Source: Malacoraja senta
Taxonomy: Eukaryota
NCBI GenBank assembly: GCA_038087875.1
Contig: CM075989.1
Location: forward strand, 3,720,001 to 3,784,000
Reading direction: 5' to 3'
Length of the DNA stretch: 64,000 nt
Shown here: positions 1 through 64,000 of the stretch, in pieces
Layout: every line of letters starts with the position of its first letter
How positions within the stretch are numbered: position 1 is the first letter of the stretch
Notes under the pieces: generated by a model
The model's input: the letters and a program-made list of their open reading frames with translations, nothing else
The model's database searches: none
Told to the model about the DNA's origin: nothing
Position numbers and translations under genes: made by a program

Positions 1-239
1 TACAGGTTTGTAGGTTAATTGGCTTGACATCATTGTAAATTGTCCCTAGTGCGTGTAGGGTACTGTTAATGAGCGGGGATCGCTGGTCGACATGGACTCG
101 ATGGGCCGAAGGGCCTCTTTCCGCACTGTATCTCTAAACTAAACAATGGTTCTGCTTTCTGCCACGGCAGAAGGCCAAAGTCTTAAGCCATTACATACTG
201 TTATTTTTCATTTTTATAATTTCCTTCACTGCCTTTTAG

Positions 240-430
240 ACCGGTGCATCTCCCTTGGAGTGTTCAGATGTTGGATTTTGCGATCGCAGTCATTGTTTCC
301 AAAGGAATCTGCCAGGTGAGCATTCTGTGCCTCACGGATACATCGCAGAGGATCTCAGTGGATCCACAGTGTCGCCATCTGATGAGGAGGCAGAGGACAC
401 GGAGTTGTGCAGGAGTAAAGGGAAGAGCAG
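240..430 (+). CDS. KIF7: KIF7 internal exon (low-complexity linker, TGASPLEC...DEEAEDTELCRSKGKS)
   Basis: Polypyrimidine tract plus TAG acceptor at 237-239, donor GTACGA at 431. Open frame with an acidic patch; its phase-2 end joins the next exon in frame. Protein is poorly conserved, so support is mainly splice logic. Confidence 0.6.
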
Positions 431-2508
431 GTACGATATATCTCAACTGATACTCTCGGAACAGCTATGTTTCACCAGCATAATCAAGGACGAGTCGCAC
501 CCTGGTCCCTCCCTCTTCTCCCCTCTCCTATCAGGCAAACGTCGGGGGAGAAAAAAACTCGAGATATGGAACTCTCAGTCTGAATAAGGGTCTCGACCCG
601 AAACGTCACCCATTCCTTCTCTCCAGAGATGCAGCCTGTCCCGCTGAGTTACTCCAGCATTTTGTGTATCTTCGGTGTAAAACAGCATCTGCAGTTCCTT
701 CCCACACATCTTTTAATTAGGCTTAATCTAAAGTGACCAAAGCTCTTCATTGCACTCAATACTTCATTCAAACTTGCTTGTCACTCACATCTTCCAATGA
801 GATAGGTGGCCTCATTAAGAAACTTAGCTTGAGAAGCTGATACAATAGCTGGAGTAACTCAGTGGGACAGGCAGCATCACGGGAGAGAAGGAATGGGTGA
901 TGTTTCGGGTCGAGACCCTTCTTCAAACCCGAAACATCACCCATTCCTTCTCTCCAGAGACGCTGCCTGTCCCGCTGAGTTACTCCAGCATTTTGTGTCT
1001 ATCATCGGTGTATAACCAGCATCTGCAGTTCCTTCCTACATTGAGAAGCCTACTCTCAAGTGTCTTAATGCCCCTGTCCAACTTAGGCAATTTTTTAGGC
1101 GACTAGGCTGTCGCCACATGGTCGCCAGAGTGTCACCTGTATGGTCGTGAGTCGTCTCCTCAGTCGCCCAAAGAATCGTAACGTTTTTCTGGTCGCCGCT
1201 GGATTTTGAAATGTTCAAAACTTTTCGGCGACAGTTGGCTTGTCGTAGGTTGTCGCCAGGATGATGTAGGTTGCCACCAGTGCTGACTTCGGTGAATTCT
1301 ATTGGCGACTACCTACTTCAACCTACGTCAACCGGCGACAGGTACCGGCGACTGAATTGTCTTCATTTGTCGCCGACAGGGTCGTTACCTTGTCGTAACT
1401 TGTCGCGGGTGGACGTAGGTTGTCGTAGGTGTGGTCGTAGGTGGACGTCCTAATGGGTCGCCGGTTGTCGGTAGCTTGACGTCGACTAGGTGGTAGATTG
1501 TTGTAGACATTGTCTTAGGGGGGTCCAGTCGGCTTTTTTTCTGCTAGCCTGATGTTATGACATTACTATAGAAGTTGGCAAATCGGAGATCTGTACTACA
1601 CAAGAGTTATTGCCTTCAGGAAAAAAATGGACAATATATTTAGAAATAATTGTGTACGTTTGCAGGGCAGACGATTTACACCATAAAGGAAAGACTTTCT
1701 TAGGATTGCACTTTTATTCAAACAGTACAGCACAGGAACAGGCCTACAATATCTGTACCTGATATGATGACAAATTAAATATTCCCTCTGCTTGCGTGTG
1801 AACTACATCCCTCTATTCCCTGCACATCCAAGTGCCTGTTTAAAAACCTGTTGAATGCCACCGTCATACCCACTTCCACCCCCACCCCCCCAACAGGAAG
1901 CATGGTGGCACAGCGTTAGAGTTGCTGCCTTATAGCGCCGGAGACCCGGGTTCCATCCCGACTATGGGCGCTGTCTGTACGGAGATTGTACATTCTCCCC
2001 GTGACCTGCGTGGGTTTTCTCCGAGTTGTTCAGTTTCCTCCAACACTCCATAGACGTACAGGTTTTTAGGTATTGGCTTGGTATAAATTTAAATTGTCCC
2101 TCGTGTGCGGGGATCGCTGGTCGGTGTGGAACCGGTGGGCTGAAGGGCCTGTTTCCGCATTGTATCTCTAAACTAAACTAAACATTCCAGGCACCCACCA
2201 CCTTCTGTGTGTTTAACAAATAAACTTGCTCCATACATCTCCTTTAAACTTTGTTCCTCTCACCTTAAAGCTGTGCCCTTTCATCTTCAACATTTCCACC
2301 CTGGGAAATAGTTCTGACCGTCTACCCAATCTATGCATGTTGTATTTTTATAAACTTCTGAACATATATTCGTTTAACAAAGGTTAAAAATGAATGCAAA
2401 ATGTAATCAATGAATTAATATCTTTACGTTGCCTGTAAAGGGCAATGGGCATATTTGAAAAGGTTTAGTAGTGTTCTGATATCCAGAATCATTATTTGTC
2501 TCTAACAG

Positions 2509-2636
2509 ACGGCAGATCAATCGGACCTGGACGAAAAGGGACGTTCCTAGAATGAGCAGCATGGTGGACAATAGAGGCAGCCTCGTCCAACAGCAACACA
2601 GTGACTCGAGCAGTCCTCCGTCTGAAATACTGAAGT
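2509..2636 (+). CDS. KIF7: KIF7 internal exon (RQINRTWTKRDVPRMSS...SEILK)
   Basis: Acceptor ctaacAG, donor GTAAGT at 2637; phases (2 in, 1 out) fit both neighbouring exons. Confidence 0.7.
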
Positions 2637-4924
2637 GTAAGTATCTCTCAAGGTCTGGTTACTCATGAGTGGTTAGTGCTTCAATCAGAATTTCTTCGTT
2701 GCTATGTTAAATTCCAAACGTCTTACAACAAGGCTTCTCATGGAAGCTTCAGTCTCCGTCCAACCTGTGCCTCAATGGTGGTACACTCGTGGAATGGTGG
2801 AGCTGCTGCCTCGGAGCGTCAGAGTCCCAGGTTCAGTCCTGATCTTGGGTGATGTCTATGTGGAGTTTGCACGTTCTCTCCCTTTGACGACATGGGTTTC
2901 CTCCGGGTGCTCCGGTTTCCTCCCACATCTCAAAGACATGCGGGTATGTAGGTTAATTGGCCCCCTGTAAATTGTTCATAGAGTGTAGTGGGATAACTAA
3001 TGTGAATGGGTGATCCATGGGCGGCATGGACTCAGTGAGCCAAAGGGCAATGTTTCCATGCTGTATCTCTAAAACGTCCTTTCCTTAAGCCGGACTTTTC
3101 TCCCAATTACTGGTGTTATAAAATGCCAGTGTGTGGTTGTAGCCTGCTATGTCATGATGGATAGTCCACGGAAAACTGCCTGAGAATTGGGAGAAAGTTC
3201 TTCAACTGAGTCAGCCAAAAATCTGCACCTTGGTGTCCATCGATAGTTGGTAGTTGTAAATGTGAGAAATCTGAACTAGCAACAGTGCTGGACATACACA
3301 GCAGGTCCGAGATTGTCTGTTGAAGAGAGAAGGAAGAGTTAATGGTTCCCCTTGATGTTTAGTTTAGAGATACAGGGTGGAAACAGGCCCTTCGGCCCAC
3401 TGAGTCCGCACCGACCAACGATCCCCGCACACTAACACTATCCAACACACGGGACAATTTAGTATTTTATCAAGCCAATTCACCTACAAACCTGAATGTC
3501 TTTAGAGTGTGGGAGGAAACCGGAGCGCCCGGAGAAAACCCACACAGCTTCCACTTAAAAACAAATAAGATTATGGGCTGGAAATGATGGATACAAGGAA
3601 CTGCAAATGCTATTTTACAAAAAAAGACACAAAATGAGTGGGTCAGGCGACATCTCTGGAGAACAAGGGCAGGTGACATTTTGGGTTGGGGCCCTTCTTC
3701 AGACTGGGCTAGAAATTGTTGTGTGATACTTTGCTTTCCTCAGAGAGATTGATGTTCCAGAGCTGAATGAAATAATGTCCACTTCCATCTCACTTTGTGT
3801 CATTCAGAAACGTAATAAAACACATCCTTACCGTTAAATACACTGGAATTTCCACAAGGCTCCCCCTGGAAGCACCAGTCTCCATTCCACCCCTTGCCTG
3901 TCTCACTGCTGCCCCTAATCATCGGTCGTGTTTTAACCTTAATACCACGTGCTCGCAGCGTCAGGTACAGTGCAAAGCTTTTGTTGCATGCTAACCAGTC
4001 AGCGTAAAGACAATATACAAGTACAATCTAGCCATCCACAGTGTACAGATAGATGCATGATAAGGGAATATCATAAATAACATTGAGTGCAAGATAAAGC
4101 CAGTAAACCGATCAAAGATAGTCCGAGGGTCTCTAATGAGCTAGATGATAACTCACGACTGCCTCTAGTTGTTGGTGGGATGGTTCAGTTGCCTGATAAC
4201 AGCTAGGAAGAAATCCCCTGAATCTGGTGGTGTGCGTTTTCACACATGGGAGAGGGGAGTGTCCGGGTGTGCAATGCCTATTCAGTTGTCCGTGTAACCT
4301 TGGACTTCAGCATAGCTGAAGTTTGCAGTAGATGGAACGTGAATAGAGGTGAGCCTGCAGAAAGTTATGATGTCGTGCGACTGCTGCCCTGGCCCTACTC
4401 AGTGGGAACCTTGCACTGACAGGATGTGCAGTAGAATTTCTAGGTGAATCTATTTCATAAAAGCCCTACGTGTAGGAAAGGACTGCAGATGCTGGTTTAA
4501 ATCGAAGGTAGACACAAAATGCTGGAGAAAGAGATCAGTCTGAAGAAGGGTCTCGACACGAAACGTCACCCATTCCTTCTCTCGCGATATGCTGCCTGTC
4601 GTGCTGAGTTACTCCAGCATTTTGTGTCTACCTACTGCTTTTAAAAATAAAAATAAATCTATTGTTAATAAACTTGCTCAGTATGTTCCAATACTCCAGT
4701 TTGATGATAGAGTCATAGTCAGACAGCACAGAAACATGCCCTTCAGCCCAACTTGCCCATGCCAACCATGATCCTCCATCTACGCTACTTCCACATGTTT
4801 GGCCCATATCCCTCTAAACCTTTTCTATCCATGTACCAGTCAAAATGTCTTTTAAATGTCAATAGACAATAGGTGCAGGAGTAGGACATTGGGCCCTTCT
4901 GCCAGCAGCACCATTCACTGATCA

Positions 4925-6243
4925 TAGACAATAGGTGCAGGAGTAGGCCATTCAGCCCATTGAGCCTGCACCGCCATTCAATGTGATCATGGCTGATCAT
5001 CCCCAATCAGTACCCTGTTCCTGCCTTCACCCCAAATCCCCTGACTCCGCTATCTTTAAGAGCTCTATCCAACTCTCTCGTGAAAGCATCCAGAGAATTG
5101 GCCTCCACTGCCTTCTGAGGCAGAGAATTCCACAGATTACAACCCTCTGGGTGAAAAAGTTTTTCCTCATCTCCGTTCTAAATGGCTTACCCCTTATTCT
5201 TAAACTGTGGCCCCTGGTTCTGGACTCGCCCATCATCGGGAACATGTTTCCTGCCTCTAGCGTGTCCAAACCCTTAATAATCTTATGTTTCAAAAAGATC
5301 CCCTCTCGTTGGAGTGCAGCGGCGTGGACCCCTACAGCCTGTCTGTCTTTTTAAATTGTTTTTATTTGCGGCTAGTTAAATGTAGTTGTTTGTGGGGTTT
5401 TTTTGTACTGTTTTAATTGTGTATATGTGGGGGGAGGGGGAAACTTAAAAAAAATCTATTCCCTGCACGGGAGTCCCGGCCTTTTCCCTGTCGGGTCTCC
5501 GTTGTCGTTGGGGCCTAGCTCCGTGGAGCGGCCTCCGACCGGGACGACCTGGGGGCTCCAGTCGCGGAGCGTGCGGAGCTGCGGACTCGCCATCGTGGGG
5601 CTGGCCGTCCTCGGAGCGCGGGGAGCGGTGGTGACTCGTTGCTGCTCACTCCGGAGCTCCAGCTGCAGCTGCAGACCGGTGGACTGGGACATCGGGAGCT
5701 CGCGGGTCCGGGTGAGAGACCGCTTTCCGGAGCTCCCGCAACGCAACTTCTCCAGCTCGAGTCGCGGGGTTGGAACGACCCGGAGCGGGGCCGGTGCGGC
5801 TTTAATGTTAAAGCCGCGGGACATTCCAGCGCCCGCCGGGGCTCCAACTTGTGACTTTGGGCCCGGAGCGAGGCTGTACACCGCCCGGCGCGGCCTCAAC
5901 GGCCGTGGGACTTAACATTGCCCGCCTGGGGCTTCAACATCGGGAGAAAGATGGTGCAGGGGAGAGAAATGACTTTGCCTTCCATCACAGTGAGGAGGAG
6001 ATTCACTGTGATGGATGTTTTTCTGTAGATTGAATTGTTTGTGTGTCGTGTAGGAATTGTTTTGTTTGTATGGCTGTGGAAACGGAGTTTCGTTTGAGCC
6101 TCTTTGAGGTTCAAATGACAAGAAATAAAATCTAAAATCTAAATCTTCCAAATTCCAGAGTATACAAGCCCAGCCGCTCCATTCTATCCACATATGACAG
6201 TCCCGCCATCTCGGGAATTAACCTCGTGAACCTCCGCTGCATG
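4925..6243 (-). mobile_element. CR1 LINE 3' end (4925-5290, 6144-6243) interrupted by a GC-rich insert; near-identical 3' ends at 9262-9620 and 25166-25506
   Basis: MQRRFTRLIPEMAGLSY…GLYTLEF then KIIKGLDTLEAGNMFPM…TRGHSLRIRG. Confidence 0.82.
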
Positions 6244-6420
6244 AGGTTAATGTTGTTATAGTACCTGCCTCCACTATTTCCTCTGGCAGCTCGTTCCATA
6301 CGCCCATCACCATCTGACAGTAAAAGTTGTTCCATTTAACTCTGGGTAAAAGACTGTGCATCTACCCTATTTATTCCCCTCGTGATTTTGCATCTTAAAT
6401 CTTACTTTCCTATTCTACAG

Positions 6421-6615
6421 CTCCACACAGGATGGGAGACCACCACGAGGTCCACTGCCTTTCCTTTTCAAATGAATTCAGGGAAAGTTCGCCTGTGAGC
6501 CGTCCCAAGTTGGAGAATTCGGAGTGGAGGCTTGTCCAAGCGCAGCATAAGATGCGGGAACTGGCGATCAACATCCGTATGAAGGAGGAATTGATCAAAG
6601 AACTCGTCAAAACAG
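6421..6615 (+). CDS. KIF7: KIF7 exon ([33 protein letters not shown])
   Basis: Matches the recalled KIF7 motif [29 protein letters not shown] boundaries, phase 1/1. Confidence 0.93.
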
Positions 6616-7242
6616 GTGCAGGGGGTTAACTCCATATAGATTTATCAAACTGTTTTTTGCATTGACCTTTTCCCATTATCAACAAAACGCACATGAGGTA
6701 ATCCATCAACCTGATAATTTAATCTGTGTTTCTTCTGAAAATTGAAATAGCAGTCGATGAACAAAGACGGCAATATTCCAGGTCATATAATAGATCAATT
6801 GCTGTAATAAATAAATTAGTATATGTAATTAATCAATAGTATATTTGAATTGGTTTCCAATATGCACTGACTTTAATAATATAATTTTTATCGCATTGAG
6901 TTATTTTCTTCATAATTTTGTCAGATGACATTTTTGTTAACAAAACATCATAAATGTTGCCCTATCACAAAGTAAAAGGTTACTGTACATCGCTCTGACT
7001 GCACCTGTTAGCATATTATCAGGGCAGCACAGTTATCTCACTGCTTTTTGTCATCATTTTAATGCAGCAATCGAAATTTCTCACATTCAAAATGAAAGAT
7101 TATTGCATTTTAACGTTATCAGTTTTATCAGTTGAATTACGTTTGCGGCTTTAGCGAATTCTTTAAATGCAAAAACCATTTTGAAAATATGTGGCGGAAC
7201 TTCAACGCCTCTTCTAATTGCAGTTGACTCTTTGTGACCAAC

Positions 7243-8220
7243 ATAATAATAATAATAATAATAATAAATTTTATTTATGGGCGCCTTATACCAAAGTCTC
7301 AAGGACACCTTACAGAGTTTAACAAGTAAGAAACATATAATCGGAGTAAAATAAATTATAAAGACATCACCAGTACACAAATTAAAGACAGAATTCGATC
7401 CAAAGACACAAAAGAAAAAAAAAATCAGAAACACAATGTGAAGAGAGAGCAGCGGCAGCTAAACCGCGCCAGCATCCACTCTCCCTTCCGACCGCCATCT
7501 TGGACACAGACTAAAATAGACACTACATACAATAATCATCCCCCCACAATGGTTACCACTGTGGGGGAAGGCACAATGTCCAGTCCCCATCCCCAGTTCT
7601 CCCAAAGTCAGGCCTATTGAGGCCTCCGCTATTGCCTCTACGGAGGCCCGATGTTCCTGGCCGTTCTCGCCGGGTGCTGTTGCCCCGGCGTCAGGAGAGT
7701 CCTCTCAGCGGCTGGGCCACCTGGAACGGCCGCTTCCATTGCCGTAGACCGCAGCTTCCGAAGCCGACAAGGCCGCGCCGGTTTGGAGCTCCCAGGCTCC
7801 CGATGTTAAAGTCGGCGCCGCCCGCTCCTCTCCGCAGACCCGCAGCCCGGAGGTGTTGAGCTAGGCGGTCACAGCTCACCAGAGCTCCAGCGCGTCGATC
7901 CAGCGCGGCAACCCAGGCAAGGCATCGCCCGCTCCGCGATAGCGCTCCAGCGCTGTGCCGCCACCGAAGCTGAAGGTGCTGGGCAGTCTCCGCCAGGAAA
8001 CGGCTCTCCACGCCCACTGGTAGGCCACGAGGACGGGTCGACGGGGCAGCCCGGAGAAAAAGCTGCCTCACCGACCAGGTAGGGAGCTAGAAATAAGGTT
8101 ACCCCCTTGCCCCTACATTAAAAGTCTAGTTCTCCTACAGACAGCACACAAGACTAACTAAAACTACAACAAAAAAAAGTGAATTAAACGGACGGCTGCT
8201 GATTAGCAGCCGTTTACCAA
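7243..8220 (-). mobile_element. GC-rich non-coding retroelement-like composite with (TAT)n tail
   Basis: (AAT)n at 7243-7267 next to a minus-strand AATAAA; GC-rich body similar in style to 5440-5960. Family not identified. Confidence 0.5.
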
Positions 8221-8802
8221 GGAACTGTTGCTGTTTGAAACAAAAGCACACAAAGTGACTCAGCAGGGCAAGCAGCATCTCTGGAGCACATGGATAGGTA
8301 ATGTTTCGGTTTGGGACCCTTCTTCAGAGCACGGTGGTGCAGCAGTAGAGTTGCTGCCTTGCAGCGTCAGAGAGCCTGGGTTTGATCCTGACTACGGGTG
8401 CTGTCTGTACGGAGTTTGTATGTTCTCCCCTGAACCGCGGGGGGTTTTCCCGGGTGCTCCGGTTTCCTCCCACACTCCACAGGTTTGTAGGTTAATTGGC
8501 TTTGGTAAAAATATTAAATTGTCCCTAGTGTGTAGGATAGTGCTAGTGTACAGGTGACCGCTGGTCGGGGCGGGCCGGAGCGGTGTTTCTGTGCTGTATC
8601 TCTAAACTAAGGGTCCCAACCCGAAACGTCACCTATCCATGTTCTCCAGAGATGCTGCCTGAACCGCTGAGTTACTCCAGTACTTTGTGTTGTTAATTAT
8701 TATTAATCTGTCTGGATTTAGAAATTGTAAATGTCTTGTACTGTAAGTAATCCCATAAACTTTCAGTTAAACCATTTTTTTTTAACTTGCTTGAACGGCC
8801 AG

Positions 8803-9005
8803 GAAGAGATGCCCAGGTGATGAACAAGCAGTACTCTCGGAAGATTCGGGAGCTGGAACAAGAGGCGGAGCAGGAGAGGGCGGAGCTGAAAGAGGCTCAG
8901 AGGCAGCTGCGGGATCTGGAGGAGAAGGGGCCCAGTGACCCGATGGAGAGGACCAAGCTCCAGGAATACCATAAAAAAGTTGTGGCTGCTCAGAGCAAAG
9001 TACAG
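8803..9005 (+). CDS. KIF7: KIF7 exon (RDAQVMNKQYSRKIRELEQEAEQ...AAQSKVQ)
   Basis: KIF7 coiled-coil sequence; 203 nt, AG/GT, phase 1/0. Confidence 0.93.
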
Positions 9006-10015
9006 GTGTGTGAGGTGACGAGTTTGCTAACTTAACTCCCTTTGAATAATGTGGTCGTATCGCACACTGCAGATGCCATGAACAAGAGCAGGCTCCAATT
9101 CTGCAGAGTCGAGGTGATAAATAACACATTCAGTGGCGGATTGCACATTCGTGCACAAAGACTGGCCACTTTGGTGAAGTACCAGAAGGTAATTGCCTTC
9201 TGTAGACCCAGGATAGAGGGGAAAGAAAGTTTCCTTCAGCATTCCTAGGGCGCAACCCTGACAATAGACAATAGATAAAGGTGCAGGAGTAGGCAATTCG
9301 GCCCTTCGAGCCAGCACCGCCATTCAATGTGATCATTGCTGATCATCCCCAATCAGTACCCCGTTCCTGCCTTCTCCCCATATCCCCTGACTCCGCTATT
9401 TTTAAGAGCCCTATCTAGCTCTCTCATGAAAGTATCCAGAGAACCGGCCTCCACCGCCCTCTGAGGCAGAGAATTCCACAGACTCACCACTCTCTGTGAG
9501 AAAAAGTGTTTCCTCATCTCCGTTCTAAATGGCTTACTCCTTATTCTTAAACTGTGGCCCCTGGTTCTGGACTCCCCCAACATCGGGAACATGTTTCCTG
9601 CCTCTAGTGTGTCCAAGCCTCTAGTCTGACCTCGGGTGCTGTCTGTACAAAGTTGTATGTTCTCCCTGTGACTGCGTGGGTTTTCCCCGGGTGCTCCAGT
9701 TTCCTCCTACACTCCAAACATGTGGAGGTTTGTAGATTAATTTGCTTCTGTAAATTGTCCCGAGTGTGTAGGGTAGTGTTAGTGTATGGGGATCGTTGGT
9801 CGACGCAGACTCGGTGGGCCGAAGGGCCTGTTTCCACGCTGTATCTCTGAACTAAACCAAACGGAGACCAATAGAGGGGAAAGTAAATTTCCATCAGCAT
9901 TTAGGATCTATACTCACTGTCATACAGTTCCATTTCCTGCTTCAAAAGGTAAGCACTGAATGATTTTATTTTGTACGCAAGCTGCAGCTAATCTTGGCCT
10001 TCATCTTGTTGCCAG

Positions 10016-10213
10016 GCGCTGAGTCAGAAGAAGCGGGACACAGAGCGGCTTGTGTCCCTCTCGTCACAGAGCGAGCGCCGCATCCACGAGATGGAGAGAA
10101 ACGTGCAGCTGATGAAGCAGCAACAGGCGCACCTGCAGAAGAAATTGAAAGAGGAAATGCACCAGAAAAGGCGATTTGAAACGGAGATGCACAGAGGAAA
10201 ACATCGCGTGCAG
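10016..10213 (+). CDS. KIF7: KIF7 exon ([37 protein letters not shown]...KHRVQ)
   Basis: Translated by hand (a different frame from the listed ORF); 198 nt, AG/GT, phase 0/0. Confidence 0.93.
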
Positions 10214-13044
10214 GTGAACCTTGGTGTTTAGTTTAGAGACGAAGCATAAAAATTAGGTCAAAGTGCTGGGGTAACTCAGCGGGACAGGCAGCATCTCCGG
10301 AGAGAAGGAATGGGTGATGTTTCGGGTCATAGAAACATAGAAAATAGGTGCAACACCGCCATTCATTGTGATCATGGCTGACCGTCCCCAATCAATAACC
10401 CGTGCCTGCCTTCTCCCCATATCCCTTGATTCCACTAGCCCCTAGAGCTCTATCTAACTCTCTCTTAAATCCATCCAGTGACTTGGCCTCCACTGCCCTC
10501 TGTGGCAGGGAATTCCACAAATTCACAACTCTCTGGGTGAAAACGTTTTTTCTCACCTCAGTTTTAAATGGCTTCCCCTTTATTCTAAGACTGTGGCCCT
10601 TCTTCACCTGAAACGTCACCCATTAACAGTCTGAAGAAGGGTCTCACATCTCTCCAGAGATGCTGCCCGTCCCGCTGAGTTACTCCAGCATTTTGTGTGG
10701 AGTAAACCAGCATCTGCAGTTCCTTCCTACATATAAAAACAGGCCCTTTGGCCCACCGAGTCCATGCCGACAATCAATCACCCATTCACACTGGTTGTTT
10801 GTTGTCCCACTTTCGAGTCCATTCCCGACACACTAGGGGACAATTTACAGAGGCCAATTAAACTACAAACCCAAATGTCATTGGGATGTGGGAGAAAACC
10901 CATGTGGTTACAGGAAGCATGTGTAAATTCTACACAGACAGCACCCGAGACCAGGATTGAACCCGGGTCTCTGGTGCTGTGAGGCATCAATCATAATCAT
11001 ACTTTATTAGCCATGTTTTGCAACATACGAGGAATTTGATTTGCCATACAGTCATACCATTAAAAAGCAACAAAACACACAAAATACATTTTACCATGAT
11101 CATCCCCCACAGTGACTCCTCCACATTCCTCACTGTGATGAAAGGCGGAAAAAAAGTTCAATCTCTACCCTTCCTTGTTCTCCCATGGTCGGGGACCTCG
11201 AGCCTTCCGTTGACGGGCCGATCTTGGCTCCCGCAGCCGGCGGCGTTCGGGCCGTCTGCGTTCAGGGCGATCAACTCTTCACTCTGTGAGGACAGAAAGT
11301 AATATATATTGGATTTTCACTCGTTATCTTGAGCAGCCTTCATTGTTTCCTTGTAGTTGAAGGATCAAGCACAAGATATCAGGTCAGTTTAGTTTAGAGA
11401 TACTGTGTGGAATCTGGCCCTTCGGCCCACAGAGTACGGGCCGACCAACAATCCCCACATACTAGTGCTATCCTACACGGGCCAATTTTACCGAAGCCAA
11501 TTAATCTACAAACCTGCACGTCTTTGGAGTGTGGGAGGAAACCGGAGCACCTGGAGAAAACCCACAGGGAGAACGTACAAACTCCGGACAGACAGCACCC
11601 ATAGTCAGAATCAAACTCATGTCTCTGGTGCTGTAAGGCAGTAATTCTGTGCTATCGAGGCCACCATTTCAACTGTTATTGAAAGATTTGTTTCTTTGGA
11701 TTGGGAACTGTTTAATCAGCATGAAGAGCACCTGTAAAGCTGCTCCAAGCCAAGAGCTGAATGTTTATACAGCTGTACCCCAGGAATAGAGCAGCTTTTC
11801 AGCCCATAGGGTCTCCATAAAGAACTCTCCCATTTGGGAAGTGTACAGAACCACCGTACAATGCCTTCACCTCAGCAGTTATAGCACGCACTGAGAAGGA
11901 GTGCCAGACAGGGATGTGCTGGTCATGAATTTCCAGTCCCCTACCCAGTCACTCACTTCCCCCACCAACTCTGACCTGAGGGTCCTAGGACAGTACATCA
12001 TGGGAACAAGGCATCTAGCCCATGTTGTCTGTGCCGACCATGATGCTAATCCAAACTCTTCTGTCCTTCTCTATCTTTCAGTCTGAAGAAGGTTTCCGAC
12101 CCAAAACCTTGCCTATTCCTTATCCAGAGATGCTGCCTGGCCCACTGTGTTACTCCAGCATTTTGTGTCTATGTTCGCTATAAACCAGCATCTGTAGTTC
12201 CTTCCTACACAAACTAATCTAATCTGATCTGCAAAAACATATCCGTACCCCTCCATTCCATGCCTGTTCATGTGGCGGTCTAAATGCTTCTTAAAGTTGC
12301 TATTATAACTGCTACAATCACTTACCCTGACAACATATTCCTGACATCTACCACCCTGAGTAAAAAACACTTGCGGCCTTGTAAATCTTTAAACTTTTCT
12401 CCACTCACCTTAAACCTATTTGGCGTTTCTACTCTGGGAAAATTACTCTATCTAGCCTTTCTGTACCACTCTTAATTTTATATACTTCTATTAGGTCTCC
12501 CCTCAGTATCCTACGCTCCAAACAAAGCAATCCAAGTTTGTCCAATCTCTCGTTCCAGCTAATGACCCGGGTCTCTGGCGCTGTGAGGCAGCAGGTCTAC
12601 CAGGTGCGCTGTCGTGCCGCCCTGTAACCAAAGCATTTGAAATGTTAAAGACTGATACTGACCTCCCCTTCATTGAAGGGATTTACAGGAGTTGCTGCCT
12701 CAAAATGGCAGCCAGCATCAGAGACCCACCCCACCCTGGCCACTCACTCATTTCACTCCTGCCATCGGGAAGAAAATATAGGCGCCTAAAACTAGCGTCC
12801 AAGTTCAGGAACAGCTTCGTCCAAACAACCATCGGGCTATTAAACACTACAATCTCCAAATAAGCTCTGAACTACATAGGTTTTGTCTTTTGGCACTGTT
12901 ATTGTTTGTTGGTTCGTTTTATGTGTGTGTGTATGTATATATATATATATATATATAACTTTTTTTTGTTTATTATATTGTGTACAGAGTACTATGATCA
13001 CATGTTTAAGAAAGAACTGCAGATGCTAGAAAAATCGAAGGTAG

Positions 13045-13337
13045 TGTAGAGGCACCAAACGTCGTGAATAAACGGTTTCATGCACGTTTAGTCCCCTAAC
13101 ACAAAAGTCCTTGTTGCTGCTGCGAGGCTGTTGCCTTGTGGGCTCGAGTTGAGCTCTTACTGAGGTGGCAGGACACTCGCGCGAAGAGAGAGGGTTGACC
13201 CGGGGTTTGTTATATATCCCAAGACACACCCCTATACCCCGTGACAACTCCTCCCCGCCATTGCCCAGTCACGTGACCCTACCCCCGACTGCTGAGGGTT
13301 CGTGTAGCAAGTGGCCCAGCCACCGGGCGCTGCCACA
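13045..13337. mobile_element. Solo LTR (293 bp)
   Basis: TGT…ACA ends, 4-bp TSD GTAG (13041-13044 and 13338-13341); cleanly interrupts a short repeat; TATA-like run at ~13210. Confidence 0.85.
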
Positions 13338-13819
13338 GTAGACAAAAATGCTGGAGAAACTCAGCGGGTGAGGCAACATCTATGGAGCGAAGGAATAGGT
13401 GACGTTTCGGGTCGAGACCCTTCTTCAGACTGATGTGGGACTGACATTAGTCTGAAGAAGGGTCTCGACCTGAAACGTCACCTATTCCTTCGCTCCATAG
13501 ATGTTGCCTCACCCGCTGAGTTTCTCCAGCATTTTTGTCTAACTATGATTACATATTCTGTTTTGCTGCTGTGGCAAAATGATAATAGATATCCGTATTC
13601 AGAAAGCAGGGGTTTGGAGAAACAAAGAAAAGTACAGAGAGAGGATTGGGGAATGACACAAAGAAGCTGGCGTAACGCAGCGGGTCAGACAGCATCTCTG
13701 GAGAAAAGGAATAGGTGATGTATTGCATCGAGACCCCACTTCAGACTGTGTGACATTTCAGACAAAATGTAATATGTTGTAGAGATGGTGTCCATGATAA
13801 CAAGATGAGGAAATAATAG

Positions 13820-14107
<288 letters not shown>

Positions 14108-14811
14108 TGACGTTTCGGGTCGAGACTCAAAACGTCACCCATTCCTTCTCTCCATAGATGCTGCCTCACCCGCTGAGTTACTCCAGCATTTTGTGTCTAC
14201 CTTCGATTTTATCCAGCATCTGCAATTCTTTCTTACACATTTTTCCGTTGTTTATTTGGTTTCCTTTTCATCTTCCTACCATGGTCCTCCTATGCTGGAA
14301 ATGGAGGACTTCCTGAAGTTCTGCACGGATCATTAAATATTTGCAGGTCGGGCAGCATCATTGGAGAAAAGGAAGAGGTGATGTTTCGGGTCGAGACCCT
14401 TTTTCAGACAGAGTCGGGAGAGGGAAACTAGAGGTATGAAAAGGTACAGAACCCTGACTCTCATTCTGAAGAAGGGTCTCAAGCCGAAATGCTACCTAAT
14501 CCTTATCTCCAGAGATGCTGCCTGACCCGATGAATTACTCCAGCTTTTTGCGTCTATCTTCGGTGTCAACCAGCATATGCTGCGGCACGGTGGCACAGCG
14601 GTAGAGTTGCTGCCTCACAAAGCCAGAGACCCAGGTTCGATCCTGACTACGGGTGCTGTCTGTACGGAGTTTGGATGTTCTTCCCGTGACCACGTGGGTT
14701 TTTTCCGGGTGCTCCATTTTCCTCCCACACTCCAAAGATGTACAGGTTTGTAGGTTAACTGGCTTCAGTAAGATTGTAAATTGTCCCTAGTTTGTCGGAT
14801 ATAACCATATA

Positions 14812-15228
14812 ACCATATAACCATAACAGCACGGAAACAGGCCATCTCGGCCCTTTTTTTTTTTTTTAAATTAAAAATAAATACTTCCCCCTAGTCCCAT
14901 CTACCTGCACTCAGACCATAACCCTCCATTCCTTTCCCGTCCATATACCCATCCAATCTATTTTTAAAGGATAACATCGAACCTGCCTCCACCACTTCCA
15001 CTGGAAGCTCATTCCACACAGCTACCACTCTCTGAGTAAAGAAGTTCCCCCTAATGTTCCCCCTAAACTTCTGTCCCTTAATTCTCAAGTCATGTCCCCT
15101 TGTTTGAATCTTCCCTACTCTCAATGGGAAAAGCTTATCCACGTCCACTCTGTCTAACCCGCTCATAATTTTAAAGACCTCTATCAAGTCCCCTCTTAAC
15201 CTTCTGCGCTCCAAAGAATAAAGACCTA
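14812..15228 (-). mobile_element. CR1 LINE 3' fragment nested in a SINE
   Basis: ERRRLRGDLIEVFKIMSGLDRVD…TRGHDLRIKG, (TTATATGG)n tail. Confidence 0.85.
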
Positions 15229-18200
15229 ATGCTAGTGTACAGGGATCGCTGGTCGACGTGGACTCAGTGGGCCGAAGTACCTAAAATAAAAGTAAAGTTC
15301 CTTCCCACACATCAAATATTTTCAGTTACACTGTTCTTGTTGACTTTCAATAAATAATTCTTGGCATTTGGTTCATCAAGTTATCACAGACTAAACTGGA
15401 AAAAAATCCTGTTTATAAGTGGTAAAACTTAACGAAACCTGAGGGAGCATCAGTTAGACTGAGCCATAATACAAAACTTAAAGCAAAGGACCAAGGTGTG
15501 GTGGGCTTATGATAGAGGTGGAGATTTGGGGATGTATTATATTGGTGGGCAGTCATTTTGTCCCCATGTGCATGGCATGTACATAGCTGCCAAGTAATAC
15601 GGATTTTCCGTATTTCGTTCGGAAATGCAATACGAATATGGAAATACGAATTTGCGTTGTTAAATACGGATTTTTTTTTTTTTTTTAAACGACCATGGAT
15701 AATCGTTACAACGAGTCACCACTGCACCGGCCATGTTGCAGCAAAATCGCCTTGGAATTTTACATTTTTAAAAAGCTCGGGTTTAATGAGTACTGCAGAA
15801 AGATTGGAGTTGTTTATCACTTAATTCAACTGAGACGAAAACGATTTGTTAACTGCCACTGTTAGCACTTGTTAACTGCCAGTAGTTAACACGTCGTTAT
15901 ACAATGTGTCACCAATACATCGATCTGCATTCCTCAGTCAATATAATTGTGTTTTGACCAAGTATTAATGACGCCGCGTTCCTTTGAATAAAATTCATGG
16001 GAGAATTTCTTAAAACTTACTGTCATTAAGGGCTCCGGACCGCGAGCATGGGCTTCTTCCTGGTGTGCAGGTACAGTCATTCACCCACGTTATTTTAAGA
16101 AACAACTGCAAATGCTGGAACAATCGAAGATAAATAAAAATGCTGGAGAAACTCAGCGTGTGCGGCAGCATCTCACCCGCTGAGTTTCTCCAGCATTTTT
16201 GTCCACCCACATTATTTAGTAATTTGTACCCGTCATTTAGGGATGTTATATGAATTTTTTAAAAATAAGTTTATGTGTGTTGTTTTCTCTCTCTCCTTCA
16301 AGGTTAGTTCTTCTGTTTGCCTTTATTTGCTTCAGTTTTATTTAGTGTTATTTATCACGTTGTGGTTGTAGCTTTTGAACGATTTAAACTATCAGATTTA
16401 AAAAATTCATATAAATTCATGGCATTGCCCGAGCGCCAAATCCCTTCAGATGTACCTGCAACTGAAGCTACGGGTGGATTAGTAGACATGAAGAGGCATT
16501 GACACTTTGTTTTTATGTAGAGGGGTAATAGAGAAGGTCTCCGGACCGCGAGCTCACTGACTGAATGTTACACAGACGTCCTGCCTGAAAATCACACCCT
16601 GCCGATCAATTATTTTAGGATAAGTCTTTCTAGAGAACATGCTACTTTTTGCTTTGCCCATTTTCAAAATATAGAATTTTGAATTTGGCGTTTGATTGGT
16701 ACAAGGAGACTACAAAGCTCTTACTATCTATTTTTTTTACACACTGTAACTTTCTACATTTCTACTTTTGGGTATGTATGTGGCAATTATGGCTCATGGA
16801 ATTTTCTCCCACACTACTAATTATATTCGTAACAACATAATTAAATACGTGAAATTTTCGATCTTTCCCAACCCCTTAAAAAATGCCTGAAGAAGGGACC
16901 CGACCCTTAACGTCTCCTAGCCATTCCCTCCATAGATAGACACAAAATGCTGGAGTAACTCAGCGGGCCAGGCAGCATCTCTGGAGAGAAGGAATAGGTG
17001 ACGTTTTGGGTCGAGACCCTTCTTCGGACCCTCCATAGATCCAGCCTGACCTGCTGAGTTCTCCAACACTTTATGTTTTGCTCTTAAAATAAATCCATGG
17101 TCCGCTGAAGAAACAACACGATAGACCACTCTGGAAGTGCAAGTTTTGCCGTACACTTCATACTGTAGAACAAACCATAATACACCCTGAGTGAATCAAT
17201 GGGGTTAGATTTTTTTTTTAAATCTGTTGTCTAGAATTAATCGATGCCCACCCTATGTACTTTATATCAGATTTAAATCGGAATTCCGATTTTTTTGTTT
17301 TCCTATTTATCAATTTTTTGTGCCCGATTATTTGCCAATCAACCACTGTCTCTAAGGGGGTAGCGTCCAATCACCGATCAGCTTCCCTTAAAATTCCCAT
17401 CCAATCAACAAATCGGTCTTCTCCCGTCCAATCAGCCGCTGTCTCCAAGGGCATTGTGTCCAATCACATAATGCGCTGGTCACTCGACGGCCAATCAGAC
17501 ACAATCTCTGAGGGGCATTGCGACCAATCACTGACTAGCTTCCCTTACAGAAAGAGCGAGATGCAAGAAAGTAGCTATGACATTATAATACACAATAAAC
17601 TGTATTACAAATACACAATAAACAAGTTATACATTCTTGTACTCATACATGGTTATGACCGCACCTAAAAAAATAATTTTTTTCAGCAAAATGGCACCGC
17701 ATAAAAATACTGATTTCCTCAGCAAAATACTGATTTTCAGGTACCAGAATACTGAAATGTTCTGACAGAACTTGGCAGCTCTGCATGTACCTTCCTGCAA
17801 ACACATCACCTAGAGGAATGGGGATCAAGGTTTTAAGCACTGGTAAAGTGCAGTGAAATGCTTTATTTTACATACAACCTAGGCAGTACAGAAGTGTTGC
17901 CACGTATCTGGCACTGACAAAGTTAGAAAGTACCGAACAGTCCTATCTACTGCCTGCCATCGGACATTGCAGCAGGCCTTCCCCTGCAGGTCTCCCCCTC
18001 AGCCCCCTTCCTCCCCCTTCCTTCTCGGCGAACCCCTCTCCCCACTGGATCCTCGTTCGCTCTCGGCGCCCCATTGTTCTTGGCGGTCACTCCTTGCTCA
18101 CAGCAGCGCGGTTCCCGTTGACGCCGGTGCCTCGGGTTAGATTTGGAGTCCGCAGTGGGCGAACCAGGCCGTGGCGGGCAATCTTTGGTCCAAGGTCCGC

Positions 18201-18362
18201 GGCGATCGTGTCCTCCGCGGCGGTGAGCCATGCCTGCTTGCCGGCACACTCCCGGCACGTGGCAAAAGACCCAAAGAATTTCTGGCTGCTTTTTTTTTTT
18301 AAAGAGTAGGGCTTGTTTTGGATGTCTTGTTCTGAAATGAGTATCGACTGATTATTTTGTAG

Positions 18363-18540
18363 AAAATCGAAGAGCAGAAAAGGTGGTTAGACATGGAGAT
18401 TGAGAATGTTCTGGAACAACGAAAGGCACTTGATGACCTGGAGGAGGAGCTGAACAAACGAGAGACCATTGTGGAGAAGAAAGAAGCCTTGCTCCAGGAG
18501 AAGAATGGTCTGGAGAGCAAGCGTCTGCGATTCCAGTCAG
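18363..18540 (+). CDS. KIF7: KIF7 exon ([19 protein letters not shown]...ESKRLR[SSQ]) with an apparent +1 frameshift near its 3' end
   Basis: AG at 18361-18362, donor GTAACA at 18541. Length is 178 nt (3n+1); reads cga-ttc-cag-tca-g where R-S-S-Q (cga-tcc-agt-cag) is expected. Confidence 0.92.
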
Positions 18541-19229
18541 GTAACAAGGCTATAGTCTAGTCACGCGAGACAGTGTTCAATGGGAAAGAAGCTGAGATAC
18601 TGATGGATGATAGAATAAGGCTGAATTTAAGGTGTCAATTTAGGGTGCCCAGGTCAAGATCAGTGGCCACACCCGGCCTAGGCACCACATTTTCAGGGGG
18701 ATATCCGGTGGTATATTTCAGGTGCGCTCTCGTAATTTTCCCATGATTAAAGGAGGTGCCGGACCATTAGTTGCCGGAAAATCAGTGGCGAACCTGTACT
18801 ACTTTGATTAAGTTCCTGTAATATATTTCATCCAGAGAGCACTGTAATGGAGCTGCAGTAGAACTAAAGGGGTGGTGCAGTTAGTAGAGCAGCTACCTCA
18901 AAGCGCCGGAGACCCGGGTTCGATCCTGACCTTGGCTGCTGTCTGTGTTGAGTTTGCAAGTTCTCTCTGCGACCATGTGGGTTTCCTCCAGGTGCTCTGG
19001 TTTCCTTCCACGTCCCTCAGATGTGCGGATTAATTGGCCTCTGTAAATTGCCTCCAGTGTGTAGGGAGTGGAACGAGTGCTCGATGGTCATCGTGGTCCC
19101 GTGGGCCAAAAAGTTCAATGCTGTATCTTTCAATCAATCAAGCAATGAATAATTTAAAAGGGAGATTGTTGTTTTTATCTCATTCTAACTTTCTACTCTA
19201 TTGCTCAATGTGTTTCTCCCGTTCCTCAG

Positions 19230-19445
19230 GCTCTGAGCAATGACATTGTGAGAGTGTCGAGCCGCATTGAATCTCTGGAGAAGGAGCTGTCTGAGAAGAA
19301 TGGGCAACTGCGCGATGGCAGTGCCAATGACCAGCAGGAGGTCCGCCAGGAGATCTCCAACCTGCGGCACGAGAAGGATCAGATGATGAAGCAGCGCACC
19401 GAGCTGGATGAGAAGCTGCGGATGGGAAACCTGCTCTCAGCAGAG
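19230..19445 (+). CDS. KIF7: KIF7 exon ([28 protein letters not shown]...LLSAE)
   Basis: 216 nt, AG/GT, phase 0/0; KIF7-like sequence. Confidence 0.95.
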
Positions 19446-22400
19446 GTGCCCCACATCTACCACATCCTCTACCTTCTGAGAGAACGGCCAGCACTGGGCC
19501 TCTACATGCTGGAGTTGAGAAGGATGAGGGGGGACCTCATTGAAACTTACCCAATAGTGAAAGGCTTGGATAGATGGATGTGGAGAGGATGTTTCCACCA
19601 GTGGGGAAGTCATAGCCTCAGAATTAAAGGACGTCCCTTTAGGAAGGAAATGAAGAGGAATTTCATCAGTCAGAGGGTGGTGAATCTGTGGAATTAATTA
19701 CCACAGAAGGCTGTGGATGCCGTCAATGGATACTTTTAAGGCAGAGATAGATAAATAGGTTCTTCAGGGTGTCAGGGGTTATTGGGTGAAGGCAGGAGAA
19801 TGGGGGGGGGTGGAAGATTGCAACCTGCACGTGGTCCGCCCTGTTTCGACTAATGCAATCAACTCGACGTGCACAAACGGAAGATCAAATAGAACAAGTT
19901 GTCCAACAACTTTAGGCTGTGCACGCCACACGAAAGAAGAAGAAGAAGGAGAATGGGGTTAGGAGGGAGGGAGCGATAGATCAGATATGATTGAATGGCG
20001 GAGTAGACTTGATGGGTCTTATGGTCTAATTCTACTCCTATCACTTATGACCTTATATCAGACAAATGGCTACATTGTGCTAGCCAACTATTCTGTCTTC
20101 AGGTCCATTTATTGCAGTTGAGTGCAGAGAGTCCATGACAGTGGTGTTTAGCTGGTGTAGAATCAATTGTAGCCCACTCATTGTTTCATGGTCACAGAGG
20201 CATGGTCACAGCATGGAAACAAGCCGTTTGGCCCAACTCGTCCATGCCAACCAAGAGACCCAATCTAAGCTAGGCCCATTTCCTGTGTTTGCCTCATATC
20301 CTTTTAAACCTTTCCTACCCACTTACCTGGCCAAGTGTCTTTTAAATGTAGCTGCAGTACATGCCTCAAGTACCTCTATAGACTTCTGAGATACAGCGTG
20401 GAAGAGGCCTTCGGCCATTGTGTCCATGCTGACCAGCAACAACCCCTTACACTAACACCATCCTACACACTAGGGACATTTACAAGTAACTGAAGCCAAT
20501 TAACCTACAAACCTCAATTCAATGTGGTTCAATCAATTCAATGATACTTTCTTGTCACATGTACCTAGGTTTACAGTGCCGATGGTGAAATGTTTTATTT
20601 TGAATACACCCATGCATCTTTGAAGTTTGGAAGGAAACCGGAGCCCCACACGGTCACAGGGAGAACGTACAAACTCCGTACATACAGCACCCGTAGTCAA
20701 CCTGGGTCTCTGGCGTGGTGAGGCAGCAAATCTGCTGCGCCACAGTGCTGCCGCAATGTACCTCTTCTGGCATCTCGTCCATATACCCTCCATGGACTCA
20801 TGGCAACCAATTCTGTGAAGTTCAGTAGCAAGACCAAGCATTTTGATCTCGGGCACAGAATCCGATACAGATTCTCCTTATCCTGTTGTGCATTCAGCAC
20901 ACACACACGCACACGCACACGCAAACACCCACATCCACACACCACCCCCCCCCCCCCCATTTATAAAGTTGATATGATGCGCTCCCAATAATTCTCCCTG
21001 TACAGAATTGGTTGATAACATTTCTGTTATAAAGCGGTATATCTCCACTACCACTGTTACCAGCACAATGAGAGATCTGCTGGTATGCGAGTATATTTCA
21101 TGGTATTTTTTATTTTTAAAGGAAGCTCCTCCAATGATTGACCAATTTAATCTTTGAGCGAGTGATGGCTGAGTAAGATAATTTCACCTGGGGTGAGATC
21201 GTAGATAAAGTGAAGGCCTCTTACATTACTATGGTGTCTGTGGATTCGGAGGCCATGTAACACGTCTCCAGCTTCATGTTGCTGGTGGCAGTGGCATGAT
21301 CTTTCTTTTTACCCTCCTGTAAAAATATTGGGGGTTCATAAGAACATAGAACAGTACAAGTGGTGAATGTGTGGAACTCATTGCCACAGACGGCTGTGGA
21401 GGCCAAGTCAATGGGTATTTTTACAGCAGAGATAGATTCTTGATTAGTGTGGTTGTCGGGGGTTATGGGAAGAAGGCAGGGGAATGGGGTTGAGAGGGGA
21501 AGACAGATCAACCATGATTGAATGGCGGAGTAGGCTTGATGGGCCGAATGGCCTAATTCTGCTCCTTTCACTTATGATCACAGCACATGCCCTTCGACCC
21601 GCAATGCCTGTACCGAACATAATGCCAAGATAAACTAATCTCTGCCTGCCTGTAATCCATATCCCTCCATTCCCTGCCGATCCAAAACCCTCGCTCACCA
21701 CAGTAGACTATTACTGTCGTGTGCTTGACTTAAGTGGTCTTTACTAAGGGCTGGATTGTGCTGCATCTGCTCACCGCTATTCCCATGGTCAAATGTGCTG
21801 CTGTGGCTGTTGATGCAAATGCCCTCCATGCCTCATTGCCATGGCCATCCCTTGAAGTGCCACATGGGCAATGACAAAGCCCTAGGCCTTTGAACTGCCT
21901 TTGAACTGCTTTAAAAAAATGGTATAAAATTGTTTTAAAAACTGCTTTTCAAACAAACTGAATATGGGTTATGCTAGAGTAACTCAGTGGGTCAGGCAGC
22001 ATCTCTGGGGGAAAAAAAGGTTATGTGATGTTTCAGGTTGGAACCCTTCTTCAGACCCCAACATCACACACCCTTTTTCTCCAGAGATGTAGCCTGACCC
22101 GTTGAGTTACTCCAGCACTTTGTGTCTATCTTTGGGTATAAACTCGCATCTGCAAATTCCTTCCTACACGTGGATATGGGTTATGTGCAGGTAGATATGT
22201 GATAGCCTTGGCATCATTTTCGGCACAGACATTGTGGGCCGAAGGGCCTTTTCCTGTGCTGTAATGTTCTAGGAATACCTCTTGATGATCAGAATATTGA
22301 ACAAACTGGTCAAAAGGATTTATAATTATAAAATTTATAATTTTAGAAATACGTGTAAATAATATTACTTTAAAAACTAATTTAAGTCAGAAATAAAATA

Positions 22401-23513
22401 AAAAACATTACAAATTAAAAAAAAGTCATGTACCTATACTTAGTTTTATAATCAAGATGAGCTACCCTGGACTTTGATATTGTCAGATAATTGGCTATAC
22501 TTACCAGTTGACCCAGAAGAAAGAGCCTGTGCACACTTTCAAGTTTCTGAGAAAGTATTTAAATTTTCCATCTGTTTTGAATTGAATGTTAAGTATGTTA
22601 AGTTCAAATGTTTCCCTCGGGGCAAAAGAAAAGCTGTGCAGGAGTGGCAACTTTCTTTGTACATGTAGTACTTGCTATAAAAATAATAAGCAGTGAAGTT
22701 CTTTTCCTCTTTTGAAAATTACTTCAAGTCTGCCTCCATCATTCTTCACCCTGAGCGTTACCAAATCACCTACTGTATATACAAAAGAATGACCTGGTTT
22801 CACCTGTTTTACTGTCATTCACTTTAATTTGATTTCTGTGCCAGAAAGAGTTTCTCCCTGTTTCAGTGAAACTGCTTGTGACCTTGAATGCATCTGTCAA
22901 ATTCCCGATAAATGTTTTCAAGCCGAAGCAACTCGTTTTCTGGTCTCTGCTTAACTGAAGTCAGAGAGCCGGGTGCAATCCGGACCTTGGATGCTGTCTG
23001 TGTGGAATTTGCATGTTCTCCTAATGACCACGTGGGTTTTTCCGGATGCTCCGGTTTTCTCCCACATCCCAAAGACGTGTGGGTTTGTAGGTTAGTTGGC
23101 CTCTGAATAAATTGCTCCTAGTCTGTAGGGAGCAGGTGAGAAAGTAACATAGATCCAGTGTAAACGGGTGATTGATGGTCAGCATGGACTCAGTGGGCTT
23201 GTTTCCATGCTGTGCTTCTAAATTAAGCTAAACTAATAGATTAGACACTTTAAACCAGGCAAGCTGGAATTTGTGAAGGGAGAAACAAAATGAACATTTT
23301 GGATTAACCATGGTTCAGTGTTCAGATGATAGGTCATTATTTTGTTATTTATTTGTTGTCGTCCCCTCTCTCCCTCTTCCACTCCCACCCCTCTACTCCC
23401 TCCCCGTCTCCCCTCTCTCTCGGATCCGCTGAGTGCTGCATTTCTATATCAGATTTACGGCATTTGCAAACTTGACCTTGTGTTTCAGTGATTTTTCTAC
23501 TGTTGCTCTCCAG

Positions 23514-23720
23514 GAAGAAAGGATCCTTTTCCAGCTGGACGAGGCTATTGAGGCTCTTGATGCTGCCATAGAGTACAAGAACGAGACCATCACCCAGAGT
23601 CAGAGGGTGCTGCGTGCATCTGCCAGCATGCTGTCCCAGTGCGAAATGAACCTGATGGCCAAACTCAGCTACCTCTCAGCATCCGAGACCAGAGCACTGC
23701 TGTGCAAGTACTTTGATAAG
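23514..23720 (+). CDS. KIF7: KIF7 exon ([24 protein letters not shown]...CKYFDK)
   Basis: Highly conserved KIF7/KIF27 block; 207 nt; CAG/GTAAC. Confidence 0.96.
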
Positions 23721-25565
23721 GTAACGCTGGATTTTTAATACCCCTATCACTGCACCATCCTGGATGGAGTGGCATGGTGGTGCAGCGGTAGAGTTGCTGC
23801 CTCACAGCACCAGAGAGCCAGGTTCGATCCCTACTTCTGGGGCTGTCTGTATGGAGTTTGTTCTTCCTGTGACTGCGTGGGTTTTCTCCGGGTGCTCCAG
23901 ATACCTCCCGCCACTCCAAAAGATGTACAGGTTTGTAAGTTGATTAGCTTTGGTAACAATTGTAAATTGTCCCTATTGTGGAGGATAGTGCTAGTATATG
24001 GGGTGACTGTGGGCTGAAGGACCTGTTTCCGTGCTGTATGTCTAAAGTCTAAATTTTTTCGGAGGGTAACAGAGGAGTACATTCGAGATGCTGTCTGACC
24101 CGCTCAGTTACTCCAGCATTTTGTGTCTACATAGAGCATGTAATCTCTTCGGAGACACAAGGAACTGCAGGTGTTGGAATTGTGAGCAAAACACAAAATG
24201 CAGGAGGAACGCAGCTGATCAAGCAACATCTGTGGAGGGAATGGACAGGCAACGTTTGAAGAAGTGTCATGGAACCGTGAAAACATTTCCGGTGGTGGGA
24301 AGAGTCTAGGACCCTCAGCCTCGGAATAAAAGGATGTACCTTCAGAATGGAGATGAGGAATTTCTATAGCCAGAGGGTGGTGAATCCGTTGAATTCATTG
24401 CCACAGATGCCTGTGGAGGCCAAGTCAATGGGTATTTTTAAAGCAGAGATTGACAGGTTCTTGACTAGTAAGGGCGCCAAAGGCTGCGGGGAGAAGGCAG
24501 GGAATGGGGTTGAGGGGAAAAATAGATCATCTGTGATCGAATGGCAGAGCAGACCTGATGGGCCGAACGGCCAAATTCCGCACCTGTGTCTTATGTGTCC
24601 TGATGTGAAACAATGTCTCTCTATTCCCTCCACAGATGTCAGACCTCGTGATTCCACCAGCACTTTGTGTTTTGCACAGAAATGAGCCCTTCAGCCCAGC
24701 ACCTCCGTGCTAACCCTTTTGCCCATCTACACTAATCCCTGTTGCTCTTGAGTTTGCACGTTTAATTTCTACGTGACATTAGTAACCCTTGCATCCCCTC
24801 TCTCTCCGTCCCTCCCCCACCCTACCCATTATACTAGTCTCCACTGTCCGCCCTTTTGAGTTTCACTGTCTATAACTCGTTCTCACGCAACTTAACCCAC
24901 AGCAAACAATGGACCATTGTGGGCTCTACCTTTCCTTGATCATCATAATGTTTTGCAACATCTTTCATTCATTTGTTCTATATCTCTCGTTTCCCTTTCC
25001 CGCACTCTCAATCTGAAGAAGGGTCTCGATCCGAAACGTCACCAGTTCCTTTTCTCCAGAGATGCTGCCTAACCCTCTGAGTTGCTCCAGCTTTTTATGT
25101 CTATCTTTGGTTAGCACCACTGCTCTGGTTTGCCCTCTAGCTGTGCTGCAGTTCTAACACCAATTGACAATAGGTGCAGGAGTAGGCCATTCGGCCCTTC
25201 GAGCCAGCACCGCCATTCAATGCGATCATGGCTGATCATCCCCAATCAGTACCCCGTTCCTGCCTTCTCCCCATATCCCTGACTCCTCTATTTTTAAGAG
25301 CCCTATCTAGCTCTCTCTTGAAAGCATCCAGAGAACAGGCCTCCACCGCCCTCTGAGGCAGAGAATTCCACAGACTCGCCACTCTCTGTGAGAAAAAGGT
25401 GTTTCCTCATCTCCGTTCTAAATGGCTTACCCCTTATTCTTAAAGTGTGGCCCCTGGTTCTGGACTCCCCCAACATCGGGAACATGTTTCCTGCCCAAGC
25501 CCTTAACAATCGTGGTGTGGTGGACTGAGCAGTGCTCTAAAGCAGTGTCGCTGTGTTGACTGCAG

Positions 25566-25764
25566 GTGGTGACACTGCGTGAAGAGGAGCACAAGGTGCA
25601 GCTGGCCTTCATGGAGTTGGAGATGAGGGCAGACGAGCAGCAGAAACTCATTTACTGGCTGGAGGCAGCGCTGGAGCGGCAGCGTCTGGAGACCGATCGC
25701 TGCCTCACCTTGCAGCAGAAGGAGCACGAGCGCAACCTGCAGGTCCTGCTCCAGCACTGCCAAG
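25566..25764 (+). CDS. KIF7: KIF7 exon ([20 protein letters not shown]...LLQHCQ)
   Basis: 199 nt, AG/GT, phase 0/1; KIF7-like sequence. Confidence 0.95.
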
Positions 25765-26141
25765 GTAGTGGCTGACTACACTGCTACACAGTGGCACGTT
25801 TTACTGCGTTATCATTGTATCGTGCACCCAGGTGTGCTGATAATACAGAGGCATAATCATTAGGGTGGCACGGTGGTGCAGCGGTAGAGTTGCTGCCTTA
25901 CAGCGCCAGAGATCCAGCTTCGATCCTGACTATGGGTGTTGTCTGTACGGAGTTTTTATACGTTCTCCCTGTGATCACGTGGCTTTCCTCCGTGTGCTCC
26001 GGTTTCCTCCCACACTCCAAAGACGTACAGGTTTGTAGGTGAATTGGCTTTGGGAAAATTGTACCTAGCGGCTTAGGATAGTGCTAGTGCGGACTCGGTG
26101 GACCGATGAGCATGTTTCCGCCCTCTCTGCGTTGTGTCTTA

Positions 26142-26340
26142 AGGGCCTGTCCCACTTGGGCGTCATTTGCGCGTCACGTAGGTGGCAAGCGAAGATTTTG
26201 TGAATCCCAATATCCTGGGGCGCGCGCGCGACCGTGCCACTACCTACGCCACCACAGGCCAGGCGCGCGTAATGCACGCCGTGCAAATGATGTCGGGTAA
26301 ATGATGTAGTGTAAATGACGCCCAAGTGGGGACAGGCCCT
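26142..26340. mobile_element. PIF/Harbinger-like MITE
   Basis: TIR AGGGCCTGTCCCACTTGGGCGTCATTT, TTA TSD on both sides. Confidence 0.85.
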
Positions 26341-26341
26341 T

Positions 26342-27130
26342 TACTAACTTGACTTGAGTTTTTTGAGGAGATGACGAAGGAGATTGATGAAGGTAGGGCG
26401 GTAGATGTTGTATATGTGGATTTCAGTAAGGTTTTTGATAATATCCCCCCCCCCCCCCATGGTAGGCCGATCCAGAAGATTAAGATGCACGGGATTCACA
26501 TTGACTTGGTCGTATGGTTTCAGAACTGGCTTATGTATAGAAGACAGAAGGTTGTGGTGGTAGGAAGATATTCAGGCTGGAGGTCTGTGACCAGTGGAGT
26601 TCCGCAGGGATCTGAGCTGGGACCTCTGCTGTCTGTCATTATATATAAATGACTTGGACAATTTAGATGGGTTGGTGAGTAAGTTTGCCGACAACACCAA
26701 TCAGAGGGTTTCAGCTCCATGGAGAGGTTGGATAAACTTGGATTGTTTTCTCTGGAACATTGGAGTTGAGGCGAGACTTGGTGGAAGTATAGAACATTAT
26801 GAGAGACATAGATCAGGTCGACAGTTAAAACCTTTTTTTCCAGCGTGGAAATGTCCCAACACTAGAGGGCACAGCTGTAACATGAGAGGGGAAAGTTTAA
26901 TGGAGATGTGCGGGGTAAGTTTGGGTGGTGGGGTGCGGAGGGCATTACTAGGGGTGGTTGTGGAGGCGGATGCAATAGTGGCGTTTCAGAGGTTTTTAGA
27001 TTGGCACCGAGAAGTGGCGGGGATAGAGTGAGATGTACAGGCAGATGAGATCAGTTTAACCTGGCATCGTGTTTTACACAAACATTGTGGGCCAGAGGGC
27101 CATCATGTGCTGTACTATTTACGTTCTATG
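26342..27130 (+). mobile_element. Decayed CR1 LINE ORF2 fragment
   Basis: AVDVVYVDFSKVFD, WFQNWL, VTSGVPQGSELGPLL, SKFADNT. Confidence 0.88.
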
Positions 27131-27534
27131 TCCATCATATAGTATCCTCCAGTTATTCTCCTGTATGTTTAAAAACAATTTTTAACAACTATCATACAGA
27201 TCTATTTGTTACAATTATTAAATTCCTGCAATATATTTCATTCAGTGGGAAGCACAATGGCACAGGCAGTAAAGCCCCTGCCTCACAGCCTCTCGACCTG
27301 GATCCAATGATGGGTGCTTGATAGTTAGTGGTGACTTGGGGGGTGTGGGGTGGGTGGTGAAGTGCCTGCTTCTGTGTAGCATCTCTCTATGACTGCAGAA
27401 ACTGCTTTATATTTGACAGAGTTATCGCTAAGTGCGTACTAGCTCTATAAAGCAAAGACCTTTGGTTCAACTCCCCAGATGCACTCACTGTCGGGCAGTG
27501 ATAAGCGCGCTTTAATCAACCTGAGCACCAAGAG

Positions 27535-27975
27535 AGAGACCAAGTGTAGGCTCGGCGATCGTTTCACTGAACACCTCCGCTCAGTCCGTCCTAACCTACC
27601 TGATCTCCCAGTGGCTCAGCACTTCAACTTCCCCTCCCATTCCCAATCTGACCTTCTGTCCTGGGCCTCCTCCATTGCCAGAGTGAGGCCCAGCACAAAT
27701 TGGAGGAACAACACCTCATATTTCGCTTGGGTAGTTTACACCCCAGCGGTATGAACATTGACTTCTCTAACTTGAGATAGCCCTTGCTTTCTCTCTCCAT
27801 CTCCGACTACATTGTATCTTTGTCCCGCCCCTTCCCCTGACATTAGTCTGAAGACGGGTCTTACCAGAAACGTCGCCCATTCCTTCCCTCCAGAGATGCT
27901 GCCTCACCCGCTGAGTTACTCCAGCATTTTGTGTCTACCTTTGATTAAACCAGTATCTGCAGTTTTTTCTTACAC
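27535..27975 (+). mobile_element. Penelope-like 3' fragment (GIY-YIG end + terminal repeat)
   Basis: ETKCRLGDRFTEHLRSVRPNLPDLPVAQHFN, colinear with 40595-41016. Confidence 0.85.
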
Positions 27976-28782
27976 AATCTTTCTTTCCCAATCTGTATGC
28001 TGATGGGGAAGCCTGTCAGACTGGTACCCATTGGGAACCATGTACACAGATATATTACACTACATTACATTGACATTTACAGTGTGTAGTTACACAGGAA
28101 GAACAGCAGGATGAATGAGCAATTCATTCATGTCAATAGGACAGTATTTTTATCCAACATCAAAGCTTTTGGAAAGGAGAGAGAACATTTCCCATTCCCG
28201 TCAACTTCCCTCCTGCCAAATTCCAGCACTCACCTACACTATAAGGAAAATTTAGAGCGGTCAGTTGTCTGGCCAAACTGCAAATCTTTGGGACTTGGGA
28301 AGAAACTGGAGCATGAGGAAGAAACCTTTACAATTATAGGGAGAATGTGCAAACTCTACAGACAGCGGCAGAGGTCAGGATTGAACCCGGGTTGCTGGCA
28401 CTCCTAGTTTAGTTTAGTTTGGAGATACAGCGTGGAAATAGGCCCTTTGGCCATCCGAGTTCACGCCAACTATCTGTTCACACTAGTTGTGTGTTACCCC
28501 ACTTATTCATCCATTCCCTACACACTAAAGAGGCAATTTACAGAGGACAATTAACCTATAAGCCTGCATGTCTTTGGGATGCGTTCAGAAATCGGAGCAC
28601 CCGGAGGAAACCCACACGGTCACAGAGAGAAGGTGCAAACTCCACACAGACGGTACCCGAGGTGAGGATTGAACCGGGGTCTCTGTTGCTGTGCCAAGCT
28701 GCACCACTCCCTGGGTTCTATTCCAGTGCCATTGTGCTGCTCTCTGGATGAAATATATTACAGGATATTAACAAAAGTAGTG

Positions 28783-29425
28783 CAGGTCCACCACCAATTT
28801 TCCAGCAACTGATGGTCCGGCACCTCCTTTAATCCGGACAAAATTTCCAGAGCACACTTGAAATTCCCCCTGAGGTCACCCGATAATGTGGCGTCCAAGC
28901 CAGGTGAGGCGGCCGATCTCGACCATATCGGGACTCCTGCGGCCGGATTTAGTGCGAATTTGCCAACGACGCTGGGAACTCGGCAGTATGGGCGTTTGGG
29001 CACTTGAAATTCCACAGGGCTCCATGAAAACGTGGCCGCGAGGCCGGTTGAGGCGGCCGATCTCGACCTGGGCTCGCGTTTCTGTCCCTCATGGGCCGTG
29101 CGTCTGCTGGGAAAGCAGCCCCTCTTCCCCGCGGCCGGTCGCCAATCCAACCCTCATCGGCACTTCCGAGGGCAGCTCGTTCACCAGCGCCCGGGCTGCC
29201 CGTGCAAGGAATGCAAGTTTCACTGTAAATGTAATTTGCATTAAATATCTGTTTTATTTAAGTTTCTAGCAGGCCATGGTGTTTTAGAGCCAAGGGAGGT
29301 ATAATTAGTGGGTTGGAGGTGTATTGTTGATGAATTATTATTACGTGACCTCTGTTTGTCCGGCAAAACAGATGATCCAGCAAGGCCCTGGAACCAAGGG
29401 TGCCGGAAAATCGGTGGTGGACCCG
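28783..29425. mobile_element. Tc1/mariner-type MITE with GC-rich interior
   Basis: Imperfect TIR CAGGTCCACCACCAATTTTCCAGCA / TGCCGGAAAATCGGTGGTGGACCCG, TA on the right flank; similar terminus at ~18772-18796. Confidence 0.65.
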
Positions 29426-30569
29426 TAATTCACAAAGCGTCTTGGTTGCACCAGGGACTGTGGCTCTGTCTTTTTTTTTTAATATGATGAACTTTTTTGT
29501 TTGTTTTATTATTATATTAACTGTCGACAGAAGCGGACTGGGTCTAATAATATTGGTTGCCAGGAGACAAAGGGGGCCCACTTCATCAGGGGCCCACTTG
29601 ATATAGGGGGCCCACTCCATCAGGGGCCCACTTGCCATCGGGCAAGCTGACACCCTGGCCAGACTGCCACTGCCTGTCGAGTATTGTGTTTACAGATCTA
29701 TTTTTGTGCTGCAAGTTGGAAAGAGTGCGAAAAAAAACTTGTGAGGGTGTTGTCAGGACTTGATGGTCTGAGCTGTAGGGAGTGGTTGGGCTGGCTAGGG
29801 CCTAATTCCTTAGAGCACAGGAGGATGAGGGGTGATTTTATACGGTGTATAAAATCATGAGAGGAATAGGTAGAGTAGATACACAGTATTTTACCCAGAG
29901 TAGAGGAATCAAGTCGTGAAGTCAAGTCACATTTATTTATATAGCACATTTAAAAAACAACTCTCGTTGGCCAAAGTGCTTTACATTTGTTATAAGAATA
30001 GTATAAACAAACAAACTACATGCATATATACAAGAACTAGAGGCCATAGGTTTAAGGTGAGAGGAGAAAGATTTGATAGGAAACTGAGGGGCAACTTTTT
30101 CACACAGAGGGTAGTGGGTCAATGGAACAAACTGCCAGAGGGGATTGTTGAGGCAGGTACTATAACATCATATAACAGGTACATGGATAGGAAAGGTTTA
30201 GAGGGATATGGGCCAAATGCACGCAGGTGGCACAATGCAGGTGGGCTTCTTGGTTGGCATGAGCTATGTGGGCTGAAGGGCCAGTTTCCATTGACTATAA
30301 CTTGATCTGTTTCCGTACATACGACAATAAAACACTCATGACTCTTGACTTGAAATGCTTGAATACATGGAACGAGCAGTCAAATGCCGGCAGGTGGCAC
30401 TAGTGTGGATGGGACGTGTTGGTCGGCATGGGCAAGTTGGGCCGAAGGGCCTGTTCCCATGCCGTATGACTCTATGACTAATATAAAAGCACCCAGTGGC
30501 ACAATTTTACGGTGGAATTATGTGGAATTCAGATGGAATTATGTTTCCTTTTCTGCCACCTATTCACAG

Positions 30570-30734
30570 GCCAAGTGGATGAAGGAATAGCTGGGCGTCA
30601 CAAGCAGTACGAGGGTTGCATCCAAATGCTGGACAAGGAGCTTGCTTGGTACAAGCAAGCCAATCATGAGTTGAACCTGAAGCTGAAAGACCTGTCCACT
30701 TACCTGTTGAACCATCCAGCGGAGCAGAGCAAAC
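30570..30734 (+). CDS. KIF7: KIF7 penultimate exon (QVDEGIAGRHKQYEGCIQMLDKELAWYKQANHELNLKLK...)
   Basis: Polypyrimidine-CAG acceptor, GTAAGG donor, phase 1/1; resembles KIF7 QYEARIQALEKELGRY. Confidence 0.9.
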
Positions 30735-31411
30735 GTAAGGAGGATTCACTGAAATCATAACTTAAACTGCACTTCACGCCTCTGCTGCCCAGTCACTGCA
30801 ATAGGTTTGTTTTATCTTGAGAGTGACCAATATGTGAAGCCCTTTCAACAATGGGCCGGCACAGCTGCTGCCCCACAGCGCCAGAGACCCGGGTTCGATC
30901 CTAACCTCGGACGCTGTCCGTGTGGAGTTTGCATGTTTTCCCTGTGACTGAGTGGGTTTCCTCTTGGTGTTTTGTTTTCCTCTAACATCCCAAGGACGTC
31001 CAGGTTTTTAGGTTAATTGACCACTGTAAATTGCCCCTCATGTGTAGGGAGTGGATGAGAAAGTGGGATATCATAGAACCAGTGTGAATGGGTGATCGAT
31101 GGCCGGCATCGACTCCATGCTGTTTCTCTAAATAAAATAAAATTCAATAATTTGTATTCACTAAACTATAGGAGACCTATATGTTAATCAGTTTTATTTT
31201 TAATTAATCCTTCCTGATTTTTGGAGCTTCAATTTTTGGACGGGTATGTGAATAGGAAAGGTTTAGAGGGATATAGTTGAAATACGGCAACTAGCAACTT
31301 CCTTAGATGGGGCATCATGATGAGTTGGTCCGAAGGTTGGTCCGATGAATTGCTTCTGTGCTGTATGACTATGATTCTATGACTTCTTTAGTTTAGTTTA
31401 GAGATACAGCG

Positions 31412-32370
31412 TGGATGAGGGAATTGAATGTAACATCTCCAAGTTTGCGGATGACACGAAGCTGGGGGGAAGTGTTAGCTGTGAGGAGGATGCTACGAGG
31501 CTGCAAGGTGACTTGGATAGGTTGGGTGAGTGGGCAAATGCATGGCAGATGCAGTATAATGTGGATAAATGTGAGGTTATCCACTTTGGTGGCAAAAACA
31601 GGAAAGTAGACTATCTGAATGGTGGCCGATTAGGAAAAGGGGAGATGCTACGAGACCTGGGTGTCATGGTACACCAGTCATTGAAAGTAGGCATGCAGGT
31701 GCAGCAGGCAGTGAAGAAAGCGAATGGTATGTTAGCATTCATAGCAAAAGGATTTGAGTATAAGAGCAGGGAGGTTCTACTGCAGTTGTACAGGGTCTTG
31801 GTGAGACCACACCTGGAGTATTGCGTACAGTTTTGGTCTCCTAATCTGAGGAAAGACATTCTTGCCATAGAGGGAGTACAGAGAAGGTTCACCAGACTGA
31901 TTCCTGGGATGGCAGGACTTTCATATGAAGAAAGACTGGATAGACTCGGCTTGTACTCGCTAGAATTTAGATGATTGAGGGGTGATCTTATAGAAACTTG
32001 CAAAATTCTTAAGGGGTTGGACAGGCTAGATGCAGGAAGATTATTCCCGATGTTGGGGAAGTCCAGAACTAGGGGTCACAGTTTAAGGATAAGGGGGAAG
32101 TCTTTTAGGACCGAGATGAGAAAATCATTTTTTACACAGAGAGTGGTGAATCTGTGGAATTCTCTGCCACAGAAGGTAGTTGAGGCCAGTTCATTGGCTA
32201 TATTTAAGAGGGAGTTAGATGTGGCCCTTGTGGCTAAAGGGATCAGGGGGTATGGAGAGAAGGCAGGTACAGGATACTGAGTTGGATGATCAGCCATGAT
32301 CATATTGAATGGCAGTGCAGGCTCGAAGGGCCGAATGGCCTACTCCTGTACTTATTTTCTATGTTTCTAT
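31412..32370 (+). mobile_element. Young 5'-truncated CR1/HER1-like LINE nested in a minus-strand SINE
   Basis: ISKFADDTKLGG…LVRPHLEYCVQFWSP…TRGHSLRIRG with a single stop at 31972-31974 and a (TTCTATGT)-type tail; SINE sequence resumes on both sides. Confidence 0.93.
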
Positions 32371-33295
32371 GAAACAAGCCCTTCGGCCCACAGGGTCCGC
32401 GCCGACAAGCGATCCCCACACACTAACACTATCCTATACACACACTTGGGACAATTTACAATAATACCAATCCAGCTAGCCTACAAACCCATACATCTTT
32501 GGAACGTGTGAGGACACCAGAGCTCCCGGAGAAAACCCATGCAGGTCACGGGGGGAACGTACTAACTCCGTACAGACAAGCACCCGTGGTCAAGATCGAA
32601 CCCAGGTCTAGTGCTGTAAGGCAGCAACTCTACCACTGCGCCACTGTGCTGCTCCTATTTTTATTTTGTACCATTCTTTAAAAAAGCTTACCAATGAATG
32701 CATGTTATGGCAACGCGGGCTTTCCATGAACTTTGTGTCTGAGTAAGGATGCCTGTCCCTCCTTTGTACTAGCCTTCCATCTTGGACCATATTTGAAGCT
32801 TTCTGTCTGTTACTTCTATAATATATGAAGTAAAACATGAATTTATCCCATCTTTCATATCACAGTGAAGTTCCCAGTATTTTGCACCAAACTATTTTCA
32901 AATGGTGAGCAAAGTTGCCACTTGCAGCCCTTAGTGTGATGTTACTGTTGAGCTACTCCCTCAAGTCTAATATTACCCAGGATGGCAAAGAGGTCTAACT
33001 TGCCCTGGATGGGGATTCCGTAAGTGGGTTGGCCTCTACCAGGTTTTCCCTGTGTAGGAAGAAACTGCAGATGCTCGTTTATACCGAAGACCGGCACAAA
33101 GTGCAGGAGTAACTCAGTGGGTCAGGCAGCATCTCTGGAGAAAAGGAATAGGTGATGTTTCGGGTCGAGACCCTTCTTCAGACTGAGAGTCAGGGGAGAG
33201 GGAAGCGAGAGATATGAAAAGCTACAGAACAAATCAGAGCTGCCACCGATGGCCTGTGTATAAACCATCTTGCAATTCCCTGGGTTTTATCTCAA

Positions 33296-33489
33296 ATCTA
33301 GAAAGAAAGAGGTGGACCCATAAAAATAAATCCTGTGTCTTTCAACGCAAAAAGCCGGAGTAACTGCCGGTCAGATAGCATCTCTGGAGAAAAGGAATAG
33401 GTGATGCTATCTGACCGGCAGTTACTCCGGCTTTTTGCGTTGAAAGACACAGGATTTATTTTTATGGGTCCACCTCTTTCTTTCTAGAT
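33296..33489. repeat. Perfect inverted repeat, 87-bp arms, 20-nt loop
   Basis: 33296-33382 is the exact reverse complement of 33403-33489. Confidence 0.95.
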
Positions 33490-33761
33490 CTTAGGTCGAA
33501 ACCCTTCTTCAAACACCCAAATCTTCAGTCTCGACCCGAAATGTCACCTATTCCTTTTCTCCAGAGATGCTGCTGAGTTACTCCAGCTTGTTGTGTCTAT
33601 CTTCAGTTTAAACCAGCATCTGCGGTTCCTTCCTACACAACACTGTCTTTTCACTGGATCCTTCTGACTTTTTACCACTTTATCAATGTAACTGATTTTG
33701 AATATCGCTAATCTGGGGCAAAGGATGTAAAATAACAAACTTCTACATCTTTCCTCTCAAG

Positions 33762-34144
33762 GTCTCGGAGCTGTGAGTAGAACTCAGCCGACTATAGATC
33801 GAGTGCTCCCTGCAGTTGGAGGAGAAGTAAATGGCAATAGTATTCCGTCAGAGCAATCGTTTGCAGGGTCGGTGGCTCCGGAACAGACGACCAGGTTGAA
33901 GGAGGAGCTCCGAGATTTGGTTCACGTGCCGCTGCCACCGACATGGCGGAGATCGTCGCTGCCAACAGAGGAAGAACTGGACCATTTTGGCAACAGAGTG
34001 GTACAGCCTGCAGAGGGTGCCATGCACTGGAGTATCACACCCGGACAGAAACCCCAGAAAGCACCCAGGCACACAAATCTCAACGCAAGCATCAGTTACT
34101 TCAATCCTGGGATCATTGATGTCCGGAAGAATCCAGTGGGATAA
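33762..34144 (+). CDS. KIF7: KIF7 last coding exon (…REELRDLVH-like, LPPTWRRSSLP…GIIDVRKNPVG*)
   Basis: AG at 33760-33761, in phase with the previous exon; characteristic KIF7 C-terminus IDVRKNP; TAA at 34142-34144. Confidence 0.95.
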
Positions 34145-35440
34145 CCAAATGTTGGACGCCATACGCCATTTAAGAATGCAAAGAGTCAGATGTCCATTTT
34201 ATTTTGTAGAGATACAGCGCGGAAACAGGCCCTTTGGCCCACCGAGTCCACACCGACCAGCGATCCCTGCACATTAATGCTAAGGACAATACATTTTTAC
34301 ATTTATACCAAGATAATAATTAACCTACAAGCCTGTACGTCTTTGGAGTGTGGGAGGAAACTGAAGATCTCGGAGAAAACCTACGCAGGTCACGGAGAGA
34401 ATGTACAAACTCTGTGCAGACAAGCATCCATAGTCAGGATTGAACTCTGGCGCTGTGAGGCAGTACCTCCACCGCTGCACCACTGTGCTGCCCTAAGATA
34501 TACTAGTGTTTGGGAGCGCCTGATCTGATGAGTCCGCCAGAGGTCTCGATGTGAGAGAGGGATCAGCGAGGCTGAACCTGGGTCTCTGGCGTTGTAAGCG
34601 CTGTATGGCAGCAATTCTACCACCGTGCCATCGCTAAAGCTAAGAAAACAGTAGTACATAATAAAAAACACTCTTGACTTCAACATTTTGGAGGGAAAGC
34701 AACTAGTTTTCTACAAATGAACTAAAATCTGAAAAGCAACAGTTAAAACATTGTGCTGAAGCTTTAATGAACTGGGCAGACGTAATAAACGCCTTTCAAC
34801 TGACTTCACTTTAAACAAAACTCCTTAAGAGCGGCAATGAGATTCATGACTTCCGCAATTAAGGGTGAAACTCTATGAAAGAATTAGAACAACACTAAGT
34901 ATTAACAATCCCAGTGCTGGGTAGCTAAATCCACTGCCTTGATCTCGCTTGAGGAGGGAACTGCTGGGACTTCCTAAGGATTAAGTTTATCTGGTCCCAT
35001 CTGGATTTCCTTTAAAAGTAATGATAATTAATTTTCTTGTAGATGCTCTTGTGCTTTTTGTTTCTGTTTTTTCTTTGGTGGTTTGTGCTTCAGAGAGGAA
35101 CAGCTGGAATTATCCGGTCTGCCACTTTGCTGTTTAAATTTTAATTAACATTATTCTGTTGTGGAAACATTTTGTACAATTTTGAGAACCTCATCCCTTG
35201 TTTAGGAACAGGTCACTTTCATATGCCAAAAGTTGGCTATAATTTCTGGTGAAGCTCACTTTTTTGTTTCACGTTCAGATGGGTCATTGGAATTAAAAAC
35301 AAATTAAGTAATGGTTCTGAAGTTGTAGCATAGATCAAACCGTATTATCCAGAGGAAGAGTTTACAACTTGATTTTCTAATGGTTCTCAAACCACATAGA
35401 GATTCAATGATGTAAGATCAGTGTAGGAAGGAACTGCAGA

Positions 35441-35587
35441 TACACAAAAATGCTGGAGAAACTCAGCGGGTGCAGCAGCATCTATGGAGCGAAGGAAATA
35501 GGCAACGTTTCGGCCCGAAACGTTGCCTATTTCCTTCGCTCCATAGATGCTGCTGCACCCGCTGAGTTTCTCCAGCATTTTTGTGTA
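35441..35587. repeat. Perfect palindrome, 73-bp arms, 1-nt spacer
   Basis: 35441-35513 is the reverse complement of 35515-35587. Confidence 0.95.
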
Positions 35588-36124
35588 CCTTCGATTTTCC
35601 AGCATCTGCAGTTCCTTCTTTAACACAAGGAACTGCAGATGTTGGTTAACACACCGAAGATAGACACAAAATGCTGGAGTAACTCAGCGGGACATGCAGC
35701 ATCTTTGGAGAGAAGGAATGCGTGATGTTTCAGGTTGAGACCCTTCTTCAGACTCTCCCCTAACGTAGCCTGAAGGAGGGTCTCGACTGGAAACGTCACC
35801 TCTTCCTGTACTCCGGAGATGCTGTCTGACCCGCTGAGTTACTCCAGCTTTTTGTGTCTATATGGAACATGCCAGGATAGATACAGGTGTCACTAAACGA
35901 TGCAGGGAGGTCTTCTTCTTGCGAATGAAACATAAACCAAAGGACTAATTAGATCTCAAGGCGGGTGTTGAGCAGCCAGGTTGTTGTCTCTGCATCAATG
36001 TCTGCCAGGCCCCGATCTCCATTTGGTGGGTGGTAGAGCGGGCATCCAGAGGTGTAAGGGGGAGGTGGTTCTGCTACTCCCCCAGGTGTACACTACTCCT
36101 CACACTCCCGTTATTTCTGAATCC

Positions 36125-36525
36125 CCATCCACAATCTCCCGGTACCTTCCCCTACAACCACAGAAGATGCAGCACCTGCCTGTATACTTCCTCCCTTGAC
36201 TCCATCCAGGGATCCCGGCAGTCCTTCCAGGTGAGACAGAGGTTCACATGTATCTCCTGTAACCTCATCTGCTGCATCCAGTGTTCCCAATGTGGACTCT
36301 ACACGGCTGGGACCAAATGTGGACTTGGCCACGGTTTTTCTGAACACTTGCGCTTGGTCCACCGAGGCCAACCATTTCAACTCCCCTTCCCATTCCCACA
36401 CTGACCTCTCAGACCTGGGCCTCCTCCACCTTTGCCAGACTGAGGCCCCACGAAAGTAGAGGAGTATTTCACGGGTAGCTTACAATCCAGCGGTATGAAC
36501 ATTGAATTCCCTAATTTTATGTAAC
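36125..36525 (+). mobile_element. Penelope-like GIY-YIG fragment
   Basis: PGTFPYNHRRCSTC…SFQVRQRFTC…NLICCIQCSQCGL, homologous to 40430-40830. Confidence 0.85.
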
Positions 36526-39370
36526 TTCTCCCGAGTTCTTCTTCCCCTTCCCTCCCCCCCCCCTTGCTTCCTTTCTCACCCTAGTCGTGTAACCAGTTCT
36601 ACCGTTTACCACACAGCATACCTCTTGAGATCACACCTTCCCCAGCCAATAATGGACCTACCAGGACACCACCCTGCCTGAGGTCATTTGCTGCCAGACC
36701 TGATTGCTCCTGGTCTTTTAGTTTAGTTTAGAGATACAGCGTGGAAGCAGGCCCCGACGGCCCACCGTGTCCGCACCAACCAGCGATACCCCGCACATTA
36801 ACACATTAACTCTACCACTACGCCACCATGCCGCTGTTTCTCGCCTCCAGCTCTTCACCCCCATCCACCCCTCTCAGCCTTAACACCCAACACGTCACCC
36901 ATCCTTTTCCTCCAGAGACGCTGCCTGATCCGTTGAGTTACTTTTCCACTTTGTGTCGATGGTGTAAACCTGCATCTGCAATGCTTCACTTCTACATCGG
37001 GAGGCGGTATTTTAGTTAGCAAGCTTTCAGCAAATGGCCAAATAAATAAAAAATATACTTGCAGTGTTGGCTCCCCGATTAATGCAGCAGTTTTTGGTTG
37101 ATGACTGTCCCAACTCATCTTTACAACTTCATCAGAGGTTGTATGGAGGGTGTGGTCACAAGGTGTGTCAAGTGTAAACAAGTAAGTCTTTCATTTGGAA
37201 CTGCTGCTGTATCTAATCCAAGAGTGCTTTATAGAACAGTGTGTAACATGTAGCTCTTCAATGCCACGTAGCTACGGACACTACTGAGCAGATAGAAAGG
37301 AGTTTTAGTTTTGTAAGCATTTCAACAATTTTCTACATAACTTTTCTGCTTTTTGTACTTTTTTAAACTCTATGGTACCAACAGGTTTACTTGTGTAGCC
37401 TATGTTTCGAATAGCAATACAAACTATTTCTTTACCGCTGTCTCGTGCAGTTATTGTTGTTGTTGCTGTTTCCAGATAAAAGGTCTCCTTGGTTGATTTG
37501 GAAACAATGTGTATAAGTCGTGCAATTCACATAAGTTTGCTTTAAGACATTCCAGGCGCCTGTTTTCAAATACAGTGATTCAGTGTTACTTTATAGTCAC
37601 ATGTACCTAGATACAGTGAAATACTTTGTTTTGCATTCACCCCGACAGCACAAGTGTCGCCACGTTTTGGCACCAACAATGTTACAAAAGTTCACCAAAC
37701 AGTTTGACCTACTGCCTGCCGCCGCACGTGGCAGCAGGCGGCCCCTCGCGTTCGGCGGTTCCCAGCCGGGTTCCCCCACCATTCTCGGTGCCCCCCTCGC
37801 TCTCAGTGACGTGGGTCCCGTCGACAATGGCTCAGGGCCAAGATCAGTCCTCGCAAGGTGAGCCAGGCCTGCAACCTATAACTGCACCCAATATGGAGAT
37901 TAGTTCAGTTTGATGATGCAGTATGGAAACCGAATGCACGCTGACCATCAATCACATGTTCATACTAGTTCTATGTTATCCCACTATCCCATTCACTCCC
38001 TACACACTAGGGGTACATTACAGAGGGCCAATTAACCTACACACCTGCACATCTTTGGGATGTGGGAGGAATCTGGAGCACCTGGAAGAAACCCACGTGA
38101 TCACAGGGTGAACACACAAACTCCACCCGAGGTCAGGATCGAACCTGGACTCTGGTGCTTTCAGGCAACAACTCTGGCAGCTGTGCCACTTTGCCGTCAC
38201 GTATTCTTGCACAGTGCCAATGTACATTCACACAATTATACAAATTTTCACAGACATGTTCTCCAGGTGTTCCATATCTTTCTAGACATGGAAGATGGAG
38301 AGAGAGAGCGGAGACTTTAGTGTAATGCATTCTTACTGGTACTGTGCATTCACTATCTCTTGGTCTGCAGATATTAGTTTAGGGATACAGCACGGAAACA
38401 GACACTTCGGCTCACCGAGTCCGCACCGACCAGCGTCCCAGTACACTAACACTATCCTACACACATTAGGGATAATTTACATTTATACCAAGCCAATTAG
38501 CCTACATACCTGTACATCTTTGGAGTGTGGGAGGAAACCGAAGCTCCCGGAGAAAACCCACGTGGTCACAGGGAGAACGTACAAACTCCGTACAGACAGC
38601 ACCGGTAGTCAGGATCGAACCCGGGTCTCTGGCGCTGTGAGGCAGCAACTCTATCGCTGCACCACCATGCCGCACACAACACACTGTTTTGGCTTGGTGT
38701 GAGGTAGGTGATGGTGGCGACCTATTGCATTTGAACATGAAAAGAAGCATTCGCACGTGCTTCCCGTCAAATAAATGTGTCTGCTTAACCGATCTTTCAC
38801 TTTACAAAGGATGGGAGAGAGAGAGGCCTGTTCACCTTACCAGTGTGGCCTACACACTTACTCTGATTAAACAAAGCATTGACATTTGTGCACAGTTGGC
38901 GATTAAGTGTGGCATCTACTGTGCACCGACACAGTTATCACTTCTTGGCCAACTCAAGATGAGAAGGTACACGAGTCTGAAGAAGAGTTTCGACCCGAAA
39001 CGTCACCCATTCCTTCTCTCCGGAGATGCTGCCTGTCCCGCTGAGTTACTCCAGCATATTGTGTCTATCCAGGCACATGACCAATTGCTTCTGACATCAC
39101 CGTCCTGAATGTTCAAATTGCTTACAGGGTCATCTGTGAGCAGAGGCTGACAAAAATGCTGGAGAAACTCAGCGGGTGAGGCAGCATCTATGGAGAGAAG
39201 GAATAGGCGGCGTTTTGGGTCGAGACCTTTCTTCAGACTGATGAGCAGAGGCTGATCACCTCATGCCTTCAGCCTGCCATTGCTCAGTTAAGCTCATTGT
39301 TCTCATTAATGATACAGAGAACAGGCTGGTTATGTCCAATTATCACACTTCCAGACATAACATCTCTTAA

Positions 39371-41016
39371 CCGAACTTATTTCCACATACCTCAACTCCA
39401 TCCTAACCCCCTGGTTAAATCCCTCCCTACCTATGTCCAAAACACCTCACAGGCTCTTCGACTACTCCATGACTTCCATTTTCTAGGCCCCCATTCCCCC
39501 ATCTTCACCATGGACGTCCAGTCACTCTACACCTCCATCCCCCACCAGGAGGGTCTTAAAGCCCTCCGTTTCTTCCTCGACCGGAGAACCAACCAATCCC
39601 CATCTACTGATACTCTCCTCCGCCTAGCGGAGCTGGTTCTTACCCTTAATAACTTCTCGTTTGACTCCTCCCATTTCCACCAAATACAAGGCGTAGCTAT
39701 GGGCACGCGCATGGGCCCAAGCTATGCCCGCCTCTTTGTAGGGTTTGTCGAACAATCTTTGTTTGAGGCGTACCAGGGCCCTATCCCCGAACTCTACCTC
39801 CGCTACATCGACGACTGGATTGGTGCTACCTCCTGCACACACACACAACTCACTGACTTCATCCATTTCACCACTAACTTCCATCCTGCACTCAAATACA
39901 CCTGGACCATTTCCGACACTTCCCTACCATTTCTAGACCTCACTATCTCCATCGCAGGTGATAGACTACTGACCGACATCCACTATAAACTCATTAACAC
40001 CCATGGCTACCTGGACTACACTTCTTCCCACCCTGCTTCCTGTAAGGACTCCATCCCCTACTTCCAATTCCTCCGTCTACGCCGCATCTGCACCCAGGAT
40101 GAGGTGTTCCACACCAGGGCATCGGAGATGTCCTCATTCTTCAGTGAACGGGGGTTCCCCTCTTCTACTATAGATGAGGCTCTCACCCAGGTCTCTTCTA
40201 TACCCCGTAACTCTGCTCGCACTTGTAACAAGGGCAGAGTCCCCCTTGTCCTCACCTTCCACCCTACCAGCCGTCACTTATAACAAATAATCCTCCAACA
40301 TTTTCACCACCTCCAACGGGATCCCACCACTGGCCACATCTTCCCATCTCCCCTGTCTGCTTTCCGCAGAGACCGCTCCCTCCGTAACTCCCTGGTTAAT
40401 TTGTCCCTTCCCACCCAAATCACCCCCTCTCCTGGCACTTTTCCTTGCAACCGCAGGAAATGCTATACTTGTCGCTTTACCTCCCTCCTTGACTCCATCC
40501 AAGGACCCAAGCAGTCTTTCCAGGTGCGACAGAGATTCACCTGCAACCTCATCTATTGCATCCGCTGCTCTAGGTGTCAGCTGCTCTACATCGGTGAGAC
40601 CAAGCGCAGGCTTGGCGATCGCTTCGCCCAACACCTCCGCACAGTTCGCATTAACCAACCTGATCTCCCGGTGGCTCAGCACTTCAACTCCCCCTCCCAT
40701 TCCGAATCCGACCTTTCTGTCCTGGGCCTCCTCCATGGCCAGAGTGAGGACCACTGTATATTGGAGGAGCAGCATCTCATATTTCGCTAGGGCAGTTTGC
40801 ACCCCAGCGGTATGAACATTGACTTCTCTAATTTCAGGTTGTCCCTGCTTTCTCCTCCCCTTCTCAGCTCTTCCTCAGCCCACTGTCTCCGCCTCTTCCT
40901 TTCTTCTTCCCACCCTCATATTAGTCTGAAGAACGGTATCGACCCGAAACGTTGCCAAATTCCTTCGCTCCATAGATGCTGCCTCACCACTGAGTTTCTC
41001 CAGCATTTTTGTCTAC
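39371..41016 (+). mobile_element. 5'-truncated Penelope-like retroelement (RT + GIY-YIG endonuclease + 3' terminal repeat)
   Basis: RT motifs TMDVQSLYTSIP, GVAMGTRMGPSYA, YLRYIDD, LPFLDL; downstream IYCIRCSRCQLLYIGETKRRLGDRFAQH; internal stop at 40281-40283. Confidence 0.93.
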
Positions 41017-43330
41017 CATCTCTTATCTCATGCTCTGTTAATTAAGTACCTCTTCGCCTGCACTTACTCGATATGCCAATGCCAGAATATACTGAATGCC
41101 TCCCAATATATTGCTGCTCTATACACTTACAATGTGGCCCAGTTCATGTCCTTGCCCTATTCTAAACCACTGGTTGCCATGGAGATAATCTTGGGGACTA
41201 CTACTGAAATGTGCTACTTGGCACATTATTCCTTTGATGTGTCTCTGTTGAGTGTGGTGTGACCATTCTACAGTGTGAGGTGATGAATATTAAAGGCTGC
41301 AATACAGTTGTACTACACTATGCTTGGGGGTAAAGATTAACACAGGATATCAGTATCTGCCGGTAACATTCATGGCTTCCTACACTCTATCCAAATAGGA
41401 CAAGAAGATCCATGTGAGCCAATGTCATTGTTATTTTCCCCATGGATGCTTTGACCTTTGGAGAGGCAACGCTTGAGTGACCTGCAGGCCACTCCCACTG
41501 TGTCTTCTTTCCCCTACTATTCATGATGTCACCCAAACCATTCCACATCTCCATCCACTGCGACCATATCACCACTTGGCACTGCACTGATATCTCCATT
41601 GATAACAATGCCTCTACCTTTGTGAGCACAAAAAGCTGGAGTAACTCAGCGGGTCATCTCCGGAGAAAAGGAACAGGTGACATTTTGGGTCGATACCCTT
41701 CTTGAGGTCTGTACAGAGATACTGCCTGACCCGCCGAGTTACTCCAGCATTTTGTGTCTATCTTCGGTTTGAACCAGCATCTAGTTCCTTCCTTTAGACA
41801 CCCTCTCCATTTTTATTTTGTTTAGAGATACAGCATGGAAACAGGCCCTTCAGCCCACCAAGTCCACGTTGACCATCGATCACCTGTTCACACAAGTTCT
41901 ATGTTCTATATTATCCCACTTTCTCATCCACTTCCTGCATACTCGGGGCAACCTTTTCTTTACAGAGGCCAATTAACCTGCAGAACCGCACGTCTTTGGG
42001 ATATGGGAGGAAACCGGAGCACCCAGAGGAAACCTTCACGGTCACAGGGAGAACATGCAAACTCCACACAGACAACACCTGAGGTGAGGATTGAACCCAG
42101 GTCTCTGGCGCCATGAGGCAGCAGCTGTCACCCTGCAAACACACCACTGTAATAGCTTTTAGATCAAACTTATTTGTTCCTGTATCTACCATCAACTCAC
42201 CTGTCTTGTTACTAAAAGTACGTGCATTTATCCTTAAGCTTTCCTAAGGGTGGCGTAGCGGTAGAGTTGCTGCCTTACAGCGCCAGAGACCAGGGTTGGA
42301 TCCTGACTGCAGGTGCTGTCTGTACAAAGTTTGTACATTCAGCCCGGGTGCTCTGGTTTCCTCCCACACTCCAGACAAGCAGGTCTGTAGGTTAATTGGC
42401 TTCGGTAAATATTGTAGATAGTCCCTAGTGTGTAGGATAGTGCTGGTGTACGGGGATCTTTGGTCAGCACGGGCTCGGTGGGCCGAAGGTCCTGTCTCCG
42501 TGCTGTATCTTCAAACTAAACTAAACTAAAGCTGGTGACATTTTATAATTTATATTCTTCCTTCCCTGATTCACTTAGTGCTTATACTTTCTGCACTTTC
42601 CTGTCATGCTTTGATCGTTGTACTGTTCCTCAGTATCCTGTGTCATGTTCACTTGTTTCTTTTGATTTATTAAACTTCCTGTTATTAGAACCCTTGGCCC
42701 AAATTAATTTGAAGTCTGGTCTATAATTAAGTGATTTAGCAAGACAACTCATCCCAGGAAGCCCTTCCCTGTGAATGAATGAATGAATATGTTTTTTGGC
42801 CAAGTATTCACATGCAAGGAATTTGCCTTGGTGCTCCGCCCGCAAGTGACAACATGACATGCAGTGACACTGTGGAACAGCTTCGCCACGACGAGTGCCA
42901 GTGCTTCTCCACTTTGCCCCAAGGTGCTCATAATACCAATGCAGAAACCTCTTCCTCATGCATTCTATACTTTTATTATCCATGTAGACCCTCACAAGGT
43001 GAACTTTCCTGACCTCCTGTCTCATATTGCTCTATCTCCTATGTCAACTGTGCTTGCCTTAAGTTGTGGCATTCACTATTAGAGTCAGGAAGTCATGATG
43101 CAGCTCTATAGAACTTTGGTTAGGTCGCATTGGAGTGTAGTGTGGAGTTCTGTTCATCCCATTGCAGGAAGGATTTGAGGCTTTGGTGAAGATGCAGAAG
43201 AGGTCTACCAAATGATGCCTGGTTTAGAGTGAATTAGTTATAAGGAGAGGTTGGTCAAACTTGGATTGGGTTTCTCTGACTGCAGGGAAACCTGAGTGCA
43301 TAGAAGTTTAAATAAGAAGTATATAGAATA

Positions 43331-44529
43331 AGGGAGTTCGGTATTCCGCAAAATGCAAGGAATCATGGGATTTGTTAAAGGTCGAAGCTATAAATAAAAA
43401 TTGAACGAAGTGAGTATCGTTTGGGTCCGATTTTTTTGGTCTTTTTTCAGTTGGCGCCCGGGGGGGGGGGGGAGACCAGGCGGGGGGTGGTGGGGGGAAG
43501 ACTGGACCGGCTCATCCGCAGTTAGGACTGTCCCCGGTTCCCCCCATTTGAGTGTCCCATCCCCGCACGGAGTGCGGCCGGAGACGTCCGGGCCGACGGG
43601 ACACTGGCCTCCCGGCCCATCACCAGCATGGAGAACCCACAGGCCCACGGGCCCACAGCCAGCATGGAGAAGCGGCAACTCCAGCCAAACCCCGCTCCAA
43701 CTGCAGAGGAACACGCTCCCCGGTTGGCTGCTACGTCGACAAGTGCCAGTTCGCCCACGGCCTGGCCGAGCAGCGCTCCCTCAGCAGCCAACTCAAGTAC
43801 AAGCCACTTGCATACCACCGGCCTCTGCCCCTACGGTACCCGCTGCCACTTCATCCACAACCCCGAGGAGGAGCAAGGACCCCGGCCTCGCCTGCGCCAG
43901 AGCGCCAGCCTGGGCTCAACCTCCTCCGGCCCGGCGCACGACTGTGCCTCGCCGCGGGCGGCCTTCAGCCCCGACCTGGAGTTGGAGCTGGCCCGGATTC
44001 CGGGCTTGGGGCTGGGCAAGGGAGGGGGAGGGGGACGAGGTTGCTGCTGCCGCCAGCACCACCAACAGCACCAGCAGCTCCAGCGGGCACCCGGCCTGCC
44101 CATGGCCGGCAGGAGCCCGTCCACAGACTCTCTCTCTCCGACCAGGACGACTCCAGCAGCAGCGGCTCCAAGTCGCCCTTCTTCGAGCAGGGCCGGCGGC
44201 TGCCCATCTTCAGCAAGATCTCGGTGTCGGACTGAGGGGAGGGGGGTGGAGGTGGAGGGCTGCCGGGACCAACCCAGCGGGACAGGCAGAGCTGAGCTGG
44301 AGCCAGCGGCTGCAAGTCCGGGGCCGCCCCGCCAGCCCAAGGCCACCCCGGACAGGGACGGGAAACCGGGGACGACCCACAGCAACTCAAGAGCATCCGC
44401 AGCGACGGAGAGCCAGGCCCGACCCCAGACGAAACGCAAGCCTGCACACAATGCAGCACCACTGTTGCCAAGACTTTATAGCTAGTGACCTATGACCTGG
44501 GCATGCGCAGTCGGAATACTGAACTCACT
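43331..44529. mobile_element. Non-autonomous TIR element carrying a captured host-gene fragment (Pack-TIR-like)
   Basis: Ends AGGGAGTTCGGTATTCCG / CGGAATACTGAACTCACT (16/18 inverted match), TA on both sides; interrupts a CR1 ORF2 remnant. Confidence 0.75.
43729..44235 (+). pseudogene. Degenerate ZFP36/TTP-family (tandem CCCH zinc finger) fragment
   Basis: Y(V)DKCQFAHGLAEQRSLSSQLKYK, then in another frame HTTGLCPYGTRCHFIHNPEE and RPRLRQSAS, then SLSDQD…RRLPIFSKISVSD* (CNOT1-binding terminus). First half of finger 1 and the TELC of finger 2 are missing; two frameshifts. Confidence 0.9.
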
Positions 44530-47500
44530 TATTGGGAGGCATAGATCGGGTAGACAGTCAGAACTTTTTTTCCCAGGGTGCAAATGTCAAAGAGTAGAGG
44601 GCATACCTTTAAGGTGAGAGGGGCAAGTTTAAAGATGTGTGGGGCAAGTTTTTACACAGACTGGTGGGTGCCTGGATGTAGCTCAGTCAATCACACACGC
44701 ACCAACTCAGGACCAGGAGGCAAGGATTCCCTTCGAATGATGAAAAGGGAGGGGAAGAGAAGATTTGTCTGGTGGTACCCATTTGAGCATGGTGGAAATT
44801 ATGAAAGGTGGTTTGTTACTGACCTATACAGCGTGGAAGCAGGCCCTTCGGCCCACCTTGTCTAGGCAACCAAGTTGGCTAGGTCCATTTGCCGGCATTT
44901 TTCCCGCAGCCCTAAACCCTTCCTATCCACATATCTGTCTAAATGTATTTTAAAAGATATAATTATATCTGCTTCGGGTGAGGCAGCATCTATGGAGCGA
45001 AAGAAATAGGCAACATTTCGGGTCGAAACCCTTCTTCAGACTCCAGCATTTTTGTCTACCTTCGATTTTCCAGCATCTGCAGTTCCTTCTTAAACATTAT
45101 ATCTGCTTCAATAGCTTTCTCTGGCAGCTCATTCCAGATATGGATTATCTCTGAGTGGAAAATGTTGCCCCTGAGGTCCCTCTTAAAACACTCCCTAGTC
45201 ACCTTCAGCCTGTGCCCTCTCATTTCAGACATTGATTTAGAATCTTCTACCCTGGGAAAGACTGTGGGTATTCACTTTATCCTTGAGCGTTATGAACTTG
45301 TGCATTTATATCAGGTTACCCCTCAGCCTCATACATTCCAAAGGAAAAAGAATCCCATCTTATCCATCCTCTCCCTGTGACTCAAGCTCACAAGCCCAGG
45401 TAGCACCCGGTGAATAAGTCTGATGAAGTCAGCCCATGCCCTCACAGATGCTGCCTGACCTGCTGAGTTCCTTCAGTACTTTGTTTTCTTGTCAACATCC
45501 TGATGAATCTACACTTTCCAACTTAATTGCGTCTGTTCTTCTTATCGAGTCCACACACAAGATTAGAAGTTGTTCAGCCAGAGCTGAACACACTTCTCGG
45601 CATCTGCACAATGGTGACTGTCTTGTCACTTCTTGAGCGCGGTTGTGGAAAGATTGATGGAAACAGGGCCATGACGTGAACGCTCTTTCCTTGACCCAGT
45701 CGCATCTAATGATTGAAGACATTTCGTTTCTCTTTAGTTTAGAGATACAGCGTGGAAACAGGCCCTTCGGCCCACCGAGTCCGCGCCGACCAGCGATCCC
45801 TCATACATTAGTTCTATCTGACACACTAGGGCCAATTCACAGAACCCATTTAACGTACAAACCTGTACGTCTTTGGAAAGTGGGAGGAAACCCACGCAAG
45901 TCACGGGTAGAACGTACAAACTCCACGCAGACAGCACCAGTAGTCAGGATCGAACCCGGGTCTCTGGTGCAGTATGGCACAAACCGCCACTGTGCCATCT
46001 CGAGCTGATGGAGTGGAAAGTAAAGACTAGACAACAGACTGGGAAGAGAACGCATGGGTGCAGATGTATGGAAACAAGATGAGAGGAAGTTAAGACTTGC
46101 TTCAATTATGCAAGAGGGGATGTCACGGTTAAGTAAGAAAGATGTAGTTAAGTAAGTAGGTTCATGTCATAGGAGCAGAATTTGTTCATTCCGCCATCCC
46201 ATGGGCCAAACTCAGCAAAACATCAGTGAAGGTAGGTGCCCACTTGATAACCCCAATGATATACTTTCATCTACATGATCAGTTTATTATGTGCTTGTTA
46301 ACAAGTAGGTAGCTGATGATCGCATATGGTTAGTTATTGTCCTTAGCATAAGTTTGTATAATCAGTTTAGATAGTGCTTTGGGCTTGGTTTTCTTGGTTG
46401 AGCGCTTATCCTGGCGTTATAACACGTACTTTGTTTTTTAATTGTAATCGTGGCTGATTGAAGGCACTTGCATCAAGACTCTTCATCATACCAGATGCGA
46501 TGAAGATGTAGCGAGTGGGGGGATGGCAAGGAGGCCTTTCAGGAAGCGGGCGTGGACAGTGTTGTGGTCTGGGGCTCAGTTGAACACAATACTGACGCGT
46601 GTGAGGCGGTTGTGGTTTAACAAACTCTATTTCCAGTTAGCCTTGCATCAGCTCTCTGAGGCCACCTGCCACCTCTCCCTGAACTATGGCCACACCATTG
46701 AGCAATGTTTCATCAGCTCATATCCTTGAGCCACCCCTCTCCGCCTCCAGTCTCTCAGACCCCCAATGCTACACTGCACCTTCTCTGAGATCTGTAAGCA
46801 GCGCTATCCTGGTGCACGCTATCAGGAGTCACCGAACCATTCCCTCCACAGACGCTGCCTGACCAACCGAGTTACTCCAGCACTTTGTGTTTTGCAAGTT
46901 CATTTGTGGAGGCCATAGTCAAAATAAGTTCCTGATAATGTAATCTTTAATTCCATCTATCCCTTTATCTTTCTGTTGGCCTGGCAACTGGAGTGTGGGT
47001 GGAGTCTTTCATCACAGATACCATTGCCTTTCAAATTGATTCAGTACTGCCAGTCACCTATGCCTCACTCAGATCTCCATCTCTGGCCGCCACCATTAGC
47101 GGACAATACAGCTCACCCCCTCTATGACACACTGGTCAACCTGAGGAGCACCTTCAGCAACAGACTGGTTCCACCAAGATGCAGCACGGAACGCCACAGG
47201 AGATCCTTCTTCCCTGTGGCTCTCAAACAGTACAACTCCTCCTTCTGTCGTGGGGTAGACTGTTTCCCCTTACCTTCCCCCACCCCCCCTCTCCGATCTT
47301 TGCAATTCCCCAATCCTGGACTTTCCACTCGTCACTTTCATGTTCCTTCTATCTTGTTGTGTGCTTATGACTGTTGGCAGACTAATTTCCCTCCTGGGAT
47401 AAATAAAGTTCTATCGTATCGTACTCCAGTGATGACAAGTGTAAACCCAAGGAACAGCACTGCATATTCTGTCTGGGAATGTTGCAAACTGTGGAACTTA

Positions 47501-48284
47501 ACATTGGATGTAACAATTTCAGCCGACTGCCCTTGTTTCTCTCTCACCACCGACAACTGTGGCTGTGCCCTTTAGTTGCAACTTGTTGCTTTCCTGTCTC
47601 TAAATACCAGATGTTAATTAAAGTTAATCATGACAGTGATGGTCCTCCCTCTTGTTGGCTGCGGGGGCTGCGATCGCCCCGACTGCGGATGGTTCGATTC
47701 CCCCGACCGCGGGAGAATAAAGAGGGAAGAAGATTAGACTTTATTGCCTTCCATCACAGTGAGGAATGTGGGGAATCCACTGTGGTGGATGTTTATGTTA
47801 AAGTTTATGTAGATGTGTGTCTGGTTGTTTTTTTAAAATATGGCTGAATGGTAATCGAGTTTCACTGTACCTTAATTGGTACACGTGACAATAAACAGAC
47901 CTTTGAAACCTTTGTCTCAGACATCACCCTGTTTCCTCATTTTCTGCTCGTTTTCATACTCGTTTTCTCACTTTCCAAGTCCGGTGCAGGGTCCGAGACA
48001 TCAACTGTTTCTCTTGTCACTAATGCAGTTTGATCTGCTGAGCAATCCCTCACGTTCTGTCCTTGTTTCAGATTCATGGCATATTTTATTCCAATGTTCA
48101 TAATAGTTTCTCGCCAAAGTGGTTCGACCAGTGAAACGGCTTCATCAATCCTGTAAAACCTGTTAGATGAAACCTTTGATAAAATCTTCCCCTTACTGGA
48201 GCCAATGACCCAAAACATCTCCTAGCAAATCTCTCCACCGAAGCTGCCTCACCAGCTGAGTTACTCCAGCATTTTGTGTTTTGC

Positions 48285-48322
48285 TGGGTCTGAAGAAGGG
48301 TCTCGACCCGAAACGTCACCCA
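48285..48322 (+). ncRNA. Putative minimal type-I hammerhead ribozyme in the Penelope-derived repeat (representative copy)
   Basis: tgggt-CTGAAGA-a-GGGT-ctcg-ACCC-GAAAC-GTC-accca: both catalytic boxes, stem II, a short palindromic stem III and a GUC site. Confidence 0.65.
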
Positions 48323-48361
48323 TTCCTTCTCTCCAGAAATGCTGCCCATTCTGCTGAGTTA

Positions 48362-49473
48362 TGGGCCTGTCCCACTTAGGAGACGTTTTTTTATTTATTT
48401 ATTTTTTATTTTTATTTATTAGAAGTACATTACATTACAACCAATTACATTAGTACTCATCACGTATATCTTATTACAATTAATGTACTCTGTCATTTTT
48501 TACACTGATAAAAAGGAAAGGTGGAGATTAAGAAAAAAGAGAAAGTGAAGGAAAATAGTGAAGGTGTAAAAACGTGACAACAAGAAAGAACTGAGACCCT
48601 GTAGGAAAGAAATTAAAAAGAAAGGATTAAGAGATAGACCCTAAAGAAGAAAATAAAAGAGAAAGAGGAAAAAAGAAAAAAGAAAATACTTTATTATAAG
48701 CATTACGCAAATGGGATATACCAACTCATAGGAGACGTTTTAGGCGACTGCAGGAGACTATGCAGTTGCAACATGCTCGCCACATGTTCGCGGATGGTTG
48801 CCGGGGAGTCACCTTCATGGTCACGAGTAGTTCCCGCATTCTCAGAACTAGTCACGGCCTCATTATGGTCGCCGCGAATTTTTCAACGTGTTGAAAAATT
48901 AGCGGCGACTAGAATGAAGCCGCCATGGAGAGTAGCGAGAATTCTTGTGCCGTAGGTGGGTCGCCAGGAGGTCGTAGGTTCTCATAGGTTGTAGCCGGTG
49001 CTGTCCGGTGAATTTCATTGGCTCATTGGGAAAAAAAACATAAACAGTAGTTTTCAGAACCAAGGAGAACTGACCGATAATGTTAAATGTCCTCCGAGCT
49101 TCACAGACGTGTATCGCTGGCTTCTTAAAAGTTGTCTCCACTCCTTCTCCCCACCCATCTCCCCCTTCTCCCCCCTCTCCCCCCCCCTTTTAAAGGACTT
49201 AAGTGACCCTTCCCGTACACTGTGCTTTCACCATCTTAATTACAGCACCAATCTTCCTGTTCATCGCGGTCTGTGTCTGTATTTTCTCTCATTGGCTTCA
49301 AATCCACTGTTGCTGAAAATTTTACAACATGTTGAAAATTTAGCGGCGACCAGAAAGAGGCTACGACATTTTGCGCGACTGAGGAGACGACTCCCGGCGA
49401 CCACCGGCGAACATGTGGCGACAAACTAGTCGCCTGTAGTTGCCTAAAAAATCACCTAAGTGGGACAGGCCCA
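48362..49473. mobile_element. PIF/Harbinger-like MITE with a nested retroposed insert; related truncated copy ~1068-1540
   Basis: TIR TGGGCCTGTCCCACTTAGG / CCTAAGTGGGACAGGCCCA, flanks TTA/TGA, internal GTCGCC/GGCGAC repeats. Confidence 0.8.
48390..48728 (-). mobile_element. Poly(A)-tailed retroposed fragment (L1/Tx1-like 3' end)
   Basis: T-rich tail on + strand; 13-bp duplication TAGGAGACGTTTT at 48377-48389 and 48729-48741. Confidence 0.7.
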
Positions 49474-50336
49474 TGAGGAAACCTAAGCATTCATGGAGAA
49501 AATGTTCAAACTCCACACGGACAGCATCTGAAGTCGTGATTTAGAAGAAGGAACTTTCCATTGAATGGTTGTTCACCATGTTGGGGGTGAAGTGTACCGG
49601 ATGGTGGAGATGTCGTATGTAGTCTGGGACATGTTGGGGGAAAGAAAATACACAACTGATTGCATCTGATTTCTGGTCTCAGCTCCTGTTGGCGAGGTCT
49701 AGGTGTTTGTGAGCATTTCAACGTTCACAGGATACGGCTGTTGCTGGCAACACCCAGCATTTAATGTTTGTTGCTAATTCCCTGATATAGATGTTGCTCA
49801 GCTGTTTACTTGCTGCGAAGGGGTTAGCACGCAACAAAAGCTTTTCACTGTATCTGGGTACACGGGACAATAAAGTAAACTAAACTAAACAAGGACGGCA
49901 AGTTGTGTGTTAGTTTGCAGTCATTTGGTTGTCATGTGGTCACCGTCCTGCTGGCACCTACTGACTTTAAATTCCCCGATAGTCCTGATGGGATTTGAGG
50001 ATAGCTCTGGATCTTTCATCCGACCCGCCACAAATGAAATAGTTTGTGTTTCTACTCTCTGTCGGGAATAGTAGTTCTACTTATGATCATTATCAGGATA
50101 GTTCATGTGCTGAAGATGGAGCTGAGGGAATTATTGATGGCCTCGACTCACTCAAATAAACATCCCACTCACATGCCAAGGCTGACAGATTGATCGAAAG
50201 ATATAGCGTGGAAACAGGGCCTTCAGCCCACCGAGTCCACACCGCCCATCAATCACCCGTTTTAGTCCATTTCTATCCCGCTTTCGCATCCACTTCCTAC
50301 ACACACGGGGGTATTTACAGAGGCCATTTAACCTAC

Positions 50337-50640
50337 ACGGTGGTGCAGCAGTAGAGGTGCTGCCTTACGGTGCCAGAGACCCGGATTCGATCCCGACTAC
50401 GGGTGCTGTCTGTATGGTTTGTACGTTCTCCCCGTGACCTGCGTGAGTTTTCTCTGGGATCTCTGGTTTCCTCCCACACTCCAAAGAAGTACAGGTTTTG
50501 TAGGTTAATTGGCTTCGGTAAAATTGTAAATTGTCCCTAGTGTGTGTAGGGTGATGTTAGTGTGCTGGGATCGCTGGTCGGCACGGACTCGGTGGGCTGA
50601 AGGGCCTGTTTCCGCGCTGTATCTCTAAACTAAACTAAAC
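50337..50640 (+). mobile_element. tRNA-derived V-SINE (HE1-like), representative copy. Many others, e.g. 1903-2183, 8330-8610, 23775-24052, 25862-26135, 30855-31140, 42248-42530, 61925-62220, 63785-64000 (+); 32370-32647, 34205-34490, 38375-38670, 45735-45995 (-)
   Basis: A box GGTGCAGCAGTAG, B box GATTCGATCC, V-domain GTTCTCCCCGTGACC…GGTTTCCTCCCACA, CR1-like tail GGGCTGAAGGGCCTGTTTCC and (TAAAC)n. Confidence 0.9.
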
Positions 50641-51214
50641 TTAAACTACAGACCCGCACAGAGAGGAGAGTGGGATGTGGAGGAAGCCAGTGCTCCCAGA
50701 GGAAACCCACGCAGTCACAGGAAGAACGTGCAAACTCCACGCTGACAGGAGAATGAGTTTAAGAGGGAATAATAGATCAGACATGATCAAAGGAAGGAGC
50801 AGACTCGATGGGCCGAATGTCTTAATTCTGCATCCATGTGTTATGGTCTTATCTCCACACAGACAGCACCGGAGATCAGGATCAAATCCGGGTCTCTGCC
50901 ACTGTGAGGCAGCAGCTCCACCTGCTGCACCACTCTGCTACCCAAGAGCAAGCGTGAACTGTACCCACAGTAGCCGTCTCAGAACTCGCACACCCAGAGT
51001 GGAATCGAGCCACCTTCAATCTCAATGGATTCACTTAGTTTAATAAGTGTTTCTGGGAATGCTAGCAAGATGTTTGGAAATCTTTTGGAAGGAGTTCAGG
51101 CCAGAACCGTGAACTGCACACTGGGATGGGTTCCATTGCAGATGAAACATATTTTCAACCACTTCACAATAGAGAAAACTAATGCAAACTGGAGTGCACT
51201 CTGCAGATTCTCGT

Positions 51215-51912
51215 AGTCATAGAGTGATTTTGTGCAGAAACAGGCCCTTTGCCCCACTTGCTCACACCGGCCAACATTTCCCATCTTCACCAGTCCCAGC
51301 TGCCTGCGTTTGTTCCATGTCCCTCTAAACCTGTCCCACCCATGTACTTGTCTAATTTTTTCTTAAACGTTCCAATAATCCCTGCCTCAACTACCTCATC
51401 TGGCAGCTTGTTCCATACACCCACCACCCTTTGGTGAAAAAGTTACCTCTCAGATTCCTATTTAAACCTATGTCCTCTGGTTCTCGATTCACCTACTCTG
51501 GGCAAGAGACTGTGCGTCTACCTGACCTATTGCTCTCATGATTTTATACACCTCTATAAGACCACTCCTCATCCTCCTGCGCTCCAAGGAATAGAGACCC
51601 AGCCTACTCAACCTCTCCCTGTAGTTCAGACCCTCAAGTCCTGGCAACATCCTCGTAAATATTCTCTGTACTCTTTCCAACTTGACAACATCTTTCCTGT
51701 AGATAGACACAAAAAGCTGGAGTAACTCAGCGGGACAGGCACCATCTCTGGAGAGAAGGAATGGGTGACGTTTCAGGTCGAGACCCTTCTTCAAACATCT
51801 TTCCTGTAACATGGTGCCCAGAACTGAACACAATACTCTAAATGCTGCCTCAACAACGTCTTTTCCAACTGCAACATGACTTCCCAACTTCTATACTCAA
51901 TACTCTGACTGA
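51215..51912 (-). mobile_element. CR1 LINE 3' fragment interrupted by a Penelope-derived short repeat
   Basis: YRKDVVKLERVQRIFTRMLPGLEGLNYRERLSRLGLYSLERRRMR. Confidence 0.85.
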
Positions 51913-52417
51913 GTAATTCTCTTCCTATTAACTGATGTAGACAAAAGTACATTTTGTAGTGGTGGCCTTCGGCATGTTTAATAAAGAAAATGAGTTCTCC
52001 ACATGTTAAATATAGTTTCCGTTTGGAGATCTAGACATAGATACAATTCAAGAGATTTAATCTTTGACACCGTTTAATAGAGTAAAACACAAACTGATTG
52101 GTATTCATTGTCCAAAGACTATCATATATTATTAGAAAATACTTCCAATTATATAACTTGTATGTCACAGTTAGTTGACGTTCACCTCATTAAAAGGTAA
52201 TAATGCTGAATGCTGCAAGGTAGGGCACACTGACGATCAGGTAGATATGAACGGTTGTAAAGGGTTTGTCATGGGTTGAGTTGACAATCTGTAGCTGATG
52301 TAGCTCAACAAATGTAGATTTGTTGAGTTGACAATCTGTAGCTGATGTAGCTCAGCGGCCCTAGTTCTTGGTGGTAGAAATTATTGGTTTGGAAAGTGTT
52401 CACAATTTGGCCTTCAT

Positions 52418-53192
52418 GTGACCTCAAAGACCAAGGAACTCATAATAGATTACAGAAAGAAGAAAACGGACATTACACCACTAATCATCGATGGGGACGG
52501 TGTGGAGAGGGTGGCGGATTTCCTCTTCCTGGGAATCCACATTGAGGAGGACCTGACATGGAGCGTGAACACCTCTGCGCTGCTGAAAAAGGTCCAGCAG
52601 AGTGTACTTCCTGAGGGTGCTCAGGAAGAACAACATCACCCAGAGACTGCTGCTATCCTTTTATCGGTGCTCAATAGAAAGCATCTTAACATACTGTGTA
52701 TGCGTGTGGTACACCAGCTGCACAGCGGCTAAGAGGAAAGCGCTCCAGAGGGCTATTGACAACGCCCAGAAGATTATCGGCTGCCCTCTCCTCACCTTGG
52801 AGGACCTACACAGTTCCCACTGTCTCAAAAAATCCCAGAACATCATAAAGGAGATTTTCCACCCCGGTCACTCCCTGTTTGAACTGCTGCCGTCAGGCAG
52901 ACGGTACAGATCAATGAGGACAAGGACAAACAGACTCAAAAACAGTTTTTATCCCACAGCAATAACTACACTTAATGTAGCCACCAAATGAGTGCAGGTG
53001 TGCTACACACCAAAGGGACTGTGAAATAGACAGAAGAATGTTTTTTTTTTCATGTTATTTATTTTAGTTGTTTATTTTAGACTTTTGCTTTTAGAAAATG
53101 TGTGAATGGTGCACTGACTAGTTGGCATTTCTAATTTCGTTGTACATGTTTACATGTTATAATGACAATAAAGTATTCATTCATTCATTCAT
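52418..53192 (+). mobile_element. Rex1/Babar-type LINE 3' fragment; related remnants ~12655-12860 and ~47100-47420
   Basis: SKTKELIIDYRK, FLGIHI, YFLRVLRK…FYRCSIESILTYC…HPGHSLFELLPSGRRYRS; AATAAA and (ATTC)n tail. Confidence 0.85.
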
Positions 53193-53564
53193 GAATAACT
53201 ACATTGCATTTGTTGGACAGTGCACGCTACCAACATGATGTGCTGGAGTCAGAGTCCTACAGCGTGCAAACAGGCCCTTCGGCCCAACTTGCCCATGCCA
53301 ACCAACATGCCCCAGCTACACTAGTCCCACCTAGTGTAGCTGGGGCATGTTGGGGGGGGGCTTTCTGGAAGGGGGGGGCTTTCTGGAATGCTAGTATGGG
53401 TTGTGGGCTGAAGGGACAGGTTTCCAGAGGGCTAGTATGGATATTGTGGGCCGAATGGATTCTTGGGCTGGCGGCTCAGTCACTCAAGCCTGTTGTGCTG
53501 GCAGCTCACTCACTCACGGCTGGTGGGCTGGCAGTTGATTCACGGCTATTCCTTGAAATTCCAT

Positions 53565-53778
53565 TTCAAGCAGGGTGCAAGGCCACCAAATTCAAGTGCA
53601 GTTTCTTACCACTTGAAGCAGGGTGCAAGGCCACCAAATTCAAGTGCAGTTTCTTACCACTTGAAGCAGGGTGCAAGGCCACCAAATTCAAGTGCAGTCT
53701 CATACCGCTTCAAGCAGGGTGCAAAGCCGCCAAATTTAAGTGCAGTTTCATACCAATTCAAGCAGGGTGCAAGGCCAT
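53565..53778. repeat. 48-bp minisatellite, ~4.5 copies
   Basis: Unit TTGAAGCAGGGTGCAAGGCCACCAAATTCAAGTGCAGTTTCTTACCAC. Confidence 0.92.
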
Positions 53779-54145
53779 TAAAGACAGCAAGTCGTGACCT
53801 CTCCCTCCTCCATCTTGCAGAGACTGAGCCATGCCTACACTTCTGGGTTTTATAGTCCCTCCCCCCCTCCCACCAGATGCGGCGTGGCCTTCATGGTGTG
53901 ATTGACAGGAAAGAGAATCTCAACAATTTTTAAACACTAATAACTCTTTTATTTTTATCCGATGGGAAAAATCCTCGGCACCTGATGAGCGGAGGGGGAC
54001 TGAGTAAGATGGCCAAAAATCACAGCCATATGTGGTAGCGTTTTTTCTAAAATCAATATAAAGTGCAAACAGGAAGTGGTCAAGATTATACTTTTAATTA
54101 TATAGAAGGCAAGGCAACTTTAATTAGGCAAGGCAACATTAATTA

Positions 54146-54297
54146 GGCAACACAGCTTTAGCATTTCCAAACCAAAGGCAACACAGCTTTAGCATTTCCA
54201 AACCAAAGGCAACACAGCTTTAGTATTTCCAAACCAAAGGCAACACAGCTTTAGCATTTCCAAACCAAAGGCTACACAGCTTTAGCATTTCCAAACT
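54146..54297. repeat. 31-bp minisatellite, ~5 copies
   Basis: Unit GGCAACACAGCTTTAGCATTTCCAAACCAAA. Confidence 0.92.
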
Positions 54298-55313
54298 ATA
54301 TTTTCAAACCACATTAAGGGCACTGACAGTTCAGTAAAACCACTCACAATTTAGTAGACATGTGTTCAGTGTTATTCACAGCTCAGACTGAGAGACGTGA
54401 CCCTCTCGCTCTCCCATCTTGCAGAGACTGACTGAGGCACTCAACACTTCCGGGTTTTATAGTCCCTCCGGAAGGGGTGTGGCCTTCAGGAGAGAGAATC
54501 TCAACATTTTTCAAACCCTAATAACTCTTTTATTTTTCATCGATGGGAAAAATCCTCTTGTCCTGCGCAGCGCAGGGGGACTCTGAGTAAGATGGCCAAA
54601 AATCACAGCCGTAAGTGGCAGCGTTTTTTCTAAAATCAATATACAGAACAGGAAGTGGTCAAGATCAGACTTTTAGTAATATACTGTAGATATTTGAAAT
54701 GGAGAGAAATTGGAGAATGTTGATGGATAAAATGGACTTGGGTGTTTTTGTGCACACGCCATTTGAAGTGTAAGTGCCGGTTGAGGCAAACAATGAGGAG
54801 GTTGAACAGTATGCTGGCCTTCAAGTAGCTTGACCAGTTGCATCGTAACTTGGCACGGCAATTCCAACGCCCAAAAATCCCTCGAAAGTCCTTTGTTCCA
54901 ATTGACCAAACAATAAAATCAGATCATCGGAATATGCTCTTCTTACAAAAGCAAAAAAGCAAAAAAGCTGCAGATGCTGGAAAATCTGAAATAATCCCAA
55001 ACTGTTGGAAATACTCGAGAGGCCAGGTGGCGTTTATGGAGAGGGAAGCAATTAATCCTGGCTTTGCAGCTGATGACAAAGCTCAGGAAAGAACCATGGG
55101 AAGAGGACTTTCATGCTTCAGAACAGCAAAAGTGTCGTTATTTTAATATGTTCTCAATCATATACAAACAACCTAACACTCTTGTGGTACATTTTTTATC
55201 TCTTTAGAAAATTGTGGGTATGTGAGAAGGAGCTTCCATGCATTGTGCAGGAAAATCCAGCCTTAAAGAACATGAAAGACTAAAAAGGGCGATTCCCAAC
55301 TAAAAGGATCATC

Positions 55314-56918
55314 TCACTCCGTCTTTTGCTTTTTCCCACAAACAATGCGAAAAAGTTTCTTCAGTGTTCCAACCACCAGCACAGTGAGCAGGAGTAACAC
55401 AGACAACAGAAAGATCATCACATCTACACAATAGTAAGCGTACCAGGGGAGTCGGTGGGATTCTGAGCGCAAATGCCCCGCTCCTTTGTGTCGGGCAACG
55501 TACTCAACCCAGAAAACGGCTCTCTCCATTGGTGACTCTGGCTGGTCCCGATGGAGAGCGGAGAGTCTCTTCATGTTGTCCCCATAAGATGTGCCGTTTA
55601 TCACTTCATTGAGTGCCTGCAACAGATCTGTGGAGTGCATGGTTGCAACGTTGATCACTTTTGCTGCTCCTCGGGATTCGAGTCTAATTAAATTGTCAAA
55701 CTGGTCAAAAAGCAGAGGCATGCCGACCACTGGCACCCCATGGTAGATGGCTTCATAAATCCCATTGGTGCCTCCGTGTGAAACAAAGGCTCGAGTGTTG
55801 GGGTGACCCAGCAGGTCGTTCTGAGGGATCCATTTTGCCAGCAGCGTATTATTCCCTATATTGGGAGGGGTCTCACCATCATATCTCCAGATAACCTTCT
55901 GGGGGATTTGAGATAAAGCTTCTGCTATTTTCATTGCAATCTCCATTGGTAAAGAGTGGACAAAGGTCCCCAATGACATTACAACAAGTCCATGTTTCCC
56001 TGAGCTTTGGACAAACTCCTCAAACTCTGCTGCCAGAGGCCGTGCAGGTTTACACTGGAAGCCTCCGATGTACACAATGTTTGGCATGGTGGGTCTTGGG
56101 AATTCAAACACAAAATCCACCCTCAACAGCCACACATCAGCTCTGAGGAGAATCGACTTGATGTCCGTGTCTGGTCCCAGATACCGATGACAAAGATCAT
56201 TGTAATTGGGGTAAATGAACAGTTCTAAAGCAAATAGCTGAATCAGACTTTGGATGACGTTTTGTGTTCTTTGGAGAAAGGACATTTTGTCGGTCAGTTG
56301 CGAGTTGGAGACTGGGATATAGGAAGGTGGTGATGGGGCAAAGAGGGAATGTGCTTCCCCACTATCCAGCCATCGGACATTATACACCAGCGGAAGTTTT
56401 AAATAATACGCAAGCATGGGACCTGTACCAAAAAAAGGATCTGTAAGCACTAGGTCAAAATTTGCCTCTTCAAGTTGGTTTAGCAAACCCTTGTTTTCAA
56501 AAATATCAGCAATAAACCTATAAATCGTCTTATGACGATTTTGCAAAAAGGTTAATACTTCAAATTGTGACTTAACTTTGCCCCAGTAGACCCACCCACT
56601 CTGCGCAATTTGCAGTGTGTTTTGGAGAATTATTCCCACTGCATCGATCTTCTCAGTGGTTCCTTGCTCTTGAATGACAATGGATTTGTACAGGTCAGGT
56701 CTCTCTGTGATGTGCCTAGCCCCTGCTTTGTAAAGCACAGTGATGTTGTGTCCGTGAAGCTTCAGTTCTTCGATTAGAATCCTCATGTTGATCCAGTGAC
56801 TTCCAGCAATGGGAACAACTAATATATTCGCTGCCTGGTTAATGGGACAATACAGAGTGATGATAGTGCCAAGGACAAAGGGCACCAGTATTCTGCTCTT
56901 CCATCCAGAACCCCCCAT
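55314..56918 (-). CDS. UDP-glucuronosyltransferase, 534 aa, entire CDS in one exon (Ugt5-like architecture)
   Basis: ATG at 56918 then a hydrophobic signal peptide, GSHWINM catalytic-His motif, UDPGT signature WIPQNDLLGHPNTRAFVSHGGTNGIYEAIYHGVPVVGMPLLFDQ, C-terminal TM helix and KKQKTE ER-retrieval tail; no stops. Confidence 0.96.
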   Translation of the reverse strand: MGGSGWKSRILVPFVLGTIITLYCPINQAANILVVPIAGSHWINMRILIEELKLHGHNITVLYKAGARHITERPDLYKSIVIQEQGTTEKIDAVGIILQNTLQIAQSGWVYWGKVKSQFEVLTFLQNRHKTIYRFIADIFENKGLLNQLEEANFDLVLTDPFFGTGPMLAYYLKLPLVYNVRWLDSGEAHSLFAPSPPSYIPVSNSQLTDKMSFLQRTQNVIQSLIQLFALELFIYPNYNDLCHRYLGPDTDIKSILLRADVWLLRVDFVFEFPRPTMPNIVYIGGFQCKPARPLAAEFEEFVQSSGKHGLVVMSLGTFVHSLPMEIAMKIAEALSQIPQKVIWRYDGETPPNIGNNTLLAKWIPQNDLLGHPNTRAFVSHGGTNGIYEAIYHGVPVVGMPLLFDQFDNLIRLESRGAAKVINVATMHSTDLLQALNEVINGTSYGDNMKRLSALHRDQPESPMERAVFWVEYVARHKGAGHLRSESHRLPWYAYYCVDVMIFLLSVLLLLTVLVVGTLKKLFRIVCGKKQKTE

Positions 56919-56943
56919 ACTGAGGGGACGTTGTATGTAGATC

Positions 56944-56965
56944 CTGTTCAAGAAATGAAAATAAA
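56944..56965 (-). promoter_or_regulatory. Putative splice acceptor of the UGT coding exon (exon starts 56943, 25 nt before ATG)
   Basis: Minus strand reads ttattttcatttcttgaacAG|gatctac; implies an upstream exon that I could not locate. Confidence 0.7.
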
Positions 56966-56999
56966 GGTTATTTAAACAGAAAAAATCATTGTTGATATA

Positions 57000-58614
57000 C
57001 AGTGGCTTGCAAAAGTATTCATACCCCTTGAACTTTTCCACATTTTGTCACGTTACAACCACAAACGTAAATGTATTTTATAGGGATTTTATGTGATAGA
57101 CCAACACAAAGTGGTGCATAATTGTGAAGTGAAAGGAAAATGATACATGGTTTTCAAATTTTTTTACAAATAAAAAACTGAAAAGTGTGGCGTGCAAAAG
57201 TATTCAGCCCCCCTGAGTCAATACTTTGTAGAACCACCTTTCGCTGCAATTACAGCTGCAAGTCTTTTAGGGTATGTCTCTACCAGTTTTGCACATCTAG
57301 AGACTGAAATTTTTGCCCATTCTTCTTTGCAAAATAGCTCAAGCTCAGTCAGATTGGATGGAGAGCGTCTGTGAACAGCAATTTTCAAGTCTTGCCAGAG
57401 ATTCTCAATTGGATTTAGGTCTGGACTTTGACTGGGCCATTCTAACACATGAATATGCTTTGATCTAACCCATTCGATTGTAGCTCTGGCTGTATGTTTA
57501 GGGTCGTTGTCCTGCTGGAAGGTGAACCTCCGCCCCAGTCTCGTCTTTTGCAGACTATAACAGGTTTTCTTCCAAGATTGCCCTGTATTTGGCTCCATCC
57601 ATCTTCCCATCAACTCTGACCAGCTTCCCTGTCCCTGCTGAAGAAAAGCATCCCCACAGCATGATGCTGCCACCACCATGTTTCACAGTGGGGATGGTGT
57701 GTTCAGGGTGATGTGCAGTGTTAGTTTTCCGCCACACATAGCGTTTTGCATTTAGGCCAAAAACTTCAATTTTGGTCTCATCTGACCAGAGCACCTTCCT
57801 CCACATGTTTGCTGTGTCCCCCACATGGCTTGTGGCAAAGTGCAAACGGGACTTCTTATGGCTTTTTTTCAACAATGGCTTTCTTCTTGCCACTCTTCCA
57901 TAAAGACCCGATTTGTGGAGTGCACGACTAATAGTTGTCCTGTGGACAGATTCTCCCACCTGAGCTGTGGATCTCTGCAGCTCCTCCAGAGTTACCATGG
58001 GCCTCTTGGCTGCTTCTCTGATCAATGATCTCCTTGCCCGGCCTGTCAATTTAGGTGGACGGCCATGTCTTGGTAGGTTTGCAGTTGTGCCATACTCTTT
58101 CCATTTTCGGATGATGGATTGAACAGTGCTCCGTGAGATGTTCAAAGCTTGGGATGTTTGTTTATAACCTAACCCTGCTTTAAACTTCTCCACAACTTTA
58201 TCCCTGACCTGTCTGGTGTGTTCCTTGGGCTTCATGATGCTGTTTGTTCACTAATGTTCTCTAACAAACCTCTGAGGCCTTCACAGAACAGCTGTATTTA
58301 TACTGAGATTAGATTACACACAAGTGGACTCCATTTACTAATTAGGTGACTTCTGAAGGCAATTGGTTGCACTGGATTTTTTTTAGGGGTATCAGAGTAA
58401 AGGGGGCTGAATACTTTTGCACGCCACACTTTTCAGTTTTTTATTTGTAAAAAAATTTGAAAACCATGTATCATTTTCCTCCCACTTCACAATTATGTGC
58501 CACTTTCTGTTGGTCTATCACATAAAATCCCAATAAAATACATTTACGTTTGTGGTTGTAACGTGACAAAATGTGGAAAAGTTCAAGGGGTATGAATACT
58601 TTTGCAAGCCACTG
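57000..58614 (-). mobile_element. Tc1/mariner IR/DR-type DNA transposon (Passport-like), full length, transposase inactivated
   Basis: About 213-bp TIRs starting CAGTGGCTTGCAAAAGTATTCA with an inner direct repeat; TA TSD at 56998-56999 and 58615-58616; 1615 bp. Confidence 0.97.
57218..58235 (-). pseudogene. Tc1 DD34E transposase with a TAG stop (57555-57557) and an adjacent ~2-nt deletion
   Basis: Paired-like HTH N-terminus with [18 protein letters not shown] and [11 protein letters not shown] motifs (34 residues between second D and E), split over ORFs 57555-58235 and 57218-57679. Confidence 0.95.
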
Positions 58615-60699
58615 TAACTGTGCCCTTTCGCAGATACCATGGCCAAGTTAGTCCTGTGGATTGAGTGAGTTAGCATGAGAAATATTTTATGTTTTAGTTG
58701 TAGATTGTATTTCTGGATCAACAGTCACAACTCCAACATACGACCAAGGATCATAGACACAAAAAGCTGGAGTAACTCAGCGGGCCAGGCGCATCTCTGG
58801 AGAAAAGGAATAGGTGACATTTCGGGGAGGGGGACACTGGGGATGTGATAAGGTCCAGGAGAAAGCAGAGCCAGCCTTGATAACTCGGGAAAGATGGAGC
58901 CCACAATGGTCCATTGTTGGCTGGGGACGAGGTGATAATGAAGGAAAACAAACGGTGAAATTAGCAAGAATACTAGGGTGGGGGACGGACAGAGAGAGAG
59001 AGGAAATGCAAGGGTTACTTGAAGTTAGAGAAATCAATATTCATGCCACTGGGTTGTTTAAGGAGCAAGATGTGCCAGGGAGTTGTAAATCCCAGCACGG
59101 TGTATCAATGGGCCTCATCCTCTAGCATGTAACTAAAACCAAGTTTGGGAGCCAGAGAGGACCAAATGCCAGATCAAGTATTGAAAAGAAATGTTAATTA
59201 AATATAAAACACCAAGAAGCATTTTGATATGACTCTTCCATTTCCAACACCATGAACAAGTCAGTCCTGAGTTAACATGGTGAGATATTTTTCTGCCATG
59301 GAGATTGTTTGTGTTGGGTCAGTTGTGTCAGTAGTTGACTAAGAGCAGGACGTGTGGAGGTTTGTACGCGGCAGGTCACGTCTCACTAACCTGATTGAGG
59401 ATGTGGCAAAGGTGGACAATGTTGTCTCCATGGATTTTAGTAAGGTGTTAGATAAAGTCCCCCATGGTAGGTTTCTCTTTTATTGATAGACACAAAATGC
59501 TGGCATAACTCAGCGGCACAGACAACATCTCTGGATAGAAGGAATGGGTGACATTTCGAGTCGAGACCCTTTGTTGCGACTGGAATTGTCCTTCCATCAC
59601 AACCCTCTGTCTTCTATCAGTAAGCCAGCTTTAAATCCATATGACCATGTCACTGTTAGTCCCGTGCATCTTAAACATACCATTCCTCCCCTTCCCCACC
59701 ACTCCAACTACATTCCATCCTCTAGCTTCACAATTTGCAACTCTTCAATCCTCGCAACTTCTGCCTTTTCATCTCTGGCCTTTGTCAACCATCAGCCTAT
59801 TAACCCCCTCACACCCCTCACCCACCCCCCCCCCCCCCGCCCCTCGCCTGTGTTCACCCACCATGCTCTGATGTGCCCTTTCTCTCCTACAGCTTTCTCT
59901 CTCCCTCTGCCTACAATCAGTCTGAAGAAGGATCCTGAACAGAAGTCACCTATTTGTGTTCTCCAGAGATGTTGCCTGACCCGCTGAGTTACTCCAGCAC
60001 TGTGTGCCTTGCATTGTTATATATCCGACGTCAGACTGAATTCTAATCTGCATCTGAGAGAGTAATTATAACAGTTTATCGAAGACTTTGTCAATAAAAT
60101 ACGTTTTGTCACTTACTTATGAAGCCAAAGTTGAAAGCGGGGGAGAAGTGTGTTCCCGATAGACGAGACTCCAACAAGAGCGTAATGAAGTTCAGTTTGT
60201 AGCTACAAAACCTACATGGAATTCCAATTGCAAAGTTTGTTTTTGCACAATAGAAGCTCCACAAACCGTTCCTGTTTAGCAGGTTATCAGTTCCGATTAT
60301 TGTGCGCAACATATGCAAAAAGAAGAAGAAGAAATTCCGATTATCAGCATTGACTCAGCCAATGAAGGTGTTGCTTGTATCAACATAAAATTAACTTAAC
60401 CCTTTGATAATGAATTGCTCTATTTCCATTCTCAATTTAGTTTCAAGATACAGCATGGAAACAGGCCCTAAGGCCCACTGAGTCGAGTCCGACTATGAAT
60501 CACCTGCTCACACTAGTTCTATGTTATCCCACTTTCTCACTCACTCCCTGCACACTGGGGGAAAGTTACAGAGGCCAATTAACCTACAAACTCACACATC
60601 TGTGGGATGTGGGTGGAAACCGGAGCACCCGGAGGAAACCCCGACGGTCACAGGGAGAACGTGCAAACTCCGCATAGACAGCACCTGAGATCAGGATTG

Positions 60700-61312
60700 A
60701 GAAGACTAGAATACAAAAACAGGGATGTAATGCTGAGGCTCTATAAGGTGCTGGTCAGACTGCATTTGGAGTATTGTGAGCAATCCTGGGCCCCATATCT
60801 GTGGAAGGGTGGGCTGGCGTTGGAGAGGGTCCAGAGGAAGTTTACGAGAATGATCCCAGGAATGAGTGGGTTAACTTATGATGAGCGTATTACGGCACTG
60901 GGCCTGTACTTGCTGGAGTTTAGAAGAATGAGGGGGGACCTCATTGAAACTTACCGAAGATAGACAGGCCTGGATAGAGTGGATGTGGAGAGGATGTTTC
61001 CACTAGTGGGAGAGTCTAGGACCAGTGGTCATACCCTCAGAATTAAAGGACATTCCTTTAGGAAGGAGTTAAGGAAGAATTTATTTAGGGTGGTGAATCT
61101 GTGGAATTCATTGCCCTAGAAGGGTGCAGATGCCAAGTGAATGGATATTTTTAAGGCCGAGATAGATAGATTCTTGATTAGTACGGGTGTCAGGGGTTAT
61201 GGGGAGAAGGCAGGAGAATGGGGTTAAGAGGGAAAGATAGATCAGCCATGATTGTATGGTGGACTAGACTCGATGGGCCGAATGGCTTAATTCTGCTCCT
61301 TTCACTTATGAA
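60700..61312 (+). mobile_element. CR1 LINE 3' fragment nested in a SINE
   Basis: LEYKNRDVMLRLYKVLVRLHLEYC…MRGDLIETY plus CR1 3' tail. Confidence 0.88.
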
Positions 61313-64000
61313 CATGAACTTATGAAGGATCGAACCCGGGTCTCTGGTGCGGTGAGGCAACAGCTGCTCCACTGTAGCACCTCCAGCTACAGTAAAGGTG
61401 CATTTGAAATTGAGAATAGAACATTTGTAAGGAAGATGAAAGAAGCCTGCGGATACAGTTAATTAAAAATATATTTCAAAAACAGATAATTTTAAAAGAT
61501 AATTATCTAATTGGTTTGGGTGCTAACTGGTGAGAAGTGATCTATCTACATAGGCCATATGAGATTGGGGAAAGTGTGGTTCATTTTGACAGCCATGGTT
61601 TAGAGAATTTAATTCAATAGTGGAAAATATTGCTGAACAGATTCTGACTTATTTGGGTTCAGATCTGTTTATTCATTTCTGTTTATTTTAAAGACTCATC
61701 ATTCACAGGATGTGGGCATTCTTGTTAAGCCACCATGCGTAACCCTTAACTAATCGATCTTCAGAATCTAGTGGCACGAACCTTTGTGATGGGCATCTGT
61801 GTTTCAAGGCAATTCTAATGTCGGACCATCCCTGTGTGTCTCGGGTGGGGCGGGGGGGGGGGGACACAGATCTGATAAAGATGCCCCATCTCCACTAAAG
61901 GATTTCCTTCACTAGATTTCATCAGGGGTGGCACGGTGGCGCAGCGGTAGAATTGTTGCCTTACAGCACCAGAGACCAGGATTCAATCCTGACTATGAGT
62001 GCTGAATGTACGCAGTTTGTACATTCTCCCAGTGACCGCGTGGGTTTTCTCCAGGTCCTCCGGTTTCCTCCCATGCTCCAAAGACATACAGATTTGTAGG
62101 TTAATTGGCTTGGTATAAATGTAAATTGTCACTAGTGTGTGTAGGATAGTGTAAATGTGCAGGAATCGCTGGTTGGCACAGACTCAGTGGGCCGAAGGGC
62201 TTGTTTCTGCTCTATCTCCACAACAAAGAAGAAAAGATTATTCCTGTTCCTTTGGTTAATTTATAGGGAACTGTTTTCTATGGGGATGCTGGTGATGTGG
62301 ATGTTGGAGTCCAATGTTGTTACCTGGAACACTTGCTGCCCCCATCTCAACTCTCTGGTCTACTCTCATTCCGCGTTCAACCCAGTTGGAGGGAAGTTTA
62401 CAGAAGAGAAGCTGCAGCAAAATAAAATCTGCAGTGAGCATTCAATCCCTTCCTGTCACAGCTGATATCAGCACTTCTGTTAGGGGCAGATGAGAGTCCA
62501 TCTTAAAGTGGGCCCCCTATATTCTCACTGTAGTGATTGTCGTGACCACCATAGTTCATTGCAGGGTAATCACCATACATCATGGTGGTATAGTGATCAC
62601 CATACTTCAATATTTCATCACTGTTTCCTTGAGTTTAATTTAGTTGAGTTTAGTTTATTGTCACGTGTACTGAGGTACAGTGAAAAGCTTTTGTTGCTTG
62701 CTAACCAGTCAGTGAAAAAGACTATATATGATTACAATCCAGCAATCCACAGTATACAGATACATGATGAAGGGAAGACTGTGTAAGGTAAAGACCAGTA
62801 AAGTCCCATTAAAGATATTCCAAGGGTCCCCAATCAGGACTGCTCATTAGTTGGTGACAGGATGGTTCAGTTGCCTGATAACAGCTGGGACGAAACTGTC
62901 CCTGAATCTGGACAAGGCTAATACAGGAAAAACTGCATAGTTGTATTGATGGCTTTTTGTATCTTCAATGGGTGGTTAAAATACACTTAAGTGTATTTCC
63001 TTTTAATAATAACATGTACACCAATTCACCTTCTGAACACAGTAATAATTTAATCTAAAACACTACAAATAAATCTAGTCAATTTGACATTTATCCTATT
63101 TGTGGGTAATGTGGAATGTAACATGTTGGGGTACACGGTATGGGGTGCATTTGGGAGCAGATATTTGATGTTGGCAGACTGACAAAACTGTGGCAGATAG
63201 AATTCAATGTGGGGAAAAGTGAAGTCCTTCATCCTGAAAAGTCAAATCACTGAGATTTGGTTAAATCACCAGCTGCTGTGAAGTTTGAGAGATACAACGT
63301 GGAAACAGGCCCTTTGGACCACCGCGTGTGCGTCGAGTAGCAATCACACTTCTATCCTAGAAACCTGCGACAATTTACAGAGGCCAATTAACCTACAAAC
63401 CTGTATGTCTTTGGGAATGTGGGAGGAAACCGGAGCACCCGGGGAAAACCCACGTGGTCACAGGGAGAATGTACAAACTCAGTACAGACATCACCCGTAG
63501 TCAGGATCGAAGCCAGGTCATTGGCGCTGTAAGACAGCAACTCTACCGCTGCACCTAGACAAAAGGTTTAAGGATCTCGGTAAAATATCACTCAGAGTGA
63601 GCTGTTTATCAGCTAAATAAATCTGGGAGAAAATACTGATAAAAGTTACAGAGCTGATCGCCTTTGAATCCGGGATCTGCAGCTGCTGAGCAGGATCCTT
63701 CACTGACTTGATCCAGGCCATTCATCGTCATCCTATCTCCATTCACCCTCAATCAATCTCCTCATTCACTGTTTGACTGATGGCAAGGTGGCGCAGCGGT
63801 AGAGTTGCTGCTTTAAGGCGCCAGAGACCAGGGTCCCATCCTGACTACGGGGGCTGTCTGTACAGAGTTTGTACGGTCTCCTCATGATCCCGTGGGATTT
63901 CTCCTGGTGCTCCGGTTTACTCCCACACTCCAAAGATGTACAGGTTTGTAGGCTAATTAGTTTTGGTAAAATTGTAAATTGTCCCCAGTGTGTAGAATAG

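Follow-up and report, generated by a model that had tools for sequence, protein, structure and literature searches.

A repeat with a hammerhead-like motif in the KIF7 region of Malacoraja senta and its relation to Penelope-like retrotransposons

A short repeat recurs throughout a 64-kb stretch of the Malacoraja senta genome (contig CM075989.1, positions 3,720,001 to 3,784,000; hereafter the window), and one copy, behind a decayed reverse transcriptase (RT)-endonuclease frame, closes an element at 39370-41016 (hereafter the focal element). The locus raises the question of what this repeat is, whether its hammerhead-like core can cut RNA, and how so many short copies arose. An earlier note on the same DNA had read the repeat as a Penelope 3' end with a minimal hammerhead and had proposed a retrozyme-like family. 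We consider that a Neptune-type Penelope-like element of skates has, in several of its subfamilies, a pseudo-LTR (pLTR) whose 3' end is this unit, with the known minimal type I hammerhead; a probability of about 0.87 was assigned to this whole explanation, its anatomy and its inferred parts taken jointly.

The repeat unit and the focal element

The window was searched with the two-box pattern CTGANGA-N(3-25)-GAAAC, which gave 13 matches, 12 of them inside the repeat unit, against 1.15 +/- 1.06 expected from 100 shuffles, none of which reached 13. Among the matches were the copies already named at 4540, 13452, 25013, 38977 and 48290 (+), at 13404-13428 and 33157 (-), and at 27848 and 40926; those near 39210 and 45015 also exist but are mutated, and all earlier coordinates agree within a few bases. 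A profile built from 12 window copies found 51 copies of the unit (3,996 bases, 6.2% of the 64-kb window, to which all copy counts refer) and 0 matches in the reversed window, and BLAST with four window copies as queries returned 53 merged segments. The unit is ~95 nt long, with a density of about 0.8 copies per kb in the window. A pattern from its non-ribozyme half had no match in viral, metagenome or prokaryote contigs. Rfam gave 0 matches over the whole window at the gathering score and no hammerhead family at 40700-41100 up to E 10, which is no evidence against a hammerhead because minimal motifs fall outside the Rfam models.

The focal element is bounded by a 9-bp target-site duplication, the same 9-mer adjoining both homology ends at 39361-39369 and 41017-41025 (+). 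Domain matches and homology identify 39370-40838 (+) as a 5'-truncated, decayed Penelope-like ORF with RT, thumb, CX4CxxC linker and GIY-YIG endonuclease. It contains one in-frame stop near 40281, its Pfam matches (RVT_1, E 1.7e-5; GIY-YIG, E 1.5e-4) are both below the Pfam cut-off, and it is 65% identical to whale-shark protein P0005 over 451 aa. The RT has its nearest matches in batoids, with 82% identity to proteins from Amblyraja radiata and Leucoraja erinacea, and two cysteines of the linker are invariant in 17 sequences. A CX2-5CxxC linker marks the Neptune and Nematis clades (PMC8557442), and Neptune was preferred from the vertebrate host rather than from a tree, since only Neptune and Poseidon are reported from vertebrates (bioRxiv 10.64898/2026.07.22.740005). 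As in Neptune (PMC8557442), RT is followed by a C-terminal GIY-YIG domain with this linker between them, and 5' truncation, inverted 5' copies and a 30-40 bp tail at one end occur; unlike Neptune as described there, the skate window is strongly enriched in 90-200 bp insertions over ORF-bearing ones.

The ORF is followed on the same strand by an 85-nt pyrimidine-rich 5' part of the pLTR (40839-40923), a putative short intron with GT at 40838 and AG at 40923-40924. The motif comes next: the 2-nt 5' strand of stem I (GU, 40924-40925), whose positions 2.1/2.2 covary; the C3-A9 box (CUGAAGA) with an extra A between 9 and 10.1 (40926-40933; pattern and alignment); stem-loop II (40934-40945), with C at 10.1 and its closing pair broken; and, from the alignment, the GAAA box, the CG of a loopless palindromic stem III and UH (40946-40953), the predicted cut lying after 40953. 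The 3' strand of stem I and the remainder of the unit run from 40954 to the first, tail-less 3' end point at 41016, as placed by the 51-copy alignment and by read depth. At both 40926 and 27848 the motif does stand behind a GIY-YIG frame as the earlier note had said, but not directly, with gaps of 85 nt and 68 nt; the latter copy belongs to a second endonuclease remnant with a short pLTR, the motif and a tail (27536-27975, +; homology). This linkage to an RT-endonuclease ORF, and the motif behind the ORF of relatives, bear out the reading of the unit as a Penelope 3' end.

A GT at the last ORF codon followed by a pyrimidine tract was seen in three endonuclease-linked copies (40838-40924; 58990-59030, -; 36520), and in the focal copy the tract closes with AG one base ahead of the motif, which recalls the intron in the pLTR of D. 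virilis (PMC2377424). The joints do not support such an intron up to the hammerhead: no splice joint for it was found in RNA reads among 15 of 55 joints listed, and one DNA contig joint (40834 to 40923) is one base off the expected intron joint. The reading of 39149-39240 (-) as an inverted 5' repeat of the focal element was rejected, because flanking repeats give this 91-bp copy (39151-39241, -), whose core scores as broken, its own 14-bp duplication and thus make it an independent insertion.

The hammerhead register in relatives and in RNA reads

Positions follow the standard hammerhead numbering. The register comprises the 5' GU of stem I, CUGAAGA, the extra A, a 4-bp stem II with a 4-nt loop, GAAA, CG, UH and the 3' strand of stem I. 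For comparison, 80 metagenome loci encoding related proteins were fetched, and the 41 in which the match reached the endonuclease end were kept. The motif was present within 600 nt behind the ORF in 16/41 loci, at a distance of 101-304 nt and in four sequence families (11, 2, 2 and 1 loci); as controls, the antisense strand and the final 600 nt of the ORF each gave 0 matches, and shuffles averaged 0.09. Of the remaining 25 loci, 8 showed the motif when at most 2 substitutions were allowed, and nothing was found downstream of the ORF in 17/41, 7 of which have <240 nt of downstream sequence. A first box CCGANGA (U4 to C) was seen at L030:2394-2421 and L055:1129-1156, in L016, L019, L021 and L032, and in the window at 16937-17030 (-); it is apparently a fixed variant in some of the related loci.

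Covariation was scored on 15 hand-picked motifs (3 from the window, 12 from metagenome loci) and reached 0.622, against 0.185 when shuffled (0/500) and at most 0.139 when slid. Stem I pairs 2.1 and 2.2 are each paired in 14/15 motifs, with 6 and 7 two-sided changes, and the outer positions in 9, 5 and 7 of the 15; the stem has 2 bp in the skate copies and, in most relatives, 3-5 bp with covariation. The boxes and, in part, stem II had guided the choice of motifs but stem I had not, so stem I is the independent evidence. The G10.1-C11.1 pair that closes helix II is kept in 14/15 aligned motifs, the focal copy being the exception, and the extra A in 15/15 and in 28 of the 30 window copies that cover the position. 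The ACGU palindrome (15.2-16.2) is invariant in all 15, with CpG-type decay in many window copies, and as a loopless stem III it can pair only between two motifs. Dimer cleavage was reportedly described by Lunse et al. 2016. Behind their endonuclease genes, distant relatives thus carry the motif, in which both stem I and stem II show compensatory changes, and on this ground the register is taken as real; with the boxes, stem II and the palindromic stem III, this upholds the identification as a minimal hammerhead and the expectation of stem II covariation.

Minimal hammerheads have been described in the pLTRs of metazoan Penelope-like elements (Neptune, Poseidon and Xena, including those of fish) by Cervera & De la Pena 2014 (PMC4209133). 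The skate motif shares with them the pLTR position, the boxes, the extra nucleotide at 9/10.1, G10.1-C11.1 and the palindromic 15.2-16.2; the extra A, which the earlier note took for a tolerated exception, is the rule there. Close opposite-strand pairs occur in both, next to thousands of dispersed single motifs from truncated elements in that survey. Helix I usually has 4-5 bp there, in contrast to the 2 bp of the skate, which D. virilis shares (skate helix II has 4 bp), and dimer activity was low. The main-text results and discussion of that paper name no cartilaginous fish, next to which stands the skate density of about 0.8 copies per kb.

RNA reads came from a polyA library of another organism, a relative, of which about 6% of the run was sampled. 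Position 10.1 (40934), a C in the focal copy, is G in 1977/2112 reads (94%), and H17 is C in 1091/3178 and otherwise mostly U. The differences listed within the motif concern 10.1, loop II, the loop-closing pair (U-A or U.G) and H17 (C/U), with none at core bases among 40 of 99 differences listed. Read depth rises 6-fold across 40923-40924 (332 to 1983) and 913 reads leave into low-agreement sequence, a step to which the different upstream pLTRs of other subfamilies contribute; it fits a start of the template RNA there. Depth falls from 41017, where tail-like loose ends begin. No pile-up of read ends was found at the motif in this polyA-type library, which may not retain cleaved ends. Read orientations over the unit are within 11% of each other, and over the endonuclease about 2 to 1. 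This bias in polyA reads was seen over the endonuclease end at 40690-40850, and if the library is dUTP-stranded, it would mean that long copies are transcribed mostly antisense.

State and insertion of the copies

The motif is spanned by 24/51 copies, both boxes and UH are intact in 13/51, and three copies are structurally complete, with a 4-bp stem II, the ACGU palindrome and a 2-bp stem I as well. The focal copy retains the CUGANGA, GAAA and UH core, but C.C at 40934/40945 replaces the G10.1-C11.1 pair and its active fold lies 11.6 kcal/mol above the minimum (stem II scored from its base); it is defective. Most copies, this one included, are decayed, and it is improbable that they cut RNA. 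In the complete copies the active fold is predicted at 3.9-5.8 kcal/mol higher than the minimum. Two of them (13401-13428, -; 13452-13479, +) form a head-to-head pair at 13339-13540 in a KIF7 intron, and the third (48285-48361, +) is, by motif scoring and folding, the sole copy with a 5-bp stem I, formed via its junction with upstream sequence. RNA of 13339-13540 is predicted to fold as one 202-nt hairpin (-196.6 kcal/mol), with a stem II probability of 0.0. The pair is a near-perfect inverted repeat of two young copies, predicted to give long double-stranded RNA, which would likely be a substrate for editing or small-RNA pathways. Nine further head-to-head pairs were seen.

Conservation was assessed at 10 core positions, with CpG sites (G12 among them) left out. 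Mismatches occupied 11/240 core cells versus 128/1145 downstream (p 0.0013; both members of inverted pairs were counted and are not independent). Once subfamily-variable columns were dropped, a step that is partly circular, the downstream rate (38/780) was at parity with the core (p 1.0); such columns numbered 0/10 in the core versus 16/52 downstream (p 0.052). Excess conservation of the boxes therefore holds against all downstream columns but not after subfamily-variable columns are removed, and because the difference vanishes in this way, the data fit a constraint that acts on source elements while the copies decay neutrally.

The unit inserts by retrotransposition, with target-site duplications. 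Exact flanking repeats of at least 8 bp were found at 10/40 units (2 of the 10 discounted) versus 6/300 random placements, and a looser search (at least 10 bp, 1 mismatch) separated them more weakly (8/40 versus 7/120). Among 15 adjacent copy pairs, 10 are head-to-head, 4 tail-to-tail and 1 direct; the head-to-head doubles that have duplications are 185-203 bp long. A ~35-nt tail extension was scored strictly, and 10/51 copies passed. The region 35420-35860 holds a nested cluster of four copies, in which a head-to-head double flanked by a 14-bp tail repeat seems to have landed in another copy's tail.

The 5' starts of the 51 copies fall at the upstream edge of the motif (28), between stem II and GAAA (17) or further down (6), and none of the 51 begins at the hammerhead cut site. 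By eye, 7 of the 28 edge-reaching copies continue into the pLTR, 10 adjoin an inverted partner and 11 adjoin other sequence; three 5' ends defined by duplications lie at -5, -2 and +1 of C3. Starting at the upstream edge and never at the cut site, the short copies suggest run-off cDNAs from uncleaved RNA.

The first 34 kb of the window belong to KIF7, the host gene named in the earlier note, whose last 12 coding exons were mapped to 240-34141 (+); the last (33755-34141), placed by homology, is 90% identical to Leucoraja erinacea kif7. Its span holds 32/51 copies (18 sense, 14 antisense). The KIF7 stop codon is 6.8 kb short of the copy at 40926, which is hence outside the coding span. Further along the window, 55314-58247 (-) contains an uninterrupted UDP-glucuronosyltransferase-like frame of 577 codons (Pfam UDPGT, E 4.8e-163), with a Tc1/Sleeping Beauty-like transposase over two frames ahead of it (57218-58247), and the GC-rich stretch 43398-44495 (+) has a CCCH zinc-finger match (E 5.7e-5) across shifted frames. 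The latter presumably resembles a ZFP36-type gene or pseudogene.

Competing explanations and meaning

Under the preferred reading, the motif in source elements would be a weak ribozyme that needs a dimer and probably a protein, and selection on the element would maintain it. The ~50 dispersed copies would be short products of the autonomous element's RT, started at two sites ~35 nt apart (with or without the tail), often as head-to-head doubles, on a template of uncleaved RNA, and decaying neutrally since. They would be transcribed passively as part of host RNA, and it is very unlikely that they cut it. The closest parallel is the Anolis carolinensis Poseidon element (Frangieh et al. 2024, PMC11167929), which likewise has two 3' end points (tail), a minimal hammerhead where pLTR and ORF meet, a lack of RNA ends at the cut site and insertion from uncleaved RNA; inverted copies and tails were explained there by two internal starts of reverse transcription on uncleaved RNA. 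It differs in belonging to another clade, without the linker, and in its protein-assisted cleavage in vitro, where hammerhead activity of the skate source elements is argued by homology.

The alternative that we rate highest, though still improbable, is that the motif is homologous to an active hammerhead but cleaves in no context and was kept as a promoter or protein-binding sequence. The skate motif may be such a predicted non-functional relic, since its 2-bp stem I is under the usual 4-5 bp and its active fold lies above the minimum; it also has a competing helix in which the first box and the 5' strand of stem II pair with sequence behind the cut site, neither insertions of the window nor reads of the relative show a trace of cleavage, and cleavage proved dispensable for insertion of the anole element (PMC11167929). 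Against this, the competing helix is no stronger than in shuffles (p 0.19-0.24, window copies), D. virilis likewise has a helix I of 2 bp (PMC4209133), core columns are spared from subfamily variation as given above, and the subfamily changes respect a ribozyme: they fall in loop II, exchange U-A for U.G in stem II, C for U at H17 and A for G at 1.1 opposite U. The idea that this pairing forms a conserved 'off' helix was dropped, 1/14 motifs being below p 0.05 versus shuffles. Less likely again is a separate SINE-like, non-autonomous element (95-130 nt) that descends from the pLTR end, is transcribed from its own masters and relies on the Neptune protein in trans for its mobility. Units exceed endonuclease remnants about 13 to 1 (51 versus 3 by tblastn and 1 by eye), short units have their own duplications, and the 5' boundary is sharp, with the 6-fold depth step and 913 reads into heterogeneous sequence at 40923-40924, as this explanation would have it. 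Yet ORF-linked and solo copies have the same subfamily-diagnostic variants in the alignment of 51 copies, a promoter head and an A-rich tail are lacking, 5' ends scatter by several bases with 23/51 starting within the unit, and the depth step comes partly from subfamilies with different upstream pLTRs.

The retrozyme-like family of the earlier note, that is, self-cleaving tandem multimers that propagate through circular RNA, is very improbable. Non-LTR retrozymes (PMC7229834; bioRxiv 10.64898/2026.07.22.740005) have in common with the unit a type I hammerhead of the same motif class, ancestry in PLE pLTRs and high copy number, and the bioRxiv source records them in the one chondrichthyan sampled. 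They form tandem arrays of ~150-450 bp, mostly carry canonical motifs and give rise to circular RNAs (PMC7229834), whereas the skate unit is dispersed, single or inverted, and ORF-linked, the end of RT-endonuclease elements with target-site duplications. No array of the unit was found among 17 tandem-repeat rows of the window, and the one direct pair among the 15 has a first member without the first box; neither tandem complete hammerheads nor a helix I of ~6 bp (2 bp here) were found. The motif is minimal rather than canonical type I, and it stands uncut at the head of the unit, where cleaved monomers would begin at the cut site. Arrays of 30, 48 and 31 bp at 53463-53777 and 54107-54296 are unrelated to the unit. 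More remote still is the idea that sense copies regulate KIF7 by cutting its pre-mRNA in cis. The sense ribozyme-like motifs claimed for KIF7 introns do exist, 4 with both boxes intact, but 4 antisense copies match them, with no strand bias, and a single sense copy is complete. Three of the four have a stem defect and the fourth, complete one sits in the 202-nt hairpin; the four lie in four different introns, 3-12 kb apart, and the copies show no excess conservation.

The motif itself is unremarkable and adds a further host lineage to a class known since 2014. A Penelope-like expansion in whale-shark introns has been reported, and in the literature covered, from which subscription papers and repeat databases are largely absent, no skate or shark report of this family's motif or of 5' clustering was found; the clustering of 5' ends at the upstream edge of the motif is suggested as the sole lead beyond it. 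Tentatively, and at somewhat under even odds, the RNA starts at this edge or is spliced just before it, and RT, which starts internally, mostly uses the pair of tail sites near the 5' end. Such run-off would yield products of 90-130 nt, and head-to-head doubles of ~200 bp when both nicked strands prime. If this is true, an autonomous Penelope-like element makes its own SINE-like progeny, possibly >1 million copies in skates, and the short copies map the 5' end of the RNA and reveal a transposing template whose hammerhead has not been cut. A vertebrate here tolerates many intronic hammerhead-like cores with no visible strand bias, as expected if the cores are inactive alone. Should the ~0.8 copies per kb of the window hold genome-wide, skates would carry a very large record of Penelope insertion intermediates, one that bears on the priming and finishing of reverse transcription and on hammerhead cutting in vivo.

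What the first reader, a model, noticed from the sequence alone, without database searches (positions are those of the whole stretch)
43327..44533. DNA-transposon cassette that captured a ZFP36/TTP-family gene fragment (Pack-TIR-like)
Seen: a 1199-bp GC-rich block has inverted ends (aataagggagttcggtattccg at 43327-43348 vs the reverse complement of 44512-44533, 20/22) and TA on both sides. Removing 43331-44531 restores an in-frame CR1 ORF2 peptide EVYRILGGIDRVDSQN, so the block arrived as one insertion. It has no transposase; its cargo is about 500 bp of tandem CCCH zinc-finger gene including the C-terminal RRLPIFSKISVSD*. Known: gene capture by TIR elements is common in plants (Pack-MULEs) and rarer in vertebrates. 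Inference: a non-autonomous family may be spreading an mRNA-decay regulator fragment through this genome.
Basis: partly seen in the sequence, partly recalled or inferred. Interest (0 to 1): 0.82.

Follow-up and report, generated by a model that had tools for sequence, protein, structure and literature searches.

The report
Dead transposon carrying a ZFP36-like fragment
This 1.2-kb block is one decayed copy of a repeated, transposase-less DNA transposon of the ISL2EU type that carries a 531-bp piece of a ZFP36-like mRNA-decay gene of the same genome, a rare vertebrate example of gene capture by such an element, and it is likely inert today.

Summary
Window 43327-44533 is bounded by 22-nt inverted ends (20/22), splits a LINE ORF2 remnant and encodes no transposase.

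It is one copy of a family. The terminal 19-mer occurs 691 times in the genome (control 0). A cargo 16-mer occurs 185 times (control 0).

The cargo (window 43727-44257) matches part of exon 2 of a two-exon ZFP36-like gene on contig C3041, from the middle of zinc finger 1 to about 25 nt past the stop codon. In all 41 copies examined the match stays within the same two end points. The family's cargo consensus is 97.4% identical to that gene, which points to a single capture.

Five paralogous empty sites show a 4-nt target, AATT or a near variant, with AT duplicated. That is the published signature of the ISL2EU group.

Three decayed larger elements encode THAP, HTH_Tnp_4, DDE_Tnp_4 and YqaJ remnants. 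Two of them keep both of the family's termini; the third keeps only a degenerate left end. Cargo-free relatives with the same ends also exist.

The family looks extinct: copies are 74-90% identical to this one. The cargo is broken in this copy, and I found no evidence of function.

It is a new member of a known kind, of moderate interest.

The parts
43059..43326 (+). Left half of the interrupted LINE ORF2 remnant (host of the insertion)
   Evidence: tblastn of an RVT_1-bearing LINE ORF (L032:3399-4607) aligns residues 225-295 to window 43059-43268. Paralogous LINE copies run through the insertion point.
43327..43329 (.). Left target remnant: host A (43327) plus the AT target-site duplication (43328-43329), under the ISL2EU A|AT|T model
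   Evidence: Five paralogous empty sites of other copies have 4 nt (AATT, TATT, AATT, AGTC, AATC) where the copies have xAT...ATx. The ISL2EU target A|AT|T is described in PMC4482050 (passages).
43330..43349 (+). Left terminal inverted repeat proper (aagggagttcggtattccgc; family consensus AAGCGAGTTCGGTATTCCGA)
43330..43454 (+). Left terminal region, shared with the decayed autonomous-type elements. In those elements it runs up to the start codon of the YqaJ-type ORF.
   Evidence: Family consensus 1-152 aligns to relics L079 and L082 and then diverges at gtcATGGCTGA. The window maps to consensus 1-229 at 43327-43521. The end coordinate is approximate.
43455..43726 (+). GC-rich backbone filler (G run, C run, short direct repeats). 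It comes neither from the donor gene nor from the autonomous-type relics. The window copy lacks about 230 bp of the family consensus here.
   Evidence: direct repeat D1.
43727..44257 (+). Captured fragment of exon 2 of a ZFP36-like gene: C-terminal half of finger 1, linker, finger 2 (broken here), C-terminal region with RRLPIFSKISVSD, stop TGA at 44233-44235, and about 22-25 nt of 3' UTR
   Evidence: blastn of donor-type locus L105:2601-3262 hits window 43727-44257 at 82.7% over 596 columns. Translation. Better-kept copy L096 scores zf-CCCH E 1e-13.
43797..43823 (+). Site of the subfamily's 11-nt deletion between KYK and the second finger. It shifts the frame, so finger 2 loses its first Cys.
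   Evidence: Cargo alignment against the donor. The window reads aagtacaagccacttgcataccaccgg. Copies L095-L104 lack the deletion.
44258..44416 (+). GC-rich backbone on the 3' side of the cargo, shared with cargo-free relatives
   Evidence: Consensus 1136-1438 is shared with cargo-free element L036. The end coordinate is approximate.
44417..44530 (+). Right terminal region shared with the autonomous-type relics, ending in the right TIR (44511-44530)
   Evidence: Consensus from about 1322 to 1438 aligns to L079 and L082. TIR.
44531..44533 (.). Right target remnant: AT duplication (44531-44532) plus host T (44533)
   Evidence: As for the left remnant.
44534..44751 (+). Right half of the interrupted LINE ORF2 remnant
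   Evidence: LINE ORF residues 325-382 align to window 44566-44751. Paralogs.

Best explanation
Window 43330-44530 is one old copy of a multi-copy, transposase-less DNA transposon that carries a 531-bp fragment of a ZFP36-like gene of the same genome, and it was likely moved in trans by an ISL2EU-type transposase.

Shown directly:
- The element sits inside a LINE ORF2 remnant.
- Its 20-nt terminal inverted repeats, and about 150 bp (left) and 115 bp (right) of terminal sequence, are shared with larger decayed elements. Those elements encode THAP, HTH_Tnp_4, DDE_Tnp_4 and YqaJ remnants.
- Other copies lie at 4-nt AATT-like sites with AT duplicated.
- The cargo matches exon 2 of a two-exon ZFP36-like gene on contig C3041, from the middle of zinc finger 1 to about 25 nt past the stop codon. 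The match stays within the same two end points in every copy examined.
- Cargo-free relatives share the same backbone.

Inferred:
- An older non-autonomous ISL2EU element picked up the gene piece once, at the DNA level. Template switching during repair is the usual model for this.
- That lineage then amplified to at least a few hundred copies, using the transposase of its autonomous relatives.
- Both the lineage and its relatives then died.

The window copy is an inert relic. It has mutated TIRs (20/22), about 230 bp of internal deletions, a frameshifting 11-nt deletion in the finger region, and it has lost the junction ATG.
For: 1. Family and boundaries. A search of the own genome with window 43250-44620 gave 86 matches from 40 scored candidates. 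The long matches all ended at query positions 74-80 and 1283-1289, which correspond to window 43327 and 44533. Identity to this copy was 74-90%. The TIR 19-mer occurs 341+350 times, control 0. The cargo 16-mer CTGCCCATCTTCAGCA occurs 116+69 times, control 0.

2. Target site. In 78 ends, position 1 is A in 63 and T in 13. Positions 2-3 are A in 73 and T in 73. Paralogous empty sites have 4 nt where the copies have xAT[element]ATx:
- L004: AATT in 9 of 12 listed paralogs that project 4 or 5 nt between the flanks, plus AATC, ACTT and AATTT.
- L019: TATT, matching that copy's own T at position 1.
- L023: AATT.
- L029: AGTC.
- L097: AATC.
PMC4482050 (passages read) describes ISL2EU as having an AT duplication, an A|AT|T target, and two ORFs: a THAP+HTH+DDE transposase and a YqaJ protein.

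3. Partners. L079 (4.7 kb) and L082 (5.4 kb) carry both TIRs and consensus 1-152 and about 1322-1438. Pfam hits are as follows:
- L082: THAP E 3.1e-6, HTH_Tnp_4 E 6.8e-8, YqaJ E 2.3e-9.
- L079: Viral_alk_exo E 2.2e-5.
- L076: DDE_Tnp_4 E 1.3e-25. L076 shares segments 78-90% identical with L082 and 73-87% identical with L079.

4. Donor.
- L105 (C3041) has exon 1 (MSDFRELCELVSE), an intron of about 1.2 kb, and exon 2 with a full tandem finger.
- The match to the cargo covers only L105:2659-3251.
- Of 41 loci with a match of at least 400 nt, 35 start at donor position 58-65 and none starts earlier. None extends past position 661.
- The cargo consensus matches L105 at 516 of 530 aligned bases (97.4%). 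Copies match their consensus at a mean of 93.8%.
- Intact orthologues of 289-299 aa exist in skates and rays, named ZFP36-like or ZFP36L2-A-like.

5. Cargo-free relatives. L035-L041 and L031 have the same TIRs. L036 shares backbone consensus 166-529 and 1136-1438 on both sides of the cargo position.
Against: 1. The window copy's own site is ambiguous. Paralogous LINE copies and the LINE consensus have 6 nt here (AATTAT or AAATAT). The ISL2EU model needs an extra 2-nt deletion at this site.

2. The autonomous-type relics are heavily decayed. THAP, HTH and YqaJ are seen in L082, but the DDE part is seen only in L076, whose terminal match is weak (one degenerate TIR and a 43-nt match). No transposase phylogeny was done.

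3. L105 carries two compensating 1-nt indels in C runs relative to the cargo consensus and to its orthologues. It may be mis-assembled, or it may be a damaged copy of the true donor.

4. The capture mechanism is not shown. The fragment lies inside one exon, so DNA origin and RNA origin cannot be told apart by introns.

5. Only about 45 TIR pairs and 41 cargo copies were inspected, out of several hundred.
Confidence: 0.87

Rival explanations
1. A Tc1/mariner-type (TA-duplicating) non-autonomous element with captured cargo.
For: TA is present at both junctions of the window copy. Removing 1201 bp leaves a 6-nt AATATT site that matches the length of paralogous LINE copies and keeps the ORF2 frame. 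The LINE consensus seen as loose ends agrees.
Against: Five other insertion sites have 4-nt empty sites without TA. Positions flanking the supposed TA are conserved at 94%, too high for a target preference. The partners encode THAP, HTH_Tnp_4, DDE_Tnp_4 and YqaJ, not a Tc1/mariner transposase.
Confidence: 0.04
2. A processed retrocopy of a ZFP36-like mRNA landed in a pre-existing MITE, which then amplified. On this view the capture was mediated by LINE machinery, not by DNA-level capture.
For: The fragment lies within a single exon, so the absence of an intron says nothing. 5' truncation is typical of retrocopies. The element sits in a LINE-rich genome.
Against: The 3' breakpoint lies only about 25 nt past the stop codon. 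There is no 3' UTR remainder, no poly(A) tract, and no duplication flanking the cargo within the backbone (family consensus; junction sequences).
Confidence: 0.05
3. The cargo-bearing element is, or was, functional. The transposon's left-end promoter and a new ATG at the capture junction would drive a truncated ZFP36-like protein (half of finger 1, finger 2, and the C-terminal RRLPIFSRISVSD motif) or antisense and small RNAs that act on the donor gene.
For: The cargo lies in sense orientation directly downstream of the left terminal region, which in the autonomous-type relics precedes the YqaJ ORF start. An in-frame ATG (GATGGGCCGCTACGGC) sits at the junction in 31 of 40 copies. Better-kept copies retain a scoring CCCH finger. 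Differences from the consensus are somewhat higher at third codon positions: 0.064, 0.050 and 0.072-0.079 per site at positions 1, 2 and 3. Reads from RNA libraries that resemble the family exist in one organism label.
Against: The third-position excess is only 1.4-1.6-fold and can come from base composition. No copy examined keeps the first two cysteines of finger 1. No database protein covers the backbone plus cargo; coverage is at most 42% in the 120 rows listed of 400 hits. RNA reads are mostly 90-95% alike, partial, and on both strands. The window copy lacks the ATG and is frameshifted.
Confidence: 0.06

Closest known systems
ISL2EU group of the PHIS (PIF/Harbinger-ISL2EU-Spy) superfamily of DNA transposons (Han et al. 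2015, PMC4482050; passages read)
   Same: AT duplication inside an A|AT|T target. Short TIRs. Autonomous-type relatives with a THAP+HTH+DDE transposase ORF and a second ORF with a YqaJ exonuclease domain.
   Different: This family member is non-autonomous and carries a host gene fragment. Neither of my two searches listed a paper on ISL2EU gene capture. The transposase relics are decayed and were not placed in a tree.
Pack-TYPE transposons of plants, such as Pack-MULE and Pack-CACTA (abstract of PMC8903248 seen in a search listing)
   Same: A non-autonomous TIR element whose interior holds a fragment of a host gene, amplified after capture, with an identifiable parent gene elsewhere in the genome.
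   Different: The host is a vertebrate and the superfamily is ISL2EU. There is a single fragment from a single capture event, embedded in an older backbone rather than filling the whole interior.
Gene-fragment capture by Helitrons in vertebrates, in bats (PMC4224331) and Xenopus (PMC12001565); search listing only
   Same: Spread of host exon fragments through a vertebrate genome by a non-autonomous DNA transposon.
   Different: Helitrons use a rolling-circle mechanism and have no TIRs and no duplication. Here the element is of the cut-and-paste TIR type with an AT duplication.
Batoid ZFP36-like gene (P0002 'mRNA decay activator protein ZFP36L2-A-like', P0003 'ZFP36-like'; names as given by the source databases)
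   Same: The cargo consensus is 97.4% identical in DNA to exon 2 of the genome's own copy (L105). It shares the batoid-specific KYKTEPC lead-in of finger 2 and the C-terminal SPVFEQGRRLPIFSRISVSD.
   Different: The cargo lacks exon 1, the N-terminal region and the first half of finger 1. It is frameshifted in the window copy, so it is not a member of the functional gene family.

Membership tests
ISL2EU group (PHIS superfamily) | 2-bp AT target-site duplication within the target A|AT|T | tested here: met
   Five independent insertion sites have 4-nt paralogous empty sites: AATT, TATT, AATT, AGTC, AATC. In 78 ends, A or T is at position 1 and AT is at positions 2-3 in 73. The window copy's own site is ambiguous.
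ISL2EU group (PHIS superfamily) | Autonomous element encodes a transposase with THAP, HTH and DDE domains | tested here: met
   The evidence comes from decayed relics with the family's termini. L082: THAP E 3.1e-6 and HTH_Tnp_4 E 6.8e-8. L076: DDE_Tnp_4 E 1.3e-25; it shares DNA segments with L079 and L082. No single relic holds all three domains intact.
ISL2EU group (PHIS superfamily) | Second ORF with a YqaJ exonuclease domain | tested here: met
   PF09588 hits lie inside the TIR-bounded relics L079 and L082. L082 ORF: YqaJ E 2.3e-9. L079 ORF: Viral_alk_exo E 2.2e-5.
ISL2EU group (PHIS superfamily) | Transposase clusters with ISL2EU transposases in a phylogeny of PHIS DDE domains | not tested
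   No reference ISL2EU transposases were on hand. The only comparison is 38% identity of the L076 DDE remnant to the transposase of a young YqaJ+DDE_Tnp_4 element in the same genome.
Pack-TYPE (gene-fragment-carrying non-autonomous TIR transposon) | TIRs and a duplication are present, and there is no transposase inside | tested here: met
   for the window copy; for the family.
Pack-TYPE (gene-fragment-carrying non-autonomous TIR transposon) | The interior contains a fragment of a host gene whose parent locus lies elsewhere and lacks the element's ends | tested here: met
   L105 (C3041) matches only consensus 603-1134. It has exon 1, an intron and a full exon 2, and no TIRs. The consensus matches the parent at 516 of 530 bases.
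Pack-TYPE (gene-fragment-carrying non-autonomous TIR transposon) | The element was mobilised after capture, giving several copies with identical cargo breakpoints at different sites | tested here: met
   In 41 of 41 loci the match lies within donor positions 58-661, and 35 start at 58-65. Flanks differ between copies. The cargo 16-mer occurs 185 times.
Tc1/mariner-type MITE | TA target-site duplication | tested here: not met
   The empty sites are 4 nt and lack TA.
Processed retrocopy | 3' poly(A) tract and a flanking duplication around the gene-derived segment | tested here: not met
   The cargo ends about 25 nt after the stop codon and runs straight into GC-rich backbone. There is no A tract.
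ZFP36/TIS11 tandem zinc-finger proteins (as a functional gene) | Two C-x8-C-x5-C-x3-H fingers, each with a (R/K)YKTEL lead-in, in one open frame | tested here: not met
   Pfam finds nothing in the window's cargo frame. All TE copies match the host tandem-finger query only from residue 11 or later, most from residue 18. Finger 2 alone scores in better-kept copies.

The most novel reading that the evidence does not exclude
A vertebrate 'Pack-ISL2EU' placed a truncated ZFP36-like ORF, with one CCCH finger and the C-terminal RRLPIFSRISVSD motif, directly behind the transposon's own YqaJ-gene leader with a new in-frame ATG, and copied it hundreds of times. While active, this created a dispersed source of a dominant-negative mRNA-decay factor, or of small RNAs aimed at the donor gene.
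Probability: 0.06. Interest if true: 0.75.

Novelty: new member of a known kind. Interest (0 to 1): 0.45.

Why it matters
Capture and amplification of host gene fragments by cut-and-paste TIR transposons is well documented in plants (Pack-TYPE elements). In my searches the vertebrate cases listed involved Helitrons.

Here all the pieces of such an event can be read in one vertebrate genome:
- the donor gene;
- the exact breakpoints;
- a cargo-free backbone;
- the decayed autonomous partners;
- at least 185 dispersed cargo copies.

This gives a clean case for studying how ISL2EU elements acquire foreign DNA. It is also a practical warning for annotation: hundreds of ZFP36-like pseudo-exons could be mistaken for gene-family expansion. 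For the window itself the element is an ordinary dead repeat.

Tried and rejected
1. TA-duplication (Tc1/mariner) model. Rejected on five empty sites.

2. Looking for an autonomous partner among long TIR pairs. The 5-kb pair (L032) is a standard copy with a nested LINE (RVT_1). The 6.4-kb pair (L031) is two or more cargo-free elements.

3. A young element with YqaJ and DDE_Tnp_4 on C341 and C61 (98% identical copies). It has different termini (TATAGGGAGGTTTCACGAAGCCG) and no similarity to this family. It is not the partner.

4. Host ZFP36L1- and ZFP36L2-like genes on C2 (L092, L091) as donors. Rejected: only 80-81% identity over the finger region and 73-77% at the C-terminus.

5. A 'promoter, mini-exon and intron' reading of the left end. 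I dropped the intron idea. In the relics the shared region simply ends at an ATG, and the TATA-like motif reads GATAAAGAAAAA there.

6. A tRNA- or SINE-like piece at consensus 226-316. Rfam at E up to 0.1 found nothing there.

7. A junction-spanning BLAST with joined flanks gave nothing. I replaced it with a two-flank projection.

8. The search of earlier findings by sequence returned nothing.

9. Sequencing runs.
- No RNA holder was listed.
- DNA contigs of four runs under four coded organism labels lay on the ends and cargo. Only 3-4% of the laid contigs were 99% or more alike and most were 90-95% alike. They are relatives of the family, not this locus. No orthologous empty site could be read.
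- Raw RNA reads of one organism label lay mostly at 90-95% likeness. Only 4 of 672, 5 of 1050 and 2 of 1046 were 99% or more alike. Most lay only partly on the stretch, and they lay on both strands. This gives no verdict on expression of this copy.

10. A protein search with a 314-aa backbone-plus-cargo ORF found only true ZFP36-family genes, covering at most 42% of the query in the 120 rows listed of 400 hits.

11. Literature. Two searches listed no paper on ISL2EU gene capture or on a ZFP36 fragment in a cartilaginous-fish transposon. The library is incomplete, Repbase could not be consulted, and I did not open the supplements of PMC4482050.

Full report
**1. The observation**

The block is as described. 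Window 43327-43348 and 44512-44533 form a 22-nt inverted repeat with 20 of 22 bases paired. It is the strongest inverted pair in the region (sequence). GC content rises from about 0.38-0.50 in the flanks to 0.64-0.74 inside the block.

The block encodes no transposase. One frame ends in ...FFEQGRRLPIFSKISVSD followed by a stop codon.

The two flanks are halves of one LINE ORF2 remnant. An RVT_1-bearing LINE ORF taken from locus L032 aligns to both sides of the block: residues 225-295 upstream and residues 325-382 downstream. Paralogous LINE copies run straight through the insertion point. The block therefore arrived as one insertion.

**2. It is a family with exact ends**

I searched the window's own genome (G000, 1.94 Gb) with window 43250-44620. 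The search returned 86 matches from 40 scored candidates. Every long match stopped at query positions 74-80 and 1283-1289, which are window 43327 and 44533. Identity to this copy was 74-90%.

The first-look count of 4257 candidates includes the LINE flanks of my query, so it is not a copy number.

Two exact-word counts give lower bounds:
- The terminal 19-mer AAGCGAGTTCGGTATTCCG occurs 341 times forward and 350 times reverse. The reversed control occurs 0 times.
- The cargo 16-mer that encodes LPIFS occurs 116+69 times, control 0.

A consensus of 26 full copies is about 1438 bp, with a perfect 23-nt terminal palindrome AATAAGCGAGTTCGGTATTCCGA. The window copy lacks about 230 bp of consensus positions 230-500. 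The window holds no second copy.

**3. Target site and superfamily**

Across 78 ends, the outermost base is A in 63 and T in 13. The next two bases are A in 73 and T in 73, as conserved as the TIR itself. The base outside the palindrome is C or G in 56 of 78 ends.

I reconstructed empty sites from paralogous repeats for copies that had landed in other repeats. Where the copies have xAT[element]ATx, the paralogs have 4 nt:

| Copy | Paralogous empty site |
|---|---|
| L004 | AATT in 9 of the 12 listed paralogs that project 4 or 5 nt between the flanks; AATC, ACTT and AATTT in the other three |
| L019 | TATT, which matches that copy's own unusual T at position 1 |
| L023 | AATT |
| L029 | AGTC |
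| L097 | AATC |

A sixth site (L035) was unclear.

So the target is AATT or a near variant, AT is duplicated, and the element proper is 5'-AAGCGAG...CTCGCTT-3'. Han et al. 2015 (PMC4482050; passages read) describe exactly this for the ISL2EU group: AT duplications, a conserved A before and T after, the target A|AT|T confirmed by paralogous empty sites, and autonomous elements with a THAP+HTH+DDE transposase ORF plus a YqaJ ORF.

For the window copy the element proper is therefore 43330-44530. AT lies at 43328-29 and 44531-32, with host A at 43327 and host T at 44533.

One result goes against this at this particular site. The paralogous LINE copies, and the LINE consensus seen as loose ends in reads, have 6 nt here (AAATTATGA). 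The ISL2EU model needs an additional 2-nt loss. I weigh five clean sites and the partner's gene content above one ambiguous site in a LINE copy about 20% diverged from its paralogs.

**4. Autonomous-type partners**

A Pfam YqaJ search of the genome gave 32 matches. I fetched 10 kb around 15 of them. Two hold the family's TIRs on both sides of the YqaJ hit: L079 (4.7 kb between TIRs) and L082 (5.4 kb).

They share only the left 152 bp and the right 115 bp or so with the non-autonomous consensus. Both are riddled with stops, but their remnants still score:
- L082: THAP E 3.1e-6, HTH_Tnp_4 E 6.8e-8, YqaJ E 2.3e-9.
- L079: Viral_alk_exo E 2.2e-5.
- L076, a third relic: DDE_Tnp_4 E 1.3e-25. It shares segments 78-90% identical with L082 and 73-87% identical with L079. 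It carries the DDE stretch at the point where L082 has a deletion. Its own terminal match is weak: one degenerate TIR.

In the orientation of the family consensus, the YqaJ gene reads forward from the left end. The shared left region stops at gtcATGGCTGA, which looks like its start codon. The transposase gene reads inward from the right end.

A separate, young element with YqaJ and DDE_Tnp_4 on C341 and C61 has 98% identical copies and open frames of 551 and 413 aa. Its termini are different, so it is not the partner.

**5. The cargo and its donor**

The genome's ZFP36L1- and ZFP36L2-like genes (L092, L091) match the cargo only at 80-81% over the fingers.

I then searched with the host tandem-finger peptide (72 aa). 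It found those two genes, about 148 transposon copies that match only from residue 11 or later (most from residue 18), and one locus on C3041 that also covers residues 1-40.

That locus (L105) has:
- exon 1, MSDFRELCELVSE;
- an intron of about 1.2 kb ending in ...ccgcag;
- an exon 2 with both fingers ([26 protein letters not shown] / [40 protein letters not shown]) and the C-terminus SPVFEQGRRLPIFSRISVSD.

It has no transposon ends.

The family matches it only over L105:2659-3251. This runs from the codons for C-R-Y-G-D in finger 1 to about 25 nt after the stop codon. Of 41 loci with a match of at least 400 nt, 35 start at donor position 58-65. None starts earlier and none runs past position 661. 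For this count I excluded the host genes and L105 itself. Three duplicate loci (L025, L027, L107) were dropped before the alignment.

The cargo consensus of 38 copies matches L105 at 516 of 530 aligned bases (97.4%), with 64 gap columns, mostly in simple repeats. The copies match their own consensus at a mean of 93.8%, range 90.9-95.8%. This pattern is what one capture event followed by amplification and decay would leave.

Intact orthologues of the donor, 289-299 aa, exist in skates and rays. Source names are ZFP36L2-A-like and ZFP36-like. All have the KYKTEPC lead-in.

L105 differs from them, and from the cargo consensus, by two compensating 1-nt indels in C runs. These may be assembly errors or real damage.

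The window's subfamily has an extra 11-nt deletion between KYK and finger 2. Copies L095-L104 lack it and keep finger 2 in frame. L096 scores zf-CCCH at E 1e-13. No copy examined has the first half of finger 1.

There is no poly(A) tract and no duplication around the cargo. A retrocopy origin is therefore unlikely, although the fragment lies within a single exon and so introns cannot decide.

**6. Backbone and cargo-free relatives**

Among the first 100 listed TIR matches (all on contig C1), 13 plus/minus pairs lie within 6.5 kb of each other. I examined 12 of them:
- L004, L032 and L034 carry the cargo.
- L033 keeps an 84-nt cargo remnant.
- L031 and L035-L041 have the same TIRs but no ZFP36 segment.

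L036 (942 bp) shares consensus 166-529 and 1136-1438, which is the backbone on both sides of the cargo. It has about 100 nt of its own in between. The backbone also holds partly inverted internal arms.

I infer that the gene piece entered a pre-existing non-autonomous element. The mechanism is not shown. Template switching during double-strand-break repair is the standard model for such captures.

**7. Function**

The cargo lies in sense orientation just downstream of the left terminal region. An in-frame ATG sits at the junction in 31 of 40 copies, though not in the window copy.

Differences from the consensus per site at codon positions 1, 2 and 3 are 0.064, 0.050 and 0.072-0.079. That excess at third positions is weak and I do not take it as evidence of constraint.

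No database protein covers both backbone and cargo.

Reads gave no verdict on expression:
- DNA contigs under four coded organism labels resemble the family. Most are 90-95% alike.
- RNA reads of one label are mostly partial, 90-95% alike, and on both strands.

I conclude that the window copy is inert. A past regulatory role for the family is possible but unsupported.

**8. Comparison and verdict**

The element works like a Pack-TYPE element and meets that kind's features. By target site and partner gene content it belongs with ISL2EU. A transposase phylogeny was not done.

Two literature searches listed nothing on ISL2EU gene capture or on a ZFP36 fragment in a cartilaginous-fish transposon. 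Repbase could not be checked.

It is a new member of a known kind.

Noticed in passing
G000:C341:14231-19323 and C61 (loci L072-L075): A young element of about 5 kb, in two copies 96-98% identical. It has open frames for a 551-aa YqaJ+PHD protein and a 413-aa HTH_Tnp_4+DDE_Tnp_4 transposase, and termini TATAGGGAGGTTTCACGAAGCCG flanked by AT. It may be a recently active ISL2EU-like transposon in this genome. It is unrelated in sequence to the finding's family.
   Followed up: partly
G000:C13:44199-200678 (loci L106, L107): At least seven copies of the cargo-bearing element lie on one strand, spaced about 15-55 kb apart on the window's own contig. The two I fetched (L106, L107) carry a 1.1-kb insertion at the same internal position. 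This looks like a tandem segmental duplication that contains one element. It probably contributes to the 116 against 69 strand imbalance of the cargo 16-mer.
   Followed up: partly
G000:C3041:94500-97855 (L105:2680-2690 and 2845-2855): The donor-type ZFP36-like gene sits at the very end of a 97.9-kb contig. It has two compensating 1-nt indels in C runs that would scramble finger 2 if real. This may be an assembly error or a damaged gene copy.
   Followed up: partly
window 43857-44192: DNA contigs of all four laid runs (coded organisms A-D) include a variant of the family that skips 334-337 bp of the cargo between these positions. This is a deletion subfamily (table 5).
   Followed up: no
family consensus 47-61 and 1389-1405 (window about 43373-43385 and 44486-44500): The hexamer AGGTCA/TGACCT recurs in the subterminal regions of both ends, once at the left and twice at the right. 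It is also kept in the autonomous-type relics. It could be a transposase-binding motif. This is untested.
   Followed up: no
G000:C8:25292821-25356420 (loci L042-L044, L070): Four YqaJ-domain open frames of 420-588 aa lie about 20 kb apart on one strand. This is a tandem array that may be a host gene cluster or repeated elements.
   Followed up: no
window 44826-44900: Very high summed contig depth (millions) in all four DNA runs. An extremely abundant short repeat lies just downstream of the LINE remnant (table 2).
   Followed up: no
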